Both the position numbers and the translations under genes were made by a program. The notes beneath the pieces are model-generated. The model made no database searches. It was not told the origin of the DNA and saw nothing but the letters and a program-made list of their open reading frames with translations. A DNA stretch of 64,000 nt, taken from contig CAKOXW010000001.1 of assembly GCA_934130375.1 (NCBI GenBank), forward strand, positions 136,067 to 200,066, given 5' to 3'. Every line of letters begins with the position of its first letter. Within the stretch, counting starts at the first letter, position 1. This DNA comes from an uncultured Bacilli bacterium (GTDB taxonomy: Bacteria; Bacillota_I; Bacilli_A; RF39; UBA660). Positions 1 to 64,000 of this stretch are shown here, in pieces.

Positions 1-683
1 TCTTTTGTATATACACTTCCTATAAATGGTAATCTTACTTGTCCATTTAGTGAATGCCCCGAAGCAATTAAATCAAAATTGTATTTAAGTACAGAAGTTA
101 CACCATCAGGATAGTGCGTTAATAATATTTTATAATTATATGTATTTAGATTTATATTTTCTTTAATCTCATTTGTTAAGCTTTTATCTGGTGAAATTCC
201 AGATAAAAATATTGTTTCATTTTTTTCATTATATATTACTTCATATGTATCATCTAGTGATATAAAGTTTGAATTACTCATAATTGTATCAAATGTTTTA
301 TATAATAAATCTTCATCGCCATTTACATAGTATTTGCCATAGTATGCATTTATATTTTTTAAATTTTCTATTAATACATTATCTATTTCCTTATTATATT
401 TTGTATTTTTATCTACTAAGTCTCCAGTAAATAATACAATGTCTGGTTTAGTTAAATTTATTTCTTTTACTAATTTTTTTAGTTTTTTTTCATTAGTCAT
501 TCCATAGTGCAAATCAGTTACATGAACAATTTTTAGACCATAGAAATTACCAATATTGTTATTTATTATTTTATATTCTTTTACCTTAATACCCATATTA
601 CCAATGTATCTTAGTAATATAAATAGGGTTGCGATAATAAGAATAACAAGGAATATTATTTTCCATTTCTTTTTTAGTTTCAT
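1..683 (-). CDS. Calcineurin-like metallophosphoesterase, membrane-anchored; partial, C-terminus lies beyond window start
   Basis: Not in ORF track (runs off the window edge). Revcomp from ATG at 681-683 reads MKLKKKWKIIFLVILIIATLF... (TM anchor), then HVTDLHYG...PDIVLFTGDL metallophosphatase motifs. Start overlaps the stop of the upstream CPBP gene. Confidence 0.6.
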   Translation of the reverse strand, partial: MKLKKKWKIIFLVILIIATLFILLRYIGNMGIKVKEYKIINNNIGNFYGLKIVHVTDLHYGMTNEKKLKKLVKEINLTKPDIVLFTGDLVDKNTKYNKEIDNVLIENLKNINAYYGKYYVNGDEDLLYKTFDTIMSNSNFISLDDTYEVIYNEKNETIFLSGISPDKSLTNEIKENINLNTYNYKILLTHYPDGVTSVLKYNFDLIASGHSLNGQVRLPFIGSVYTK

Positions 684-685
684 AG

Positions 686-1363
686 TTACCTCACAAAGTA
701 TAGTAGTAATAATATTGTGTTATGCATAAAGTGTATTGTTATTGTAGACCATATATTTTTTGAATCTATAAATATATACATGAATACTGCACCAAAAGAC
801 CCATAAGGTATTATGTATAATAAGTCTTGTAATGATTGATATGTACCAATAACATGTGCAATGCCAAAGATTAGTCCGGATGCGATAATGGCTAAGGTTT
901 TGTTTATGAATATATTTTTAATAGTTTTTCTATATATTAATTCTTCTACTATTGGTGCACATATACATACTGATAATGCTGAATATATAGGAAGAGTATC
1001 TGCAATAGACCTTACTGCTTGTTCATTGTTTGATAGTTCTTTTCCTGTTATAGCAGTTATTATAGTGTCTGTTAGTGTCATTAGTATTAATGCTAGCATA
1101 TACAATTTTACATATTTATCTAAATTATCTATAAAGTTTTCTTTATAATTTTTTAAATCTTTCTTTAAATCATCCTTATATATTAATACTAGTGTAATAA
1201 GTGGTATTAATTCTAATGAATAAATTAGTATTATTTTTACTAATCTTGATGCATTCATGTAATCAAATTTGAATAAATCAAATAAGAAAAATGCAATGTC
1301 AGAAAAGAAGTAATAAAATAAAAATACCATAACTCCTGTTATTATTTGCTTTAAATATTTCAT
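686..1363 (-). CDS. CPBP family intramembrane glutamic endopeptidase (CAAX protease / Abi-like)
   Basis: Polytopic membrane ORF with EELIYRKTI (EExxxR) and FGIAHV (FxxxH) motifs typical of CPBP/Abi proteases. Confidence 0.65.
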   Translation of the reverse strand: MKYLKQIITGVMVFLFYYFFSDIAFFLFDLFKFDYMNASRLVKIILIYSLELIPLITLVLIYKDDLKKDLKNYKENFIDNLDKYVKLYMLALILMTLTDTIITAITGKELSNNEQAVRSIADTLPIYSALSVCICAPIVEELIYRKTIKNIFINKTLAIIASGLIFGIAHVIGTYQSLQDLLYIIPYGSFGAVFMYIFIDSKNIWSTITIHFMHNTILLLLYFVR

Positions 1364-1399
1364 TTTGCCTCCAATCTTAATAATTATAGCATGTTTCTA

Positions 1400-1461
1400 T
1401 TGTTTTTTAAAGATAATGTGTTATAATATTTGTAGCAGCGAAGAGTGGGACAACCCACTCT
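1400..1461 (+). promoter_or_regulatory. Putative promoter (TTGTTT -35 at 1400-1405, TGT-TATAAT -10 at 1422-1427) followed by a leader hairpin agagtggg-acaa-cccactct (1442-1461) plus a U-rich tract, upstream of rimP-nusA-infB
   Basis: Hexamers and a perfect 8-bp GC-containing stem read directly. Position in the 5' leader of the nusA operon suggests NusA-dependent autoregulatory attenuation (inference). Confidence 0.4.
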
Positions 1462-1483
1462 TTGAAATTTATTTGGAGGAAGT

Positions 1484-1741
1484 ATGGGTTTAGAAGATAA
1501 GATTAGAAGTGTTATTGAAGAAAAAGTTAATGAAATTGGTATTAATATCGTATCAATTAAATATGAAAAAGAAAATGGAGTTAACTATTTAAGAATATTT
1601 ATTGATAAAGAACCATTTATAAATATAGATGATTGTGTTAAAGTAACTGAGATAGTTAATCCAATTTTAGATGAGTATGATTTTATAGATGAGCAATATA
1701 TGCTTGATATATCTTCAATAGAAAAAGGAGGGAATTTATAA
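1484..1741 (+). CDS. rimP: Ribosome maturation factor RimP, short form (N-terminal domain only, 85 aa)
   Basis: Sequence FIDKEPFINIDDCVKVTEIVNPILDE matches the RimP N-domain. Stop overlaps the nusA ATG (ATAATG). Conserved position before nusA. Confidence 0.6.
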   Translation: MGLEDKIRSVIEEKVNEIGINIVSIKYEKENGVNYLRIFIDKEPFINIDDCVKVTEIVNPILDEYDFIDEQYMLDISSIEKGGNL

Positions 1742-2820
1742 TGAACAAAGAAGAATTTATTAAGGCTGTTGATTTTGTTGCGAAAGAAAAAGGTATTTCT
1801 AAAGATATTATTTTTGAAGCAATGGAGTTAGCATTATTAACTGCTTATAAGAAGAATTTTGATTCTAAAACTAATGCGAGAGTTGATATTAATCGTGAGA
1901 CTGGTGAGATTAAGGTTTATAAAGTATTAACTGTTGTTGATAGTATAGATGAAGAAGATCCAGAAGCATATGCGAAAATATTAGAAAGTGATGCGGATAA
2001 GATAGTAAAGGGTATTAAAGTAGGTGAAACTATTGAAGAAGAGATTACACCTAAAGATTTTGGTAGAGTAGCAACTTCTACTGCTAAGCAAGTTATGACA
2101 CAGAAATTAAGAGAAGCAGAAAGAGAAAGTATTATGTCTGAATTTGAGGGAAAGCAAGATGAGTTACTTGTTGGACAAGTTTCAAGAGAAGATGGTTTAA
2201 ATTACTATATTGATTTAGGTAGAGCACATGGTATTTTACCTAAGAAGGAATTAATACCAGGTGAGAAAATTGAAATGGGCTCTTCAATTAAAGTATATGT
2301 TACTAAGATTGAGGATTCAAAAGGACCACTTATCTTGTTATCAAGAAATCATTTTGGATTTGTTAAAAGATTACTTGAGCATGAAGTACCTGAATTTGCA
2401 GATGGTACAGTAAAACTATATAGTGTTGCAAGAGACGCTGGTTCAAGAAGTAAAGTTGCTGTTTATTCTGATAATCCAAGAGTTGATGCGATTGGAGCAT
2501 GTATTGGTGAAAAGGGTAGTAGAATTGCTAATATAATGAAGGAATTAAATGGTGAGAAGTTAGATATAGTATTGTATGATAAAGATCCAGTTAAATTTAT
2601 TAAAAATGCACTTAGTCCTGCTAAGGATGTTAATGTTCTAATTATGGACCCAAAAGAAAATGCAGCGCTTGCAATTGCAGATGGTGAACAATTATCACTT
2701 GCAATTGGTAAGAAAGGTCAAAATGTAAGGCTTGCATCTCGTTTAACTAAATATAAAATTGATGTTAAGACAAGTGCTGAATTAAAAGATATGGGTATAA
2801 ATATTGGCTTTGAGGGATAA
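1741..2820 (+). CDS. nusA: Transcription termination/antitermination factor NusA
   Basis: N-terminal NusA domain, S1 and two KH domains recognisable (GRVATSTAKQVM..., GACIGEKGSRI..., AIGKKGQNVRLASRLT). Operon context is nusA-ylxR-infB-rbfA. Confidence 0.95.
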   Translation: MNKEEFIKAVDFVAKEKGISKDIIFEAMELALLTAYKKNFDSKTNARVDINRETGEIKVYKVLTVVDSIDEEDPEAYAKILESDADKIVKGIKVGETIEEEITPKDFGRVATSTAKQVMTQKLREAERESIMSEFEGKQDELLVGQVSREDGLNYYIDLGRAHGILPKKELIPGEKIEMGSSIKVYVTKIEDSKGPLILLSRNHFGFVKRLLEHEVPEFADGTVKLYSVARDAGSRSKVAVYSDNPRVDAIGACIGEKGSRIANIMKELNGEKLDIVLYDKDPVKFIKNALSPAKDVNVLIMDPKENAALAIADGEQLSLAIGKKGQNVRLASRLTKYKIDVKTSAELKDMGINIGFEG

Positions 2821-2821
2821 T

Positions 2822-3082
2822 ATGAAAAAGATACCACTAAGAACTTGTTGTGTAACGAAAGAAAAATGTGAAAAAAGAGATTTAATTAGAATTGTTAGAA
2901 TGCCTAGTGGAGAAGTAAAAGTAGATTTAACAGGAAAATTAAATGGTAGAGGAGCGTATATTAAGGCTGATAAATCAGTAATAGATAAAGCTAAGAAATC
3001 TAAGGTGTTAGATAGACATTTAGAGGTAAGTGTTCCTGATACTGTTTATGAGGAGTTAGTTAGTATAGTAGAAAATAGATAA
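2822..3082 (+). CDS. ylxR: YlxR/DUF448 family RNA-binding protein
   Basis: Sequence MKKIPLRTCCVTKEK...RGAYI is typical of YlxR. RBS GAGGGA lies before the ATG at 2822. The track start at 2804 overlaps the nusA end. Confidence 0.75.
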   Translation: MKKIPLRTCCVTKEKCEKRDLIRIVRMPSGEVKVDLTGKLNGRGAYIKADKSVIDKAKKSKVLDRHLEVSVPDTVYEELVSIVENR

Positions 3083-3094
3083 GAGGTGATAATT

Positions 3095-5182
3095 ATGATG
3101 AGTGTAAAAGAATATGCTTTAGATGTAGGTAGAAGTGTAAAAGTAATATTAGATAAGTGCAATACTTTAGGTTTTTCTGCATCAAATGAAGATGATATCT
3201 TAAGTGAAGATGAAGTAATTGATCTTGATAATGCTGTTTATGAAGATAATGAAGAAGAAAACTTAATAGATAAAGCAGAAGAAATAGTATCTAATATGAA
3301 AAATGTAGATGATACTGTTCATGTACAAAAACTTAAGAAGAAAAGTGATATTATAAGTGCAAATGATTTTAAAAAAGAAAAGAAAGAAATGTATAAGCAT
3401 AAAGAAAAATTAATGTCTAATGCACCAGTTAAGGAAGATAATAAAATTGTATATGAAGAAAATATGACATTGTCTAAATTAGCAGAGAAATTAAATGCTA
3501 ATCCTATTGATTTAATAAAGAAATTCATGTCACTTGGAGTTATGGCTAATTTAAATAGTGTTGTTTCTTATGATGATGCTGAATTAGTTGTAATGGATTA
3601 TGATAAAGAATTAAAAAAAGCAGAAACAATGGATGCTAGTAATTTTGAGAAACTTGAAATTACTGATGATGCTAAGGATTTAGAACAGAGGCCTCCAGTT
3701 GTAACAATAATGGGACATGTTGACCATGGTAAAACTAGTTTACTTGATACTATAAGAAGAAGTAATGTAGTATCAGGTGAAGCAGGTGGTATTACTCAAC
3801 ATATTGGTGCTTATCAAGTAGAGAAAAATGGTAAGAAAATTACATTTATTGATACTCCTGGACATGCAGCATTTACAGAGATGCGTGCTAGAGGAGCAGC
3901 AATTACTGATATAGTAATTATTATAGTTGCAGCAGATGATGGTGTAATGCCTCAAACTAAAGAAGCAATTGATCATGCTAAGGCTGCTAAGGTGCCTATT
4001 ATAGTTGCTGTAAATAAAATAGATAAACCAGATGCAAATATACAAAAAGTATTAACTGAGATGACTGAGGCAGGTTTAACGCCTGATAGTTGGGGAGGAG
4101 ATACTACATTTGTAAATATTTCTGCAAAAACTGGAGAAGGTATTGATGAGTTATTAGAAACAATTTTGTTAACTGCTGAAATGCAAGATTTAAAAGCAAA
4201 TAAAAATAGGTATGCTTTAGGTACAGTTATAGAGGCAAAACTTGATAAGAACGTTGGATCTGTAGTAACTCTACTTATTCAAAATGGAACTCTAAGGTTA
4301 GGGGATCCTATAGTAGTTGGTACTTGTTTTGGTAAAGTTAGAACATTAAAAAATGATTTAGGTGAACAAATTGCGCATGCACTTCCATCTACTCCAGTTG
4401 AAATAACAGGTTTAAATGAAATACCTTCTGCGGGGGATAAGTTTATGGCTTTTGAAACTGAGAAACAAGCAAAGAGTATTGCTGAGGCTAGAAAAGAGAA
4501 AATGAAAGAGAAATCTAATAAGAATAGTAATTCTGTTAGTCTTGATGATTTATTTTCTAAGATTGAAAGTGGAGTTAAAGAAGTAAATATTATTTTAAAA
4601 GCAGATGTAAAGGGTTCTGAAGAAGCAGTTAGAAATGCTTTAATGAAAGTAAATGTAGAAGGTGTTAGAACTAATATAATTAGAAGTGGTACTGGAACAA
4701 TTACTGAAAGTGATATTGTTCTTGCAAATGCATCAAGTGCAATTATTATTGGATTTAATGTAAGACCATCTTCTAAGACTAAAGAATTTGCTAAGGAATA
4801 TAATGTTGATATTAGATTACATAATATTATATATAAAGTAGTAGAAGAGTTAGAATCTGCTATGAAAGGTATGCTTGACCCTGAATATGAAGAAAAAGTA
4901 TTAGGTGAGGCTGAAGTTAGACAATTATTTAAATTTTCTAAAGTTGGTACGATAGCAGGTTCTTATGTAACAAATGGTATTATTAAATCTAATTCTAAGG
5001 CTAGATTAATGCGTGATGGTGTTGTTATTTATGATGGCAGTATTAATTCAGTACAAAGAGAAAAAGATAGTGTTAAAGAAGTAAAACAAGGATTTGAATG
5101 TGGTATAACTCTTACTGATTATAGTGATATAAAAGAAGGGGATATAATTGAATCTTATGAAATGCAAGAGGTAAAAAGATGA
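3095..5182 (+). CDS. infB: Translation initiation factor IF-2
   Basis: GTP-binding domain [35 protein letters not shown] 6 nt before the ATG at 3095; the track start at 3086 is GTG. Confidence 0.95.
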
Positions 5183-5523
5183 AGATAAAAACAGAAAGAT
5201 ATGCTAGTCTTTTATTAAAAGAAATTAATGATATTTTATATAATGAAATACATGATGAAGATATTATTGGTACTACTGCAACATATGTAAAACTTGCTGA
5301 TGATTTAAGTTATGCTAAGGTATATTGTTCAGTATTTAAAACTGATAAGAAAGATAAAGCAATTCATGATTTAAATAATGCTGAAGGTTTTATTAAATCA
5401 ATTCTTTGTAAGAAAAAATTACCACTTAGAATAATACCTGATTTAGAATTTGTATATGATGAATCTATTGAATATGGTATGAAAATAGAGAAGATATTAG
5501 AAGAAACTAAGAAAGAAGATTAG
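5179..5523 (+). CDS. rbfA: Ribosome-binding factor A
   Basis: RbfA family sequence ([20 protein letters not shown]...). Overlaps the infB stop. Conserved operon position. Confidence 0.9.
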
Positions 5524-5538
5524 TTTCTTTTTATTTTG
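5504..5538 (+). terminator. AT-rich hairpin agaaacta...tagtttct overlapping the rbfA stop, followed by a T-tract
   Basis: Inverted repeat plus TTTTTATTTT read directly. Confidence 0.45.
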
Positions 5539-5567
5539 TGTGTAGTCTTGGTCTTAAATGATTTTTA

Positions 5568-5597
5568 GTACAAAAATAAAAAGACCTATTTGGTCTT
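5568..5597 (-). terminator. Rho-independent terminator (aagacc-aaat-aggtctt + T-run on minus strand) after the VanY-like gene
   Basis: Perfect 6-7 bp stem followed by UUUUUAUUUUU on the minus strand. Confidence 0.55.
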
Positions 5598-6410
5598 ATT
5601 TAATAAATATTCTTCTAGTGTTTTATTATTTTCATACATATATGTAGCATGTGAAATACCTACATATCTTATATGCCATGGTTCATTTTTATAACCAGTA
5701 ATATTTTTATTTTCTTCTGTATACCTAATAATAAATCCATATAAATGTGCATTATCTTTTAACCAAGTAAATTCTTTAGTATCACCAAAACTTGTATATG
5801 GAAGAATAGTATTATATAAATCATATGCATAACCAGTTTGATGTTCAGAATGTCCTGCTCTTGCAGAGTAGGTGTCAACTATTTCCTTAGTATCATTTCT
5901 TAAATATCCTTCATATAATTTTTTCTGATATTCATAATCTCTATATGCAGATACTATCTTAATATTAAGACCAAGAGAAAATGCATCATTATATAAATCT
6001 TTAAAATGATTATAAGCATCACTATCACCCTTAATATTACTATTTATAGCATAAGGATAACCATAATTAATTAAATTATTTGGTACATAATCTTCATCTA
6101 AATAATAATATTTATTTACAAGTACTAAGTCAGTATACTTATTAATACTTTCAAACTTCTTTTCATAAAAATTATAATCTAAATTTAAATTAACATTTTT
6201 TACGATTTCATCTAAAGATAAATTATTATTCTTTTCTTTATATGCATTATATCTATCTTTATTTTCTTCTTTATAAGTAGTTATTTCTTTAAAAACATTT
6301 ACTTCATTATTCATATTATTATCCCCCAAATTATTCTTTACAATAATTATATAAATGTTTAATGAAATTATTACTAAAATAAGAATAATAAATATAATAT
6401 TTTTCTTCAT
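5586..6410 (-). CDS. M15B family D-alanyl-D-alanine carboxypeptidase (VanY-like), N-terminal TM anchor
   Basis: SAYRDYEYQKKLY, SARAGHSEHQTGYAYDL, EPWHIRYVG match VanY/M15 zinc peptidase motifs. Confidence 0.75.
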   Translation of the reverse strand: MKKNIIFIILILVIISLNIYIIIVKNNLGDNNMNNEVNVFKEITTYKEENKDRYNAYKEKNNNLSLDEIVKNVNLNLDYNFYEKKFESINKYTDLVLVNKYYYLDEDYVPNNLINYGYPYAINSNIKGDSDAYNHFKDLYNDAFSLGLNIKIVSAYRDYEYQKKLYEGYLRNDTKEIVDTYSARAGHSEHQTGYAYDLYNTILPYTSFGDTKEFTWLKDNAHLYGFIIRYTEENKNITGYKNEPWHIRYVGISHATYMYENNKTLEEYLLNKTK

Positions 6411-6446
6411 ATTACCACCATTTATATTATAATATATTCAAATTTA

Positions 6447-7145
6447 TTAGACAAGAGAATAACATTTACGTTTAGATTTAACTTTTCTTGTATTTTTATC
6501 TGCAATCACTGAACCTTCTTTTGCTTCTGTATATAAATCATCTTTTAAAGGTAACCAAAGATGCAATCTATAATCCCCCTTATCATCAGTTACATCAACC
6601 CACTCAGCAATAATGCCTTCATCATTTTCACAAACATCCAAACCATGTTTATGCATAATGCCTTCTGAGTTAGAATTAGTTAAATCTGTCCTTGCGTATA
6701 CTAAGTCAAATCCATTGTAATATGCGTATTCAATAGCAAAAGAAACAAGTTCACTACAAGCACCTCTTCCTCTATATTCTTTTAGAGTAGATAATCCGTA
6801 GAAATATAGATTACTTGGAATGTGTGCATCACTAGATTTAAAATCTACTGATACATTTTCTTCATTGTAAGTGCATCCATTCATAGATACTGGTCTTAAA
6901 TGTTCATCTAAATATAAGAATAACTTACCATTATCATTATATAATTTTAATTCTTCACAAGCAGATTCATATGTAATTTCTTCTCCATATTGTTCTTCAA
7001 ATGATTTTAATAAACTCATAAGTACATAAGCACTTCTATCTGAGTAATTCATAGTTGCAATGTAACAACCATTATCTAATTTTTTCCATATTTTAAATTC
7101 ATGTTTATCATTAAATATTTCATTGTAAAATTCTTTCTTATTCAT
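6447..7145 (-). CDS. GNAT family N-acetyltransferase
   Basis: RGRGACSELVSFAIEYA acetyl-CoA binding motif. Start moved to the second ATG (7145), which has GGAGG 5 nt upstream and avoids overlap with the M20 gene. Confidence 0.65.
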   Translation of the reverse strand: MNKKEFYNEIFNDKHEFKIWKKLDNGCYIATMNYSDRSAYVLMSLLKSFEEQYGEEITYESACEELKLYNDNGKLFLYLDEHLRPVSMNGCTYNEENVSVDFKSSDAHIPSNLYFYGLSTLKEYRGRGACSELVSFAIEYAYYNGFDLVYARTDLTNSNSEGIMHKHGLDVCENDEGIIAEWVDVTDDKGDYRLHLWLPLKDDLYTEAKEGSVIADKNTRKVKSKRKCYSLV

Positions 7146-8190
7146 AAAAACCTCCAATAAATTTCTCATATATTTTGTATAATGTATATAAACTATCTTT
7201 ATTTACAAACTCATTTTTGCAATGAGGAAAATCACCAATTGGGTTCATAATTATAGTTGGAATACCTTTATCACTAAAGAATATCGCATCAGATGTAGTT
7301 TCACATCCTTTTATAACAATCTCTTTATTAAGAACATCACTTGCTTTTTTAATATAATTTTTAACATATTTATTATTTAAATCAGTAGTAAAAGCACTTC
7401 CAATAGTTAATACTTCAGTAGTAACTGTATTATCAATATTTTTAATAAAATTAATAATATCATCTTTATCTTTTTCTAAGTACCTAATATCTAGTATTGC
7501 TTCTGCATAATCAGGAACCTGATTATTAGACTTACCACCATTTAATTTAGATAAGTTAACACTTGTTATAAACTCATCCTTAGACTTAGGAATAGGGTAC
7601 TTAGTTATTATTTTATTGTATACATCCATGAGTTTTAGAATTGCATTAACACCTTCAAATAATTTAGCTGAATGAGCCGGTTTAGTTTTAGTAGATAATT
7701 TTAATTGTATTAAACCTTTTTCTTCACTGATTAAATCAAAATTAGAACCACCATCAGGTACGATTGCAATCTTACTATTATAAATCTTAGATAACTCATT
7801 TGCACAATTACCATCTATTTCTTCATCACTTGTAATAAATAAAGCAATATTTAAATCAGTTTTAATATTTTTAAGTAGAGTAAGACAAACTGCAACCGAT
7901 GCCTTCATGTCTATAGTACCTCTTCCATAAATATTATCTTTATCTTCAGTAAAGTCGTATGTATCAGCATGCACGATATCAATATGAGTACACATTATAA
8001 CATCTAAATCATGACTATTTGTATTTGATAATACTAAAGCCTTTTTATCTTTAAACTTATATTCAGTAATTAAAAGATTGCTATAATTCTTTTTAATATA
8101 ATTAAATAACTTTTCAAATTCATCTTTATTTTCTTCATAAGTTTTAAAACTTAATAAATCTTTTAATGTTTTAATAATTTCTTCTTTCAT
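7138..8190 (-). CDS. M20 family metallopeptidase (ArgE/DapE/peptidase T-like)
   Basis: HIDIVHAD, GRGTIDMKASVAV, TSDEEIDG motifs. Start set at MKEEII (8190) with GAAGGAGGA RBS. The longer track ORF would run through a terminator hairpin. Confidence 0.75.
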   Translation of the reverse strand: MKEEIIKTLKDLLSFKTYEENKDEFEKLFNYIKKNYSNLLITEYKFKDKKALVLSNTNSHDLDVIMCTHIDIVHADTYDFTEDKDNIYGRGTIDMKASVAVCLTLLKNIKTDLNIALFITSDEEIDGNCANELSKIYNSKIAIVPDGGSNFDLISEEKGLIQLKLSTKTKPAHSAKLFEGVNAILKLMDVYNKIITKYPIPKSKDEFITSVNLSKLNGGKSNNQVPDYAEAILDIRYLEKDKDDIINFIKNIDNTVTTEVLTIGSAFTTDLNNKYVKNYIKKASDVLNKEIVIKGCETTSDAIFFSDKGIPTIIMNPIGDFPHCKNEFVNKDSLYTLYKIYEKFIGGFYE

Positions 8191-8202
8191 AAATCCTCCT
8201 TC

Positions 8203-8239
8203 AAAATTAAAAGACCCATGTACTTGCATACATAGGTCT
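8203..8239 (-). promoter_or_regulatory. Intrinsic terminator hairpin (11-bp stem with one G.U, 6-nt loop, then UUUUAAUUUU) located 10 nt upstream of the M20 peptidase RBS; candidate attenuator
   Basis: Read directly on the minus strand: agacctatgta-tgcaag-tacatgggtct tttaatttt GAAGGAGGAtttATG. Confidence 0.45.
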
Positions 8240-8304
8240 TAAATCATTTATAATTTAATCATATGGACACAAGCAACGTAAAACCACTTGTATCCGAATT
8301 CTTA

Positions 8305-8370
8305 TTATTCTTCCACAAGTGTAATATGTCTATCGCGTCTTCTTAATGATAAATTAATAAACTTTTTCAT
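8305..8370 (-). CDS. Putative 21-aa leader peptide MKKFINLSLRRRDRHITLVEE upstream of the attenuator
   Basis: Short ORF with GGGAA 7 nt upstream. Contains four Arg codons in a run of five. Tentative. Confidence 0.2.
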   Translation of the reverse strand: MKKFINLSLRRRDRHITLVEE

Positions 8371-8497
8371 AAACATTTCCCTTTCGATGAACGTATAGTA
8401 GCACATTTTTAATTTCTTTGTCAACACCTATTTTTAAATTTAGAATTCTCTTAGTAATAATAGTGCACATATAACATAAATTTTAATGAGGTGTTTT

Positions 8498-9637
8498 ATG
8501 AAAAAATTTATGTTGTTTTTAATACTATTATTTGTATTTATAACTCCAATTTCTGCTGAGGATTTAACTTTAAATGCTAAGAGTTCAATACTAATTGAGG
8601 CTAGTACTGGCAAGATATTATATGAAAAAAATAAAGATGAGAGATATGCCCCGGCATCTATGACAAAAATGATGAGTTTAGTTATTATTATGGATAATAT
8701 TTACAATGGTAACCTTAGACTAGATGAGATGGTAAAAACTAGTAAAAATGCATCAGGTATGGGAGGTTCGCAAATATTTTTAAAAGAAGGAGAAGAAATG
8801 AGTGTTGATGATATGCTTAAAGGTATCACGATTGGGTCTGCAAATGATGCGACTGTCGCACTTGCTGAGAGAATTGCCGGATCTGAAGAAGCATTTGTTA
8901 AAATTATGAATGAATATGCTAAGAAACTAGGCCTTAAAAATACTCATTTTAAAAATTGTACTGGTCTTGATGAAAATGATCATTATTCTTCGGCATACGA
9001 TATGAGTGTTATTGCTAGGGAACTTGTAAAACATGATAAAATACTTAATTATTCATCAATATACGAAACATATCTAAGAAGTGATACTGATAATAAATTT
9101 TGGTTAGTTAATACTAATAAACTAGTAAGATTTTACAAAGGTGTAGACGGGCTTAAAACTGGTTATACAGATACTGCCGGATACTGTTTAACTGCAACTA
9201 TTAATAAAGATAATATGAGGGTTATAGCAGTAGTTATGGGTGAAGATAGTAGTACAACAAGGAATAGTGAAGTATCTGGATTACTTGATTATGCATATAA
9301 TCTTTATAAAAAAGATACTTATATTACTAAAGAAGAAGTACTTGGTAATGCTAAGGTTGAGAAAGGAAATGTAGAATATGCTAATATAGTTACTAAAGAT
9401 GATATAAGTATTATAAATAAAAAAGAGTATAAAAGAGGAGAAATTAAGTTTGAACTTGATTTAAAGAACTTAAAAGCACCTATTAAAAAGGGAGATGTAG
9501 TTGGTAAAATCAAGGTTATAGAAAATGGTAATATTATAAGCGAGGCAGATGTTACTGTTGATAAAAATATAGATAAAGCAGGGTATTTTACTATGTTTAT
9601 AAGAAATTTAAAAGAAATAATAAGCGCAAATATATAG
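8498..9637 (+). CDS. D-alanyl-D-alanine carboxypeptidase (S11, PBP5/DacA/DacF-like) with signal peptide
   Basis: SMTKMMS (SxxK), SANDA (SxN), KTGYT (KTG). RBS GAGG 6 nt before the ATG at 8498. Confidence 0.85.
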   Translation: MKKFMLFLILLFVFITPISAEDLTLNAKSSILIEASTGKILYEKNKDERYAPASMTKMMSLVIIMDNIYNGNLRLDEMVKTSKNASGMGGSQIFLKEGEEMSVDDMLKGITIGSANDATVALAERIAGSEEAFVKIMNEYAKKLGLKNTHFKNCTGLDENDHYSSAYDMSVIARELVKHDKILNYSSIYETYLRSDTDNKFWLVNTNKLVRFYKGVDGLKTGYTDTAGYCLTATINKDNMRVIAVVMGEDSSTTRNSEVSGLLDYAYNLYKKDTYITKEEVLGNAKVEKGNVEYANIVTKDDISIINKKEYKRGEIKFELDLKNLKAPIKKGDVVGKIKVIENGNIISEADVTVDKNIDKAGYFTMFIRNLKEIISANI

Positions 9638-9683
9638 TTTGCGTTTTTTGTATGATATAATTAATAAGAAAGAGGGTGAAAAA

Positions 9684-10013
9684 ATGGCAACAATAGAAGA
9701 TTTTATGAAATTAGATATTAGAGTTGGTAAAATAATTGATGCTAAAATATTTGAAAAGGCAAAAAGACCTGCATATCAACTTAAAATTGATTTTGGTAGT
9801 GAAATAGGAATAAAAAAGTCTTCTGCTCAAATAACAGAAGTATATAAAGTAGATGATTTAATTGGGAAACAAGTTTTAGCAGTAGTAAATTTTCCACCAA
9901 GACAAATTGCAAATTTTTTATCAGAGGTTTTGGTACTTGGAACATATAGTAAACAAGGTGTAGTCTTAATAAAACCTGATGAATTAGTAGAAAATGGTGA
10001 TAAATTAGGTTAA
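9684..10013 (+). CDS. tRNA-binding domain protein (CsaA / EMAP-like)
   Basis: MATIEDFMKLDIRVGKII...QLKIDFG is typical of the CsaA/MetG C-terminal tRNA-binding fold. RBS AGAGGGTG. Confidence 0.7.
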   Translation: MATIEDFMKLDIRVGKIIDAKIFEKAKRPAYQLKIDFGSEIGIKKSSAQITEVYKVDDLIGKQVLAVVNFPPRQIANFLSEVLVLGTYSKQGVVLIKPDELVENGDKLG

Positions 10014-10164
10014 TTGCTACGTTTAGTAGCATGCTTGAATTAGTTGATGAAAGTTATGAAATAGATACAAATGAAAATATAAAAGAAAAATTAGATGCAA
10101 TAAATAATGAACTAATAAGAAGAAAAGAAAGAAAAAATGAAATAATAATAAGCGAGGTATTTAT

Positions 10165-10848
10165 ATGAAAAAAATATTAATTGTTGAAGATGATATTGAA
10201 TTAAGAAATGAACTTGCTATATTTTTAAATAATAATGGTTTTAATTCGGTTTGTTTAGAAAATTTTTCTAATACTTTAAATGACATCTTATCTATTAATC
10301 CAGAATTGGTTTTACTTGATATTAATTTGCCTGGGTGTGATGGTGAATTTATATGTAGAGAATTAAGAAAGAAATCAAATGTTCCAATAATAATTATTAC
10401 AAGCAAAGATAGTGAACTTGATGAATTAGTAAGTATCAATAATGGAGCGGACCATTTTATTACTAAGCCTTTTAATATACAAATTCTTCTTGCGAAGATT
10501 AACTCTTTATTAAATCGTTCTAGTTTCACTAATACTGATATTATTGATGCTAAGGATTTTATTTTAAATGTGAGTAAATGTACTATAGAAAGTAGAGGAG
10601 TATGTATAGAGTTAACTAAGAATGAGTTTAGAATTCTAAGGTATTTAGTTTTAAATAGGAATAAGATTGTTACTAGGGAAGATATAATGAATAATTTATG
10701 GGATAGTGATTGTTTTATAGGTGATAGTACTTTAACTGTTAATATGACTAGAGTTAGAAACAAGTTAGAAAGTATTGGTTTAAAAGAATTATTAGTTACT
10801 AAAAGAGGTATTGGGTATATATTAAAGGAGAATAGTAATGAAATTTAG
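10165..10848 (+). CDS. OmpR-family response regulator, BceR-like
   Basis: Receiver domain (VEDDIELRN, LLDINLPGCDG, KPF) plus winged-helix (LTKNEFRILRYL...GIGY). First gene of an RR-HK-ABC module. Confidence 0.8.
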   Translation: MKKILIVEDDIELRNELAIFLNNNGFNSVCLENFSNTLNDILSINPELVLLDINLPGCDGEFICRELRKKSNVPIIIITSKDSELDELVSINNGADHFITKPFNIQILLAKINSLLNRSSFTNTDIIDAKDFILNVSKCTIESRGVCIELTKNEFRILRYLVLNRNKIVTREDIMNNLWDSDCFIGDSTLTVNMTRVRNKLESIGLKELLVTKRGIGYILKENSNEI

Positions 10849-11851
10849 TGATTTTATTAAAGATAAAATGCTTTCAATTATACTTCTTCTTTTTGGATTA
10901 ATTACTATAGAAATATTTTTTATGATATATACACTTCCTATATTTATTAAAATATATACTTTTTTAATAATAACTATTATGTACCTTGTTGGTATTATGT
11001 ATGAATATATAAAAAAGAAAAGGTATTATGAATATGTATTTAATATGTTAAATGAATTAGATGATAAATATTTAATATCAGAAATTATAAATACACCTAG
11101 TTTTACTGAAGGTAAAATATTAAAAGATATACTTATGGATATATGTAAATCTATGCATGAAAATGTAAATAAGTATAAATTAAATGAAATTGATTATAAA
11201 GAATATATTGAATTATGGATACATGAGATAAAGATACCTATCGCAACTACTAAGATGATTATTGAGAATAATAAGAGTAGTGTTACTAAGAGTATATCTG
11301 AAGAAGTAGATAAGATAGATAGTTATATTGAACAGGCACTTTATTATGCAAGGAGTAATAATGTATATAAAGACTACTATATTAAAAAGTGTAAGTTATC
11401 TGATATAGTAAATGATAGTATTAAGAAGAATAAAGTATCTTTAATAGAGAATAAAGTTGAAATTAGGGTTCATAATTTAGATTATAGTGTTAATACTGAT
11501 AGTAAATGGATTATGTTTATTTTAAATCAAATTACTGAGAATAGTATTAAATATAAGTCTAGTGATTCTGTACTTGAGTTTTATGGTAAGAAGAACAAGG
11601 ATAATGTAATTTTATATATAAAAGATAATGGTATTGGTATTAAAAATAGTGAAATAGATAGGGTATTTGATAAGGGGTTTACTGGTACGAATGGTAGACT
11701 TGATTTAAAGAAGTCTACTGGTATTGGGTTATATTTGTGTAAGAAGTTATGTTTAAAGTTAGGTATTAGTATTAATATTGAGTCTAAAGTAGGTAAGTAT
11801 ACAATTGTATCTTTAGTATTTCCAAATAGTAGTTATACTAATTTATCTTAA
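10838..11851 (+). CDS. Intramembrane-sensing histidine kinase, BceS-like
   Basis: Two N-terminal TM helices with no extracytoplasmic domain, H-box HEIKIPIATT, HATPase_c (DNGIGI, GTGIGL). Confidence 0.75.
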   Translation: MKFSDFIKDKMLSIILLLFGLITIEIFFMIYTLPIFIKIYTFLIITIMYLVGIMYEYIKKKRYYEYVFNMLNELDDKYLISEIINTPSFTEGKILKDILMDICKSMHENVNKYKLNEIDYKEYIELWIHEIKIPIATTKMIIENNKSSVTKSISEEVDKIDSYIEQALYYARSNNVYKDYYIKKCKLSDIVNDSIKKNKVSLIENKVEIRVHNLDYSVNTDSKWIMFILNQITENSIKYKSSDSVLEFYGKKNKDNVILYIKDNGIGIKNSEIDRVFDKGFTGTNGRLDLKKSTGIGLYLCKKLCLKLGISINIESKVGKYTIVSLVFPNSSYTNLS

Positions 11852-11852
11852 T

Positions 11853-11917
11853 GTTACAAAATTGTAGGATTTCTGTAATGTATTTCTATCGCAACTATTT
11901 TTCTTAAAGTATATAAT
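11853..11917 (+). promoter_or_regulatory. Candidate response-regulator operator (TGTTACA-n5-TGTAGGA-n4-TGTAATG direct repeats) plus TATAAT -10 (11912-11917) upstream of the ABC transporter genes
   Basis: Repeats and the -10 hexamer read directly. Architecture resembles BceR-binding sites upstream of bceAB (established knowledge). Assignment is inference. Confidence 0.3.
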
Positions 11918-11937
11918 TGGTTGCGAAAGGAGAAATT

Positions 11938-12705
11938 ATGAAAAATATATTGGAAGTTAAAAATGTAGAAAAGTATTATGGAGGTAGGTCTAATTTAACT
12001 AAGGCAGTAGATAATATTAGTTTTAATGTTAAGAAGGGTGAATTTGTAGGCATAATGGGTGCGAGTGGTAGTGGTAAGACTACTTTACTTAATTGTATTT
12101 CTACAATTGATAGAGTAACAACTGGTAATATATTTATTGATGGTTTAGATATTACTAAGTTAAAAGGTAATAAATTAAATAAGTTTAGAAGAGAAGAACT
12201 TGGTTTTATATTTCAAGATTTTAATTTATTAGATACTCTTACTGCTTTTGAGAATATAGCACTTGCGCTTACTATTCAAAAAATTAATGCTAATTCTATT
12301 GAAGAAAGAGTTAATGATATAGCGGAAAAGTTAGATATTAAGGGTATTTTAAATAAGTATCCATATCAATTAAGTGGTGGTCAAAAACAAAGAGTAGCTT
12401 CCGCAAGGGCAATAATTACTAATCCTAAATTGATACTTGCAGATGAACCAACTGGGGCGCTTGATTCTAAGTCTGCTAAGCAGTTATTAGAAATATTTAC
12501 AACTTTAAATGAAGATATTCATGCGACTATATTAATGGTTACACATGATGCATTTACAGCAAGTTATGCTGATAGAATTATATTTATTAAAGATGGTAAG
12601 ATATTTAATGAATTAGTTAAGGGTAATGATACTAGGAAAGAATTCTTTGAGAAGATAATTGAAGTACAAACTCTTCTTGGAGGTGAACTTAGCGATGTTA
12701 TTTAA
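11938..12705 (+). CDS. ABC transporter ATP-binding protein, BceA-like
   Basis: Walker A GASGSGKTT, signature LSGGQKQR, Walker B LILADEPTGALD. RBS AAAGGAGA before the ATG at 11938. Confidence 0.85.
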   Translation: MKNILEVKNVEKYYGGRSNLTKAVDNISFNVKKGEFVGIMGASGSGKTTLLNCISTIDRVTTGNIFIDGLDITKLKGNKLNKFRREELGFIFQDFNLLDTLTAFENIALALTIQKINANSIEERVNDIAEKLDIKGILNKYPYQLSGGQKQRVASARAIITNPKLILADEPTGALDSKSAKQLLEIFTTLNEDIHATILMVTHDAFTASYADRIIFIKDGKIFNELVKGNDTRKEFFEKIIEVQTLLGGELSDVI

Positions 12706-14752
12706 ATTATCATTAAAAAATATGAAGAAGAGTTTTAAAGATTATGCTATATACTTTATTACCTTAGTATTAGGTGTTTCAGTATTTTATATGTTTAATT
12801 CTCTTGATTCCCAAGAAGCAATGCTAGAAGTTTCAGCATCAACAAAAGAAATGATTAAACTTATGATTAATATGCTTTCTATGATTTCTGTATTTGTTGC
12901 AGTAGTACTTGGTCTTTTAATTGTATATGCGAATAGATTTTTAATAAATAGAAGAAAAAAAGAATTTGGTATTTATATGATTTTGGGTATGAGTAAGAAA
13001 CAAATATCTAGGATATTACTATTTGAAACATTATTTATTGGTATTATTTCTTTAGTAATTGGTCTTATAATTGGTGTATTTTTATCTCAGTTTGCATCAA
13101 TCTTAGTTGCTAAGTTGTTTGATGCGAATATGACTAAGTTTGAATTTGTATTTTCTCTATCAGCATGTATTAAAACATGTATATATTTTGCAGTTGCTTA
13201 TTTAGCAGTTATATTATTTAATGCATTTACAATATCTAAATATAAATTAATTGATTTAATTAATGCGAATAAGAAAAATGAACAAGTTAAGATGAAAAAT
13301 CCAGTTGTTTGTACAATAATATTTATTATATCTTCTATAGTTTTAGGATATGCTTATTATTTAGTAACTAATAAAATATTTACTGTTAAAAATCTCAATA
13401 CAGTAACAATGATGGTTGGTATTGCAATATTACTTGGTATTATTACAACTGTACTTATTTTCTATTCTATATCAGGTCTTATGTTAAAGATTTCTCAGTC
13501 TAATAAGAGTTCTTATTATAAAGGTACAAATATGTTTGTTCTAAGACAAATACATAATAAGATTAATACAACTGTTATAAGTATTAGTGTAATATGTTTA
13601 ATGTTATTTATGACTATTAGTGCATTATCTTCTTCTTTAGCGCTTAAAAATTCAATGCAGGAAGATGTTAGAAAAATGACACCGGTTGATGTAGTTATTA
13701 ATAAATCGGCATATTTAGATGATAGTAAATATGATAGTGCTTTAGTAAGTGATTCTAAGGAAAGTATTATTTATTCTTTAAGTAAGAACAATATTGATGT
13801 TAATTTATTAAAAGATATTAAAGAAGTACGTGTATATGAGGTTGATAATATTACTTGGAATACTACTTTAGGTACAGCTTCTGATGAGGTTAAGAATAAG
13901 TTTCCTAGTATGAAATTAGATACTAAAGAACAAATTATGAAGATATCTGAATATAATTTTATTGCAACTTTATATAATTTACCTACTTATTCATTAAATG
14001 ATGATGAATATATAATAGTATGCAATTATGAAAATATTGCTAATATTAGAAATTTAGGTCTTAGTAAAAATACTATTATAAATATAAAGGGTAGTAGTTT
14101 AAAGCCTAAGTATGATAAGTCTATGGATGGATTTATAGAGATATCTACAAGTCATACTAATGTTGGAATTATTCTTGTTCCTGATAATATTAATTTAAGT
14201 AATGATGAACAGGTGTTGTGGGTTTTAGCTGCTAATTATAATGCTTCTAGTGATAAAGATAAAAAAGAAATTGAAAAAATATTTGATGAAAGTGCTTTAG
14301 AAAGTATTGATGGTACTACATTAAAATCAAGTACTAAAATTCATATTGTAGAAGCAAGTGTTGGTGTATCTACCATAGTTGTATTTATTGCAATATATTT
14401 AGGAATTGTATTTTTAATTGTTAGTTGTGCTATTTTGGCATTAAAACAATTAACTGAAGCATCTGATAATAAGCAAAGATATACAATACTTAGAAAAATA
14501 GGGTGTAGTAATGAAATGATTAATAGTGCTTTATTTAAACAAATTGCAATATTCTTCTTACTTCCTTTAATTCTTGCAATTATTCACTCTATATTTAGTA
14601 TTAAGTTTGCTATGTCTATATTTGATACTCTAGCGTCTAAAGAGAAACTTTTACCATCTACTATTATGGCTGTTATAGTTATTGCAGTTGTATATATTGG
14701 TTATTTTATGGCAACTTATATTGGCTCTAAGAATATAATTAAGGAAGATTAA
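12695..14752 (+). CDS. ABC transporter permease, BceB-like (FtsX fold, large extracellular domain between TM7 and TM8)
   Basis: ~685 aa, 10 predicted TM segments with a ~200-aa extracellular loop. Start MLFKLSLKNMKK overlaps the ATPase stop. Confidence 0.8.
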   Translation: MLFKLSLKNMKKSFKDYAIYFITLVLGVSVFYMFNSLDSQEAMLEVSASTKEMIKLMINMLSMISVFVAVVLGLLIVYANRFLINRRKKEFGIYMILGMSKKQISRILLFETLFIGIISLVIGLIIGVFLSQFASILVAKLFDANMTKFEFVFSLSACIKTCIYFAVAYLAVILFNAFTISKYKLIDLINANKKNEQVKMKNPVVCTIIFIISSIVLGYAYYLVTNKIFTVKNLNTVTMMVGIAILLGIITTVLIFYSISGLMLKISQSNKSSYYKGTNMFVLRQIHNKINTTVISISVICLMLFMTISALSSSLALKNSMQEDVRKMTPVDVVINKSAYLDDSKYDSALVSDSKESIIYSLSKNNIDVNLLKDIKEVRVYEVDNITWNTTLGTASDEVKNKFPSMKLDTKEQIMKISEYNFIATLYNLPTYSLNDDEYIIVCNYENIANIRNLGLSKNTIINIKGSSLKPKYDKSMDGFIEISTSHTNVGIILVPDNINLSNDEQVLWVLAANYNASSDKDKKEIEKIFDESALESIDGTTLKSSTKIHIVEASVGVSTIVVFIAIYLGIVFLIVSCAILALKQLTEASDNKQRYTILRKIGCSNEMINSALFKQIAIFFLLPLILAIIHSIFSIKFAMSIFDTLASKEKLLPSTIMAVIVIAVVYIGYFMATYIGSKNIIKED

Positions 14753-14865
14753 AACAATTTAATATAATAAATAATTATACATTTGTTGGTTATAATATAA
14801 ATGTATAATTTTTGTATTTGAATATAAATAAATTAATGATACAATTATAATAGAAAGGAGTATAT

Positions 14866-15417
14866 ATGAAAGAGAAATTAAATAAGTTTTTTGTGTCTTC
14901 TATTATATTATCAATAATTATGTTTATAATAGGAATGATATTAATTATTTATCCGGAGGTATCATTTTTAACTATTACTTATATTTTAGCAGTAATGTTA
15001 ATTGTAAATGGAATATATTTCATTTTTGATAAGGAAACAAGTATATTATTCTCTTCATTTTTAACACTTGGTGTTTTAGAAGTAGTACTTGGTATTATAA
15101 TGCTTAGAAATCCTGATATAGTTAAGACATTATTTCCAATTGTAGTAGGTATTGTAATGATTACTAAGTCATCACTTGATTTAAGATTATCATTATTACT
15201 TAATGAAAATGGTTACAAAAACTGGTTGATATTATTTATATTATCAATTTTATCTATAGTATGCGGAATAGTAGTAATTGCTAATCCAACTATTGGTAGA
15301 GTTGCAATAACATCTTATATTGGTTTCATTATTGCATTCTATTCACTATCTGCATTAGTTGATACATTTATATTTAAGAAGAACATTAAGGATATAATTA
15401 AACTTATAGAGGGTTAA
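14866..15417 (+). CDS. HdeD/DUF308 family membrane protein
   Basis: Six short TM helices with the repeated pattern typical of DUF308. Confidence 0.5.
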   Translation: MKEKLNKFFVSSIILSIIMFIIGMILIIYPEVSFLTITYILAVMLIVNGIYFIFDKETSILFSSFLTLGVLEVVLGIIMLRNPDIVKTLFPIVVGIVMITKSSLDLRLSLLLNENGYKNWLILFILSILSIVCGIVVIANPTIGRVAITSYIGFIIAFYSLSALVDTFIFKKNIKDIIKLIEG

Positions 15418-15512
15418 TTAATCCTTTTTCTTTTAGTTACTTTACATATTTTAGAATTTTGTTCATTTACTAATATACTTGATAGTGATATAATTAAATT
15501 GGAGGTTGTTAT

Positions 15513-16049
15513 ATGTTTTGTAGTAATTGTGGTTCAGAAATAGAAAAGAAATATAAATTTTGTCCTAAGTGTGGAGAAAAATTAGAAATAAATAATGAAG
15601 AAGAAAAACCTAAAAGAGGAAGAAAGAAAAAAATAGTAGAAGAAGTCCCTATAGAACTAGAAAGTGAAGATAGTGCTTTAGAAGTAAGTAGTAATGAAAA
15701 ATTACTTGGTATTTTATCTTATTTAGGAATACTTTCTTTAATACCTTATTTTTGTGGCGATAAAAGTGAGTTTGTAAAGTATCATGCTACTCAAGGTTTA
15801 AACTTATTTCTAGTTAGTATTGTATATTTTGTTTTAAATCATTTGTTATCTTTAATTAAGATAACTAAGACAGTAGTGTCTTTTAATGGTGTAGTTGGTA
15901 CGGGAAGAGTAACTCCATTTATAATTAGATTTCCACTTCTTATGTGTGGAATATTCCTATGCATAATATCTATTATGGGTATTATATATGTATGCCAAGG
16001 TGAAAAGAAAGATTTACCAGTAGTAAAAGATATTAAAATAATTAAATAG
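15513..16049 (+). CDS. Zinc-ribbon + DUF4870-like membrane protein
   Basis: N-terminal CSNCG...CPKCG zinc ribbon, then a YHATQGLNL membrane domain. Confidence 0.5.
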   Translation: MFCSNCGSEIEKKYKFCPKCGEKLEINNEEEKPKRGRKKKIVEEVPIELESEDSALEVSSNEKLLGILSYLGILSLIPYFCGDKSEFVKYHATQGLNLFLVSIVYFVLNHLLSLIKITKTVVSFNGVVGTGRVTPFIIRFPLLMCGIFLCIISIMGIIYVCQGEKKDLPVVKDIKIIK

Positions 16050-16159
16050 TGTGCCTGACAAAAGGTGCGCTTTTTTTTATTTTTTTTATGTTTTAATAAA
16101 GAAAAGGAGATGATAATATTGTAGATGAGTTATCCATTCAGATTGAAAATAATAGTAAG

Positions 16160-16768
16160 ATGATTTATAAACTTGCTAATAGTTTTTCGTATAATTCAAG
16201 AGAGGATTTGTATCAAGTTGGAATACTTGGGTTAATTAATGCATATAGAAAATATGATAGTAGTCTTGGTATAAAGTTTTCTACTTATGCTTATCCATTT
16301 ATACTTGGTGAGATGAAAAAGTATATAAGAGAGAATAATGGTATAAAGATTAGTAGAGATATTATATATTTAAGTAAAAGATTAGATAAATTAATAGAAA
16401 TATTAAAGAATAAAACTCATAGAAATCCAACTACTAGTGAACTAGCAAGTATATTAGAAGTTTCTGAATGGAAAATAGTTGAAGCACTTGGAATTAGAAA
16501 TTGTATAAAGAGCCTAGATGAATATGTAAACGATGATGAAAATATATCTTATATTGATACCATCAAGGTGAGTGATGGTATTGATGAAATAGAATTTAAT
16601 GATATGTTAAGTACATTAAGTGATACTGAAAGAGAAATAATAAGTGAGAAATATTTTTATGATAAATCTCAATCTGAGATTGCTAGTAATTTAGGATATT
16701 CACAAGCTAAAGTTTCAAGGGAAGAGAAAAAGATATTAGTAAAATTAAAGAATTATTACAAAGTATAG
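16160..16768 (+). CDS. Sigma-70 family sigma factor of the SigF/SigG/SigB group; coding region probably begins upstream of the first ATG
   Basis: DLYQVGILGL, KFSTYAYPFILGEMKKYIRENNGIKISR and C-terminal ...QAKVSREEKKIL match regions 2-4 of SigF-type factors. The in-frame upstream codons (DDNIVDELSIQIENNSK) continue the alignment, and AAAGGAGA lies at 16102-16109. Confidence 0.75.
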   Translation: MIYKLANSFSYNSREDLYQVGILGLINAYRKYDSSLGIKFSTYAYPFILGEMKKYIRENNGIKISRDIIYLSKRLDKLIEILKNKTHRNPTTSELASILEVSEWKIVEALGIRNCIKSLDEYVNDDENISYIDTIKVSDGIDEIEFNDMLSTLSDTEREIISEKYFYDKSQSEIASNLGYSQAKVSREEKKILVKLKNYYKV

Positions 16769-16795
16769 AAAAATCTAATGGTTTTTCTATTTTTT

Positions 16796-16816
16796 GTGTA
16801 TTCTTGGGCTTAAGTA
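16796..16816 (+). repeat. Copy of the recurrent 3' motif GTGTATTCTTGGGCTTAAGTA
   Basis: One of five near-identical copies (5538, 16796, 26731, 31717, 49547) following AT-rich terminators. Confidence 0.6.
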
Positions 16817-17045
16817 ATAAAATTTACAAAAATTAAAAAAATTACAAATTTATTAAATTTGTAACTTTTTTATAACTAATTTATTAAATTTGCTTAAACA
16901 GATTTCTAAAATTGTAAGTGTTTTTTACTTTAAAACCTTAAAATTTGCGATTTGACATATATTTTTAAGTTGATATGATGACATTGGAATACTTAACATT
17001 AGGTGATTGCCTTCTTGATTTTTAGTGATGAAGGGAGGTATGTGT

Positions 17046-17114
17046 ATGGTCAAAGATGTAACAGTCTTATTACTTGTAATTATCCTTCTTCTATTTGTGG
17101 TACGCTACTTATAG
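17046..17114 (+). CDS. Putative 22-aa hydrophobic peptide MVKDVTVLLLVIILLLFVVRYL (type I toxin-like / small membrane protein)
   Basis: AAGGGAGG SD 7 nt upstream of the ATG. Single TM-length hydrophobic core. Lies in an otherwise ORF-free 520-bp intergenic region. Followed by hairpin cctaatc-ataag-gattagg (17130-17148). Confidence 0.3.
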   Translation: MVKDVTVLLLVIILLLFVVRYL

Positions 17115-17313
17115 TTGAAATAAAAAAATTACCTAATCATAAGGATTAGGCATTTCTCATTTATGGGCAACACCTAATACCAGGTTAAGTGTTCCTTTTA
17201 TATTTTATGAAGAATCTCTTCATGTATTCATGATAGCACATTTTTTAATATAAATCAATTGATTAAAGAATTATTTTAGTGTATACTTTATGTATAGTAG
17301 AAAGGGTGAAATA

Positions 17314-18633
17314 ATGAAGAAGAAAAATGGGTTTACTTTGGTTGAATTACTAGCAGTAATAGTAATACTCGCAATTATCTTAGTTATTGCGGTACCTAAA
17401 ATTACTGACACAATAAAAAATTCAAAGATTGCATCATTTGAGAGTAGTGCGAAAACTATTGCTGCGCAAGCAGAAAAGAAGAAAATGGAGAAAGAAATAC
17501 TAGAAGATACTGGAAGTATTAGTTGTAGTGACATTGTTAAATTAAATGATACTGATTATGGTAATTGTAGTATAACTTTCGATGGTAATACTGCTAAGGT
17601 TAGTTTAGTAGGAAAGGGTAAGTTTGAAGGACTATCAGTAATAAATGGTACTAAAGATAATGCAACTGCTGGTGAAGTTAAAATGCCTGAATATGGTAAA
17701 GGAACAACATTTATAAAGGCTTTATATGATAGTGATATATTAAGAAAAACAAATGGGCTTAAGAAAGACAATACAAGTGATGCAAATATAAGGTATGAAG
17801 GAGCAAATCCAAATAACTATGTATCATTTAATGATGAGCTATGGAGAATAATAGGAGTATTTGGTGATAACATTAAGTTAGTTAGAAGTGAACAATTAGG
17901 TAAATTATCGTGGGATAGTTCGGATTATTCAGTTAATATTGGTGATGGAGTAAATGAGTGGAGCCAAGCCGATTTAAAAGAATATTTAAATACAATGTAT
18001 TATGGCGGAACTAGTGTAACATGTTATGGCGGAAGAAGAAATGTAACTACGACATGTCCAAGTGGTAACATAAATTCATCTGCAAAGTCAATGATAAATA
18101 ATTATACTTGGAATACAGGTGCAATAAATTATGATGATACAACAATTGTAAATCAAGAAACATTTGCACTAAATACTGTACCATTTTATAATGCTGAAAG
18201 AGGTTCAGTAACTGGTAAAATATGCACAAGTGGAGATTTCTGTAATGACACAATTGAAAGAAAAACAACATGGCCGGGTTATGTAGCATTACCATATACA
18301 ACTGATTGGGCATATGCAAGTAGTGAGACTGCATGTGCAACTAATATGAAAGATGGTTTTGTTGCTGATACCTTGAATGTTGATAATATGACATGTAAGA
18401 AAAATAACTGGATGCATCATGGTAGTACAGTGAATGAAGGTATGTGGATGCTTTCGCCTGGTGCTTATTCCGTCTATGCTTACTACGTGTGGAGTGTCTC
18501 TGGTTCTGGAAATGTCTACAAAGCTTTTGCGGATATTGCACTTCCCGTTTTCCCATCCGTATATCTAAATACTGAAGTCAAAATAACAAGTGGAAGTGGT
18601 TCAAGTAGTGACCCATATATACTTGGTGTATAG
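17314..18633 (+). CDS. Modular type IV pilin-like protein 1 (prepilin N-terminus + ~110-aa pilin module + ~330-aa Cys/Trp-rich C-terminal module)
   Basis: MKKKNGFTLVELLAVIVILAIIL is a class III signal peptide with G|FTLVE. N-terminal ~110 aa are about 60% identical to the two paralogues at 31967 and 49825. RBS AGAAAGGGTG. Confidence 0.7.
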   Translation: MKKKNGFTLVELLAVIVILAIILVIAVPKITDTIKNSKIASFESSAKTIAAQAEKKKMEKEILEDTGSISCSDIVKLNDTDYGNCSITFDGNTAKVSLVGKGKFEGLSVINGTKDNATAGEVKMPEYGKGTTFIKALYDSDILRKTNGLKKDNTSDANIRYEGANPNNYVSFNDELWRIIGVFGDNIKLVRSEQLGKLSWDSSDYSVNIGDGVNEWSQADLKEYLNTMYYGGTSVTCYGGRRNVTTTCPSGNINSSAKSMINNYTWNTGAINYDDTTIVNQETFALNTVPFYNAERGSVTGKICTSGDFCNDTIERKTTWPGYVALPYTTDWAYASSETACATNMKDGFVADTLNVDNMTCKKNNWMHHGSTVNEGMWMLSPGAYSVYAYYVWSVSGSGNVYKAFADIALPVFPSVYLNTEVKITSGSGSSSDPYILGV

Positions 18634-18636
18634 ATT

Positions 18637-18663
18637 AAGTGCTAGTTTACTAGTGCTTTTTTT
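18637..18663 (+). terminator. Rho-independent terminator (aagtgctagt..actagtgctt + T7)
   Basis: Perfect inverted repeat followed by TTTTTTT immediately after the pilin-1 stop. Confidence 0.6.
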
Positions 18664-18711
18664 GATTGATTAATTGTTTAAAATATTTTATACTTATTAC
18701 AGGTGGTATTT

Positions 18712-19527
18712 ATGAATATGAAAGTACTAAATGATGATACTCTACTTAATTATTTGTTAAGTAATAAGTGCGGTAAATCTAAAAATAATATTAAGTCACT
18801 ACTTAAAAATAAATGTATATATGTAAATAATAAGTGCGTAACTAAATTTGATTACAAAATTTATAAAAATGATGTAATCTCGGTAAAACAAGGTAGGTGC
18901 GAAGTTGATATATTGTATGAAGATAACGATTTAATTGCGGTAAATAAAGAAGCAGGTTTATTAACTGTATCAATTGATAATAAAGATACAAAAACACTCT
19001 ACAAGGAAGTATCTAAGTATGTAAAAACTAAAAATAAGAACAACAAGGTATTTATTGTAAATAGATTAGATAGAGATACTTCTGGAATTGTTTTATTTGC
19101 TAAAAACCAAGAATTTAAGTATTTATTACAAGGTAGTTGGAATGAAATTGTAAGGGTAAGAAAGTATGATGCGATTGTACATGGGTGCTTAAAAAGTGAT
19201 GGGCATATTGAAAGTTATTTAACTGAAAATAAAGAGCATATCGTACATTCTTCGAATAATGGTAAGAAAGCCATTACTGATTTTAAAGTTGTTAAGTCTA
19301 AGGATGAATTTAGTTATATAGAAGTATATTTATCTACTGGTAGGAAAAATCAAATTAGAGTTCATTTAAAAGAATATGGTTATCCAATAGTTGGTGATAG
19401 AAAATATGGTATTAAAGATAATTCTAAAAGATTAATGCTTCATGCATCATATCTTGAATTTTTTAATCCTAAAACTAATAAAATTATAAAAATTACTTGT
19501 GATTGCCCATTTAAGGACTTTATTTAG
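18712..19527 (+). CDS. RluA family pseudouridine synthase
   Basis: S4-like N-terminus, catalytic RLDRDTSGIVLFAKN. RBS AGGTGG before the ATG at 18712. Confidence 0.8.
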   Translation: MNMKVLNDDTLLNYLLSNKCGKSKNNIKSLLKNKCIYVNNKCVTKFDYKIYKNDVISVKQGRCEVDILYEDNDLIAVNKEAGLLTVSIDNKDTKTLYKEVSKYVKTKNKNNKVFIVNRLDRDTSGIVLFAKNQEFKYLLQGSWNEIVRVRKYDAIVHGCLKSDGHIESYLTENKEHIVHSSNNGKKAITDFKVVKSKDEFSYIEVYLSTGRKNQIRVHLKEYGYPIVGDRKYGIKDNSKRLMLHASYLEFFNPKTNKIIKITCDCPFKDFI

Positions 19528-19540
19528 GAGGTATTTTTTT

Positions 19541-20521
19541 ATGAAAAAAATAATAAAGATAACATTTTTATTTCTATTTGTAATACTTTCTTGTGGATGT
19601 GGTAAGGTAAATGTTTCGGTTGATAGTAAGTCATTATTTTATATGGATACATATATTCAAGTAAAGTTATATGATTGTGCGAATAGTGAAGAAATATTTA
19701 ATAAAATAGATAATATATATAAAGAATATCATGAATTAACTGATAGATATAATAGTTATGATGGTATTGTAAATGTATATTATTTAAACAACGTGCTTAA
19801 AAATAAAGAAAGTATTGAAATCGATGATAGATTAGCAGACTTAATACAATACGGAATTGATGCTTACACTAAAACTGATGGCTACATTAATATTGCGATT
19901 GGTAACCTTGTAGATATATGGAAGCATTATAGAGAAGATGGTACCAAAGTTCCTACTAAAGATGAACTAGAGAGTGCAAATATTGATATAAAGAATATAA
20001 GCCTTAAGAACAAGGTATATAGTAAAAAGAAGGATGTTAAGATTGATTTAGGAGCTTATGCTAAGGGGTACGTAACTGAGATTGTAGGTGAGTACTTAGA
20101 AGAACAAGGTATTAATAAGTATTTAATTAATGCTGGTGGTAATGTGAAGGTTGGTTCTAAGTATAATGATAATCTATATAAAGTAGGTTTAGAAGAACCT
20201 TTTAATACTAGTAATGTTTATGATATTATTAATGTTGAAAATAAGTCTATAGTAACTAGTGGTAGTTATCAAAGATATTACAAAGTAGATAATGTTATTT
20301 ATAATCATATTATTAATCCTAAGACATTATATTCTGATAATTATACTAAGAGTGTTACAATTATATGTGATAATTCTAAAGAGGCAGATATATTATCTAC
20401 TTATATGTTTATGTTACCAATTGATAAGGGTTTAGAAATCATTAATAATTTAGATGGAGTAGAAGCAATATGGTATGCTGATACAATATACAAGTCTTCT
20501 AATTTTAGTAAGTATGAATAA
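19541..20521 (+). CDS. apbE: FAD:protein FMN transferase ApbE (lipoprotein)
   Basis: Lipobox LSCGCG, ApbE-family core. RBS GGAGG. Followed by the conserved NusG_II/Gx-transporter partners. Confidence 0.8.
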   Translation: MKKIIKITFLFLFVILSCGCGKVNVSVDSKSLFYMDTYIQVKLYDCANSEEIFNKIDNIYKEYHELTDRYNSYDGIVNVYYLNNVLKNKESIEIDDRLADLIQYGIDAYTKTDGYINIAIGNLVDIWKHYREDGTKVPTKDELESANIDIKNISLKNKVYSKKKDVKIDLGAYAKGYVTEIVGEYLEEQGINKYLINAGGNVKVGSKYNDNLYKVGLEEPFNTSNVYDIINVENKSIVTSGSYQRYYKVDNVIYNHIINPKTLYSDNYTKSVTIICDNSKEADILSTYMFMLPIDKGLEIINNLDGVEAIWYADTIYKSSNFSKYE

Positions 20522-20852
20522 GAATGATATTATATTAATATTAACTGTTAGTTTAATTACTATTTTATTATTCGTAATACCAACAAGGAATAGTAATTAT
20601 GCTTATGTATATTATGATGGTACTAAGATTAAAGATATTAGTTTAGATAAAGATGATAAGTATATAGTACAAGGTTATAATGGTGATATAGTAATTGAAG
20701 TTAAGAATAAGAAAATTAGGGTTGTAGAAGAGAATTCTAATAATCATTTATGTAGTAAGCAAGGGTTTACTAATAGTATTCCTATTGTGTGTTTACCTAA
20801 TAAAATAGTTATAGATTTTAGTAATGATAATAATTTAGATACAGTTATGTGA
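20514..20852 (+). CDS. NusG domain II-containing protein (DUF1312)
   Basis: Small membrane-anchored protein in the conserved ApbE - NusG_II - Gx transporter arrangement. Confidence 0.5.
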   Translation: MNKNDIILILTVSLITILLFVIPTRNSNYAYVYYDGTKIKDISLDKDDKYIVQGYNGDIVIEVKNKKIRVVEENSNNHLCSKQGFTNSIPIVCLPNKIVIDFSNDNNLDTVM

Positions 20853-20859
20853 AGTAGTT

Positions 20860-21276
20860 ATGAAAAAGATATTTAGTGTTATATTGATTATTGCTTTTTG
20901 TTTTTTACTTCTTAGTTTAATACCAACTAAAAATAATAATAATGAAAAAATTAATGAAGAAAGAGAAAAGATTAGTTGGGAATTAGTAAGAAAAATAAGT
21001 AACACTAAAAAAATAATTGTAAAGAATAGAAATACTAATGTTGTATTAAAAACAATAGATGGCAATTTAGTTGAAGATATTATATCAATATTATCAAATG
21101 GTTATGTGATTAATTCAAAGGATGTTGATTATATTTTGTCGTATCATATTATGGAATTGTATGATGATGAATTATTGATTGATACTATTGTGATATATCC
21201 TGATTGTGTTTTGTTTGAAAGTAATAATACTCGTTATGAAATAGATATGGATGCATTTTTAAAAATAATTGAATAG
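20860..21276 (+). CDS. Hypothetical secreted/membrane-anchored protein
   Basis: Signal/TM N-terminus. No recognisable domain. Confidence 0.4.
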   Translation: MKKIFSVILIIAFCFLLLSLIPTKNNNNEKINEEREKISWELVRKISNTKKIIVKNRNTNVVLKTIDGNLVEDIISILSNGYVINSKDVDYILSYHIMELYDDELLIDTIVIYPDCVLFESNNTRYEIDMDAFLKIIE

Positions 21277-21289
21277 TAGTGAGGTAGTT

Positions 21290-21787
21290 ATGGATACGAA
21301 AAGAATAAGCAAGTTATCAATGCTTTTAGCGCTTTCTTTGGTGCTTAGTTTGGTTGAAAGTTATATTCCAATATTAAATGGTATCATACCGGGTTTTAAA
21401 GTAGGATTTGCAAATATAGTTGTTTTATTTGCGCTTTATAATTTATCTTTTAGGGAAGCAATTAGTTTATCAATACTAAGAGTTTTTATTATGGGAATTC
21501 TAAGGACAGGGTTGTTTTCAATAACTTTTACTTTTAGTTTAGTAGGAGCGTTATTAAGTGTTATTGCTATGTTTTTAGCTAAAAATTATACTAAGTTATC
21601 TATAGTTGGTGTGAGTATTATTGGTGCGATATTTCATAGTATTGGTGAAATAGTTATTGCTATGTTATTTTTATCAAATACTAATATTGTTTACTATTTA
21701 CCAATTCTTTTAGTAGTATCTTTATTAACTGGTTCCTTAGTTGGTATTATTACTGATAAAATATTAAAGTATTATGATAATTATTAA
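21290..21787 (+). CDS. Gx transporter family protein (heptaprenyl diphosphate synthase component I-like)
   Basis: Polytopic membrane protein with the SYIP...FK.G.ANI pattern. RBS GTGAGGTAG before the ATG at 21290. Confidence 0.6.
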   Translation: MDTKRISKLSMLLALSLVLSLVESYIPILNGIIPGFKVGFANIVVLFALYNLSFREAISLSILRVFIMGILRTGLFSITFTFSLVGALLSVIAMFLAKNYTKLSIVGVSIIGAIFHSIGEIVIAMLFLSNTNIVYYLPILLVVSLLTGSLVGIITDKILKYYDNY

Positions 21788-21791
21788 TATA

Positions 21792-21816
21792 AAGTTAGTT
21801 AATTCTAACTTTTTTT
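21792..21816 (+). terminator. Hairpin agttag-ttaatt-ctaact + T7
   Basis: Read directly after the Gx transporter stop. Confidence 0.45.
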
Positions 21817-21834
21817 AAAGTGCAATAAATATAT

Positions 21835-21861
21835 TTCAAAGTGCAATTTTTGCACTTTGAA
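21835..21861. promoter_or_regulatory. Perfect 12-bp-arm palindrome ttcaaagtgcaa-ttt-ttgcactttgaa, with an extra direct copy of aagtgcaat at 21818, upstream of the topoisomerase B-subunit gene
   Basis: Read directly. Candidate operator. Confidence 0.3.
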
Positions 21862-21991
21862 ATTGTAATATGGGTAAGTACTTAACAAAAAGTACATTAT
21901 GTTATTTATTACAAATTTAAGAAAAACAAGGTAGAAACTTGCAAGAATTTATATTTTGGGTTAAAATATAGGTTGTAAAAGGAGAATACGT

Positions 21992-23896
21992 ATGGCAGTT
22001 AAATATGATGACAATTCGATTAAGATATTAGAGGGGCTTGAAGCAGTTAGAAAAAGACCGGGTATGTATATTGGTTCTACTGATAAAAGAGGTTTGCATC
22101 ATCTTGTATGGGAAATTGTTGATAATAGTATTGATGAAGTTATAAATGGGTATGGTAATTATATTAAGATTATAATTCATAGTGATAAATCTGTATCAGT
22201 TTCTGATGAAGGTAGAGGTGTGCCAGTTGGTATGCATTCAAGTGGTAAGAATACTATGGAAGTTATTTATACTATTTTGCATGCTGGTGGTAAGTTTGAA
22301 GAAGGCGGATATAAAGTATCTGGTGGTCTTCATGGCGTTGGAGCATCAGTTGTTAATGCTCTATCTTCTTGGATGGAAGTTACTAGTAAAAGAGATGGCG
22401 GAGAATATTTTGTAAGGTTTGAAAATGGTGGCCATGTTGTTATTCCTCCTCACAAAGTAGGTAATACCAATAGAACTGGTACGACAGTAAGGTTTTTGCC
22501 CGATAAAGAAATATTTCAAACTACGACTTTTTCATTTACAACTATTTGCGAAAGAATGCAGGAAAGTGCGTTTCTTCTTAAGGGGCTTACAGTTGAGGTA
22601 ATAGATGAAGAAGATAAAAAACAAGAGAAATTCCATTATGATAATGGTATTGAATCTTTTGTTGAATATATAAATGAAGATAAGAAAACTCTTCATAAGG
22701 TAATTAATTTTGAAGGTATTAAAGATAGAATTGAAGTAGATATTGCGATGCAGTATACTGATAGTTATCAAGAAAGTATTGTGTCATTTGTAAATAATGT
22801 TAAAACAATTGATGGTGGTACTCATGAGGTTGGCTTCAAGACTGCCTTAACAAGGGTGTTTAATGACTATGCTAAAAAGAATGGCTATATAAAGTCTAAG
22901 GATAAGGCTTTTGAAGGTACTGATGTAAGAGAGGGATTAACTGCTGTTATTTCTTTAAAAATTCCAGAAGATTTATTGCAATTTGAAGGACAAACTAAGG
23001 GTAAGTTAGGTACTCCTGTTGCAAGGAATGTTGTTGATAGTATTGTATCTGAGAAATTAGAATTTTATTTAGAAGAAAATAAAGAGGTTGCAGTTAATAT
23101 TATTAATAAAGCATTAAAAGGTAAAAGTGCAAGAGAAGCAGCAAGAAAAGCTAGGGATGAGGCTAGAAAGTCAAGTGGAACTAAGAAAGAAAAGATACTA
23201 AGTGGTAAATTAACTCCTGCGCAAACAAAAAATCCTAATAAAAATGAATTATTTTTAGTAGAGGGTGATTCTGCGGGTGGTTCTGCAAAGCAAGGTAGAG
23301 ATAGAAAATTCCAAGCAATTCTTCCTCTTCGTGGTAAGGTTATTAATACTGAGAAAGCAAAGATTGAAGATATATTTAAAAATGAAGAAATAAATACAAT
23401 GATATACACTATCGGAGCAGGTTGTGGTAAAGATTTTAATCTTGCTGATTGTAATTATAATAAAGTAATAATTATGACCGATGCTGATGATGATGGTTCT
23501 CATATCCAGTGTTTATTACTAACTTTCTTTTATAGATATATGAAACCACTTATTGAGGATGGTAGATTATATATTGCGATGCCACCACTTTATAAACTTG
23601 ATTATGGTAAGAATAAGCATGAATATATATGGACTAATGAGGATTTAAGAGAGAAAAGTGGCTATATAAATATTCAAAGATATAAAGGACTTGGTGAAAT
23701 GAATGCTGACCAGTTATGGGATACTACAATGGACCCTGATAAGAGAAGTTTGATTAAAGTTAATATAACTGATGCTGTTTTAGCAGAAAAAAGAGTAAGT
23801 GTATTAATGGGTGACCAAGTTGAACCAAGAAAAGAGTGGATTGAGGAAAATGTAGAATTTTCTTTGGAAGATGATTATAAAATAAATAATAAGTAG
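21992..23896 (+). CDS. Type IIA topoisomerase ATPase subunit B (GyrB/ParE family; possibly ParE since no gyrA/dnaA context)
   Basis: LEGLEAVRKRPGMYIGST, GHK ATPase, Toprim EGDSAGGSAKQGRDR, PLRGKVLN. 634 aa. Confidence 0.9.
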   Translation: MAVKYDDNSIKILEGLEAVRKRPGMYIGSTDKRGLHHLVWEIVDNSIDEVINGYGNYIKIIIHSDKSVSVSDEGRGVPVGMHSSGKNTMEVIYTILHAGGKFEEGGYKVSGGLHGVGASVVNALSSWMEVTSKRDGGEYFVRFENGGHVVIPPHKVGNTNRTGTTVRFLPDKEIFQTTTFSFTTICERMQESAFLLKGLTVEVIDEEDKKQEKFHYDNGIESFVEYINEDKKTLHKVINFEGIKDRIEVDIAMQYTDSYQESIVSFVNNVKTIDGGTHEVGFKTALTRVFNDYAKKNGYIKSKDKAFEGTDVREGLTAVISLKIPEDLLQFEGQTKGKLGTPVARNVVDSIVSEKLEFYLEENKEVAVNIINKALKGKSAREAARKARDEARKSSGTKKEKILSGKLTPAQTKNPNKNELFLVEGDSAGGSAKQGRDRKFQAILPLRGKVINTEKAKIEDIFKNEEINTMIYTIGAGCGKDFNLADCNYNKVIIMTDADDDGSHIQCLLLTFFYRYMKPLIEDGRLYIAMPPLYKLDYGKNKHEYIWTNEDLREKSGYINIQRYKGLGEMNADQLWDTTMDPDKRSLIKVNITDAVLAEKRVSVLMGDQVEPRKEWIEENVEFSLEDDYKINNK

Positions 23897-23935
23897 AAAA
23901 ATGTAAATATTTGTGATAATATTAAGTAGAGGTGT

Positions 23936-24694
23936 ATGATGAAAAAGATATTAAAGATTTTATTAGCAATTATTCTTGTATGGATTTTATTTTTTATAAT
24001 TGATTTTATTAGCATTAAAACAAGTAAGAAACCAATTTTTGTAATTAATAAGACTATTAATAGAGATAGTAATTCAACTGAATATAAAGGACTTGGTTAT
24101 AAAGTTATCGTATGTGAAAAAGATGAAGATAAGAAAGTAACTATTGGTGGATTTGGTCTTAAAAATTCATGTGAAGTTGAAGTAAAGAAGACTGATGCTG
24201 AAAAATTTAGTGATGAATATACAAATGTTGATAATACTAATTTATTTGTTTATAGAACAAGTAGTGAAATAATCAATATATTAAAAAATGGTACTGGTAT
24301 AGTATATTTAGGTTTTCCCGGGTGTCCTTGGTGTCAAGCATATGTTCCTTATTTAAATGAAGTTGCTAAAACTAACGGACTTGAAAAAATTTATTACTTT
24401 AATATATTGGAAGATAGAAAGAATAATACTGATGATTATAAAGAAATGGTTAGTTTATTAAAAGATTATTTATCTAATGATAGTGAAGGCAATAAGAGAA
24501 TTTATGCTCCATCAATTATAGCAGTAAAAGCAGGCGAAATAGTTTCATTTGATGATGAAACAGGTTATGATACTAAAGGAGAAAAAGATCCAAAAGATTA
24601 TTGGACTGAAAAGAGAGTTAAAAAATTAAAAGAAAAATTAAATAAAATGGCTAAAGAAGTTGCAAGTAATACATGCAGTGATTGTAATAAATAA
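23936..24694 (+). CDS. Membrane-anchored thioredoxin-fold protein (CPWC motif)
   Basis: N-terminal TM, then FPGCPWCQAY thioredoxin-like active site. C-terminal CSDC. Confidence 0.5.
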   Translation: MMKKILKILLAIILVWILFFIIDFISIKTSKKPIFVINKTINRDSNSTEYKGLGYKVIVCEKDEDKKVTIGGFGLKNSCEVEVKKTDAEKFSDEYTNVDNTNLFVYRTSSEIINILKNGTGIVYLGFPGCPWCQAYVPYLNEVAKTNGLEKIYYFNILEDRKNNTDDYKEMVSLLKDYLSNDSEGNKRIYAPSIIAVKAGEIVSFDDETGYDTKGEKDPKDYWTEKRVKKLKEKLNKMAKEVASNTCSDCNK

Positions 24695-24773
24695 GAGATA
24701 AAGAAATTTATTTCTTTTTTCTTGACTTTATTATGAATATAAATATAATAAAAAGCAATTGAAGAGGTGTATT

Positions 24774-25172
24774 ATGAATAATCAAATAAGTTTATATAGA
24801 GAACAATTATATTATGAATTAACTCATTATGATAAAAAGAATAAATCTAAGATTAGGTTACAAGATGAATTAATTGAGAGAATAATATTTAATGTAGATG
24901 ATGATTTAAGAAAATCTTTTGTATTTCCTGATAGATTGATGAAAAATATAGACTTTACGGATGTATCATTTGATAACTTTGATTTTAGAGGGTTTGATGC
25001 TGAAGGGTTTTATGGAATTACTATTAATACTGATAGTATATATAACAAGGATTTAAGTTATTCTATTTTAAGAGGTGTTAGTATAGTAGGTAGTATCGAT
25101 GGTATTAATATAGAAGGTACTGATTTTTCAGGGTGCATATTCTATAATAACAAGGTTAAAGGTAAGAAGTAG
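24774..25172 (+). CDS. Hypothetical protein, pentapeptide-repeat-like C-terminus
   Basis: RBS GAGGTG before the ATG at 24774. Weak repeat pattern DFTDVSFDNFDFRGFDAEGF. Confidence 0.4.
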   Translation: MNNQISLYREQLYYELTHYDKKNKSKIRLQDELIERIIFNVDDDLRKSFVFPDRLMKNIDFTDVSFDNFDFRGFDAEGFYGITINTDSIYNKDLSYSILRGVSIVGSIDGINIEGTDFSGCIFYNNKVKGKK

Positions 25173-25243
25173 TATTTTGTATGTACCAATTATGAAAATA
25201 TCACTATTAAGACCAATTGATGCGATAAAAAAGTAAAAAATTG

Positions 25244-25273
25244 TTGACAATTGCATATAATGTGTTATATAAT
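25244..25273 (+). promoter_or_regulatory. Sigma-A-type promoter for the infC operon (TTGACA, 17-18 nt spacer, TGTnTATATAAT)
   Basis: Consensus hexamers read directly. Confidence 0.45.
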
Positions 25274-25420
25274 TAATTCGTAAAAAAAGGAAAGCGATTT
25301 ATATCCACCTGAGAGCACGTAGTTCTAGGTACAAAAGCCAATAATTAATTCTATTTATATTATGTGAGTTTTTGGGTGGATATTTATCTACCTTTTTTGC
25401 TGGAAAAAATGATTTTTCGT
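25274..25420 (+). promoter_or_regulatory. infC-rpmI-rplT leader with alternative antiterminator (atatccacc 25301-25309 pairs with ggtggatat 25375-25383) and terminator (ggtggat-attt-atctacc + T6, 25375-25398); L20-type autoregulatory leader
   Basis: Mutually exclusive helices read directly. L20-mediated attenuation of the infC operon is established in Bacillus and relatives. Confidence 0.45.
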
Positions 25421-25957
25421 ATGGAGGTGCTTACTATAGCAAAGGAAAAAGATTTACCTATCAATGGTGAAATAAGATGTAGTCAAATGTTGGTTATTGG
25501 ACCAAAAGGAGAGCAACTTGGAGTTAAATCAAAAAGTGATGCTTTGACACTTGCTGATTATGCTGGATTTGATTTAGTACTTATTAATGAATCTTCTAAT
25601 CCACCAGTTTGTAAATTAATGGATTATAAGAAATATAAGTATGAAAAGAAAAAGAAGCAAAAAGAAAATGATAAGAAGCAAAGAGAAACTAGTTTTGAAG
25701 TTAAGGAATTTAGATTATCAGTTACAATTGATAAACATGATTTTGAGACTAAGATGAATAATGCTAAAAAGCATTTAGAAAAAGGAAACAAAGTTAAGGC
25801 TTCAATAAGATTTAAAGGAAGACAACTTGCACATACTGAACTTGGTGAAGAAGTTTTAAATAGATTTGCTGAGGGATTAAGTGATGTTGCTGAAGTAGAG
25901 TCTAAACCAAAATTTGAGTTTAAATCTATTTATATGGTTTTAGCACCAAAAAAATAA
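25421..25957 (+). CDS. infC: Translation initiation factor IF-3
   Basis: INGEIR..., PPVCKLMDY, and a C-domain match IF-3. GGAGG sits 8 nt before an in-frame ATA at 25436, suggesting a non-canonical start as in other infC genes. ATG at 25421 lacks an SD. Confidence 0.9.
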   Translation: MEVLTIAKEKDLPINGEIRCSQMLVIGPKGEQLGVKSKSDALTLADYAGFDLVLINESSNPPVCKLMDYKKYKYEKKKKQKENDKKQRETSFEVKEFRLSVTIDKHDFETKMNNAKKHLEKGNKVKASIRFKGRQLAHTELGEEVLNRFAEGLSDVAEVESKPKFEFKSIYMVLAPKK

Positions 25958-25973
25958 ATGAGGAGGAGAAGTT

Positions 25974-26168
25974 ATGCCAAAAATTAAAACACATAAAGGA
26001 ACAAAGAAAGTATTAAAAGTACGTAAAGGTGGTACTATTTCTATGGGAAGACCTGGAAGTAGACACAATACTGGTAAGAAAAGTGCAGTAGCAAACAGAA
26101 AAAATAGAAAGGGTTCAGTTTTATCTAAGTCAGATGCTAAGAGATTAAAAACTGTAAAAATTAAGTAA
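25974..26168 (+). CDS. rpmI: 50S ribosomal protein L35
   Basis: MPKIKTHKGTKK... is typical of L35. RBS GAGGAGGAG. Confidence 0.95.
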   Translation: MPKIKTHKGTKKVLKVRKGGTISMGRPGSRHNTGKKSAVANRKNRKGSVLSKSDAKRLKTVKIK

Positions 26169-26179
26169 GGAGGTAAATT

Positions 26180-26716
26180 ATGGCAAGAGTTAAAGGTGGA
26201 ACAGTAGCAAGAGCTAGAAGAAAGAAAACTTTAAAAGAAGCTAGTGGTTATTTTGGAAGTAAACACAGATTATATAAGACTGCTAAGGAACAATTATTAC
26301 ATTCTGGAGTATATGCTTATAGAGATAGAAGACAAAAGAAGAGAGATTTTAGAAAATTATGGATTACTAGAATTAATGCTGCTTGTCGTGAAAATGAAAT
26401 TAGTTATTCTAAATTCATAAATGGTCTTAACAAAGCAGGTTTAACTGTTAATAGAAAGATGTTAGCAGAACTTGCAATTGATAATGAAAAAGCATTTGCT
26501 GATTTAGTAGTTATTGCTAAGGATGCTTTAGAAGGTAAGGAATATAAACCAGCTAAGGTTAAATTAGAAAGTAAGAAAGAAGAAAAAGTAGAAGTTAAAG
26601 AAAAAGCACCTGCTAAGAAGGCTGCTGCTAAAAAAGAGACTACTACTAAGAAAACTACTACAACTGCTAAGAAAGCACCAGCAAAGAAAACTACAACTAA
26701 GAAAGAAACTAAGTAA
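26180..26716 (+). CDS. rplT: 50S ribosomal protein L20 with ~60-aa Lys/Ala/Thr-rich C-terminal extension
   Basis: [16 protein letters not shown]...[18 protein letters not shown] is canonical L20 (~118 aa). The extra tail is [38 protein letters not shown]. Confidence 0.9.
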
Positions 26717-26731
26717 TTGGTTTCTTTTTTT
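26703..26731 (+). terminator. AT-rich hairpin aagaaac..gtttctt overlapping the rplT stop + T7
   Basis: Read directly. A second hairpin+T8 at 26770-26808. Confidence 0.4.
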
Positions 26732-26754
26732 GTGTATTCGTGGGCTTAAATAAT
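26731..26754 (+). repeat. Copy of recurrent 3' motif TGTGTATTCGTGGGCTTAAATAAT
   Basis: Motif family, see 16796. Confidence 0.55.
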
Positions 26755-26876
26755 ACTAATATTATTTTAAGATAAAGTAATTTATAAAAAACTTTATCTT
26801 TTTTTTAATTTTTTAGGGGAAATTAAAAAGTTTTAGGGAATATTCCATATATAGAGTAATTACAAAGGAGGATTAA

Positions 26877-27764
26877 ATGAATTACTATGATGAAATAAAA
26901 AAAGAATTAGTAAATAATGAAATATATAAAAGAGTAAAAGATTATTCAAAGAACAGACATGATTTAAGTACGTATTACAATGTAGGTAAATTATTAAGTG
27001 AGGCAGGTAAGAGTTATGGTGATGGCATTATTAAGGAATATAGTAAAAGACTTACAAATGAATTAGGGAAAGGTTATGGCATTAGTACATTAAAAAATAT
27101 GAGAAAATATTATATATTATCAAAAAGCCAGGCACTGCCTGGCCTTTTGACATGGTCACATTATTGTGAATTGTTTTCAATAAAAAATATAGATGAGATT
27201 AGATATTATATAGATATTTCTATTTCACAAAATTTAAGTTATAGAGAATTAAGAAATAGAATAAAATCAAAAGAATATGAAAGATTAGATAATAAAACAA
27301 AAGAAAAACTAATTAATAAAGAAGATACTATAGTAAGTGATTTTATAAAAGACCCAATTATAATTAATAATAGTTTAAATTATATAGAAATATCGGAAAG
27401 AGTATTAAAGGAATTAATATTAAATGATTTAGATAATTTTCTTAATCAATTAGGTAATGGTTTTTGCTATATTGGTTCTGAATACAAGATTAAGATTGGA
27501 AATACTTATAATTATATAGATATATTACTTTATAACATTGAATTTAATTGTTATGTAGTTGTAGAGTTGAAAGTAACTGAATTAAGAAAAGAGCATATTG
27601 GACAAATTGAAATATATATGAATTATATTGATAAAAATGTAAAAAAAATTGGTATGGATAATACAATTGGTTTAATAATATCTAAGTATAAAAATGAGTA
27701 TATAATTGAATACTCAAGTGATAGTCGTATTAAAGTAACTACTTATTTGATAAAGCAGAATTAA
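26877..27764 (+). CDS. DUF1016 / YhcG-like PD-(D/E)XK nuclease family protein
   Basis: C-terminal GFCYIGSEYKI...YIDILLYNIEFNCYVVVELKVTEL...GQIEIYMNYID matches the YhcG restriction-endonuclease-like core. RBS AAAGGAGGA. Confidence 0.65.
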   Translation: MNYYDEIKKELVNNEIYKRVKDYSKNRHDLSTYYNVGKLLSEAGKSYGDGIIKEYSKRLTNELGKGYGISTLKNMRKYYILSKSQALPGLLTWSHYCELFSIKNIDEIRYYIDISISQNLSYRELRNRIKSKEYERLDNKTKEKLINKEDTIVSDFIKDPIIINNSLNYIEISERVLKELILNDLDNFLNQLGNGFCYIGSEYKIKIGNTYNYIDILLYNIEFNCYVVVELKVTELRKEHIGQIEIYMNYIDKNVKKIGMDNTIGLIISKYKNEYIIEYSSDSRIKVTTYLIKQN

Positions 27765-27773
27765 CTGAATTTA

Positions 27774-27795
27774 AAAAGGTGTGCCACTTGCACAC
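27774..27795. terminator. Hairpin gtgtgc-cactt-gcacac flanked by A5 (plus) / T5 (minus); convergent-gene terminator
   Basis: Read directly, 15 nt after the DUF1016 stop. Confidence 0.35.
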
Positions 27796-27976
27796 TAATT
27801 AACATCTCGACATTATTATGAATTTTTCTCAATTAATGAAAATTATTTAAAAAATGATTTAGTGCTGATTATTACTTAACTATAATGCGCCAATTTTATT
27901 TATTAGGTAAAAAGTTGCGACATTGTCGCAACAATTGACATGGTAACATTATTATAAAGAATTATATTTTTAAAGA

Positions 27977-28002
27977 ATAAAAATGGTCGGCAATACCGAC
28001 CG
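27977..28002 (-). terminator. Terminator ggtcgg-tattg-ccgacc + T-run for def (minus strand); additional palindrome ttgcgacaATGtcgcaa at 27915-27931
   Basis: GC-rich 6-bp stem + UUUUUAUUC on the minus strand. Confidence 0.45.
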
Positions 28003-28043
28003 AATTAACTTGGTGTCATAATATTAGTTAAAACAAAAAAGAA

Positions 28044-28592
28044 TTAGATTGTTCTAATTCCGTCAATGTTATTTGTTATTTTATCAATAAATAGTATTCC
28101 GTTTAAGTGGTCTAATTCGTGCTGGAAAGCAATTGCAAGTTCTTCTCTTGCTCTTATGCTAATTTTATTGCCATCAATGTCATAGCCTTCAAATTTAACT
28201 CTTGCGTATCTTTTTACATATCCTTCAACATCTCTATTAACTGATAAGCATCCTTCTCCCGCATCAGCAGCAATTTCTTCTTCTGAATGGCTTACCATAA
28301 CTGGATTTATAATAACATAAGTATCAAATTTTTGCTCTTCATCATCTTCTTCGGTTACTTCATGTACAACAACAAAATATCTTTTATTTATTCCAAGTTG
28401 TATTGCAGCCATACCCATACCAGGTCTTAGATTGTATTTTTCAGATAATTCTTCAATTTGACTATCATATAAATATTCAATCATATCGTTAATCGCATCT
28501 TTATCTTTTTGAGATAAAGGAAATGTTACTTCCTTACTAATATTTCTTAATCTTTTATCTTTTTCATCAAGTATGTCTTTCATTTTAATCAT
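28044..28592 (-). CDS. def: Peptide deformylase
   Basis: GMGMAAIQLG, EGCLSV, HELDHLNG motifs. Confidence 0.9.
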   Translation of the reverse strand: MIKMKDILDEKDKRLRNISKEVTFPLSQKDKDAINDMIEYLYDSQIEELSEKYNLRPGMGMAAIQLGINKRYFVVVHEVTEEDDEEQKFDTYVIINPVMVSHSEEEIAADAGEGCLSVNRDVEGYVKRYARVKFEGYDIDGNKISIRAREELAIAFQHELDHLNGILFIDKITNNIDGIRTI

Positions 28593-28704
28593 ATACTTCA
28601 CCCCAAATTCATTGTTATTTTACCATAAATAAATAAAAAAATAAATAGTTAGTTTTTCTTTAAAATAAAAGTATTTTTTGATATAATCTATACAGGTGGT
28701 ATAA

Positions 28705-31245
28705 ATGAAGTTGTGTGAGGTTGATAAAAGTAAAATATCTCCAATGATGTTACAATATATTGATATTAAAGAAAAAAATATGGATGTTATTTTATTTTTT
28801 AGATTAGGGGATTTTTATGAAATGTTTTTTGAGGATGCTTATATTGCATCAAAAGAACTAGAACTTACTTTAACTGGTAAAAATGCAGGTTTAGATGAAA
28901 GAATTCCTATGTGTGGTATTCCTTACCATGCAGCGTCAATTTATCTTGAGAAATTGGTTGAAAAAGGGTATAAGGTTGCGATATGTGAACAGGTTGAAGA
29001 CCCTAAGACTGCCAAGGGTGTTGTTAAAAGAGAAGTAATGCAAATAGTATCTTCTGGAACAGTTATGAATAGTGATGCGCTTGATGAGAAGAGTAATAAT
29101 TATATTGGAAATGTGCTTGATTTTAATAGTTCGTATGTAATATGTTATACCGATTTATCTACTGGTGAAGTAAATGTGAAAATGATTAATCATGATACGG
29201 ATACTTTAATTAATACTATATTATCTTTAGGGTTAAATGAAATCGTGTTTAAATCAGATTTTAATAAGTACGTAGTTGATACTCTAAGGAATAAGTGTAG
29301 ATTAAATGTAAGTATTAGTGATTATGTATGTGATACAGATGAATATAAATATATATATGACTTTGTATTAGATGAAAGATATATTATATGTATTAATCAT
29401 TTATTATCTTATTTAATAGATACTCAGAAAAGAAGTTTAACTCATTTGCAAAGAGTTAATATTATTGAAAATATTTATTTAAATATAGATGTTAATAGTA
29501 TTCGTAATTTAGAATTAGTTGAATCTTTAAGATTAAAAAGTAGAAATTATTCATTATTATGGTTACTTGATAAGACTAAGACTGCAATGGGTTCAAGGAT
29601 GCTTAAGAATTGGATTTTAAATCCTTTAACTAATATCGAAGAAATTAATAAAAGGTATGATATTATTAGTACTTTAGAAACTGAATTTATATTAAAAGAA
29701 GAGTTAAAGAATTATTTAAATGAAGTTTATGACTTAGAAAGATTATGTGGTAGAATTTCTTATGGTAATACTAATGCGAGAGATTTAATACAACTTAAGA
29801 ATTCTTTAAAAGTTCTTCCTGATATTAATAAAATATTAACTGATTTAAAGTTTTATAAAAACATTGAGACTTTAGAAGATTTATATAGTTTACTTGATAA
29901 AAGTATTGATGATGATGCTCCTATAACTATTAAAGAAGGCGGAATAATAAAAAGAGGTTATAATTTAGAACTTGATAGTTTAAAAGATAATAGTAAATCT
30001 GGAAAAGATTTTGTTGTAAATATGGAGAGTGAAGAGAGAGAAAGAACAGGTATTAAGAATTTAAAGGTTGGGTATAATAAAATATTTGGTTATTATATAG
30101 AAGTATCTAAGGGGAATATACCTTTAATTAAAGATGAATATAATTATGAGAGAAAACAAACTTTAGCAAATTGTGAAAGATATGTTACTCCTTTATTAAA
30201 AGAAAAAGAAGCAATGATATTAGGTGCGGAAGAGAAGATTATTAATCTTGAATACAATTTGTTTATTGAAATTAGAGATATAGTTAAGAATTATATTAGT
30301 AGAATACAAGTAATTGCTAAGACTATAGCAGAGATAGATGTTTTGCAGTCTTTAGCGTGTGTTGCTGAAGAAAATAATTATGTAAGACCAGTTATTAGTG
30401 ATAAAAGAATTATAGATATTAAAGGTAGTAGACATCCAGTTGTTGAGAAAGTATTAAATACTGAATATGTAGATAATGATATTTATATGGATGAAAAAAC
30501 TAATATTTTAATGATTACTGGACCAAATATGGCTGGTAAATCTACTTATGAAAGAGAACTTGTTATTACATCTATAATGGCTCAAATGGGTTCTTTTGTG
30601 CCTGCTAAGAGTTGTATTATTCCTATATTTGATAAAGTATTTACTCGTATAGGAGCATCAGATGATCTTGTGTCAGGCGATAGTACATTTATGGTTGAAA
30701 TGAAAGAAGCAAATATAGCATTATTAAACGCTACTAAAAATAGTTTAATAATATTTGATGAATTAGGAAGGGGTACAGCAACTTATGATGGATTATCAAT
30801 CGCACAATCAATAATTGAATATATTCATGATAATATTGGATGTAAAACACTATTTTCAACTCACTATCATGAACTTACTAAATTAGATAAACACTTTAGT
30901 GGTATTAAAAATGTACATGTTGCAATAAAAGAAGAAAATGGTAATATTACATTTATGCATAAAGTAAAAGATGGACCTGTTGATAAGAGTTATGGTATAC
31001 ATGTTGCTAAACTTGCTAATTTACCAAGTAAAGTAATAAATAGGGCTAATGAAATATTAAATACTTATGAAAATAAAAAGGAAGTAGTATTTAGTGAACA
31101 ATTATCAATACCTATAGAAACTATAGAAAAAGATAATATAATTGAAGATAAAATTAAGAATATAGATATACTTAATACAACACCACTTGATGCACTTAAT
31201 TTTATTTATGAATTAAAAAAAGAAATTGATAAAAAAAATAATTGA
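28705..31245 (+). CDS. mutS: DNA mismatch repair protein MutS
   Basis: TPMMLQYIDIKE...FFRLGDFYEMF mismatch-binding domain, Walker A GPNMAGKST, FDELGRGT, STHYHEL. Confidence 0.95.
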   Translation: MKLCEVDKSKISPMMLQYIDIKEKNMDVILFFRLGDFYEMFFEDAYIASKELELTLTGKNAGLDERIPMCGIPYHAASIYLEKLVEKGYKVAICEQVEDPKTAKGVVKREVMQIVSSGTVMNSDALDEKSNNYIGNVLDFNSSYVICYTDLSTGEVNVKMINHDTDTLINTILSLGLNEIVFKSDFNKYVVDTLRNKCRLNVSISDYVCDTDEYKYIYDFVLDERYIICINHLLSYLIDTQKRSLTHLQRVNIIENIYLNIDVNSIRNLELVESLRLKSRNYSLLWLLDKTKTAMGSRMLKNWILNPLTNIEEINKRYDIISTLETEFILKEELKNYLNEVYDLERLCGRISYGNTNARDLIQLKNSLKVLPDINKILTDLKFYKNIETLEDLYSLLDKSIDDDAPITIKEGGIIKRGYNLELDSLKDNSKSGKDFVVNMESEERERTGIKNLKVGYNKIFGYYIEVSKGNIPLIKDEYNYERKQTLANCERYVTPLLKEKEAMILGAEEKIINLEYNLFIEIRDIVKNYISRIQVIAKTIAEIDVLQSLACVAEENNYVRPVISDKRIIDIKGSRHPVVEKVLNTEYVDNDIYMDEKTNILMITGPNMAGKSTYERELVITSIMAQMGSFVPAKSCIIPIFDKVFTRIGASDDLVSGDSTFMVEMKEANIALLNATKNSLIIFDELGRGTATYDGLSIAQSIIEYIHDNIGCKTLFSTHYHELTKLDKHFSGIKNVHVAIKEENGNITFMHKVKDGPVDKSYGIHVAKLANLPSKVINRANEILNTYENKKEVVFSEQLSIPIETIEKDNIIEDKIKNIDILNTTPLDALNFIYELKKEIDKKNN

Positions 31246-31292
31246 AAATAGTAAAATCTATGATATAATTATTTTTATGTGTGAGGTGTTAT

Positions 31293-31697
31293 ATGGCAGA
31301 TATTAATAGAAGTGAATTAAGAAAAATTATTATGACTGCACTTTATCAAATAAGTGTTTATAAATCAAGTAAGATTAAATATGATACTAATGAAGTTATT
31401 AAAGAATTATTAGAAGTTAAAAATGATTTTGTAAATGAAATAGTATTCGGTGTTTTAGAGCATGAAGATGAATTAGTAGATATTGCTAATAAGTATTTAA
31501 AAGATTGGACTATAGATAGATTAGGAAAAACTGACCAAGCAATACTTAAGATAGGTTTATATGAATTATTATATACTGATACACCTGATATAGTATGTAT
31601 AAATGAAGCCTTAGAGTTAGCAAGCGAGTACTCTGATGATAAAGTAAAAAGTATGATTAATGCAGTACTAGATAACGTAATGAAAAATAAAGATTAA
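31293..31697 (+). CDS. nusB: Transcription antitermination factor NusB
   Basis: RSELRKIIMTALYQ, DRLGKTDQAILKIGLYELLY. RBS GTGAGGTG. Confidence 0.85.
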   Translation: MADINRSELRKIIMTALYQISVYKSSKIKYDTNEVIKELLEVKNDFVNEIVFGVLEHEDELVDIANKYLKDWTIDRLGKTDQAILKIGLYELLYTDTPDIVCINEALELASEYSDDKVKSMINAVLDNVMKNKD

Positions 31698-31716
31698 TTT
31701 CTTTATTTTTTTTATA

Positions 31717-32288
31717 ATATGTATTCTTTGACTTAAGTAGTTTATATTATATATTTATAAATTTATATGTTAAAGATTATAAGTTTTATATTATTTTGAA
31801 TACAAGTAACATCCCCTAATAATTAGTTAAAAAGTGGTTGTTTTGATATAAAATGTTAAAACTTTTGTAAATTTTCGTCAAAAATAGACCTAAAAAACGC
31901 CCTCGCCCATTGCCAAATGGGGGGGGGTGTATAGTATAATAACCTTGTATAATAGAGGAGGAAATTATGAAGAAAAAGAAGGGTTTTACTTTAGTAGAAT
32001 TATTAGCAGTAATAGTTATTTTGGCAGTTATACTAATTATTGCAATGCCAAAAATAAGTGATGTAATTAAGAATTCTAAGGAAGCATCATTAGAAACAAC
32101 TGCAAAATTAATAGCAAGTCAGGCAGAAAAGAAATATACTGAAAATCAAGTATTAGATGGTTCAACTACAATAAAATGTAGTGATGTTGCTAAGATAAGT
32201 GATACTGATTATGAAAGTTGTAATATTACTTTTGATAGTAAAGGTAATGCTAAAGTAACAATAGTAGGTAAGGGTAAGTTTGAAGGTT
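31717..32288 (+). repeat. Cassette B: ~570 bp (recurrent 3' motif + leader + promoter + first ~107 codons of pilin-like gene 2), near-identical to 49547-50146
   Basis: Aligned by eye: shared leader ...ttatattattttgaatacaagtaacatcc...gatataaaatgttaaaa...tttgtaaattttcgtcaaaaatag..cgcc..cgcccattgccaaatggggggggg...aggaggaaat and nearly identical N-terminal coding. Confidence 0.7.
31919..31927 (+). repeat. G9 homopolymer between the TTGCCA (31910-31915) and TATAAT (31935-31940) hexamers
   Basis: Counted directly. Spacer is 19 nt. Confidence 0.8.
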
Positions 32289-32875
32289 TACAAGTAGTAG
32301 ATGGAACTAAAGATAGTGCAAAAGCAAGCGCTAAGAAAGAAATTGTTGAAACTGCTGCTAAGTATTTTAGTTATGAAGAAGTGGAAGGCGGTATGTCAAT
32401 AACAGGTTATAATATTGCTGGAGGAACTGATGTAGTAATACCATCACAAATAGATGGTAAGACAGTTGTTGCTATTGGAGATTTGGCATTTACAACAAGA
32501 GGTATTATACCAACACTTACTGCTTATAATAATGATTATAAAGTAAGTTTATTAAGTTATAATTCTAATAATAATTATGTGGTAAAACCGCTTGTAACAG
32601 ATCTTAAAGGTTTAGGAATAACTTCGGTAGTGATACCTAATACAGTAACAAGCATAGGTAATAATGCATTTGCTGATAATAAGTTAACTAATATTACAAT
32701 ACCATCAAGTGTTATTGAAATAAGTCTTGAAGCGTTTTACGGCAATCAAATAAGTTCAATTACATTTCCTGATACACCAATCACTCTTGGCTGTAGAGTA
32801 TTTGCTCGTAATCCAATTTCTGCAGATGAAACTTATAGTTTACCAAGTAATGTTACTTATGTATGTGTAAATTGA
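31967..32875 (+). CDS. Modular type IV pilin-like protein 2 (pilin module + BspA-type leucine-rich-repeat module)
   Basis: MKKKKGFTLVELLAVIVILAVIL prepilin N-terminus. C-terminal repeats ...IPNTVTSIGNNAFADNKLTNITIPSSVIEISLEAFYGN... are typical of BspA-like LRR surface proteins. RBS GGAGGA. Confidence 0.7.
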   Translation: MKKKKGFTLVELLAVIVILAVILIIAMPKISDVIKNSKEASLETTAKLIASQAEKKYTENQVLDGSTTIKCSDVAKISDTDYESCNITFDSKGNAKVTIVGKGKFEGLQVVDGTKDSAKASAKKEIVETAAKYFSYEEVEGGMSITGYNIAGGTDVVIPSQIDGKTVVAIGDLAFTTRGIIPTLTAYNNDYKVSLLSYNSNNNYVVKPLVTDLKGLGITSVVIPNTVTSIGNNAFADNKLTNITIPSSVIEISLEAFYGNQISSITFPDTPITLGCRVFARNPISADETYSLPSNVTYVCVN

Positions 32876-32947
32876 TATTTTAATTTAGATTGTTAAAGAG
32901 ATAGATTTCTATCTTTTTTTCTTGTATAATAATTATGGAGGTAAAGT

Positions 32948-33427
32948 ATGGATGATATAGTTAATGTAGTTATTGAAATACCATTTAGGTCTAGAAATAA
33001 GTATGAGATAAGTAATGGTAAAGTTATGTTAGATAGAGTGTTGTATTCTGCAATGGGTTATCCTTGCGAATATGGAATGATTGAAAATACTCTTGCTAAA
33101 GATGGTGACCCTCTTGATATTTTAGTTATAGCAACAGAAGCAAGTTACCCAGGTTGTATTGTGCCTGCTCGTATTATTGGTTATTTAGATATGGTTGATA
33201 ATGGTAAAGAAGATTATAAATTAATATCTGTTGTTGCGTGCGACCCAAGATATGATGATATTAAGAGTTTAGATGATATTTCTTCATTTACTTTAGAAGA
33301 GATTAAGAACTTTTTTGAAAATTATAAAAAGTTAGAAAATATAGATGTAAAGGTTGGTAAATATCATAGTTGTAGTGAAGCACTTAAGATACTTAAAGAA
33401 TGTGAGGAAAGGTATAATGAGGAATAG
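32948..33427 (+). CDS. ppa: Inorganic pyrophosphatase (family I)
   Basis: VIEIPFRSRNKYE, DGDPLDILV motifs. Confidence 0.9.
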   Translation: MDDIVNVVIEIPFRSRNKYEISNGKVMLDRVLYSAMGYPCEYGMIENTLAKDGDPLDILVIATEASYPGCIVPARIIGYLDMVDNGKEDYKLISVVACDPRYDDIKSLDDISSFTLEEIKNFFENYKKLENIDVKVGKYHSCSEALKILKECEERYNEE

Positions 33428-33872
33428 AGGTTTTGAAATAGTTTCTGCGTATAAAGATAAAGGTATTAATATTCCAGTGAGAAAAACTCATGGTTCTGCA
33501 GCATACGACATAGAAGCAGCAGAAGATATAGTTATTCCTCCGTATCAACAAGGTATAAAGCCTACTTTGATACCTACTGGGTTAAAAGCTTATTGTAGAA
33601 GTGATGAGTTTTATATTCTTGCTAATAGAAGTTCTGGTCCTAAGAAGGGTTTTGTAATGGCTAATAGTATTGGTATTATTGATAGTGATTATTATGATAA
33701 TGAGAGTAATGAGGGACATTTTTATTTTCAATATTATAATTTTAATAAAGAAGAGTTGCATGTTAAGAAGGGTGATGTTATAGGGCAAGTAATATTTATG
33801 AAGTTCTTAACGTGTGATGATGATTGTGCGGAAGGTATTAGGACTGGTGGTTTTGGTTCTACTGATAAGTAA
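33417..33872 (+). CDS. dut: dUTP diphosphatase
   Basis: SAAYDI, GIIDSDY, C-terminal RTGGFGSTDK. ATG at 33417 overlaps the ppa end. The track start is TTG in the ppa tail. Confidence 0.8.
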   Translation: MRNRGFEIVSAYKDKGINIPVRKTHGSAAYDIEAAEDIVIPPYQQGIKPTLIPTGLKAYCRSDEFYILANRSSGPKKGFVMANSIGIIDSDYYDNESNEGHFYFQYYNFNKEELHVKKGDVIGQVIFMKFLTCDDDCAEGIRTGGFGSTDK

Positions 33873-33905
33873 AATATGATATAATTGAAATAGAAAGGAG
33901 TATTT

Positions 33906-34667
33906 ATGATTATTTTAATTATTGTTTTAGTAATTTTGTTATTATCTATTAAACAAGTTAGTGAGTATGAAAGAGGAGTTAAGTTTTGTTTTGGTAAGTT
34001 TAAGAAAATTATGAACCCAGGATGGAATATTGTACTTCCTATAATTGAATCTTACAAGAAGATTGATATAAGGACTAAGGTAATTGATGTTCCTGAACAA
34101 GAAGTAATTACTAAGGATAATGTGTCTGTTAAGATTAATGCGGTAATTTATTATAATATTTTTGATGCTTCTAAAGCAATTTTAGAGGTTGAGAATTTTC
34201 ATTATGCAGTATCACAACTTGCTCAAACTACAATGCGTAATTCAGTTGGTTCAGTAACTTTAGATGAGTTATTAAGTTGTAGAGATAAAATATCTGATAC
34301 AATTTGTAAGATTGTAGATAAAGCAAGTGATGAGTGGGGTGTTAAGGTACATGATGTTGAGTTAAAGGATGTATCCCTACCAGGTGAAATGAAAAGAGTT
34401 ATTGCTAAGGTTGCAGAGGCTGAGAGAGAAAAACAAGCTGTCATTACAAAGGCTGCAGGTGAACTTGAGGCATCTAAGAATTTAGCAGAAGCAGCAACTA
34501 CTTTATCACAAGCACCAGGTGCACTTCATTTAAGAACTTTAGCAACTATTAATGATATTTCATCTGACCAATCAAATACAATAATTTTTGCAGTACCACT
34601 TGAGGTTTTAAGAGCATTTGAAGGAGATAAGGCAAAAGAATTAATTACTAAAATTAAAAATAAGTAA
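33906..34667 (+). CDS. SPFH/band-7 (stomatin-like) domain membrane protein
   Basis: N-terminal TM then EYERGVKFCFGKF...ITKDNVSVKINAVIYY stomatin-like core. Confidence 0.75.
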   Translation: MIILIIVLVILLLSIKQVSEYERGVKFCFGKFKKIMNPGWNIVLPIIESYKKIDIRTKVIDVPEQEVITKDNVSVKINAVIYYNIFDASKAILEVENFHYAVSQLAQTTMRNSVGSVTLDELLSCRDKISDTICKIVDKASDEWGVKVHDVELKDVSLPGEMKRVIAKVAEAEREKQAVITKAAGELEASKNLAEAATTLSQAPGALHLRTLATINDISSDQSNTIIFAVPLEVLRAFEGDKAKELITKIKNK

Positions 34668-34726
34668 CTAGATTTATCTAGTGCTTTTTTCTTTTTGTAA
34701 AACATATTATAGATTAGGTGATTTTA

Positions 34727-35281
34727 ATGAAACTAACATCAATAGTACTGGTAGCAATTTCTCTATCTATGGATGCTTTTGCAATATCTATTTGTAAGGG
34801 TTTAAGTATGAAAGAAAATAATTATAAAAAGGCACTTGTAATTGCACTTTATTTTGGTTTATTTCAAGCATTAATGCCTATAATTGGCTATTTATTTGGT
34901 TTTTCAGTAAATAGTATTCTTAATAGAATTAATTCTTTTTTAGCGTTTATAATTCTTGTATCAATAGGTATTAGTATGCTTGTTGATTCTAATGAAAAAC
35001 GTGAGTTAGATGACAGTGTTAATTTTAAGACAATGATTGTGCTTGCGGTCGTAACAAGTATTGATGCACTTGCGATAGGTGTTACTTTTGCTTTTTTAAA
35101 TGTAAATATTATCGCATCATCAATACTAATTGGAATTATCACCTTTGTAATTACATTTTCAGGTGTCTTAATTGGTAATAAATTTGGATCAAAATACGCA
35201 AGTAGGGCACAGCTACTTGGTGGCATTATATTAATATTAACCGGTATTAAAATATTACTTAATTATTTAGATATAATTTAG
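34727..35281 (+). CDS. mntP: Manganese efflux pump MntP
   Basis: Duplicated DAFAISI / DALAIGV motifs in a six-TM protein. Confidence 0.8.
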   Translation: MKLTSIVLVAISLSMDAFAISICKGLSMKENNYKKALVIALYFGLFQALMPIIGYLFGFSVNSILNRINSFLAFIILVSIGISMLVDSNEKRELDDSVNFKTMIVLAVVTSIDALAIGVTFAFLNVNIIASSILIGIITFVITFSGVLIGNKFGSKYASRAQLLGGIILILTGIKILLNYLDII

Positions 35282-35326
35282 TAATATTTTTCTTTTATTT
35301 GTAAATAATATAATTGGGAGGAAATT

Positions 35327-35545
35327 ATGAAAAATTATAAAGAAGTACCATTTATTATTACTGGTAAAGATTTAGATTATTTAACAGATATGTTTCATTG
35401 GAATTATTTATGTTACAAGTGTATGAATAATGCATCTTTAGAAGTAGTTGATAAGGAAATTAAAAATATGATAGAAAAGAGTATGGCTTTATTTGATGAT
35501 AATATGAATAATATTTTAGATACTCTAGGAGGCTCAAATGAATAA
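35327..35545 (+). CDS. Hypothetical small protein (possible coat-protein operon partner)
   Basis: 72-aa ORF overlapping the start of the CotF-like gene. No recognised domain. Confidence 0.35.
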   Translation: MKNYKEVPFIITGKDLDYLTDMFHWNYLCYKCMNNASLEVVDKEIKNMIEKSMALFDDNMNNILDTLGGSNE

Positions 35546-35855
35546 GGAAATTACTAATAAAAAAATGGAAGTACCAAAAGGAATTTGCTTAAACGACAAA
35601 GATTATATTGAAACATTATTAACTCATTTAAAAGATATGTCTAAAAATTATTGTGTTGCAATGAGCGAGGCATCAAATGAAAAGTTATATGATATGTATG
35701 CATCTATGTTTAAAAAGATTAGTAAGATGCAAAGGGACGTATATGAATTAATGTTTAGATGTGGATGGTATCCTATGGAATGTGTAGGTGATACTAAAAT
35801 TAATTCTAAATATAATATGCTAACAACAGAGTACACTGATTTAGATAATAATTAA
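35538..35855 (+). CDS. Spore coat protein F (CotF)-like domain protein
   Basis: LNDKDYIETLLTHLKDM...EASNEKLYDMYASMFKKISKMQRDVYELMFRCGWYP resembles the Coat_F domain. Confidence 0.45.
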   Translation: MNKEITNKKMEVPKGICLNDKDYIETLLTHLKDMSKNYCVAMSEASNEKLYDMYASMFKKISKMQRDVYELMFRCGWYPMECVGDTKINSKYNMLTTEYTDLDNN

Positions 35856-35881
35856 TATTGAAAATTAACAATTAATGTAGT

Positions 35882-36544
35882 ATGATTATAATGGTGATAC
35901 TAATGAATTATGATTATAATAAAATTGTTAATTTTTTATTTGGAAAAGAGATAAAAGCATTAAATGGTGTTTTAGAAGAAGTAATTAATAGTAAATATAC
36001 TTTAATTGATGTTAATACTAAAAATAAAATGTTTTTGTTAAACGAAAAAAATACTAATACTAGTTTTATATTAGAAAAAAGAGGTAATGGTATTTTAATC
36101 GCACCTGACTTATATTCAAATCTAAACTTTTCTGACAATTTTATTGAACTTACTGAAATTACTATTAATGAAAATAATGGTGATGCAATCGTATCTAAAA
36201 TATTTAAACAAGATGATAAATTAGTTGCTTTTACAACTTCATGGCATTATAGTAATGATAGTTATACTGAGGCAGTAAATAAAATGATGATTATTAATAG
36301 TGAAGATATTGAAAAAATATCAGATAGGTATACTATTGAAACTTTTTTGAAATCCTTTTACGAAAAGAGAAGAGGTATTTTTAGTGATTTATACTGGGAT
36401 ATAGATTTGCTTACTAAGAATATATTTATAGATGCTAAGAGAATTGAGCGAGTAAATATTAATGATAGTAATTCAGATAAGTTTAATGTTTTATATAATA
36501 AATATTTAAAAATTGTTACTGATGCAGTTAATAAATCAAGGTAA
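35882..36544 (+). CDS. Hypothetical protein
   Basis: 220-aa ORF. No recognised motif. Confidence 0.4.
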   Translation: MIIMVILMNYDYNKIVNFLFGKEIKALNGVLEEVINSKYTLIDVNTKNKMFLLNEKNTNTSFILEKRGNGILIAPDLYSNLNFSDNFIELTEITINENNGDAIVSKIFKQDDKLVAFTTSWHYSNDSYTEAVNKMMIINSEDIEKISDRYTIETFLKSFYEKRRGIFSDLYWDIDLLTKNIFIDAKRIERVNINDSNSDKFNVLYNKYLKIVTDAVNKSR

Positions 36545-36591
36545 AACTTGATTTTATTTTATTTTTAAGTATAATTTAGTTGGTGATGTTT

Positions 36592-37149
36592 ATGAAATTA
36601 TTACTTCATATTTGTTGTGGACCTTGTTCTGCGGCGTGTATTAAGGTACTTAGAGATGAGAATATTGATGTAACGGGTTATTGGTATAATCCAAATATAC
36701 AACCATATACCGAATATTTAAATAGACTTGATGCTCTAAAAGAGTATTCGAAAATGATTAATTTAATAGTAATATATAATGATTATTATAATTTAAAAGA
36801 ATTTGTTGATAATGTTAAAAATGATTTAAATAATAGATGTGGGTATTGTTATTTATCTAGGTTAGAAAGTGCTTTTAAATATGCATCTAGTAATGGTTAT
36901 GATTATGTAACTACAACTTTATTAATAAGCCCTTATCAAAAACACGATTTGATAATTAAAACATGTGAATTCTTAGAGAAAAAATATAATGTTAAATTTT
37001 TATATAGAGACTTTAGACCTTATTTTTATGAAGGTAAGGCAATGTTTAAGGAAACTGGACTATATATGCAAAAATATTGTGGATGTGTATTTAGTGAAGA
37101 AGAAAGATACGAAAAAAAGATTAAAAAAAATACAGGACTATATGAATAG
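36592..37149 (+). CDS. queH: Epoxyqueuosine reductase QueH (DUF208)
   Basis: LLLHICCGPCS and CGYCY...YCGC cysteine motifs. Confidence 0.8.
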   Translation: MKLLLHICCGPCSAACIKVLRDENIDVTGYWYNPNIQPYTEYLNRLDALKEYSKMINLIVIYNDYYNLKEFVDNVKNDLNNRCGYCYLSRLESAFKYASSNGYDYVTTTLLISPYQKHDLIIKTCEFLEKKYNVKFLYRDFRPYFYEGKAMFKETGLYMQKYCGCVFSEEERYEKKIKKNTGLYE

Positions 37150-37192
37150 TTTTGTATTTTTTTATATAGTTATATAAATAAAAAAAGAAATC

Positions 37193-37363
37193 TTACTTAG
37201 ATTCTTTTCTTATCTTCTTAGCATCTCTAGTTGTCATTACTACAGTTTTACCATCAATAGTAACTTTTTGTTTATTTAAACCTTGTTTCTTCTTAGTAGC
37301 GTTTAATGCATGAGAACGACTATTACCAAATAAAGGTTTTCTATCAGTTTTTACATTTGCCAT
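37193..37363 (-). CDS. rpmB: 50S ribosomal protein L28
   Basis: Not in ORF track. Revcomp reads MANVKTDRKPLFGNSRSHALNATKKKQGLNKQKVTIDGKTVVMTTRDAKKIRKESK, with RBS GGAGGAAAG upstream. Confidence 0.85.
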   Translation of the reverse strand: MANVKTDRKPLFGNSRSHALNATKKKQGLNKQKVTIDGKTVVMTTRDAKKIRKESK

Positions 37364-37473
37364 AAATCTTTCCTCCTTTTTAGCGGATTTCCTTTATCAA
37401 TTGTACCTTAAATATTTAAATAAGTCAATTGTTATCTTACTAAAAATTTGTTAAAATATAAATGGAGGCATTT

Positions 37474-40332
37474 ATGAATTATATTCCACTTAGAGTAAAA
37501 ACTAGTTATTCGTTTTTAAAATCTTTAAATGATATTAAAAAGATGGTTTCATACTGCAAAGAAAAAGGTATTGAAGCATGTGCGATATGTGATGATAATA
37601 TGTTTGGTGTTATGGAGTTTTACAAGGAATGCATCAAAAATGATATAAAGCCAATAATAGGTATGGAACTTTCAATTGATAATGGGTTTGTTATTTTGTA
37701 CGCAAAAAACTATGCTGGGTATCAAAATTTAACTAGAATTACATATGCTATGCAAAATACTCCTATTAGTCTTGATATTCTAAGGAAGTATTGTAGTGAT
37801 TTAATATGTGTTACTAACTTAAGTATTGATTTTTATGATGATATATATTATGGATATACGAACTCTAAGGATAGGGATTTAAATAAGAAATGTGTATATG
37901 TTCCTGTAATACTATGTTTAGAGAAAGATGATATTAAGTATTTAAAGTATTTAGATTTAATTAAAAAAAATAAGAAGTTAAAAGATTCAGAACCATTTTT
38001 AATTCATAGTAATTGTTACTTTGATTTTAACTCTATTGATTATGAAAATGCATATGAAATTGCTAGTAAGTGCAATATAACATTTGAGGTTAATAAAAAT
38101 TTATTTCCTAAGTACGAGTGTAAGAATGCTAAGGAGTATTTGTTTAATTTAGCAAAAAATGGGTTATTTAAGAGATTTGATGGTAAAGTTACTAAGAAAT
38201 ATTATGATAGGTTATTATATGAATTAGATATTATTGATAAGAATAATTTTAATGATTATTTTTTAGTAGTATTTGATTATGTTAGATATGCTAAGAAGCA
38301 AGGTATTTTAGTAGGTCCAGGTAGAGGTAGTGCAGCGTCTTCTTTAGTTGCGTATTCTCTTGGAATTACTGATGTTGATCCAATTAAATATAATTTATTA
38401 TTTGAAAGATTTTTAAATACAGAGAGGATTACACTTCCTGATATAGATATAGATTTTGAGGCTAATAGAAGAGATGAAGTAGTTAAGTATGTAATGGAAA
38501 AGTATGGATATAATAGGGCTGCTTGCATTATTACATTTACAACTCTTGCAAGTAAGCAAGTATTAAGAGATGTTGCAAGAGTATATGATATTGATACTCA
38601 CACTATTGATAGACTAGTTAAATATGTTCATAATAATTATTCACTAGATACATGTTTAGCTAATAAGAACTTACTTCTTTATTTGAAAGAAAATCCTAAG
38701 ATAGATGAGATATATAGAGTTGCTATGAAATTGGAAGGACTAAAAAGACAGTATTCTATACATGCTGCTGGTATAATAATAGGTGGAGATATTCTTAGTG
38801 ATTATATACCTATAATTAAGTATGGAAATTTTTACATAAGTGGTTATTCGATGGAGCACTTAGAAGAATTAGGTTTAGTTAAGATGGATTTTTTATCTCT
38901 TAAGAATTTAGATACTATTTTAAGTATAACAAAAAAAATTCCTAATGTTAATTTAAAAGAAATAGATTTAAATGATATGAAAACTTTATCTATATATACT
39001 AAGGCTTTGACTGGAGGTATATTTCAATTTGAATCTTATGGTATGAAACAATTTTTAAGTAAGTTAAGGCCTACTACTTTTGATGATATTGTTGCTGCTA
39101 TCGCTCTTTTTAGACCAGGTTGTGCTTCTTCAATTGATGCATTTATAAGAAGGAAAAACGGATTAGAGAAAATTGATTATATTGATCCTTCTTTAAAAGA
39201 TATCTTAGAAAGTACTTATGGAATAATTGTTTATCAAGAGCAAATAATGCAGATTGCTAATGTCATGGCGGGGTATTCGTATGGTGAGGCAGATGTGTTA
39301 AGAAGGGCTATGTCAAAAAAGAAAAAAGAAGTAATGGAAGGTGAAAGAGATAAATTCATAAATAGAAGTATTGAACATGGCTATAGTTATGAAACTGCTT
39401 TTAAAACTTATTATTTCATCTTAAAATTTGCTAATTACGGATTTAATAAAGCTCATTCAGTTGCGTATTCTATATTGTCAATGATGATGGCTTATTTAAA
39501 AGCATACTACAAAGAAGAATTTATGAGTGCTATATTAAATTCTTCAATTGGTATTGAAGATAAAACTATGGAATATGTATCAGAGTGTAGAAAATTAGAT
39601 GTTAATATATTAAAACCTAGTATAAATATAAGTGGTGTAGAGTATAAAAAATATCGTAATTCTATTATTGTTCCTTTATCTATAATTAAAAATGTTGGTA
39701 CTTTAAGTGCTAAAGAGATTATTAGAAAAAGAGAAAGTGGTGAATTTAAAAGCTTTAATGACTTTGTAAGAAGATGCTATTCAAATAATATTAATAAAAA
39801 AGTAATCGAAAGTTTAATTGATGCAGATTGCTTTTCTATGTTTGAATACAATCATAGTACACTTCATTATAATCTTGATGCTGTAATAAATTATGCAATG
39901 ATATCAAAAGAAATTGATGATGAGTTAATTAGTGAACCAATTTTAGAAGTAAAAGAAGAGTTTGATAAGAGTGAACTTTTAGAAAGAGAAAAAAATGTAT
40001 TTGGTTTTTATTTAGTAAATCATCCAGTTACTAAGTATAAATGTAATTATAATAATGTAGTAAGTAGTTCTGATATAGCAGCATATTTTGATAAATATAT
40101 TAATGTTATAGGTATGGTTGATAGTATTAAAACAGTTGAAACTAAGAAAGTAGAAACTATGGCATTTATTAGTCTTCAAGATGAATTTGGTGTGATGCAA
40201 GTTACGATTTTTCCAAAAGAGTATCCTAAAATTAAGAATATTAATAAAAATGATATTGTATTTATAAATGGAAAAGTTCAAAAACGTATGAATAGTTATC
40301 AAGTAATATTGCAAAATATAAAAAAATTGTAA
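37474..40332 (+). CDS. dnaE: DNA polymerase III alpha subunit DnaE (compact, ~950 aa)
   Basis: PHP domain N-terminus (PLRVKTSYSFLKS), polymerase core (GPGRGSAASSLVAYSLGITDVDP, LPDIDIDF), C-terminal OB fold. RBS GGAGG. Confidence 0.9.
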   Translation: MNYIPLRVKTSYSFLKSLNDIKKMVSYCKEKGIEACAICDDNMFGVMEFYKECIKNDIKPIIGMELSIDNGFVILYAKNYAGYQNLTRITYAMQNTPISLDILRKYCSDLICVTNLSIDFYDDIYYGYTNSKDRDLNKKCVYVPVILCLEKDDIKYLKYLDLIKKNKKLKDSEPFLIHSNCYFDFNSIDYENAYEIASKCNITFEVNKNLFPKYECKNAKEYLFNLAKNGLFKRFDGKVTKKYYDRLLYELDIIDKNNFNDYFLVVFDYVRYAKKQGILVGPGRGSAASSLVAYSLGITDVDPIKYNLLFERFLNTERITLPDIDIDFEANRRDEVVKYVMEKYGYNRAACIITFTTLASKQVLRDVARVYDIDTHTIDRLVKYVHNNYSLDTCLANKNLLLYLKENPKIDEIYRVAMKLEGLKRQYSIHAAGIIIGGDILSDYIPIIKYGNFYISGYSMEHLEELGLVKMDFLSLKNLDTILSITKKIPNVNLKEIDLNDMKTLSIYTKALTGGIFQFESYGMKQFLSKLRPTTFDDIVAAIALFRPGCASSIDAFIRRKNGLEKIDYIDPSLKDILESTYGIIVYQEQIMQIANVMAGYSYGEADVLRRAMSKKKKEVMEGERDKFINRSIEHGYSYETAFKTYYFILKFANYGFNKAHSVAYSILSMMMAYLKAYYKEEFMSAILNSSIGIEDKTMEYVSECRKLDVNILKPSINISGVEYKKYRNSIIVPLSIIKNVGTLSAKEIIRKRESGEFKSFNDFVRRCYSNNINKKVIESLIDADCFSMFEYNHSTLHYNLDAVINYAMISKEIDDELISEPILEVKEEFDKSELLEREKNVFGFYLVNHPVTKYKCNYNNVVSSSDIAAYFDKYINVIGMVDSIKTVETKKVETMAFISLQDEFGVMQVTIFPKEYPKIKNINKNDIVFINGKVQKRMNSYQVILQNIKKL

Positions 40333-40374
40333 AATATAGAGTGATATGTTATAATTGAAAATAGAGGTGAATTT

Positions 40375-41913
40375 ATGAATTCGAAAGATAAAATAATTGC
40401 TATAATATTAACAATATTCGTATCAATTATTTGTTTAATACCAATATATGATTTTAAAATATATGCTAAAGAGACACCTAAATCTTTATTTAAAGTATAT
40501 TTAAATGGTAAAAGTATTGGAGTTATTGAATCTAAGGAAAAGTTAGAAAATTATATAAATAATGAACAAAAAGATTTAAAAGAGAAATATAATGTTGATA
40601 CTGTATATGCACCTGCTGGTTTGTATATCGTGCCTTATACAACTTATAATGATACTGTTGTAGATGAAAAATATATATATGATGCTATAAAAGAAACTGA
40701 GAAGTTTACTATTAAAGGTTACGAGATTACTATTGCTAAGGATGATACTGAAGATACAAAAGGAAATGATACTGATATTAGTGCACAGAGTACTAAGAAA
40801 GAAGACAATACAAATGAAGATATAAAATTTTATGTATTATCTAAAGATGACTTTAAGAATGCAGTTTCAAATGTTGTGAAGGCATTTGTTAATGCTGATG
40901 ATTTAGAAGCTTTTTTATCTGGTGAAGATATTGTTATTAAAAATATAGGTAATAAAATAGAAGATTTATATATTAAAGAAGATATAACTATTAAAGAAAA
41001 ATATATTCCTAGTGATAAAAAAATATATTTAGATGAAAAAGAAATTACTAAGTATTTGCTTTTTGGTAAAGATATTGAAGAAAAGAAGTATAAAGTAAAA
41101 GCAGGAGATACAATTGAGAGTATTGCTGAAAATAATAAACTTGCCGTAGAAGAATTATTAGTTGTTAATCAAAATTTAAAGAGCAAAAATAATATTTTAT
41201 CTATTGGACAAGAAATTTCAGTAGCACTTATTTCTCCAATAATAACTGTTGTTGAAGAAGAACATAAAGTAGAAGAAAAGGTAATCGCTTTCTCAACTAC
41301 TGTTGAATATGATAGTTCTATGGTATGGGGTGCTACAAAGATAAAACAACAAGGTAAAGATGGAAGTCAAATAGTTACTCAAAAGATTAAGTATGAAAAT
41401 GGTGAGATTAAGCAAGCATTAATTACTGATACTGAACTTGTAGAAGATGTTATAAATCAAGTAAAAGTAATTGGTACTAAAAATAACTTTGTTGTTGATC
41501 CATCAGATATTCCTACTTCTGGAGATTGGTTTTGGCCAACTTTAAAACCATTTATTATATCAAGTGGATATGGATGGAGATGGGGTGTTCTTCATGATGC
41601 TAATGATATAACTGGAACAGGACATGGTTCTCCAATTTTTGCAGCTAATAATGGAATTGTAAGTAAAGTGTTCTACGATGGTATAGGCGGATATCAAATT
41701 ATTATTGCGCATGATGGTGATATATATACTTGGTATGCTCATTTATCTGCTCAGTATGTTAGAACTGGTCAAGAAGTAAAAGCAGGAGATAAAATTGGTG
41801 CTATGGGATGTACAGGTTCTGCTTGTACAGGTACACACTTACACTTTGCAGCATATAGAGGAAAACCAGGTGCAGGTGGAGTATCATTTGATTCATTAAA
41901 ATTGTATAGATAG
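40375..41913 (+). CDS. M23 family metallopeptidase with LysM and G5 domains, N-terminal TM anchor
   Basis: LysM (KVKAGDTIESIAENNKL), G5 (VEYDSSMVWG...GKDGSQIVTQKIKYENGE), M23 motifs HDANDITG and THLHF. Confidence 0.75.
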   Translation: MNSKDKIIAIILTIFVSIICLIPIYDFKIYAKETPKSLFKVYLNGKSIGVIESKEKLENYINNEQKDLKEKYNVDTVYAPAGLYIVPYTTYNDTVVDEKYIYDAIKETEKFTIKGYEITIAKDDTEDTKGNDTDISAQSTKKEDNTNEDIKFYVLSKDDFKNAVSNVVKAFVNADDLEAFLSGEDIVIKNIGNKIEDLYIKEDITIKEKYIPSDKKIYLDEKEITKYLLFGKDIEEKKYKVKAGDTIESIAENNKLAVEELLVVNQNLKSKNNILSIGQEISVALISPIITVVEEEHKVEEKVIAFSTTVEYDSSMVWGATKIKQQGKDGSQIVTQKIKYENGEIKQALITDTELVEDVINQVKVIGTKNNFVVDPSDIPTSGDWFWPTLKPFIISSGYGWRWGVLHDANDITGTGHGSPIFAANNGIVSKVFYDGIGGYQIIIAHDGDIYTWYAHLSAQYVRTGQEVKAGDKIGAMGCTGSACTGTHLHFAAYRGKPGAGGVSFDSLKLYR

Positions 41914-41921
41914 GAGAATAT

Positions 41922-42797
41922 ATGAAAAAAGCTTTATTAATATTATTAAGCATAATGATGCTTACTGGTTGTGGTGGTAATAAAAATGAGCAAACAACAG
42001 AGCCAAAACAATTACTACATATCAGTGATTATTTTAAAGATAAAGGTATTAATAATATTGGTACTTTAAAATGTAGTGCACTAAATAATGAAAAAATTAT
42101 GTATGCAAATTATGCACTTAATTACTTCATTTTAGAAAATGGTGATACATACAAATTTGTATATGGTGGTAATAAGATTTATAGTAATAATGAACAATGT
42201 ATGAAGATTACTACAAATGTAAAAGTTAAAACATTTAAGTATAAATATTTTTTAGGAACTGATGGTAATTATTATAATATTACTATTGATAATGATGATA
42301 TTAAATTAGAAAAAGTAGAGTTAAGTGGATATGATGCAACATTGTATAATGATACAAGTGTAATTAATTTTACAAGTACAACTGTTCCTGATAGTTATAC
42401 TGCACAAAGAGGTTGGTATTCAGCGTACTATGTTTTAAAAAATGATGGAATTCATAATTTAATTATATTAAGTTCTTATAATAATACAGGAACTCTAAAT
42501 TATCAAATAGTTAATGATGAAATTCTATATAAGAAAAGTGATTATGGAAATATTAAGAGATTTGAAACTACATATAAAGAAGGTATAACATTAATCTTAT
42601 CTGATACTGGTTTATATATTAAAGAAGAAGTAAAAACAGAAGAATGTAGTAAATATGCAGATATTAAATGTGAAACAAAAATGGTAAATAATGAGTTATA
42701 TCAAAAATATAAAAATGATATTAAATATGTAGATAGTTATAGAATTATTGCTGATGATAATGGTTTTTATACAACAAGTTATTTGCTAGTTAAGTAA
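41922..42797 (+). CDS. Hypothetical lipoprotein
   Basis: Lipobox LTGCGG. No other recognisable domain. Confidence 0.45.
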   Translation: MKKALLILLSIMMLTGCGGNKNEQTTEPKQLLHISDYFKDKGINNIGTLKCSALNNEKIMYANYALNYFILENGDTYKFVYGGNKIYSNNEQCMKITTNVKVKTFKYKYFLGTDGNYYNITIDNDDIKLEKVELSGYDATLYNDTSVINFTSTTVPDSYTAQRGWYSAYYVLKNDGIHNLIILSSYNNTGTLNYQIVNDEILYKKSDYGNIKRFETTYKEGITLILSDTGLYIKEEVKTEECSKYADIKCETKMVNNELYQKYKNDIKYVDSYRIIADDNGFYTTSYLLVK

Positions 42798-42898
42798 TTA
42801 TATTTATAATAAGAAGCATAAGGTGTAACAAATTTTTAAAAAATAGAAAAATATACTTGCAAAAACTATAAACATTTGTTATAATCTTTATGTTTTAT

Positions 42899-42975
42899 GG
42901 CGAGATAGCTCAGCTGGCTAGAGCAATCGGTTCATACCCGATAGGTCAAGAGTTCGAATCTCTTTCTCGCTACCA
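42899..42975 (+). tRNA. tRNA-Met (elongator type, anticodon CAT)
   Basis: 77-nt cloverleaf GGCGAGA...TCTCGCTACCA with anticodon loop TTCATAC and T-loop GTTCGAATC. TTGCAA-17-TATAAT promoter upstream. Closely resembles elongator tRNA-Met of Bacillus. Confidence 0.9.
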
Positions 42976-42985
42976 AATGTAAATA

Positions 42986-43010
42986 GCAAGCCCTAGGGGC
43001 TTGTTTTTTT
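42986..43010 (+). terminator. Rho-independent terminator gcaagccc-tag-gggcttg + T7
   Basis: Read directly after the tRNA. Confidence 0.6.
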
Positions 43011-43188
43011 GTAGTTGATATAACAAAGATTATAAATAGTTTCTTAATTAAGTGTATGTATAATTTTTTACATAATATATATCATTATCCCTTATATTAA
43101 AAATATAAAATCAAGTAAAACAAAAGATGATTAGAAATGATAATCATCTTTAAAACAGTTTTTTATATTTGCTATATATAAGAACAAA

Positions 43189-44076
43189 TTATTTCATTAT
43201 AATTTCAATTAATTTTTTAGTACTAAAATTAGGTAAATGTTTATTTGATGTTGCAATACCAATATATCTGTTTGGTATTTTTTCTTTTAAATTTATTTCA
43301 TATAATTGTTTGTTTTTTAGTTCTTCTTTAATATAATCTTTTGTAGCATAACCAATACCTAAACCAATCTTAGCAAATTCTACAACCAAAGAATAACTGG
43401 CTAATTCAATATTTGGTTTAAGAATGGTATTGTTTTCTTTGGCAAAATCATCTAAAAATTCTCTAGTATTAGATCCTTTTGATTGTAGTATTAAAGGATA
43501 TTTATTTAATTCTTTAATTGATATTTCATTGTTAATTAAATTACTATATGTTCTATTTACTACGAAGCAATCTGTAATTCTTTTACACTTTGTTATTTTA
43601 ATATCTTGACCATAATCTTTTTCATTTAAATTCAAGATTATAATATCTATTAATCCATTTCTTAGTTTTGAAAATAATTCAGATGATATATTAGTTATAA
43701 TTTGAATATCTATTTTTGGATATAATCTATGAAACTCTTCTAAATATGGAAGTAAAAACTCCTTAGTTAAGGTTGTGCTTATGCCAATTTTAATACAACC
43801 AGTTTCTAGATTTATTAATTCAGTAAATTTATTTTCTGCATTTGAAATGTATTCAATAGCTTGTTTTATGTAATTGTAAAATTCTGATCCTTCTTCTGTC
43901 AATATAACCCCTCTTTTTGTTCTAACAAAAAGTTGCCCGCCAAGTTGTTCTTCTAAATTTTTAATTGATTTACTAATTGCTGGTTGTGAGATATTTAATT
44001 CTTTAGATGCTTTAGTAATATTTTTATGATTAGCAACAGTATAAAAAATTCTATATAATTCAAAGTCAATATTCAT
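43189..44076 (-). CDS. LysR family transcriptional regulator
   Basis: N-terminal HTH LYRIFYTVANHKNITKASKELNISQPAISKSIKNLEEQLGGQLF plus a LysR substrate-binding domain. Divergent to the PHP gene. Confidence 0.8.
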   Translation of the reverse strand: MNIDFELYRIFYTVANHKNITKASKELNISQPAISKSIKNLEEQLGGQLFVRTKRGVILTEEGSEFYNYIKQAIEYISNAENKFTELINLETGCIKIGISTTLTKEFLLPYLEEFHRLYPKIDIQIITNISSELFSKLRNGLIDIIILNLNEKDYGQDIKITKCKRITDCFVVNRTYSNLINNEISIKELNKYPLILQSKGSNTREFLDDFAKENNTILKPNIELASYSLVVEFAKIGLGIGYATKDYIKEELKNKQLYEINLKEKIPNRYIGIATSNKHLPNFSTKKLIEIIMK

Positions 44077-44259
44077 AATAACCTCCAGTTATGATAAACA
44101 TAATAAATATGTATTTTAATTATATCAAATAAAGACGTATAATACAAGTAGATGGGAGGGAAATATATGATAATAGATATATGCGAAAAGTCTGGATGTG
44201 ATAAAAGTACTTCAGCAAGTACTTTAATGAAGAAAACTAATATTAAGGAGAAAATAAAC

Positions 44260-45243
44260 ATGGAAAATTATAAATCATCACCACAAGTTTGGTTAGAAAA
44301 GCAAGTTTTTGAAGATAAATCAGCAATGGATACACTTAATAGATTATATTTTGATAATATAATAAAACCATATAGAGAAAGTGATAAAATTATTGATTTA
44401 CATACACACACAAATTATTCGGATGGAGATTTATCTCCTTATGAATTGATAAGATTGGCTATAGAAAAAAGAGTTGGAATACTTGGAATAACGGATCATG
44501 ATACATTGGATGGAATAAAACAAATTGATAAAACTAATTCATTAATAGTTGATAGTGGTATACAAATTATTGATGGAGTTGAACTTTCTGCAAAAGTTTC
44601 TAAAGGAAGAATGCATATACTTGGATATGATATAGACATTAATGATGTTAATATTAATAAAGAAATGGAAAAAATAAAAGATAATAGTATTAATTCAGTT
44701 TTATCAATAATGGAACAGATAAAAAGAGATTATGGCATAGTTTTTAAATATAGTGATATAAAAGAATTGGTAAATTCTAATCAAAATTTAGGAAGACCTG
44801 ATTTAGCCAAATTATGTGTAAAATATGGATATGCTTCATCAATACAAGATGCTTTTGATAAGTATTTAATAGAAGCCTACAATAAAACTAGAAGTACAAG
44901 TAAAGGATTATCTTATCAAGAATGTATAGAATTAATATTACAAAGTAAAGGAATTCCAATTTTAGCGCATCCAAAATCTTTAGAACTTCCAGAAAAAGAA
45001 TTTTTAATATTATTAAAAGAAATGATAAACTCGGGATTAAAGGGTATTGAAGTTTATCATTCTAGTCATACGAAAGAGGAAATAAAATATTATTTAGAAA
45101 TTGCAAATAGATATGACTTATTAATTAGTGGTGGTAGTGATTATCATGGTAAAACTATTAAACCTGATATTGAATTGGGTACAGGAAAAAATAATGGAAT
45201 TAGAATTAAAAAATTATCTTTACTTGACAAATTGAATAAATAA
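44260..45243 (+). CDS. PHP domain phosphoesterase (TrpH/YciV-like)
   Basis: DLHTHTNYSDG, GITDHD motifs. Start chosen at MENYK with AAGGAGAAA RBS (the track start at 44152 lacks an SD). Confidence 0.65.
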   Translation: MENYKSSPQVWLEKQVFEDKSAMDTLNRLYFDNIIKPYRESDKIIDLHTHTNYSDGDLSPYELIRLAIEKRVGILGITDHDTLDGIKQIDKTNSLIVDSGIQIIDGVELSAKVSKGRMHILGYDIDINDVNINKEMEKIKDNSINSVLSIMEQIKRDYGIVFKYSDIKELVNSNQNLGRPDLAKLCVKYGYASSIQDAFDKYLIEAYNKTRSTSKGLSYQECIELILQSKGIPILAHPKSLELPEKEFLILLKEMINSGLKGIEVYHSSHTKEEIKYYLEIANRYDLLISGGSDYHGKTIKPDIELGTGKNNGIRIKKLSLLDKLNK

Positions 45244-45504
45244 CATTTGAAAAATAATAAGAAATAATATTGCATTTAGCTGAATGCTTAAGGTCTAGAT
45301 ATACTATATTCACGTATCAAATAGTAAAAAACAAGTTCATATTTTATGGGCTTGTTTTAATTTTATACTCCGAAAAATACTTTTTAAAAAATCTTTTTAT
45401 GTAAAATTAGTATTTCTACAATATGTAGAGAAAAAAAGTATGTTTATTATGCTAAGATTTAATTGTAGAAGTGATTTATAATTTATAAATAACGGAGGTT
45501 AAAT

Positions 45505-47613
45505 ATGGCATTTGTATATAAAAAAGAAAAAAATTCATTAATAGTAGATGACCCAATATACGGAGAAATAATTGTTCCTTATCCTTTTTCTGAAATAGTT
45601 TTAACAAAAGAAATGCAAAGATTATCAGGGATATCACAAAATGGTTTTTCACAACTTGAATATAAAGAACTTGAGAATAATGATAGATTAAGTCATAGCG
45701 TTGGTGCTTTTTACGTAATGTCATTATTTTTGAATAGATTAGAAGAAATCTTAAAAAGTTTTAATATTAAACTTAGCAAAGATGATAAAGATATTGCGTT
45801 ATGTTCTATGTTACTGCATGATATAGGGCACGGACCATTTTCTCATACATTAGAATTGGTAACTAATTACTCACATGAAAAACGTACTACAGACATTTTG
45901 CTTGGAGATACAGAGGTTAATAAAGCAATAACAAAGTTCTTTGGAGAGAAAAAAGTTAAAAAGATTGCAAGTTTTATAGCAGAGATTAATGATAGTCAAG
46001 AATTAGGTACGGATAGTTTTACAAAATTGCTTAATAATTTAGTTTCTTATCAATTAGATGCGGATAGAATTGATTATTTAATTCGTGATGCATATTATGT
46101 TGGTATTTCTTCTGCAATAGATTTAAAGAAAATAATTTCAAGTATGGGTGTTGTTGTAAATAATAATCAAGAATATGAATTACTAATTGATAGAAAGGGT
46201 CTTGCAAGTGTAGAAAATGTTTTATTGCAAAGATACCAAATGTATAGAGATGTGTATTTAAGCCCAATTTCAGTTTTAGGAGATTATATATTTAAAAAGA
46301 TTATTGAACGATATAGAGATAATACAAAGTTGCATACTTTACCTGTTTCAAAAAGTTTAAAAACATTAGTTAGTGATACAATGGTAAGTAATTTAAATGA
46401 TTTTTTAGAGATGAAAGATGAAGATTTTAATATTTCTTTTAAAATGCTATCTAAATCAAATTTAGATACTGTTATGTCTTACTTATGTGATTTTGATAAT
46501 ATAAAAGACTATATTTTAATTAAGAATGATGTTTCTGAAGAAAAAATCAAAACAAAATTAAAAGAAATATTTGGTGATATTGATTTAAGTGATACATTAT
46601 CAATAATAAGTATTGATACTAAAACAAAATTATATAAAAAGGAACAAAAATTAAATGTTCAAAATGGAAATAGAATTATGGATTTAACTGAATGCACAAA
46701 TTTAATAAGGCCACAAGAAGAATTAGAAAATACATATATTTTCTTTAACCCTGAATTACTTAGATTAGAACTTGGTTTAAGTGATAAAGAATTTAAAAAA
46801 TATGAAAGCGAGGTAATAAAAATGATTGAAGAATTAAATAAAAAACCTGAAGAATTTGAATTAAAATATATAATTGATGAAAAAGATACTGAAGACTTAG
46901 ATAAAGAAACTTTGATTAATAAGATTATTTCTGTTTTTAAGACTAATGGTTTTAAAATAGTTTCAGTAACAGAAAAACAAAATAATGATGAATATTATGA
47001 TACTAGAGATTTAAAATTATATAAAAATGGTGGGTCACTTAGAATAAGAAAGGTTGAACAAAAAGGAAAAGAGAAAATAAAAGCCACTTGCAAAATGCCA
47101 CTTGGAAAAGGTGAAGTTTATTCATCAAGAAGTGAAATTGAAGAAACATTAGAAGATGATAGTTTTGATGAATTTATGCAAAAGATGATTAGTTCTAAAG
47201 TGAATGTTAACTTTGATGACATATTAAGATTTCCTATATTAAATTCTCGTACAAAAAGAAAAGATATAGTATTAGATAAAAACGGAGTTCAAGTATGTTT
47301 ATCATTTGATACTACCAAGTATACTAACCATCTTTTAAATGATGCTACAACAACTGATAAAATGATTGAGATTGAAGCAATTGGAGAACTTAACAATAGA
47401 ATTATTCTTAATGAAATACATGAATTTATCGCATCTTCTTTTAGTAGTTTAGAAGTAAATAAACAAAGTAAATACGAAAGAGGTATTAATCGTACTTTAC
47501 AACTATACAATAATTTAGAAGAAAACCAATCTATGGAAGAGTATTTTTCAATACCAACTTATGCATCTCTATCTAATGCTGATGCTTTAGTTAAAAAACT
47601 AAAACATGTTTAG
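45505..47613 (+). CDS. Fusion protein: HD-domain dNTP triphosphohydrolase-like N-terminal region (aa 1-~430) + CYTH (triphosphate tunnel metalloenzyme) C-terminal domain (aa ~450-660)
   Basis: HD: RLSHSVGAFYV...LLHDIGHGPFSHTLE...DADRIDYLIRDAYYVG. CYTH: EFELKYII (ExExK), YYDTRDLKLYKNGGSLRIRK, MIEIEAIGE. RBS ACGGAGG. Confidence 0.7.
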   Translation: MAFVYKKEKNSLIVDDPIYGEIIVPYPFSEIVLTKEMQRLSGISQNGFSQLEYKELENNDRLSHSVGAFYVMSLFLNRLEEILKSFNIKLSKDDKDIALCSMLLHDIGHGPFSHTLELVTNYSHEKRTTDILLGDTEVNKAITKFFGEKKVKKIASFIAEINDSQELGTDSFTKLLNNLVSYQLDADRIDYLIRDAYYVGISSAIDLKKIISSMGVVVNNNQEYELLIDRKGLASVENVLLQRYQMYRDVYLSPISVLGDYIFKKIIERYRDNTKLHTLPVSKSLKTLVSDTMVSNLNDFLEMKDEDFNISFKMLSKSNLDTVMSYLCDFDNIKDYILIKNDVSEEKIKTKLKEIFGDIDLSDTLSIISIDTKTKLYKKEQKLNVQNGNRIMDLTECTNLIRPQEELENTYIFFNPELLRLELGLSDKEFKKYESEVIKMIEELNKKPEEFELKYIIDEKDTEDLDKETLINKIISVFKTNGFKIVSVTEKQNNDEYYDTRDLKLYKNGGSLRIRKVEQKGKEKIKATCKMPLGKGEVYSSRSEIEETLEDDSFDEFMQKMISSKVNVNFDDILRFPILNSRTKRKDIVLDKNGVQVCLSFDTTKYTNHLLNDATTTDKMIEIEAIGELNNRIILNEIHEFIASSFSSLEVNKQSKYERGINRTLQLYNNLEENQSMEEYFSIPTYASLSNADALVKKLKHV

Positions 47614-47644
47614 TGTTATTTAACCTAAGCCATAAATAAAAATA

Positions 47645-47674
47645 ACTCGAGTACAATATTCGAGTTTTAATTTT
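47645..47674 (+). terminator. Hairpin actcga-gtacaatat-tcgagt + TTTAATTTT after the HD-CYTH gene
   Basis: Read directly. Confidence 0.4.
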
Positions 47675-47729
47675 AAGCATTGCAATAGCAAATTTAAAGA
47701 AATTATTATATAATTAATATGGTGGTTGT

Positions 47730-48371
47730 ATGAATATATTGCTTGTTGAAGATAATCTAGGTATACAAAAAGGACTTAGTTATTCACTTACTAAAAATAA
47801 CTACAATGTAATAGTTAAATCTAGTATAAAAGATACTAAAACATATCTTGAAGATAATAAACCAAATCTAATTATATTAGATATCGCGTTACCAGATGGT
47901 AGTGGTCTAGATTTATATAAAGATTATATTAAATCCTTAAATATAAATACCATTTTCTTAACTGCAGATGATAATATAGACAATATTGTTTTCGCGCTTG
48001 ATACCGGGGCATGTGACTATATTACTAAGCCTTTTGAAGTTAGAGTACTTATTGCTAAAATAAATAGAATTTTATCTAATAAAAGTCTTGTTATAAACGA
48101 TATAGTATTTGATATTAATAAAATGGAAGTATTTAAGAATGACAAGGTAGTAAGTTTAACTAGTTTAGAGAAAAAAATACTTTTCTTATTAGTGTCTAAT
48201 AAAAATAAAGTAGTTACAAGAGAGAACTTGATAAATTATATATGGGAACTTACTGGTAACGATGTATACGATAATACGATTACAGTTTATTTAAAAAGAA
48301 TTAGAGAAAAACTTGATACTGATATAATAAAAACAATAAAAGGTATAGGATATAGAATAGATGAAGAGTAG
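47730..48371 (+). CDS. OmpR-family response regulator
   Basis: Receiver (LLVEDN, LDIALPDGSG, KPF) plus winged helix. Confidence 0.8.
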   Translation: MNILLVEDNLGIQKGLSYSLTKNNYNVIVKSSIKDTKTYLEDNKPNLIILDIALPDGSGLDLYKDYIKSLNINTIFLTADDNIDNIVFALDTGACDYITKPFEVRVLIAKINRILSNKSLVINDIVFDINKMEVFKNDKVVSLTSLEKKILFLLVSNKNKVVTRENLINYIWELTGNDVYDNTITVYLKRIREKLDTDIIKTIKGIGYRIDEE

Positions 48372-49542
48372 TAATATAAAGTACATAATTTTATTCTCCA
48401 TAGTATTATTTATTACAGCCTTAATAAATGTGTGCGAGTATAATACTTATAGAATTAACTATAATAACAAAATTTCAAGTATAATTGAATTAGTAGTAAG
48501 TAAGTATCAAGATATTAGTAAAGAAGAGATATATAATATTATTAATAATAAAAGTGATAAGTCTAATGTATTAAAAGAATATGGAATATATGATGATATA
48601 GATAACTTAGTAATTGAGAATGAGAATAAATATACATTTTATTTAGTAGTTAATTTAATGTTAGTTGTTATATTATTTATAATATTCTATATAATTATAT
48701 TTAAAGATAAGTATTTATTTAATAAAAATATTAATAAATTAACTAAATACTTTAGTGAGATAAATAATGGTAATTATGATATAGATATTAATGATAATAA
48801 AGAGAATAATTTATCTATATTAAAAAATGAGATATATAAAACAACTATAATGCTTAAAGAACAAGCAAGTAATTCTAAGAAGGATAAGGAAGAATTAAAA
48901 GTAATGTTAGAAGATATATCACATCAATTAAAGACCCCTCTAACAGCAATTAATATTTATATAGATAACCTACTTGATAATGATATAGATTATAAAACTA
49001 GAAATGAATTTCTAAAAGAAATAAAGAAAGATATAAATAATATGAATTTCTTAATATTAAATTTACTTAAACTATCAAAGTTTGATACTAATACTATAAA
49101 GTACGAGATTAAGAAGTACAAGGTAGATAGTATTATTAGTAAAGTAATTAATAATTTAAGTTATTTAAGTGATTTAAAGAATATAAATATAAATGTTATT
49201 GGTGATAAGAATATAGTATTAAATTGTGATTATAGATGGGAAGTAGAAGCTATTAGTAATATAGTCAAGAATGCTTTAGAACATTGTTATTCTAAAGTAG
49301 AAATTAGTTATAAAGAATATAAATCATATGTAGAGATAAGAATTATTAATGATGGAGATACTATCAATAAGAAAGATATTAAGCATATATTTGATAGATT
49401 TTATAAAATATCTAATGATAAAGATAGTATTGGTATAGGTTTAGCGTTATCTAAAAGTATTATAGAAAAAGATAATGGTAAAATTAATGTTATAAGTGAT
49501 AATAATAGTACAATATTTGAAATAAAGTATTATAAATATTAG
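48361..49542 (+). CDS. Sensor histidine kinase (two TM segments flanking a ~65-aa extracytoplasmic loop)
   Basis: H-box ISHQLKTPLTAINIY, HATPase_c (NDGDTI, GIGLAL). Overlaps the RR stop. Confidence 0.75.
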   Translation: MKSSNIKYIILFSIVLFITALINVCEYNTYRINYNNKISSIIELVVSKYQDISKEEIYNIINNKSDKSNVLKEYGIYDDIDNLVIENENKYTFYLVVNLMLVVILFIIFYIIIFKDKYLFNKNINKLTKYFSEINNGNYDIDINDNKENNLSILKNEIYKTTIMLKEQASNSKKDKEELKVMLEDISHQLKTPLTAINIYIDNLLDNDIDYKTRNEFLKEIKKDINNMNFLILNLLKLSKFDTNTIKYEIKKYKVDSIISKVINNLSYLSDLKNININVIGDKNIVLNCDYRWEVEAISNIVKNALEHCYSKVEISYKEYKSYVEIRIINDGDTINKKDIKHIFDRFYKISNDKDSIGIGLALSKSIIEKDNGKINVISDNNSTIFEIKYYKY

Positions 49543-49546
49543 TTTT

Positions 49547-50146
49547 ATATGTATTCTTGGGCTTTATTAGTTTATATTACATTTATAAAAGAATTACAAA
49601 AAAGTAATTCTTTTAAACTTATATATTAAAGATTATATAGTTTTATATTATTTTGAATACAAGTAACATCCAGTTAAAAATAGCTAAAAAGTAGTTATTT
49701 GATATAAAATGTTAAAAACTTTGTAAATTTTCGTCAAAAATAGGCCTGAAAAACGCCTCCGCCCATTGCCAAATGGGGGGGGGTGTTATGCTATAATAAT
49801 TACATAAAATAGAGGAGGAAATTTATGAAGAAAAAGAAGGGTTTTACTTTAGTGGAATTATTAGCAGTAATAGTTATTTTGGCAGTTATACTAATTATTG
49901 CAATGCCAAAAATAAGTGATGTAATTAAGAATTCTAAAGAAGCATCATTAGAAACAACTGCAAAGTTAATAGCAAGTCAAGCAGAGAAGAAATATACTGA
50001 AAATCAAGTATTAGATGGTAGTAGTACAATAAAATGTAGTGATGTTGCTAAGATAAATGATGCTGACTATGAAAGTTGTAATATTACTTTTGATGATAAG
50101 GGTAATGCAAAAGTATCAATAGTAGGTAAGGGTAAGTTTGAAGGTA
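49547..50146 (+). repeat. Cassette C: ~600 bp near-identical to cassette B (31717-32288)
   Basis: See cassette B. Encoded N-termini differ at only a handful of residues over ~107 aa. Confidence 0.7.
49775..49783 (+). repeat. G9 homopolymer between TTGCCA (49766-49771) and TATAAT (49792-49797)
   Basis: Counted directly. Spacer is 20 nt. Confidence 0.8.
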
Positions 50147-50898
50147 TGGCTGTATGCAATGCTAATAAGAATAGTGCATCTATATCTAGTGATTGTTCAA
50201 CAAATGCATCTTATTTTACATATGAGGACACTACTATAGTAACTAACGTTATTGTTGAAGATGCGAATAAGTGCAAGAGTTATATTCAAACAAAGCATTT
50301 AACTGAAGAACAAGCAACAACGTTGTGTACTGAAGGTTCAATAACAATTGGTGAATCTACTGGTTCGTTAAAAGATTTAGTTGTAGTTGGTGCGATACCA
50401 TCAAGTGATTATGAGACAGTAGGATTAAGAATAGAAACAAAAGATGGTATATCAATAACTGGTTATAATATAGAAGGAGGAACTGATGTAGTAATACCAT
50501 CACAAATAGATGGCAAGACAGTTGTTGCTATTGGAGATAATACAAGTGATGGTCTAGGAATAACTTCAGTGGTAATACCAAATTCAGTGACAAGCATAGG
50601 TATGAATGCATTTAGATGGAACAAATTAACAAATGTAACAATTCCATCAAGTGTTAAAACAATAGGTCATAGTGCATTTAGAGGGAACAAATTAACAAAT
50701 GTAACAATTCCTAGTAGTGTTATTTCAATAGATTACTATGCTTTTAATAGTAATCCAAATATTGTAATTACCAATAATTCGAGTATTGAAAATACACAAG
50801 ATGTTTGGGATAAAATTTTAGGAATAGACGGGTCATGTTCTCCGAAAGTAACTATAACAAATAATATTATTGAAATAGGTGTGGGACCTAATTGCTAA
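49825..50898 (+). CDS. Modular type IV pilin-like protein 3 (pilin module + Cys-containing linker + BspA-type LRR module)
   Basis: Same prepilin N-terminus. Shares internal blocks SITGYNIEGGTDVVIPSQIDGKTVVAIGD and GLGITSVVIPNSVTSIG with protein 2 (mosaic). LRR-type repeats NKLTNVTIPSSV. Confidence 0.7.
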   Translation: MKKKKGFTLVELLAVIVILAVILIIAMPKISDVIKNSKEASLETTAKLIASQAEKKYTENQVLDGSSTIKCSDVAKINDADYESCNITFDDKGNAKVSIVGKGKFEGMAVCNANKNSASISSDCSTNASYFTYEDTTIVTNVIVEDANKCKSYIQTKHLTEEQATTLCTEGSITIGESTGSLKDLVVVGAIPSSDYETVGLRIETKDGISITGYNIEGGTDVVIPSQIDGKTVVAIGDNTSDGLGITSVVIPNSVTSIGMNAFRWNKLTNVTIPSSVKTIGHSAFRGNKLTNVTIPSSVISIDYYAFNSNPNIVITNNSSIENTQDVWDKILGIDGSCSPKVTITNNIIEIGVGPNC

Positions 50899-50971
50899 AG
50901 TGAGTAATAAATCTCACTTTTTAAATTGATATTAATAATTTAAAATGGTATAATATTGTTGGGTGGTAAAG

Positions 50972-51736
50972 ATGAAAGATATAAATGTATTAGTAAATGG
51001 TGGTATTAATGTAAATGGTTCTTTGGAATTGTTTTCTAATATTGAAACTTATGAGGAAAATCTTAATAATTTTTTAAATAGTATTAAGGAAAGAATTATT
51101 AGTTTAAATGAGTATAAAGAGAAAAATGATATGCATAATTATAATATTTTAGTGGATGCATTAAAGTTTGAAACTAAGTTACTTGGTTTTAATTCTTTAT
51201 CTGAAATATGTAATAAGCAAACTGTTGCTAGTAAGAATAATTATGTTACTTTTGTTACTGATAATTTTAATGAATTAGTTACTGAATTAAATAGGGTAAT
51301 TATGCTTTGTTTAAGTTATTTTGGTATTAGTGATACAAGTGATTATATTGTTTCTTTCGGTTCTGTTAAGAGTGATGATGCAATATTAGTAGTTGATGAT
51401 TCTGATTTAATTAGAAATTTTATTAGACACATGCTTGATAGTTCTTATGAAATTAAGGTTGCTAAGGATGGTGTTGAAGCATTATATATTTTGTCTAATC
51501 AAAAAATATCTGGTATGTTCTTGGACCTTGAAATGCCTAATGTTAATGGATTTGAAGTTTTAAATTATATGGATAAAAATAATATGTTTGAAAATATTCC
51601 GGTTACTGTAATAACTGGTGTAGATGGTAAAGCGGAATTAGATAGGTTATCTATGTACCCAATTACTGATGTGTTGTTAAAACCTTTTAATGAAAAATCA
51701 TTAAAGGATGCGATTGATAAGATGTTAAAAAAATAG
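50972..51736 (+). CDS. Response-regulator receiver protein with N-terminal HPt-like/helical domain
   Basis: C-terminal CheY-like receiver (ILVVDDSDLIR...FLDLEMPNVNGFEV...KPF). N-terminal ~130 aa helical; HPt assignment tentative. Confidence 0.5.
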   Translation: MKDINVLVNGGINVNGSLELFSNIETYEENLNNFLNSIKERIISLNEYKEKNDMHNYNILVDALKFETKLLGFNSLSEICNKQTVASKNNYVTFVTDNFNELVTELNRVIMLCLSYFGISDTSDYIVSFGSVKSDDAILVVDDSDLIRNFIRHMLDSSYEIKVAKDGVEALYILSNQKISGMFLDLEMPNVNGFEVLNYMDKNNMFENIPVTVITGVDGKAELDRLSMYPITDVLLKPFNEKSLKDAIDKMLKK

Positions 51737-51740
51737 CAAG

Positions 51741-52703
51741 TTAAAGTTTACTTGCTATTTTTTCATAGTTTTTAAAATTAGTTTTTGATATATCTTTTAG
51801 CTTATCTATTCCGTACATTTTTACTATTTTTACTCCAACCTCATCAACAAGGTTTGATGAACCAAGTGGAAGAGTAGTGTTTAATTCTTTGTTTAATTTT
51901 TTCATTTCATTTAAAAATATGTATCTACTTATTATTGATGAAACTCCAACTGATAAGCATTTGTCTTCTGCTCTTGGTGTCATTGTAAGATTTTTAACTC
52001 TATAACTGCATTTTTCTAAGTATTCAAAATATTTCTTTTCATTTACGAATTGGTCAACTACTATTTTATCATATTCAAAATTATTATTTTTAATAAGTGT
52101 AAATAATGCTTTGTTGTGAAGTAGTGCTTTTATTTTATTCATATTCATATTTTGATTGTATATTTCATTATATTTTTTATTATTTAGTATAATAATTATA
52201 TGTGGTATTTTTTCAATTAGTTGTGGTGCGATTTTAATTATTTTTTCATCTGTTATTTGTTTTGAATCTCTTACACCCAAACTTTCTAAGAATGGAATAT
52301 CCTTTTTGTTTACATAGGAAGCAGTAACAACTATTGGACCAAAGAAATCTCCAGTACCAACTTCATCAGACCCAACCGAATTTATGAAGTAGTAATCGCA
52401 TCTATCTTCATCTTTTTCTATTTTTTTAGTTTCTTTCTTTTCTTTCTCAACAGGGTATTTGCCAGTTAATGCTCTTTCTCTTTCTTTCCACATGCTAGCA
52501 TCTATATCAGCACTTATACCTTGAAAAACAACTTTTCCAGATTCATATAAAGTTACAACTGTATCTTCTTCATCTGCTTGAAATACTGCGTAAGGTGGTG
52601 TTTTATCTCTTTTTTTGTATTTAAAATATTCAACCATTTCATTTTTAGTCGCATCACTTACTTTATAACTAAATGTTTGTATTTGTGTTTTAATTTTTGC
52701 CAT
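51741..52703 (-). CDS. rnhC: Ribonuclease HIII
   Basis: TBP-like N-domain, catalytic GSDEVGTGDFFGP. RBS AGGTGA before the ATG at 52703. Confidence 0.85.
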   Translation of the reverse strand: MAKIKTQIQTFSYKVSDATKNEMVEYFKYKKRDKTPPYAVFQADEEDTVVTLYESGKVVFQGISADIDASMWKERERALTGKYPVEKEKKETKKIEKDEDRCDYYFINSVGSDEVGTGDFFGPIVVTASYVNKKDIPFLESLGVRDSKQITDEKIIKIAPQLIEKIPHIIIILNNKKYNEIYNQNMNMNKIKALLHNKALFTLIKNNNFEYDKIVVDQFVNEKKYFEYLEKCSYRVKNLTMTPRAEDKCLSVGVSSIISRYIFLNEMKKLNKELNTTLPLGSSNLVDEVGVKIVKMYGIDKLKDISKTNFKNYEKIASKL

Positions 52704-52788
52704 AAATATCACCTATGAACATTTTAACATAAAAACATTTATTTTTCTAGCAATATGTAATATAATATTAACATAGGATGTGAAGTAT

Positions 52789-53502
52789 ATGAATATAGTA
52801 GATACGATTATTTTGCTCGGGCTTTTATTAGGTGCGGCGACTGGATTTGTAAGAGGGTTCTTTAAACAGACAGTTATCTTTTTAGGAACTATTCTTGTTG
52901 TTGTACTTGCATTTCTAATAAAAAATCCATTATCTGCAATAATGTATCAAAATTTACCATTTTTTAGGTTTGGTGGTTTAACAGCGCTTAATATACTTGT
53001 TTATGAGGTTATAGCGTTTATTATTGCAATTACAATACTGACACTTATTCTTGCAATAATTATAAAAATTACTGGTATAATAGAGAAGATACTTAAATTT
53101 ACAATTATTCTTGCGTTGCCATCTAAATTACTAGGTATGATAGTTGGTGTAATTCAATCAATTGTAATTATGTACATAATATTATTTATTATGTCACTTC
53201 CAACATTAAAGATGGATTTTCTAAAGGATTCTAAGTACACAGATGTAATTCTTACAAAGACACCTATAATTTCAAATATAACTAATGATATAGTTAAGTC
53301 ATTTAATGAGATTGCTGAACTTACTAAAATCAAGGTTGATTTAAAAGATGTAGATAATACTAATGGTAAGATAGTTGATGTATTACTTAAAAATAATATT
53401 GTTACTATTGGTAATGTAGATAATTTAGTTGAGAGTAAGAAAATAAGTATTGATAATTATTCAGAATTAAAAGATAAATATAAGGAGGAATATAATGATT
53501 AA
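52789..53502 (+). CDS. cvpA: CvpA family membrane protein
   Basis: N-terminal IVDTIILLGLLLGAATGFVRGFFKQ is typical of CvpA. Confidence 0.7.
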   Translation: MNIVDTIILLGLLLGAATGFVRGFFKQTVIFLGTILVVVLAFLIKNPLSAIMYQNLPFFRFGGLTALNILVYEVIAFIIAITILTLILAIIIKITGIIEKILKFTIILALPSKLLGMIVGVIQSIVIMYIILFIMSLPTLKMDFLKDSKYTDVILTKTPIISNITNDIVKSFNEIAELTKIKVDLKDVDNTNGKIVDVLLKNNIVTIGNVDNLVESKKISIDNYSELKDKYKEEYND

Positions 53503-53800
53503 TCATGAATTTAATGAAGATAAGTATGAGGAGATAATAAAACAAGGTGTAGTGTTATTTGATTTTTATGCTACATGGTGCGGTCCTTGCAAAATGCTTG
53601 CACCTGAACTTGAGGATTTAGTTAAGAAGAACAAGGATGTAAGTATTTATAAGATAGATGTAGATAAGCATAGTAATTTTACTAGGAAGTTTGGTATTAT
53701 GAGTGTACCTACATTATTACTTTATAAAAATGGTGAATTAGTAAAAAAAATAAGTGGTTATATGCCATGCGATGAATTAATTAATTGGATTAATAGTTAG
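53495..53800 (+). CDS. trxA: Thioredoxin
   Basis: WCGPCK active site, ~100 aa. Confidence 0.9.
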   Translation: MINHEFNEDKYEEIIKQGVVLFDFYATWCGPCKMLAPELEDLVKKNKDVSIYKIDVDKHSNFTRKFGIMSVPTLLLYKNGELVKKISGYMPCDELINWINS

Positions 53801-53808
53801 GAGAAGTT

Positions 53809-54885
53809 ATGAAAAGAAATGTATTAAAATATATAGTTATATTTGTGTCAATTATGTTTTTAGTTGGATGTAGCAATAATACTGGTAGTGGTATTATAGA
53901 TGGTAATAGTAAGATTAAGATTGTTAAAAATGAAGTATCTAATATTAAATTAGAGGAATATAGTAGTGATGTATTTTCTATGAAGAAACCAGTTGGTTGG
54001 AAAGTTGAAACTGGTGGTGAGGGAATATATTATGCGATAAGAGTATATGATGAGGCGGATACTAGAAATCAAATATTTTTAATGCCTAAGATACAGCCAT
54101 TGCTTAAGAGTGATACTGCTAAGAAGCAATGGGTATATTATAATAGTTTATCTGGAGGACAACATAGATTGTTTGCTGAGGCAGTTGTACTTAATAAAGC
54201 AACTACTGAAGAGTTTTATAAGCAATTTAATAATGTTGCTAGTTTTATGAAAAACATTGATAATTCTTTTTCAAGTATAACTTTCCCAACATTTACAAAT
54301 TTCACTAAACTTGATGAAAGTGCTTCTAGTGCATCTATGAAAAGTGTTGCATTAGATAGTAAAGTATTAAGAGCAACATTTAATAGTGAAAAAGGTGAAC
54401 TGGGAGAAGGTATGTTTTTAGCGTCAATAGTTAATTTTGGTAATAATTATCAAATGGGTATTGATACATCATATTATATGATTTATGATATTATGGCAAT
54501 TACTAGTGCAAAAGATAAATTTATTGATTATAAAGATATGTTATTAGAGTGCATAAATTCAATAAAATTTACTGATAGTTATGTTAATAAAACAATTGAT
54601 GATGGTAATACTCAAACTAAAAATGCTCTAGCGTTATCCGCATCAATTCAAAAATCATTTGACTCTTATATGAGTGCTTGGGAAAATAGAAGTAAAACTT
54701 ATGATATTATGAGTCAAAAACAAAGTGATGCAACTTTAGGATATGAAAGAGTTTATGATACTGAAACAAATGAAATATATAAGGCTTATAATGGATTTAC
54801 TGATGATTATGATGGTAAGAGATACAAGTCTATTACTGATGATATGTATGCACAAAAGACAAGTGGTTATATAGAAAAGAGGTAA
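53809..54885 (+). CDS. Hypothetical lipoprotein
   Basis: Lipobox LVGCSN. No recognised domain. Confidence 0.4.
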   Translation: MKRNVLKYIVIFVSIMFLVGCSNNTGSGIIDGNSKIKIVKNEVSNIKLEEYSSDVFSMKKPVGWKVETGGEGIYYAIRVYDEADTRNQIFLMPKIQPLLKSDTAKKQWVYYNSLSGGQHRLFAEAVVLNKATTEEFYKQFNNVASFMKNIDNSFSSITFPTFTNFTKLDESASSASMKSVALDSKVLRATFNSEKGELGEGMFLASIVNFGNNYQMGIDTSYYMIYDIMAITSAKDKFIDYKDMLLECINSIKFTDSYVNKTIDDGNTQTKNALALSASIQKSFDSYMSAWENRSKTYDIMSQKQSDATLGYERVYDTETNEIYKAYNGFTDDYDGKRYKSITDDMYAQKTSGYIEKR

Positions 54886-54886
54886 T

Positions 54887-55834
54887 ATGAAAAAGTATTT
54901 TGTAGTATTTGTTGCTGTATTAGCATTGTTTACTGGATGTTCTAAAGATAATGATAATAAGAACAACAAGGATAATAATAGTAGTAATAATAACAATAAT
55001 AGTGTAGTTGAGAGTAAGAATTTAGTTGATGCTGTTTTAAAGAATAAAAATAAATCAGAAAATGATTATAAGAAATTTGTTGGTGGAGAGGTTTTAAATG
55101 AGAATACTAATTTCTTAGAATATGCTTTTATTTCTAATAATAAAGCATATATATATAATCCTGAAAAACTCAATTCTTCAGAGTTAAGTTATAAATTAGT
55201 ATATGAAATACCTAGTGATATTACAATAACTAATGTAGGTATTCCATATGGTGCGGATATATATTTTTATGATAATTTGGGTGGAAAGTATGCAGTTTAT
55301 GATGATAATACAGATAGTAAAATAGAACCTGGTTATAGTTTGTTTGAAAGAGCAATATATAAATTTAAAAAAGTTAATCAAGTTCCTTATACAGTTGCGC
55401 ATAATTTAACAAGGGATTATGATTTAAGATGTAATATGTTTTATGCTAAAGATAATGTTTTATATGAGATACAAGAGGAGTATTATCACTTTACTGAAAA
55501 GAGAACTGTTCCAGCAACAACTTTTAAGGTAAATGGTAATTATGAAGGTGAAAAGATATTACATTTTTACAATGATAGAATAATGAAAACTGATAAAGGC
55601 TTTTATGAAATTGCTAGATATAGTGGTGATAATGGGCCTATAACTGCAACATTTAAGATTGATTTATTAAGTAAATTCTATGATGAAGTATTAACATTTA
55701 CTTATGAATATGTAATATTAAAAGATTATACAATGATACCAATTGATGATGTTATGACAAATAGAGGTAAAACATATAATTATAATTTCTATGTAGATAG
55801 ATTTGAAGAAGTAAAAGATACATTTGTTGAATAA
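54887..55834 (+). CDS. Hypothetical lipoprotein with Asn-rich low-complexity linker
   Basis: Lipobox FTGCSK, then NNKNNKDNNSSNNNNNS. Confidence 0.4.
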   Translation: MKKYFVVFVAVLALFTGCSKDNDNKNNKDNNSSNNNNNSVVESKNLVDAVLKNKNKSENDYKKFVGGEVLNENTNFLEYAFISNNKAYIYNPEKLNSSELSYKLVYEIPSDITITNVGIPYGADIYFYDNLGGKYAVYDDNTDSKIEPGYSLFERAIYKFKKVNQVPYTVAHNLTRDYDLRCNMFYAKDNVLYEIQEEYYHFTEKRTVPATTFKVNGNYEGEKILHFYNDRIMKTDKGFYEIARYSGDNGPITATFKIDLLSKFYDEVLTFTYEYVILKDYTMIPIDDVMTNRGKTYNYNFYVDRFEEVKDTFVE

Positions 55835-56009
55835 ACAGATGTATTTTTCATATACGATTAAAAAGAATAAAATCTAATCGTAAATGGAAAAATGTCAAAG
55901 GAAATGTTACTTTTGCAATTATAAAGTTAATAAAATAATTAAAAAAGTAACAAAAAATATTTCTTTTTGAAATTAAATATTGTATAATTGTTTTGTAGAG
56001 GTGTTAGAT

Positions 56010-56603
56010 ATGAGTGATTTAGAAAAGATTTTAAGTTTAGTACAAAAAAATGATGGTTATATTACAACAAAAGAAGTGGTGGAAAACGGGTTAAATAAAA
56101 TGGCATTAAAAAGATTGTGTGATGGAGGTTTATTAGAAAGAGTATCAACCGGTTATTATTCTTTGCCTAATATTTTTAACGATGAATATTATAAGATTAT
56201 ATCAAAAAGTAAAAATGCTGTTTTTTCTTATGCTACATCTTTGTTTTTGCATGATTTATCAGACCGAACGCCATTATATTTTGATATAACCGTACCACGT
56301 GGTTATGGCGGACCTTTACAAAATATTGAGACAGTCTCACTTCATTATGTAGATAATAGTCTTTTAAACTTAGGAATGGAAATAATTAAATCTCCATTTG
56401 GGATGAACATTAAATGTTATGATGTTGAAAGGACTATGTGTGATATTATTAAAGATAGAAATCATATGGATAAAGAAATTTATTCTAAGGCTTTAAAATG
56501 GTATGCAGAAAGGAAGGATAAAGATATGTTAAAACTTGCTAAATACTCAAAAAGATTAAATATAGAAAAAGAAGTTGTAGAAATTATGCAATTAATTTTA
56601 TGA
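56010..56603 (+). CDS. AbiEi-type antitoxin/transcriptional regulator (type IV TA / abortive infection)
   Basis: ~200-aa protein with N-terminal wHTH-like region directly upstream of, and overlapping, an AbiEii-family nucleotidyltransferase gene. RBS GAGGTG. Confidence 0.6.
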   Translation: MSDLEKILSLVQKNDGYITTKEVVENGLNKMALKRLCDGGLLERVSTGYYSLPNIFNDEYYKIISKSKNAVFSYATSLFLHDLSDRTPLYFDITVPRGYGGPLQNIETVSLHYVDNSLLNLGMEIIKSPFGMNIKCYDVERTMCDIIKDRNHMDKEIYSKALKWYAERKDKDMLKLAKYSKRLNIEKEVVEIMQLIL

Positions 56604-57442
56604 TGAATAGCGATAAATTAAATGCGCTTATTAAAAAGCGTGCTAATGGAAGCAACGATATGTCATTGCATCTTCATCAAATGTTTTTCTTTGAACATGT
56701 TTTAATGAGACTTGAAAAAAGTAAATATAGGGATAATATTATTTTAAAAGGAGGAGTATTACTTTCTTCAATTATCGGGAGTGATATGAGAACTACAAAA
56801 GATATAGATGCTACACTGAAAAGTATTGCTCTAAATGAAGAAACGATTAGAGATATATTTGAAGAAATATTATCTATTAATATAGATGATGGAGTTTCAT
56901 TTAAAATTGAAAATATTAAAGATATTAGATTAGAAGATGAATATGGTGGTTATCGAATAAATGTTTATGGAAAATTTGATAAATTAAAAACATATTTCTT
57001 TATTGAAGTAACAACAGGTGATGTAATTACTCCAAGAGAAATCGATTATAAATATAATTCTATTTTTGAAGATAAAATCATCAATATTATGGCATATACG
57101 ATTGAAACTATAATTGCAGAAAAACTAGAGAGTATTATTAGTAAAAATATTTCTACAACAAGGGCTAAAGATTTTTATGATATGTATATAATAGTAAATA
57201 AACACAAAGAAAAAATAAATAAAGATACTTTAATTATGGCAGTAAAAAGAACTTTTAACCATAGAAATACTAGATACGATATTGAATATTTAAAAGAAGT
57301 TTATAATCTTTTAAAAGATAGTGCAATATTAAAAGAACTTTTTAATAACTATAGTAAGAAACTCGATTATGCTAAAAATGTAAAATACGAAGAAACAATT
57401 GCTGCTATAAATGAAGTTATTAATATTTTAGAAACGAATTAG
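56600..57442 (+). CDS. AbiEii/AbiGii family nucleotidyltransferase toxin (DUF1814)
   Basis: KGGVLLSS...RTTKDIDAT nucleotidyltransferase signature. 4-nt overlap with the upstream gene. Confidence 0.7.
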   Translation: MMNSDKLNALIKKRANGSNDMSLHLHQMFFFEHVLMRLEKSKYRDNIILKGGVLLSSIIGSDMRTTKDIDATLKSIALNEETIRDIFEEILSINIDDGVSFKIENIKDIRLEDEYGGYRINVYGKFDKLKTYFFIEVTTGDVITPREIDYKYNSIFEDKIINIMAYTIETIIAEKLESIISKNISTTRAKDFYDMYIIVNKHKEKINKDTLIMAVKRTFNHRNTRYDIEYLKEVYNLLKDSAILKELFNNYSKKLDYAKNVKYEETIAAINEVINILETN

Positions 57443-57518
57443 TTGCAATATAAGTAATATTAAAATACATTTGTTGAATAAATAAATGTATTTTTTTATA
57501 TAATTAAATGGTGATACT

Positions 57519-59420
57519 ATGTTTTCTAAGGAACTTAATAAGCGTATTAAAATAATTATATTGATTGTGTCTTTTTTATTTATTTTAGTTATATTAAAAG
57601 TTGGTTATATACAAATAGTTGAATATAAAAAATTGAATTCTAAGGCAACAAGTCTATGGAGTAGAAATTTACCTATTGAAGCATCTCGTGGTCTTATATA
57701 TGATGCAAATAATTTAATTATTGCTGATAATATAACTACTACTTCTTTAGTTATTATTCCTAATCAAATTAAAGATAAAGAAAGTGTTGCTAAAGATTTA
57801 AGTGAAATACTTAATGTGAGTTATGATGAAATGTATAAGCATGTTTCTAAGAAAACATCTATTGAAAGAGTGCATCCTGAAGGTAGAAGATTATCATACG
57901 AGATTGCTGATAAGATTAGTGCCCTTAATTATGATGGAGTTTATCTACTTAAGGAAAGTAAGAGATATTATCCCTATGATACTTTATTATCACATGTAAT
58001 TGGGTACGTTGGTATAGACAATCAAGGTTTAAGTGGACTTGAACTTGAGTATGATGATTATTTAACTGGTAGTTATGGTTCAATTAAGTATTTTAGTGAT
58101 GCAAAAGGTAATAGACTTAATATGAGTGAAGTATATGAACAACCTAGTAATGGTATGAATTTACAATTAACTATCAATCTTGAAATACAAAAATCTATTG
58201 AAAGAGAACTTGATAATGTAGTTACAAAATACAATCCCGATAATGCTTTAATATTAGTTATGAATCCTAATAATGGTGAAATATTGGGTATGGCATCAAG
58301 GCCAACTTTTTCTCCTACAAATTATAAAAATTATACTATTGAACAAATCAATAGAAATTTACCTATTTGGATGACTTATGAGCCAGGTTCAACTTTTAAA
58401 ATTATTACTTTGGCAGCATCCTTAAATGAACATGTAGTTGATTTAGATAACGAAACTTTTTATGATGGTGGTTCTATTCAAGTTGAAAATGCTAGAATTA
58501 AATGCTGGAAAGCAGGTGGGCATGGGCATCAAACTTATTTACAAGTAGTTGAGAATTCCTGCAACCCAGGATTTGTTACATTGGGTCAAAGACTAGGCAA
58601 AGAAAAATTATTTAGTTATATTAGAAATTTTGGTTTTGGTTCAAAAACTGGTATTGATTTAAATGGAGAAACATCTGGAATATTATTTAATCTAGATAAA
58701 GTAGGACCTGTTGAACTTGCAACTACTGCTTTTGGGCAAGGTGTATCAGTTACTCCAATACAACAAATTACAGCAGTCTCTGCAGCAATCAATGGTGGTA
58801 ATTTGTATAAACCATATGTAGTTAAAAGAATACTTGAACCTGTTACTAATAATATTATTAAAGAAAATACACCTACATTAGTGCGAAATGTAATTGATAG
58901 TGATACATCAAAAGAAGTAAGAAGAGCACTTGAAAGTGTTGTTGCAAATGGAACAGGTAGAAATGCTTATATAGAAGGTCATAGTGTAGGTGGAAAAACT
59001 GGTACTGCACAAAAAGTTAATAATGGTGCTTACATGATAGGTAATTATATAGTATCTTTTATAGGTTTTACTCCAGTTTCTCATCCAGAAGTGGTAGTAT
59101 ATATTGCGATAGACTATCCAAAAGGTATTGTTCAGTATGGTGGTACAGTTGCCGCACCAGTAGCTAAAAGTGTACTTACTGATTGTATAAATATTTTAAA
59201 TCTTGAAAAAGATGATGTTAAAGATAAGAATTATAATTGGAACGAAGTAAAGTATGAGAAGGTTCCTAATGTAGTAAATATGACTAAAGATGAAGCGTTA
59301 AAGGTACTTAGCAAGTTCAAGGTTATTACTGAGGGTAATGGTAATATAGTAGTTGACCAATCTCCTAATTATAATGATAAAGTAAAAGTAGGTGAAGAGG
59401 TAAGAATATATTTAAAGTAA
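57519..59420 (+). CDS. Class B penicillin-binding protein (PBP2B/SpoVD-like transpeptidase) with C-terminal PASTA domain
   Basis: N-terminal TM, GSTFKIITLAASL (SxxK), ENSCNPGF (SxN), GGKTGTAQ (KTG), C-terminal PASTA. Confidence 0.85.
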   Translation: MFSKELNKRIKIIILIVSFLFILVILKVGYIQIVEYKKLNSKATSLWSRNLPIEASRGLIYDANNLIIADNITTTSLVIIPNQIKDKESVAKDLSEILNVSYDEMYKHVSKKTSIERVHPEGRRLSYEIADKISALNYDGVYLLKESKRYYPYDTLLSHVIGYVGIDNQGLSGLELEYDDYLTGSYGSIKYFSDAKGNRLNMSEVYEQPSNGMNLQLTINLEIQKSIERELDNVVTKYNPDNALILVMNPNNGEILGMASRPTFSPTNYKNYTIEQINRNLPIWMTYEPGSTFKIITLAASLNEHVVDLDNETFYDGGSIQVENARIKCWKAGGHGHQTYLQVVENSCNPGFVTLGQRLGKEKLFSYIRNFGFGSKTGIDLNGETSGILFNLDKVGPVELATTAFGQGVSVTPIQQITAVSAAINGGNLYKPYVVKRILEPVTNNIIKENTPTLVRNVIDSDTSKEVRRALESVVANGTGRNAYIEGHSVGGKTGTAQKVNNGAYMIGNYIVSFIGFTPVSHPEVVVYIAIDYPKGIVQYGGTVAAPVAKSVLTDCINILNLEKDDVKDKNYNWNEVKYEKVPNVVNMTKDEALKVLSKFKVITEGNGNIVVDQSPNYNDKVKVGEEVRIYLK

Positions 59421-59452
59421 TATGTGTTGTTTATTTTTATAAAAAAAGAATG

Positions 59453-60352
59453 CTATTTTTGCATTCTATATTCTTTAGTAATGATACTAGGGTTACAGAT
59501 TATAACTGTTGTACCTGGTTTAATAATATTATCATTTTCATCTAATTGAGAAGGTGTTGTGTAGTCCCATATTTGTTTTACAACATCAAGTGGAACATTA
59601 ACACATCCATGTGAACCATTGTATAAATTTATATTAGTACCATTTTGGTCTTGGCCAAATGAATTTCTTGTTTGCATATCATGTATACCATATGCATTAT
59701 TAGTAAGTATTTTATTATAATCATCTTCAGTTGCTTCATTTGTAAAGTTAATCCAATAATCAACGGGTACTTTGTATGAATTGTTTCTACCAATTAAGTA
59801 TGTATTTAAAGTTTTATATTTTACATTAAATATACCAGTTGGAGTAGGTGAATTAGGAGATCCTGTCACAACACTACCTTGTAATTCTATAACTTCATTA
59901 TTTTTAATACTTATAGTTTGATTATCAAGGTTAATTACTACAACATCATCTGGTTCATAAAATAGGTTACTTGTATTTACAAAACCTTCAGTATATATAT
60001 CATTATAATGACATGAAATATATGAATTATTTCCATATTCTTTTAATACTTCACATCTCATATTAGCGCCTATAAAACCAATATCATTACCATCTTTATC
60101 ATATAATGTAGTATCATTTTTTAAATAAGCATACTTTGCTTCCATAGTAGGTTCTTGTGTTTCAACTACTAAATCTGGTGTATTAGTTGGTATGATAGTT
60201 TCAATTGTTTGTGTATTAACTGGTTCATCAATATAAATTACTTCACAATCATCCATAGTAAAATGTTCTACTATTTTACCTGATGAAATTAATAAACCAT
60301 ATGATAATAATGCACTTAAAATTAGTGCTTTTCTTCCGTTATTTTTCTTCAT
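59453..60352 (-). CDS. L,D-transpeptidase (YkuD domain) with N-terminal anchor
   Basis: TPTGIFNV...IHD...GSHGCVNV catalytic His/Cys motif. Confidence 0.7.
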   Translation of the reverse strand: MKKNNGRKALILSALLSYGLLISSGKIVEHFTMDDCEVIYIDEPVNTQTIETIIPTNTPDLVVETQEPTMEAKYAYLKNDTTLYDKDGNDIGFIGANMRCEVLKEYGNNSYISCHYNDIYTEGFVNTSNLFYEPDDVVVINLDNQTISIKNNEVIELQGSVVTGSPNSPTPTGIFNVKYKTLNTYLIGRNNSYKVPVDYWINFTNEATEDDYNKILTNNAYGIHDMQTRNSFGQDQNGTNINLYNGSHGCVNVPLDVVKQIWDYTTPSQLDENDNIIKPGTTVIICNPSIITKEYRMQK

Positions 60353-60500
60353 AAATAAATTCCCCCTCTTTTTTATGGCTTATATTATACACATTTTCTA
60401 ATTTTTGTCAAATTTGCTAGGGTATTTACATATTATTAAATAAAAGAGTTTTAATTAATAAAATATTATAGTATAATTGTTTTGTTATGGAGATGATTAA

Positions 60501-61493
60501 ATGTTAATTTTAGCAAAGTCAGTATTATCATTAATGATTGGTTTTTTAGCGTCTTTAGTACTTGGTTTAATAATAGTGCCAATTTTAAGAAGAACACATA
60601 TCAATCAAAATGTCAGTATATATTTAAAAGATGCTCATAAGAAAAAGGATGGAACTCCTACTATGGGTGGAATTATATTTATAATTGGAACTTTTTTATC
60701 TATTATAGCCCTTCTTTTTATGAAAAAAATAGATTTTTCACCTAATTTATTTATAACATTATTTGTATTTGTATCTTATGCTTTAATTGGATTTTTAGAT
60801 GATTATTTAAGTGTTAAGAGGAAAACTAATATTGGGCTTACAACAATTCAAAAGTTATTTTTGCAATTGATTGTTGCGGTAGTATTTTTCTATATTTATA
60901 TGAAGAGTGGTAATGATCCAGTTTTAGAGATTTATACATTAAATATAAAGATAAATATGGGTTGGTTTTATGGAATATTTATATTATTTGTATTATTAGC
61001 AGGTTCAAATGCAGTTAATTTAACAGATGGACTTGATGGTCTTGCTGCTTCACTTTCTTTAATAGCGTTTTTAGCACTTGGTATTATCGCTTGGGGTTCA
61101 GGATGGGTATCTGGTTATCAAGATTTAGCAATATTTTGTTTTATATTAGTCGGATCTTTATTTGGATTTCTATTATTCAATACATATCCAGCAAAAGTAT
61201 TCATGGGTGATACTGGTTCACTTGCACTTGGTGCGACACTTGCAACTTTAGCAATATTAACTGACCATGAATTAACACTTCTATTTGTAATGGGTGTATT
61301 TGTGCTTGAAACATTATCAGTAATAATTCAAGTAATATCAGTAAAATTATTTCATAAAAAAGTATTTTTAATGACACCACTTCATCATCACTTTGAAAAA
61401 CTAGGTTATGCGGAACCTGATATAGTAAAAGGTTTCTTAGTAGTTGGTTTCTTACTTGCAATGGCAGGTATAGCATTTGGAGTGTGGATTTAA
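60501..61493 (+). CDS. mraY: Phospho-N-acetylmuramoyl-pentapeptide transferase
   Basis: TPTMGG, NAVNLTDGLDGLA, MGDTGSLALG motifs. Confidence 0.95.
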   Translation: MLILAKSVLSLMIGFLASLVLGLIIVPILRRTHINQNVSIYLKDAHKKKDGTPTMGGIIFIIGTFLSIIALLFMKKIDFSPNLFITLFVFVSYALIGFLDDYLSVKRKTNIGLTTIQKLFLQLIVAVVFFYIYMKSGNDPVLEIYTLNIKINMGWFYGIFILFVLLAGSNAVNLTDGLDGLAASLSLIAFLALGIIAWGSGWVSGYQDLAIFCFILVGSLFGFLLFNTYPAKVFMGDTGSLALGATLATLAILTDHELTLLFVMGVFVLETLSVIIQVISVKLFHKKVFLMTPLHHHFEKLGYAEPDIVKGFLVVGFLLAMAGIAFGVWI

Positions 61494-62584
61494 TGAAGAA
61501 TAAAAATATAGATTTGGTTTTACTAATTTCTGTAATTGCGATATCTATATTTGGAATAATAATGATTTATTCATCTTCAAATATTTGGGCAGAATATAAG
61601 TTTAATGATGCTTTTAAATATTTAAAGATGCAGGGACTATTTTTAATAGTTGGAATTGTACTAATGATTATAATATCAAAAATACCTTATAAGTACTATT
61701 TGGACAAAGCAAATATCATACTAGTTATTTGTTTTGCCCTTTTAATTTTAGTTCTTATTCCAGGTATAGGTAAGATTAGAAATGGTAGTAGAAGTTGGTT
61801 TGGAGTAGGAGGACTTGGTATTCAACCTTCTGAGTTTATGAAACTTTCTTTAATAATATTTATATCTAAGTATTTGCATAAAAATGAAAGAAATAATATT
61901 AGTATTAAAAAAGATATATTACCTATATTATTTATAACTCTTTTAACTTTTGGTTTAATAATGTTACAACCTGATTTTGGTACGGGTGTAATAATTGTTA
62001 TGAGTATAATTGGAATATTATTTATATCTGGTTTAAAGATGAAATTCTTTATTATAGCAGGTTTAGTTGGTGTAGTTGGTGCGGTTGTGCTTATATTGAT
62101 AGCGCCTTATAGATTTGAGCGAATTCTATCATTTATTAATCCATGGGTTGACCCTTTAGGTACTGGGTTCCAGGCAATACAAAGTTTGTTTGCGATTGGG
62201 CCAGGGGGTTTACTTGGTTTAGGACTTGGTAATTCTATTCAAAAGCATTTCTATTTACCAGAACCTCAGACTGATTTTATATTTGCAATTATAAGTGAGG
62301 AATTTGGATTTTTAGGCGTTTTGATAGTGTCAGCATTGTTTTTAACAATTATATATAGAGGTATGAAGATATCTTTAAATGCGAAAGATTTATTTTCAAA
62401 GTATTTATCCTTTGGTATTACATTTTCACTAGCATTTCAAGCACTTCTAAATCTTATGGTAGTAGTATCCTTAATTCCAATAACTGGAGTGACTTTGCCT
62501 TTCCTTTCTTATGGTGGGTCTAGTTTGCTTATAACTTTATGTAGTATGGGTATACTATTAAATATAAGTAGATTTCAAAAATAA
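61493..62584 (+). CDS. ftsW: SEDS family peptidoglycan glycosyltransferase (FtsW/SpoVE/RodA)
   Basis: 10-TM SEDS protein with QPSEFMK, PDFGT, LPEPQTDFIFA motifs. ATG overlaps the mraY stop (TAATG). Confidence 0.85.
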   Translation: MKNKNIDLVLLISVIAISIFGIIMIYSSSNIWAEYKFNDAFKYLKMQGLFLIVGIVLMIIISKIPYKYYLDKANIILVICFALLILVLIPGIGKIRNGSRSWFGVGGLGIQPSEFMKLSLIIFISKYLHKNERNNISIKKDILPILFITLLTFGLIMLQPDFGTGVIIVMSIIGILFISGLKMKFFIIAGLVGVVGAVVLILIAPYRFERILSFINPWVDPLGTGFQAIQSLFAIGPGGLLGLGLGNSIQKHFYLPEPQTDFIFAIISEEFGFLGVLIVSALFLTIIYRGMKISLNAKDLFSKYLSFGITFSLAFQALLNLMVVVSLIPITGVTLPFLSYGGSSLLITLCSMGILLNISRFQK

Positions 62585-62634
62585 TTGACAAACAAATGTT
62601 TGAGTAGTATACTTAATATGGTTGTGGTGGTTGT

Positions 62635-64000
62635 ATGAATAGAGTGTACGCATGTATTGATTTAAAGAGTTTTTATGCATCGGTTGAGTGTATGGAAAGA
62701 GGTCTTGATCCTCTTAGTACAAATTTAGTTGTTGCAGATACATCTAGAACAGAAAAGACCGTGTGTCTTGCAATAACACCTTCTTTAAAACAATATGGAC
62801 TAAGTGGTAGGGCAAGATTATTTGAAGTAATTAAGAAGGTAAATGATATTAATTATAAGAGAAGAAAAAATAATAATTATAAATCTTTTACCGGTAAATC
62901 TTACGATGATAATGAACTTAAGAATAATAAAAATTTGGAACTATCTTATATAGCGGCACCACCACAAATGAAAAAATATATGAAGTATAGTACTGATATT
63001 TATAAGATATATCTAAAGTATATTGCACCTGAAGATATTTTTTCATATTCTATTGATGAAGTATTTTGTGATATTACAAGTTATTTAAATACATATAAAT
63101 TAACTCCTAAGGAACTTATTTCTAAAATTATTAAAGATGTTTATAATACAACTGGTATAACAGCAACATCTGGAATTGGTACGAATATGTTTTTAGCAAA
63201 GATTGCAATGGATATTGTTGCAAAACATACTGATGCGGATGAATATGGTGTGAGAATTGCCCAGTTAGATGAGATTGGTTATAGAAAATTATTATGGGAG
63301 CATAAGCCTTTAACTGATTTTTGGAGAATGGGACCAGGAATTACTAAAAAGTTAGAGAAGTATAGTATGTATACTATGGGTGATATAGCAAGGATGTCTT
63401 TAATTAATGAGGATTTATTATATAAATTATTTGGTGTGAATGCAGAATTAATTATTGATCATGCATGGGGATATGAACCAACTACAATTAAAGAAGTAAA
63501 AGAATATAAACCGAAGAGTAATAGTATTTCATCTGGTCAAGTACTGCATTGTCCATATAAATATGATAAGACTAAGTTAATTATAAAAGAGATGATTGAT
63601 AATATTTCCTTAGATTTAGTTAGTAAGCACAAAATTACTGATACTTTGACGCTTACTATTAATTATGATTATGAAATGAACGTAGATTATAATGGTCCAA
63701 GGGCATTTGACCATTATGGCAGATGTGTGCCAAAGAGTGCTCATGGTAGTATTAAACTTCCTTATAAAACTTCATCTGTAGTAGTTTTAATGAGAAAAGT
63801 ACTTGAGTTATATGATAAGATTATTAATAAGAATTTATATGTTAGAAAGATTACTATAAGTGCGTGTGATTTAACTTGTGATGATAATCTAAATAATCAA
63901 GTATGTTCTTTCCAACTTGATTTGTTTAATGATAATAGTTTTGAAAATGAGATTGATAAGAAAAATCAAGAGAATGAGTTAAAGTTAGAGAAAACTATAT
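62635..64000 (+). CDS. Y-family DNA polymerase (UmuC/DinB/UvrX-like), partial; continues past window end
   Basis: Not in ORF track (no stop within the window). MNRVYACIDLKSFYASVECMERGLDPLSTNLVVAD is a typical Y-family N-terminus. Confidence 0.75.
   Translation, partial: MNRVYACIDLKSFYASVECMERGLDPLSTNLVVADTSRTEKTVCLAITPSLKQYGLSGRARLFEVIKKVNDINYKRRKNNNYKSFTGKSYDDNELKNNKNLELSYIAAPPQMKKYMKYSTDIYKIYLKYIAPEDIFSYSIDEVFCDITSYLNTYKLTPKELISKIIKDVYNTTGITATSGIGTNMFLAKIAMDIVAKHTDADEYGVRIAQLDEIGYRKLLWEHKPLTDFWRMGPGITKKLEKYSMYTMGDIARMSLINEDLLYKLFGVNAELIIDHAWGYEPTTIKEVKEYKPKSNSISSGQVLHCPYKYDKTKLIIKEMIDNISLDLVSKHKITDTLTLTINYDYEMNVDYNGPRAFDHYGRCVPKSAHGSIKLPYKTSSVVVLMRKVLELYDKIINKNLYVRKITISACDLTCDDNLNNQVCSFQLDLFNDNSFENEIDKKNQENELKLEKTI

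Follow-up and report, generated by a model that had tools for sequence, protein, structure and literature searches.

We propose that the uninterrupted run of nine guanines (G9) upstream of gene 3, which encodes a pilin-like LRR protein in an uncultured gut Bacillota, is a hypermutable repeat in the spacer of a self-contained adhesin cassette's promoter, and that slippage in the run tunes this promoter, making it a contingency promoter; we put the probability of this reading at roughly 55%. The analysis covered a 64-kb stretch of DNA (the window) together with related loci from other assemblies, denoted by L numbers. The placement of the tract, its specificity to the promoter, its conservation, its polymorphism and the existence of short alleles at spacers of 16-17 nt all fit promoter-spacer slippage as judged from sequence comparison, while a conserved hairpin that includes the G run suggests that it may have a further or different role and is weighed below.

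The tract lies between a -35-like hexamer and a perfect -10 box, the best -35 and -10 matches flanking the tract of this monocistronic gene (Table 1). AAT (49772-49774) joins the -35 to the G run and TGTTATGC (49784-49791) separates the run from TATAAT, giving a spacer of 20 nt and a start codon at 49825, so that the original prediction of a ttgcca-aat-G9-TATAAT arrangement at 49766-49797 with a 20-nt spacer was correct to the base. At nine uninterrupted units, the run falls within the size of slippage-prone repeats (about 7 or more). The sequence TATGCTATAAT at gene 3 fits TRTGnTATAAT, which we take to be the Gram-positive extended -10 (the '-16 region'). Across the family, the tract is always found between TTGYCA and a perfect TATAAT, 25-27 nt 5' of the ATG, the -35 being TTGYCA in nearly all members. 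TTGYCA/TATAAT is the sole hexamer pair with 10-11 of 12 matches that is conserved across the modules, and is probably the active promoter. A standard promoter scan, using spacers of 16-18 nt, called neither the gene 2 nor the gene 3 site because their spacers are too long.

Table 1. Features of the gene 3 cassette and of the gene 1 and gene 2 regions used for comparison (window coordinates).
Feature	Position	Strand	Remarks
Gene 1 promoter, TTGATT-17-TATACT	17259-17287	+	No tract; equivalent distance from the RBS; internal comparison
Twin element before gene 2	31898-31940	+	Hairpin 31898-31929; -35 31910-31915; G9 31919-31927; TATAGTATAAT 31930-31940
Gene 2, pilin-like + LRR protein	31967-32875	+	302 aa; own terminator 32897-32920
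Left end of conserved module, TGTATTCTTGGGCTTTATTA	49550-49569	+	Just past the histidine-kinase stop; opens every upstream module of the family
Perfect AT-rich 11-bp hairpin, AAAAGAATTAC-AAAAAA-GTAATTCTTTT	49587-49614	+	Terminator-like; 26-nt insertion; gene 3 locus only, absent at gene 2
G+C-rich hairpin	49754-49785	+	5' arm CGCCTCCGCCCATT, loop GCCA, 3' arm AATGGGGGGGGGTG; sense strand
TTGCCA, -35-like hexamer	49766-49771	+	5/6 matches to TTGACA
G9 homopolymer	49775-49783	+	Uninterrupted; proposed slippage-prone tract
TATGC-TATAAT	49787-49797	+	TRTGn extended -10 and perfect -10 (TATAAT 49792-49797)
Shine-Dalgarno, GGAGG	49814-49818	+	6 nt 5' of the gene 3 ATG
Gene 3, pilin-like (N_methyl) + BspA-type LRR protein	49825-50898	+	357 aa; Pfam; AF2 model
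Gene 3 intrinsic terminator, AGTGAG-TAATAAAT-CTCACTTTTT	50899-50922	+	

A twin of this element precedes gene 2, where TTGCCA, AAT and G9 are followed by TGTATAG and TATAAT (31935-31940), with a spacer of 19 nt and the ATG at 31967. The upstream regions of the two genes share 88% identity over about 270 nt, and the coding sequences are near-identical for their first ~330 nt. The two promoter contexts had been described as identical; they are in fact homologous, and three differences separate them. One base is added in gene 3 directly after the tract, yielding TATGCTATAAT with its TRTGn extended -10, whereas gene 2 reads TATAGTATAAT; the stretch between the -10 and the RBS also differs, and the AT-rich hairpin is inserted at gene 3 only. 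The same AT-rich hairpin was observed in the orthologous locus L001 (2767-2793), with the stem kept and the loop GCTTT instead of AAAAAA. As paralogues, the gene 2 and gene 3 copies do not count as two independent occurrences of the tract, and the evidential weight lies in the retention of the tract across many diverged loci rather than in a second copy within the window. Gene 1 (ATG at 17314) lacks the tract upstream, as had been claimed, and has an ordinary promoter with a 17-nt spacer in its place; the gene-1-type relatives at L012:5177 and in L026 are also without a tract.

In the mechanism that we propose, the G9 tract is set in the spacer of a sigma-A-type promoter, within a cassette consisting of the upstream module, the pilin-LRR gene and a terminator. 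Slipped-strand mispairing during replication would add or remove guanines, in keeping with the length differences seen between assemblies, and the length of the tract would set both the distance and the rotational phase between the -35 and the -10, as follows from geometry, so that promoter strength would change heritably and reversibly. At 20 nt, the gene 3 spacer exceeds the 16-18 nt over which the two boxes cooperate, so we predict that the -35 is not in register, leaving gene 3 at G9 with a basal or low expression driven by the TRTGnTATAAT extended -10 alone. Contraction to G7-G5 (spacers of 18-16 nt) would then engage the -35 and raise gene 3 expression. With several cassettes, a mixed population of cells displaying different LRR adhesins could arise. 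The modal G9 gives spacers of 19-20 nt, which predicts a default low state and not a length maintained for activity.

The two loci in the window would not be equivalent switches, as gene 2 (19 nt, no extended -10) reaches 18 nt by losing one base, whereas two or three deletions from G9 are needed at gene 3 for a spacer of 18-17 nt. Since an extended -10 should lessen the dependence on the -35 and on the spacer, the change at gene 3 is expected to be graded, between a basal and a -35-assisted level, and a clean ON/OFF response is predicted to be less likely there than at gene 2. The same property counts against promoter-spacer slippage, as the extended -10 may leave gene 3 largely independent of the -35, and the overlapping -10-like boxes within the TATAGTATAAT of most relatives could buffer changes in length. 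We observed that TATAGTATAAT, at gene 2 and at most related loci, holds three overlapping -10-like hexamers, TATAGT, TAGTAT and TATAAT, so different tract lengths could register different -10 boxes; at G9, TAGTAT sits 16-17 nt from the -35 in these loci. The presence of MutS (Pfam) implies that slippage rates may be modest.

The G run is highly specific to these promoters. With a G+C content of ~26%, the window contains no other runs of G or C of six or more in its 64 kb than the two G9 runs, and the only G8 words are at the two promoter tracts, where shuffled sequence would be expected to yield 0.06 such words. The related loci, 385 kb in total, contain 24 G/C runs of seven or more, every one of them inside the promoter module. 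As a control, we used ~120 unrelated AT-rich pilin genes, which were the other matches of the generic GFTLVEL-coding pattern GGTTTTACTTTAGTDGAATTA in a metagenome search, and only 1 of them had a G/C run of six or more within 170 nt upstream. That pattern was too generic to collect the family and returned one family member (L056) and one gene-1-type locus (L026). A search of genome contigs with CCATTGYCAAATGGGN{4,20}TATAATAA gave only a chance match in a Thiomargarita MAG, and a search of viral contigs gave 35 chance matches, mostly apparently coding, none with a tract or promoter downstream. Looking for exact copies of the NusB protein encoded in the window gave no match.

The module that carries the tract spans 190-290 nt, from TGTATTCTTGGGCTTAAGTAGTTTAT just past the preceding gene to the RBS, and was found at no fewer than six housekeeping intergenic sites (NusB-ppa, HK-RR, gatB-GGDEF, pgsA-recA, OGG-spore permease and one in L012). 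The motif TGTATTCTTGGGCTTAAGTA occurs at 16797-16816, 26733-26752, 31720-31739 and 49550-49569, just past the preceding gene, and forms the left edge of every pilin-LRR cassette. One copy of the motif lies 5' of a YhcG/DUF1016 nuclease-like gene (26877-27764) and another some 500 nt ahead of gene 1; the motif may bound the cassette or be recognised by a regulator.

The tract could also be a neutral passenger of a duplicated and gene-converted module, held near G9 by mutational equilibrium and without effect on expression. The two window copies are paralogous, at 88% identity, and the 5' part of the family appears to convert: between the window and the orthologous locus L001, 33 of about 87 differences fall within 49600-49999. 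This clustering suggests a conversion patch over the promoter and the 5' coding region, and hence, from the sequences compared, possible gene conversion between paralogues at the gene 3 promoter and 5' region. The promoter-proximal sequence of L001 is of the gene 2 type. A passive tract would also agree with the invariance of the gene 3 locus at G9, and the spacer could be irrelevant given the extended -10. Against this, the persistence of an uninterrupted G9 is highly improbable at 26% G+C and with an A/T-biased composition, yet the run is kept at six or more loci with diverged flanks, and decay is evidently possible, since interrupted or short alleles exist but are rare (3/28). The placement of the run between the hexamers is invariant as well, and an effect on promoter geometry would be hard to avoid. 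We therefore regard a purely passive tract as quite improbable.

Variation in tract length was assessed in a census of 28 assembled promoters. G9 was found in 20 of them, comprising the window and most loci, with spacers of 19 or 20 nt. Other forms were G8 in two promoters (L005 and L011, spacer 19) and, in one promoter each, G10 (L002, spacer 20), G7 (L171, spacer 17), G5 (L056, spacer 16, sharing the TRTGn form of gene 3), GGGTGG (L177, spacer 16) and the interrupted GGGAGGGGG (L012, spacer 19). The three short alleles, L056, L177 and L171, place the two hexamers at optimal distances of 16, 16 and 17 nt, which supports a genuine promoter made up of TTGYCA and TATAAT; among promoters of the main type, the census includes no 17-18 nt state. 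In L012, a G-to-A interruption locks the spacer at 19 nt, and the gene is intact. With G9 dominant at both 19- and 20-nt spacers, what is conserved appears to be neither the spacing nor an ON length. In Campylobacter, G9 is the commonest length of poly-G tracts, with insertion and deletion biases that converge near it, making a mutational attractor plausible here as well.

In L004-L007, four samples with the same protein that are 6-12 SNPs apart over 5.2 kb and otherwise 99.8% identical, the tract, at G8 or G9, accounts for the sole indel. Strains with identical MutS have G7, G9 or GGGTGG at the gene 2 locus, along with different pilin alleles. The two copies may switch independently and so allow combinatorial expression, as originally proposed; the sole contig holding both loci has G9 at gene 2 and at gene 3. 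The original prediction that the tract is switchable is partly supported by its position in the promoter and by length polymorphism at related loci, but the gene 3 locus itself had G9 in all seven assemblies (the window, L001 and L181-L185). We rejected a sequencing artefact, since several independent studies yielded long contigs that contain the tract in their interior. A T run just 3' of the NusB stop differs as T7 versus T8 between L171 and L174 (4794-4830), the same pair that has G7 and G9 in the tract. Variation is thus not confined to the tract among homopolymers, and a baseline is needed; noise in consensus calling or assembly could account for part of the length differences between assemblies.

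The G run is also part of a G+C-rich hairpin, in which the -35 hexamer fills the loop and the last two bases of the stem. The 5' arm consists of ACR, a 9-nt pyrimidine-rich block and ATT, and the 3' arm of AAT, G9 and TGT; since this 5' block has a constant length of 9 nt, G9 is the one tract length at which the arms align. The gene 3 hairpin has a dG of -13.4 kcal/mol as DNA (z -3.5) and of -24.9 as RNA (z -3.7), the gene 2 hairpin has a DNA z of -3.9, and the fold was found in all tract-bearing variants (RNA dG -16 to -25 kcal/mol, z -2.1 to -5.1). Its conservation suggests that the G run may have another or additional role, and the hairpin could be an RNA read-through insulator, a palindrome for a regulator at the -35 or a structure with an influence on slippage. 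We weigh it as the principal alternative, or complement, to a model based on the spacer alone.

Taken as the functional unit, the hairpin would leave the G run as just its 3' arm, with G9 the selected length and the polymorphism incidental, and would act as an RNA insulator, pause or stability element for read-through from the housekeeping gene that lies upstream in the same orientation, or as a regulator's palindromic operator (CCCATT-N4-AATGGG) on the -35. Such a role would account for the fixed register at G9, for the constant 5' block, whose substitutions are mostly C/T exchanges that retain the pairing with G, for a modal G9 whatever the spacer length, and for the gene of the same orientation that precedes every cassette. 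Good folding is confined to the sense strand, the minus strand doing no better than shuffles, which is more RNA-like than duplex-DNA-like. However, the stem has no U tract and the terminator scan finds nothing, G8 versus G9 shifts the stability of the stem by only about 3 kcal/mol, and L177 and L056 have lost most of the hairpin and retained the promoter boxes and the gene start. With a 3' arm made up entirely of G, no two-sided compensatory change is possible, and covariation cannot be shown. A functional hairpin is in any case compatible with a promoter switch and does not exclude it, and we consider it unlikely, if still a serious contender, that the hairpin by itself explains the G run.

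A combination of the two could be a set-point switch, in which the 9-nt pyrimidine arm serves as a length reference for hairpin-templated (quasi-palindrome) lagging-strand correction back to G9, and/or the RNA hairpin insulates the promoter from read-through. The default state would be low, with rare contractions turning on one adhesin at a time and the staggered -10 boxes of TATAGTATAAT giving several levels. We offer this scheme as speculation, to which we lend little credence.

The tract could also act in the RNA if transcription started upstream in the module, with its length altering the frame of a leader peptide or a premature terminator, as in the pil1 pilus of Streptococcus gallolyticus. 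An ATG abuts the G run and opens a mini-ORF, ATG-GGG-GGG-GGT-GTT-ATG-CTA-TAA (49773-49796), whose frame is set by tract length, and a stable stem-loop takes in the tract; a terminator stem-loop controlled by an SSR is known for a Firmicute pilus, according to a passage in PMC7911514 that cites it. But the mini-ORF is without a Shine-Dalgarno or other ribosome-binding site, no U tract lies 3' of the stem, no upstream promoter is conserved across the modules and no Rfam family reaches threshold there. We rejected leader-peptide attenuation of the pil1 kind on these grounds and hold any attenuation-type switch to be highly improbable.

Several other readings were rejected. An intrinsic terminator on the plus strand has a stem, but the tail is TGTTATGCTATAAT with no U/T tract, and the scan was negative; on the minus strand, a T run follows the stem only in window-type modules, and folding does not exceed that of shuffled sequences. 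For an inverton, the search gave only imperfect, AT-rich inverted repeats (at most 92% complementary, 10-27 nt), with no recombinase among the neighbours. A match to the Rfam sRNA SpF66 scored 24.6 bits against a gathering threshold of 42 and left 130 of the 239 model positions as deletions; it was driven by the hairpin, and three related loci did not show it. Inspection by eye led us to reject sigma-54 and other positions for the -35.

The gene downstream of the tract had been predicted to encode a pilin-like LRR adhesin, and the domain content bears this out. Genes 2 and 3 both encode a prokaryotic N-terminal methylation motif and a BspA-type LRR_5 domain (Pfam). For gene 3, PF07963 matched with E=3e-8, and the protein combines the class III signal peptide G|FTLVE with a long hydrophobic helix at its N-terminus. 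Its AlphaFold (AF2) model, with a mean pLDDT of 82, shows a 55-residue N-terminal helix (9-63), a small sheet and a C-terminal LRR, which matches T. pallidum TpLRR, several gut-bacterial LRR surface proteins and the pneumococcal PcpA. Going by the model, the regulated product is probably of the surface or host-interaction type. A terminator directly follows each gene, and the units are therefore monocistronic; the gene 3 cassette has a terminator on either side, one upstream and one belonging to the gene.

Otherwise the window carries core housekeeping genes, for NusA, IF-2, a GyrB-family topoisomerase subunit, MutS, NusB and DnaE. No prepilin peptidase or pilus assembly machinery was found among the scanned window ORFs, and ComK lies near one relative of the cassette. 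A tRNA gene at 42899-42972 is the only Rfam match of the window at the gathering threshold. Upstream of gene 1, a small ORF (17040-17114) with a strong Shine-Dalgarno (GAAGGGAGG) encodes a 24-aa hydrophobic peptide, MCMVKDVTVLLLVIILLLFVVRYL, and is followed by a hairpin; the peptide could be a small membrane peptide or type I toxin-like. The MutS relative that is 98% identical is labelled 'MAG: Tenericutes bacterium', and the histidine-kinase relative, at 58%, 'Bacilli bacterium'. The lineage is abundant in Hadza metagenomes, and its MAGs are labelled 'Tenericutes/Bacilli bacterium' at NCBI. Related loci with the same cassette family encode sporulation genes. Databases contain more than 5,800 relatives of the pilin-LRR family, almost all of them in assemblies of gut metagenomes.

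Strain variation was most visible at the NusB-ppa site (31698-32947 of the window compared with L171-L180 and L188-L191), which is hypervariable among strains with identical MutS. Behind the same module, pilin-LRR alleles of 302, 353, 394+ and 449+ aa were found, and internal deletions leave only the left part of the module and the 3' end of the gene. Clean empty sites were seen in L178 and L189, and an IS (rve transposase) insertion in L180. Allele replacement, deletion, IS insertion and empty sites are typical of contingency loci, to which these cassettes may by analogy belong. Four short-read contigs (L186, L187, L190 and L191) stop within the upstream module or the conserved 5' coding region. 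Such ends fit a module that is repeated across the genome and interrupts assembly, and MAGs therefore probably under-represent the states of the tract; there appear to be several such cassettes per genome.

Switches of this kind are well known in other bacteria. In Neisseria meningitidis, porA (poly-G) and opc (poly-C) carry a repeat in the promoter spacer, and a change of one unit leads to high, intermediate or no transcription. TA repeats between the -35 and the -10 of Haemophilus influenzae hifA/B alter transcription by unit changes, as cited in a passage of PMC7911514. The tract described here is likewise within the -35/-10 spacer, but the common lengths in porA, opc and hif straddle the 17-nt optimum, whereas here the modal state is 19-20 nt and only rare short alleles are near-optimal. 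The vlp genes of Mycoplasma hyorhinis form a multigene family of variable surface proteins in which each gene has a homopolymer in its promoter, giving combinatorial ON/OFF expression. This is the phylogenetically nearest precedent (Mollicutes, within Bacilli), and the homopolymer promoter of each gene is a shared trait; the vlp tract is poly-A and precedes clustered lipoprotein genes, whereas here poly-G precedes pilin-like LRR genes in cassettes scattered among housekeeping genes.

In the gut commensal Bifidobacterium breve, replication slippage in a G tract controls the production of a sortase pilus (PMC9187656). That tract is intragenic and acts by frameshift on sortase-dependent pili, while ours is in a promoter. 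Functionally closest are the paralogous fimbrial genes fim2, fim3, fimX and fimN of Bordetella pertussis and B. bronchiseptica, in which the length of a promoter 'C-stretch' differs between strains and affects transcript level, and whose relatives include interrupted, 'locked' tracts (PMC1891110). In both systems, paralogous pilus genes have a G:C homopolymer that separates the -10 from a recognition site further upstream. At C7-C22, the tracts of Bordetella are longer; they belong to a Gram-negative pathogen, and their promoters need the BvgA activator and a 'fim box', whereas the promoters described here have a recognisable -35, no known activator and a tract that doubles as a hairpin arm, and drive type IV pilin-like LRR fusions of an uncultured gut Bacillota, with no sequence homology. 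None of the compared systems is homologous to the pilin-LRR cassettes, and a literature search found no paper describing this family or its promoters. What we propose is therefore a known kind of switch, promoter-spacer slippage, in a new lineage and gene family, with a hairpin added.

Promoter slippage has been documented mainly in mucosal pathogens and mycoplasmas, and attention in gut commensals has gone mostly to invertible promoters. If the tract is functional, a prevalent uncultured lineage of human-gut Bacillota would diversify its surface through slippage in promoter homopolymers. The scattered cassettes, polymorphic for presence and absence, would be markers of rapid strain diversification, and since the states of such switches could be read directly from metagenomic reads, they would provide a handle on strain-level adhesin expression in vivo.

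Follow-up and report, generated by a model that had tools for sequence, protein, structure and literature searches.

Phase-variable, recombining families of surface proteins are well established in Neisseria, Mycoplasma, Treponema and Campylobacter, and among gut commensals the main known examples are the invertible promoters of Bacteroidales. One example is the opa family of Neisseria, where multiple complete and dispersed paralogues carry individual repeat switches and mosaic alleles arise by recombination. Another arrangement is found in Neisseria pilS, where promoterless, 5'-truncated donors feed one expression locus. [quoted passage not shown] Homopolymers lying in the promoter spacer have been described for porA (poly-G) and fetA (poly-C) of N. 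meningitidis (PMC5320596), and poly-G promoter tracts for the tpr genes and tp0126 of T. pallidum, where tprL shows a G9 majority with minority G8-G11 forms in vivo (PMC7864442, which also mentions Opa). Among type IV pilins, PilB (vWA) and PilC (lectin) of Streptococcus sanguinis consist of a small pilin module, a short linker and an adhesion module (Raynaud et al., 2021, PMC8179133), and IPR026906 is among the 15 commonest extra domains of such modular pilins (PMC8179133).

The DNA analysed here, referred to as the window, is a 64-kb stretch from an uncultured, walled, human-gut Bacilli-type bacterium of 26% G+C. It holds three complete, self-contained modular type IV pilin genes, g1, g2 and g3 (Table 1), which probably belong to a recombining multigene family organised like opa and vlp and not like pilE/pilS. 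As in vlp, complete genes with a homopolymer promoter of their own combine a conserved 5' end with a variable 3' region; while vlp has poly-A tracts, a lipoprotein signal peptide and clustered genes, the present family has a poly-G tract and a 5' end that encodes a type IV prepilin module, its members stand alone behind housekeeping operons at scattered sites, and switching of g2 and g3 is predicted from sequence. The likeness to opa lies in complete dispersed paralogues, per-gene repeat tracts and mosaic alleles, although in opa a CTCTT repeat in the coding region shifts the frame of beta-barrel outer-membrane proteins of a diderm, whereas the tract here lies in the putative promoter. As in porA, fetA, tp0126 and the tpr genes, a surface-protein gene here has a run of G or C between its -35 and -10 elements or next to them; those hosts, however, are diderm pathogens with mapped promoters, while the present case is a gut Firmicute with a putative promoter whose spacer of 19-20 nt at G9 is off the optimum. 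PilB and PilC are encoded by single-copy genes within a pil operon, as opposed to the multi-copy, recombining and strain-variable genes described here, which lie outside any pilus operon. With pilE/pilS these genes share a type IV pilin product and a conserved 5' end with a variable 3' region diversified by homologous recombination, but all copies here are complete and there are no silent copies within the 64 kb.

Table 1. Features of the g3, g2 and g1 loci, in window coordinates
Feature	Position	Strand	Basis or remark
17-nt motif TGTATTCTTGGGCTTTA, 5' edge of g3 cassette	49550-49566	+	motif scan
g3 leader, promoter region and RBS	49567-49824	+	87% identity to g2 leader
26-nt hairpin insertion in g3 leader	stem GAATTAC 49591-49597 / GTAATTC 49604-49610	+	-5.1 kcal/mol, z -5.6
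G+C-rich hairpin, g3	49752-49787	+	pyrimidine-rich left arm CGCCTCCGCCCATT pairs with AATGGGGGGGGGTG
Putative -35-like TTGCCA, g3	49766-49771	+	sequence; TTGyCA in all close paralogues
G9 homopolymer, g3	49775-49783	+	within putative promoter spacer, 20 nt from TTGCCA to TATAAT
Putative -10 TATAAT, g3	49792-49797	+	preceded by TGC (extended -10); conserved in paralogues
g3 codons 1-107, constant 5' coding unit	49825-50145	+	prepilin leader MKKKKG/FTLVELL and pilin module; PF07963, TIGR02532
g3 linker (MAVCNANKN...) and middle module (VIVEDANKCKSYIQ...ATTLC...DYETVGL)	50146-50440	+	module comparison
Second block shared with g2 (92%), encoding SITGYNIEGGTDVVIPSQIDGKTVVAIGD	50441-50538	+	family D5
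g3 BspA-type LRR units, C-terminal tail and stop codon	50539-50898	+	PF13306, E 3e-18; Foldseek
g3 terminator-like hairpin GTGAG...CTCAC, then T5	50899-50923	+	sequence, inverted-repeat pair
Entire g2 cassette	31721-32920	+	indel polymorphism; replaces 41 nt of strains without g2
17-nt motif, 5' edge of g2 cassette	31720-31736	+	motif scan, border comparison
g2 hairpin including G9	31897-31930	+	-25.6 kcal/mol, z -4.45
Putative g2 promoter	31910-31940	+	TTGCCA 31910-31915, G9 31919-31927, TATAAT 31935-31940; 19-nt spacer
g2 codons 1-107, constant pilin module	31967-32287	+	profile match, tblastn
g2 linker (LQVVDGTKDSAK...) and LRR module, locus-specific	32288-32875	+	between-strain alignment
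g1, older and more distant paralogue	17314-18633	+	pilin module 67% nt identical
17-nt motif copy	16797-16813	+	about 500 nt upstream of g1

The duplication linking the g2 and g3 regions (31717-32288 and 49547-50146) is genuine in a MAFFT alignment, although the wording of an earlier note on this DNA, that the two align almost base for base, holds for the coding part and not for the leader. While 304 of the first 321 coding bases are identical (94.7%), the leader from the 17-nt motif to the ATG has 219 of 253 aligned bases identical (86.6%) and 30 gap columns, which are mostly accounted for by one 26-nt hairpin insertion in g3 at about 49584-49610, whose loop is nearly inverted in the related strains L171 and L176. 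As the earlier note observed, both regions start with the recurrent motif TGTATTCTTGGGCTTAA (31720 and 49550), continue with a conserved leader and a G9 tract, and encode a first stretch of about 107 residues with few substitutions (5 amino-acid changes over codons 1-107 by tblastn); the abrupt end of identity that it placed near KGKFEG is also seen in the pairwise alignment, where identity past GKGKFEG (window 32287/50145) falls to about 57% with many gaps. The 3' ends, however, are not unrelated, as had been supposed: both carry LRR_5 (BspA-type LRR) modules with 49% amino-acid identity over 146 residues, and a second high-identity block of 98 nt at 92% joins 32385-32482 with 50441-50538. 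The KGKFEG breakpoint is a domain boundary that recurs throughout the family, and further breakpoints lie at other module junctions. Over the shared 107 codons, synonymous divergence between g2 and g3 is low (dS=0.14), as opposed to about 2.1 (saturated) to g1, so the similarity reflects recent common ancestry and not protein-level constraint alone. The same structures, both junctions included, are present in several independent metagenome assemblies, and for this reason the duplication is not an assembly artefact.

The g2 and g3 proteins both combine PF07963 (N_methyl) with PF13306 (LRR_5), and LRR_5 presumably corresponds to InterPro entry IPR026906. The N-terminus of g3, MKKKKG followed by FTLVELLAVIVIL, has a short basic leader ending in Gly, a hydrophobic stretch and Glu at mature position 5, and it matches the prepilin profiles PF07963 (33 bits, cutoff 21.2) and TIGR02532 (28 bits, cutoff 16.3). 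In the AF2 model of g3 (mean pLDDT 85), the alpha1 helix spans residues 9-63 and is followed by a small sheet with strands at 82-89, 95-101 and 109-113 and then by an LRR solenoid. The profile of the N-terminal module matches solved pilins including 8pfb (PilE1) and 8qqj (PilA5), in the alpha1 region only, and Foldseek places the LRR part with TpLRR 6mlx (BspA-type LRR crystal structures) and gut LRR surface proteins; with the whole model Foldseek matched only the LRR part, the pilin module resting on sequence profiles. On these matches, g2 and g3 are classed as modular pilins, with an N-terminal pilin module and a C-terminal domain that is not pilus-specific. The C-terminal domain of g1 is different and has no Pfam match, and g1 has no G tract. 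More than 5000 proteins with N_methyl and LRR_5 are found at E<1e-10, nearly all of them from gut metagenomes; relatives in a profile-based GTDB scan reach at most 61% identity among the matches listed, and GCCCATTGCCAAATGGGGG had no exact match in the GTDB species genomes. No type IV pilus/Com machinery or prepilin peptidase (T2SSE, T2SSF, Peptidase_A24) was found among the roughly 45 window ORFs scanned, and assembly of the g2 and g3 products into a filament is predicted.

When the same locus is compared between strains, divergence is 6-8% in the 5' unit and 0-1% in the flanks and 3' module (Fisher p=2e-13, 2e-8). At the g2 locus, the window and L172 differ at 38 of 569 nt in the 5' unit, 0 of 639 in the 3' module (terminator included) and 26 of 2665 in the flanks; the corresponding counts at the g3 locus, against L171, are 40 of 601, 9 of 805 and 17 of 2646. 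The L171 allele at the g3 locus contains about 100 nt identical to g2 of the window, running from the left arm of the hairpin through the promoter to the first codons, and patches shared with L011 and L012 occur in L172 and L171, those of the L172 g2 allele with the L011 paralogue among them. Modules have moved as well. The middle module of g3, absent from g2, is duplicated in the L176 allele, where its second copy replaces the LRR region at the g3 locus, and it is joined to the other linker type in P0004 and P0013; L177 carries, at a third locus, a chimaera of a g3-like front and middle joined to a g2-like tail, and in other samples both linker types are found behind near-identical N-modules. 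In L004 and L005, nusB is followed by 92 nt and ppa with no pilin gene at the g2 site, and compared with this empty site the g2 cassette begins exactly at the motif and ends just past the terminator T-run. Through recurrent homologous recombination or gene conversion between its members, the family keeps a 5' unit that is both similar and mosaic, recombination at module junctions re-assorts linkers, middle modules, LRR blocks and tails, and whole cassettes are gained or lost between strains. The exchange may take place between strains (allelic, by transformation) or as paralogue conversion within a genome, two sources that the present data do not fully separate. Gene conversion had been proposed in the earlier note and is supported by the segment divergence, the donor-matching patches, the site incompatibility given below and the module swaps; its constant 5' expression unit is not supported, since between strains the 5' unit shows more recombination than any other part and does not behave as a fixed expression site.

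The putative promoters of g2 and g3 share the layout TTGCCA-AAT-G9-N7/8-TATAAT, with elements assigned from conservation. Their G9 runs are the only runs of eight or more G in the 64 kb (0.06 expected) and occupy the same promoter position. At the homologous position, cassettes have tracts of 5, 8, 9 or 10 G, including G5 with a 16-nt spacer in L011 and G10 in L177, and L174 has G8 where L172 and L173, otherwise identical in sequence, have G9. Of 16 independent contigs covering the two window loci, 15 have an assembled tract of G9, so the consensus tract length is stable, the single G8 being in a short MEGAHIT contig where it may be an assembly error. In other uncultured Bacilli MAGs, 11 of 19 tracts of at least seven G have a prepilin gene no more than 200 nt downstream (2.1% expected, p=2e-14), and the tracts sit between -35-like and -10-like hexamers wherever a -35-like hexamer is discernible. 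A consensus promoter scan with 16-18 nt spacers did not flag the G9 promoters because their spacers exceed 18 nt; related promoters without G tracts have 19-nt spacers too. As no candidate -10 lies 16-18 nt from TTGCCA at G9, either the common state would be OFF or low, or the promoter model is wrong. Poly-G phase variation of g2 and g3 is likely, though unproven.

No copy seen in the window or in related strains lacks a promoter, RBS, start codon or terminator of its own, and the cassettes are placed singly at the ends of unrelated housekeeping operons, with further family loci in other strains after gatB and elsewhere, each with its own promoter and RBS. The motif TGTATTCTTGGGCTTAA has five matches in the window, all on the + strand, where 0.30 are expected. 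Followed by about 60 nt of conserved leader, it heads cassettes in L011, L044, L172 and L177. The motif was also considered as the border of every indel, which is not general, as L004 keeps it after loss of the YhcG gene.

Several other explanations of these observations have to be weighed. A plain recent segmental duplication, in which promoter and pilin module would have been copied a single time onto another LRR gene and the 5' similarity would come from youth and purifying selection with no ongoing exchange, fits the dS of 0.14 and a dN/dS of about 0.24 for the shared pilin module, as well as a boundary that is a structural domain boundary common to the whole family; it is nevertheless very unlikely, given a 5' unit that is 6-10 times more diverged between strains than its own flanks and 3' module, the paralogue-matching patches, the same-locus module swaps and the many four-gamete incompatibilities (259 of 496 informative site pairs; PHI-like permutation p=0.0004). 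We regard as still more improbable a system of the pilE/pilS type, in which one or a few expression sites would be fed 3' sequence by silent promoterless donors. While this would account for the sharp identity boundary, the mosaic 3' regions and the different 3' modules seen at one locus across strains, a tblastn search of the 64 kb with all three C-terminal parts recovered only the three complete genes and none of the silent 3' cassettes envisaged earlier, all family members seen have their own promoter, RBS and ATG, and it is the 5' unit itself that is the most recombined segment.

The leader has also been considered as an RNA regulatory element, transcribed from an upstream start, whose CGCCyyCGCCCATT/AATG9TG hairpin would serve as a terminator, attenuator or stability element, with the G run held at nine for pairing with the pyrimidine arm and not subject to slippage. 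The hairpin of g3 is much more stable as + strand RNA (-26.5 kcal/mol, z -4.4) than as the opposite strand (-14.5, z -1.0), relying on G-U pairs, and C/T changes account for most of the variation in its left arm, both of which hint at an RNA-level role; G9 hardly varies between strains at either locus, and the leader is conserved over about 250 nt. TTGCCA of g3 straddles the stem and loop of this hairpin. Even so, TTGyCA and TATAAT are the best-conserved elements of the leader among paralogues, and L011 keeps a long left arm with G5, which implies tract contraction. Poly-G tracts of other lineages lack, by eye, an obvious complementary C-rich arm and abut -10 boxes. A terminator scan found none after the G9 hairpin, where there is no U-run, and Rfam at gathering thresholds gave only a tRNA in the whole window; a permissive Rfam scan placed the SpF66 sRNA in the leader at 24.6 bits, against a gathering score of 42, and was taken as chance, so with only a sub-threshold match there is no known riboswitch or leader RNA. 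Such an element is unlikely. It is quite unlikely, too, that the cassettes are site-specifically inserting mobile elements with the motif as recombination site, their 5' similarity then coming from copying by transposition or integration. Presence/absence polymorphism of the g2 cassette with its left border exactly at the motif would suit this idea, as would the occurrence of the motif at at least four cassette loci and before a DUF1016/YhcG nuclease gene, always in the same orientation and directly after the T-run that ends the upstream gene or its terminator. There is, however, no recombinase or transposase in or beside the cassettes, and their borders show neither terminal inverted repeats nor target-site duplication; the empty site holds 41 unrelated nt, which indicates replacement and not clean insertion, and the motif persists in L004 despite the YhcG deletion.

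In the favoured reading, that of a recombining family of complete modular pilin genes, all cassettes follow one layout. The 17-nt edge motif is followed by a leader, a putative promoter whose spacer contains the poly-G tract, an RBS and a prepilin leader peptide; then come a pilin module of about 100 residues ending in GKGKFEG, a linker, one or more optional middle modules, the BspA-type LRR units, a tail and a terminator. Prepilin peptidase would cut the g2 and g3 products, and the cut proteins may be carried on a type IV filament or at its tip, or be anchored in the membrane by alpha1, presenting LRR adhesin modules. Slipped-strand changes of the poly-G tract would lengthen or shorten the distance from -35 to -10, and each gene would thereby be switched or tuned on its own. 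This would be the logic of opa and vlp, with many complete genes, a conserved 5' end, a per-gene repeat switch and recombination between copies.

Surface variation by a recombining gene family is known in bacteria, and for this group no report was found in the literature searched, where neither pilin-LRR families nor poly-G promoters of pilin genes were specifically described for gut Firmicutes or RF39. The same logic would here operate in abundant uncultured gut Firmicutes, with a type IV pilin scaffold and BspA-type LRR adhesin modules. A wider and more tentative possibility is that uncultured low-G+C gut Bacilli (the 'Bacilli / Tenericutes / Clostridium sp.' MAGs) share a contingency-locus system, in which pilin modules would act as the universal 5' 'adaptor', prone to recombination, of a large repertoire of shuffling adhesin modules, each gene would have a stochastic poly-G switch, and a dedicated mechanism recognising or carrying TGTATTCTTGGGCTTAA would place cassettes at operon ends. 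If the poly-G switches are true, they would contribute to surface heterogeneity among strains and within hosts and would help to explain why metagenome assemblies break at these loci, and tract length together with module combination would be a marker for tracking adaptation in people. The family described here also shows that modular pilins can form large shuffling families, and are not just single operon-encoded minor pilins.

The prepilin-type proteins encoded by three genes of the window, g1, g2 and g3, begin with MKKK(K/N)G followed by FTLVELLAVIVIL and match PF07963 and TIGR02532. In g2 and g3 the pilin module is followed by BspA-type LRR units (PF13306), while g1 has a different C-terminal domain without a Pfam match. 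The N-module profile matches type IV pilins of known structure along their alpha1 region. The AlphaFold model of g3 (mean pLDDT 85; 56 homologues as input) comprises an N-terminal helix of 55 residues, a small sheet, a middle module of compact alpha/beta fold and a solenoid of LRR units; for the solenoid, the Foldseek matches were TpLRR (6mlx) and cell-surface LRR proteins from gut bacteria. The g2/g3 architecture is that of the "modular pilin", among whose commonest grafted domains is IPR026906 (Raynaud et al., 2021; PMC8179133). More than 5000 proteins combine N_methyl and LRR_5 at E<1e-10, nearly all of them unnamed metagenome sequences. LRR_5, which we take to be the domain of InterPro entry IPR026906, is one fusion partner of the N-module beside dockerin, the Listeria-Bacteroides repeat and g1-type domains, and in every fusion the break point lies after GKGKF(E/D/A)G.

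Coordinates of features in the window
Feature	Position	Strand	Remark
g1	17314-18633		439 aa, prepilin-type
g2	31967-32875		302 aa, prepilin-type
g3	49825-50898		357 aa, prepilin-type
Duplicated stretch, g2	31717-32288
Duplicated stretch, g3	49547-50146
Second common block, g2	32385-32482		98 nt
Second common block, g3	50441-50538		98 nt
g2 cassette	31721-32920
17-nt motif	5541-5557	+	<=2 mismatches
17-nt motif	16797-16813	+	<=2 mismatches
17-nt motif	26733-26749	+	<=2 mismatches
17-nt motif	31720-31736	+	<=2 mismatches
17-nt motif	49550-49566	+	<=2 mismatches
Promoter-like TTGACA-N16-TATGAT	about 16954-16981		between motif and g1
Mini-ORF	17040-17114		24 codons
YhcG/DUF1016 gene	26877-27764		between rplT and def
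HD/CYTH gene	45505-47613		702 aa
OmpR-type regulator + HisKA kinase	47730-49542		flanks g3
Small leader hairpin	49591-49610		g3
Orphan response regulator	50963-51736		flanks g3
AbiEii-type toxin gene	56600-57442		among cell-wall genes

The window has a G+C content of 26%, and exact matches to its proteins occur in metagenome assemblies of the human gut, both from the Hadza cohort and from others. Its genes are mainly housekeeping genes in one orientation (nusA, infB, rbfA, rplT, mutS, nusB, ppa, dut, dnaE, gyrB-like, PBPs, ftsW), and the host is therefore a walled Firmicute. In GTDB, the pilin module's closest relatives among the matches listed reach at most 61% identity and come from MAGs that carry the labels uncultured Bacilli, Tenericutes or Clostridium sp. 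Among the roughly 45 ORFs checked in the 64-kb window, neither a prepilin peptidase nor genes for a type IV filament apparatus were found. A nucleotidyltransferase toxin gene (type IV toxin-antitoxin/abortive infection) is also present, and the HD/CYTH gene, upstream of the two-component system, is a further strain-variable site: strains L007 and L009 have in its place a CYTH-only gene of 210 aa.

Alignment of the two duplicated stretches confirmed that the duplication described in the earlier note is correct and non-random. In the first 107 codons 304/321 nt match, with five amino-acid changes. Its wording of near-identity "almost base for base" is too strong for the leader, which is 87% identical (219 of 253 aligned bases) and carries one 26-nt hairpin insertion in g3. 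Both leaders start with the recurrent motif (TGTATTCTTGGGCTTAA-like) and contain a G9 tract, as had been claimed, and these two tracts are the only runs of G>=8 in the window, where 0.06 are expected. Identity does end abruptly, falling to about 57% directly after GKGKFEG; since all N-module fusions break here, the sharp boundary is a domain junction common to the whole family. The 3' ends are not unrelated, as they encode related LRR modules (49% amino-acid identity over 146 residues) and share the second block at 92%. Over the 107 shared codons dS is 0.14 between g2 and g3, as opposed to about 2.1 (saturated) against g1, and the 5' similarity is therefore recent and beyond protein-level constraint. 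Between the motif and g1 there is, besides the promoter-like site, a hydrophobic mini-ORF (MCMVKDVTVLLLVIILLLFVVRYL) whose RBS is strong; g1 has no G tract, and its leader is unrelated to the other two. In the g3 leader there is a small hairpin, GAATTAC-AAAAAA-GTAATTC, which g2 does not have; its loop in L171 and L176 is GTTTTT, nearly the reverse complement, a difference that looks like palindrome-mediated loop inversion.

Homologous loci with the same flanking genes in other strains were compared as mismatches per aligned nt, with a Fisher test of 5' unit (leader, promoter region and first 107 codons) against 3' module. At the g2 locus, the window and L172 differ at 26/2665 in the flanks, 0/639 in the 3' module and terminator, 19/248 in the leader and 19/321 in the first 321 coding nt (p 2e-13); at the g3 locus, the values against L171 are 17/2646, 9/805, 25/280 and 15/321 (p 2e-8). 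In the 5' unit, two strains at one locus differ as much as two loci in one strain; the mismatches are patchy, with counterparts in other members of the family. About 100 nt of the L171 g3 locus, starting at the left arm of the promoter hairpin, spanning the promoter and reaching the first codons, are identical to window g2, another L171 patch matches L012, and the first 30 codons at the L172 g2 locus match the L011 paralogue. Among eight 5' coding units, 259/496 informative site pairs failed the four-gamete test, and a PHI-like permutation test gave p=0.0004. This mismatch pattern, the donor-like patches and both tests support recombination or gene conversion, in line with the earlier note, by exchange between strains, conversion within a genome or both. 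Contigs L008-L010 and L178 end within the 5' unit, as expected of a repeat that breaks short-read assemblies.

Re-assortment also affects the 3' side of the cassettes. At the g3 locus of L176 the N-module and the tail are identical, but the LRR block is gone and the middle module occurs twice; in another sample, the cassette after gatB (L177) has an N-module, linker and middle module like those of g3, followed by more LRR units and by a tail like that of g2; and protein fragments from other samples have near-identical N-modules with either linker type. In L004 and L005 the g2 cassette is missing, with 41 unrelated bases between nusB and ppa, and the left border of this indel lies exactly at the 17-nt motif TGTATTCTTGGGCTTAA. 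The window has five copies of the motif where 0.30 are expected, each directly 3' of the T-run ending the upstream gene or its terminator. The motif also starts pilin cassettes at L011, L044 and L177, precedes the DUF1016/YhcG nuclease gene, and stands by itself between rbfA and vanY; it may serve in recombination, bind a regulator or be what is left of a cassette. In L004 the YhcG gene (PDDEXK nuclease) is deleted; the deletion starts near codon 8, stops shortly before the def terminator and apparently lies between short AAAAAGAATTAG-like repeats, with the motif and leader retained.

The arrangement envisaged in the earlier note, in which silent cassettes supply a constant expression site, is not supported. 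No promoterless 3' cassette was found by tblastn in the 64-kb window, every family member examined has a promoter-like region, RBS, ATG and terminator of its own, and the 5' unit is the segment most often overwritten. The likeness is to opa and vlp, which are families of complete, individually regulated genes.

In g2 and g3 the G9 tract lies between TTGCCA and TATAAT, the best-conserved leader elements among diverged paralogues, with spacers of 19 and 20 nt, respectively. At the homologous position there is G5 in L011 (16-nt spacer), G8 in L025, G10 in L177 and an interrupted GGAGGGGG in L012, and L174, with G8, differs in this respect from L172 and L173, which have G9 and are otherwise identical to it. 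The association is general: in loci of other uncultured Bacilli, 0.93 Mb in all, 11/19 tracts of G>=7 have a prepilin-type gene within 200 nt downstream, compared with 2.1% of positions (p=2e-14); across all fetched loci (1.06 Mb), 40/40 such runs are on the pilin-gene strand and 0 on the opposite strand. Where a TTGACA-like -35 hexamer is recognisable, the tract extends from it into the -10-like hexamer, the spacers total about 15-19 nt, and homologous promoters differ by one G. In these more distant uncultured Bacilli MAGs, the tracts upstream of prepilin-type genes are G7-G12 (L033, L066, L100, L105, L133, L142, L147, L156, L164, L166, L168), and the survey also covered L074, L075, L081, L087, L117 and L125; other tracts stand before genes for small proteins with a membrane anchor or for proteins whose signal is SipW/TasA-like. 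A related species (L015-L029, L040; about 62% amino-acid relatives) has paralogous pilin genes with strictly conserved TTGACA and TG(G/A)TATAAT and a spacer hypervariable in sequence as well as length (14, 16 or 19 nt), one with G5CGG.

The promoter position of the tracts, their length variants and their association with prepilin genes favour slipped-strand control of promoter spacing, which would, on balance, be their most likely role. Against easy switching, 15/16 contigs at the two window loci have G9. The poly-G of T. pallidum tprL likewise has G9 as its majority length in vivo, with minority lengths present (PMC7864442). As a competing or additional role, the hairpin CGCCyyCGCCCATT-GCCA-AATG9TG could terminate transcription that runs on from the operon upstream, or act on a transcript that starts upstream of it; it folds more strongly as + strand RNA through G-U pairs (-26 kcal/mol, against -14.5 for the other strand), and variation in its left arm is mainly C/T changes.

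Modular pilins, homopolymer promoter switches and mosaic surface-protein families are each known elsewhere, and in the literature searched their combination has not been described for this bacterial group. The loci are best explained as a multigene family whose cassettes encode modular type IV pilins with LRR adhesin modules, recombine and are probably phase-variable; G-tract slippage would change the promoter spacing of individual pilin genes.
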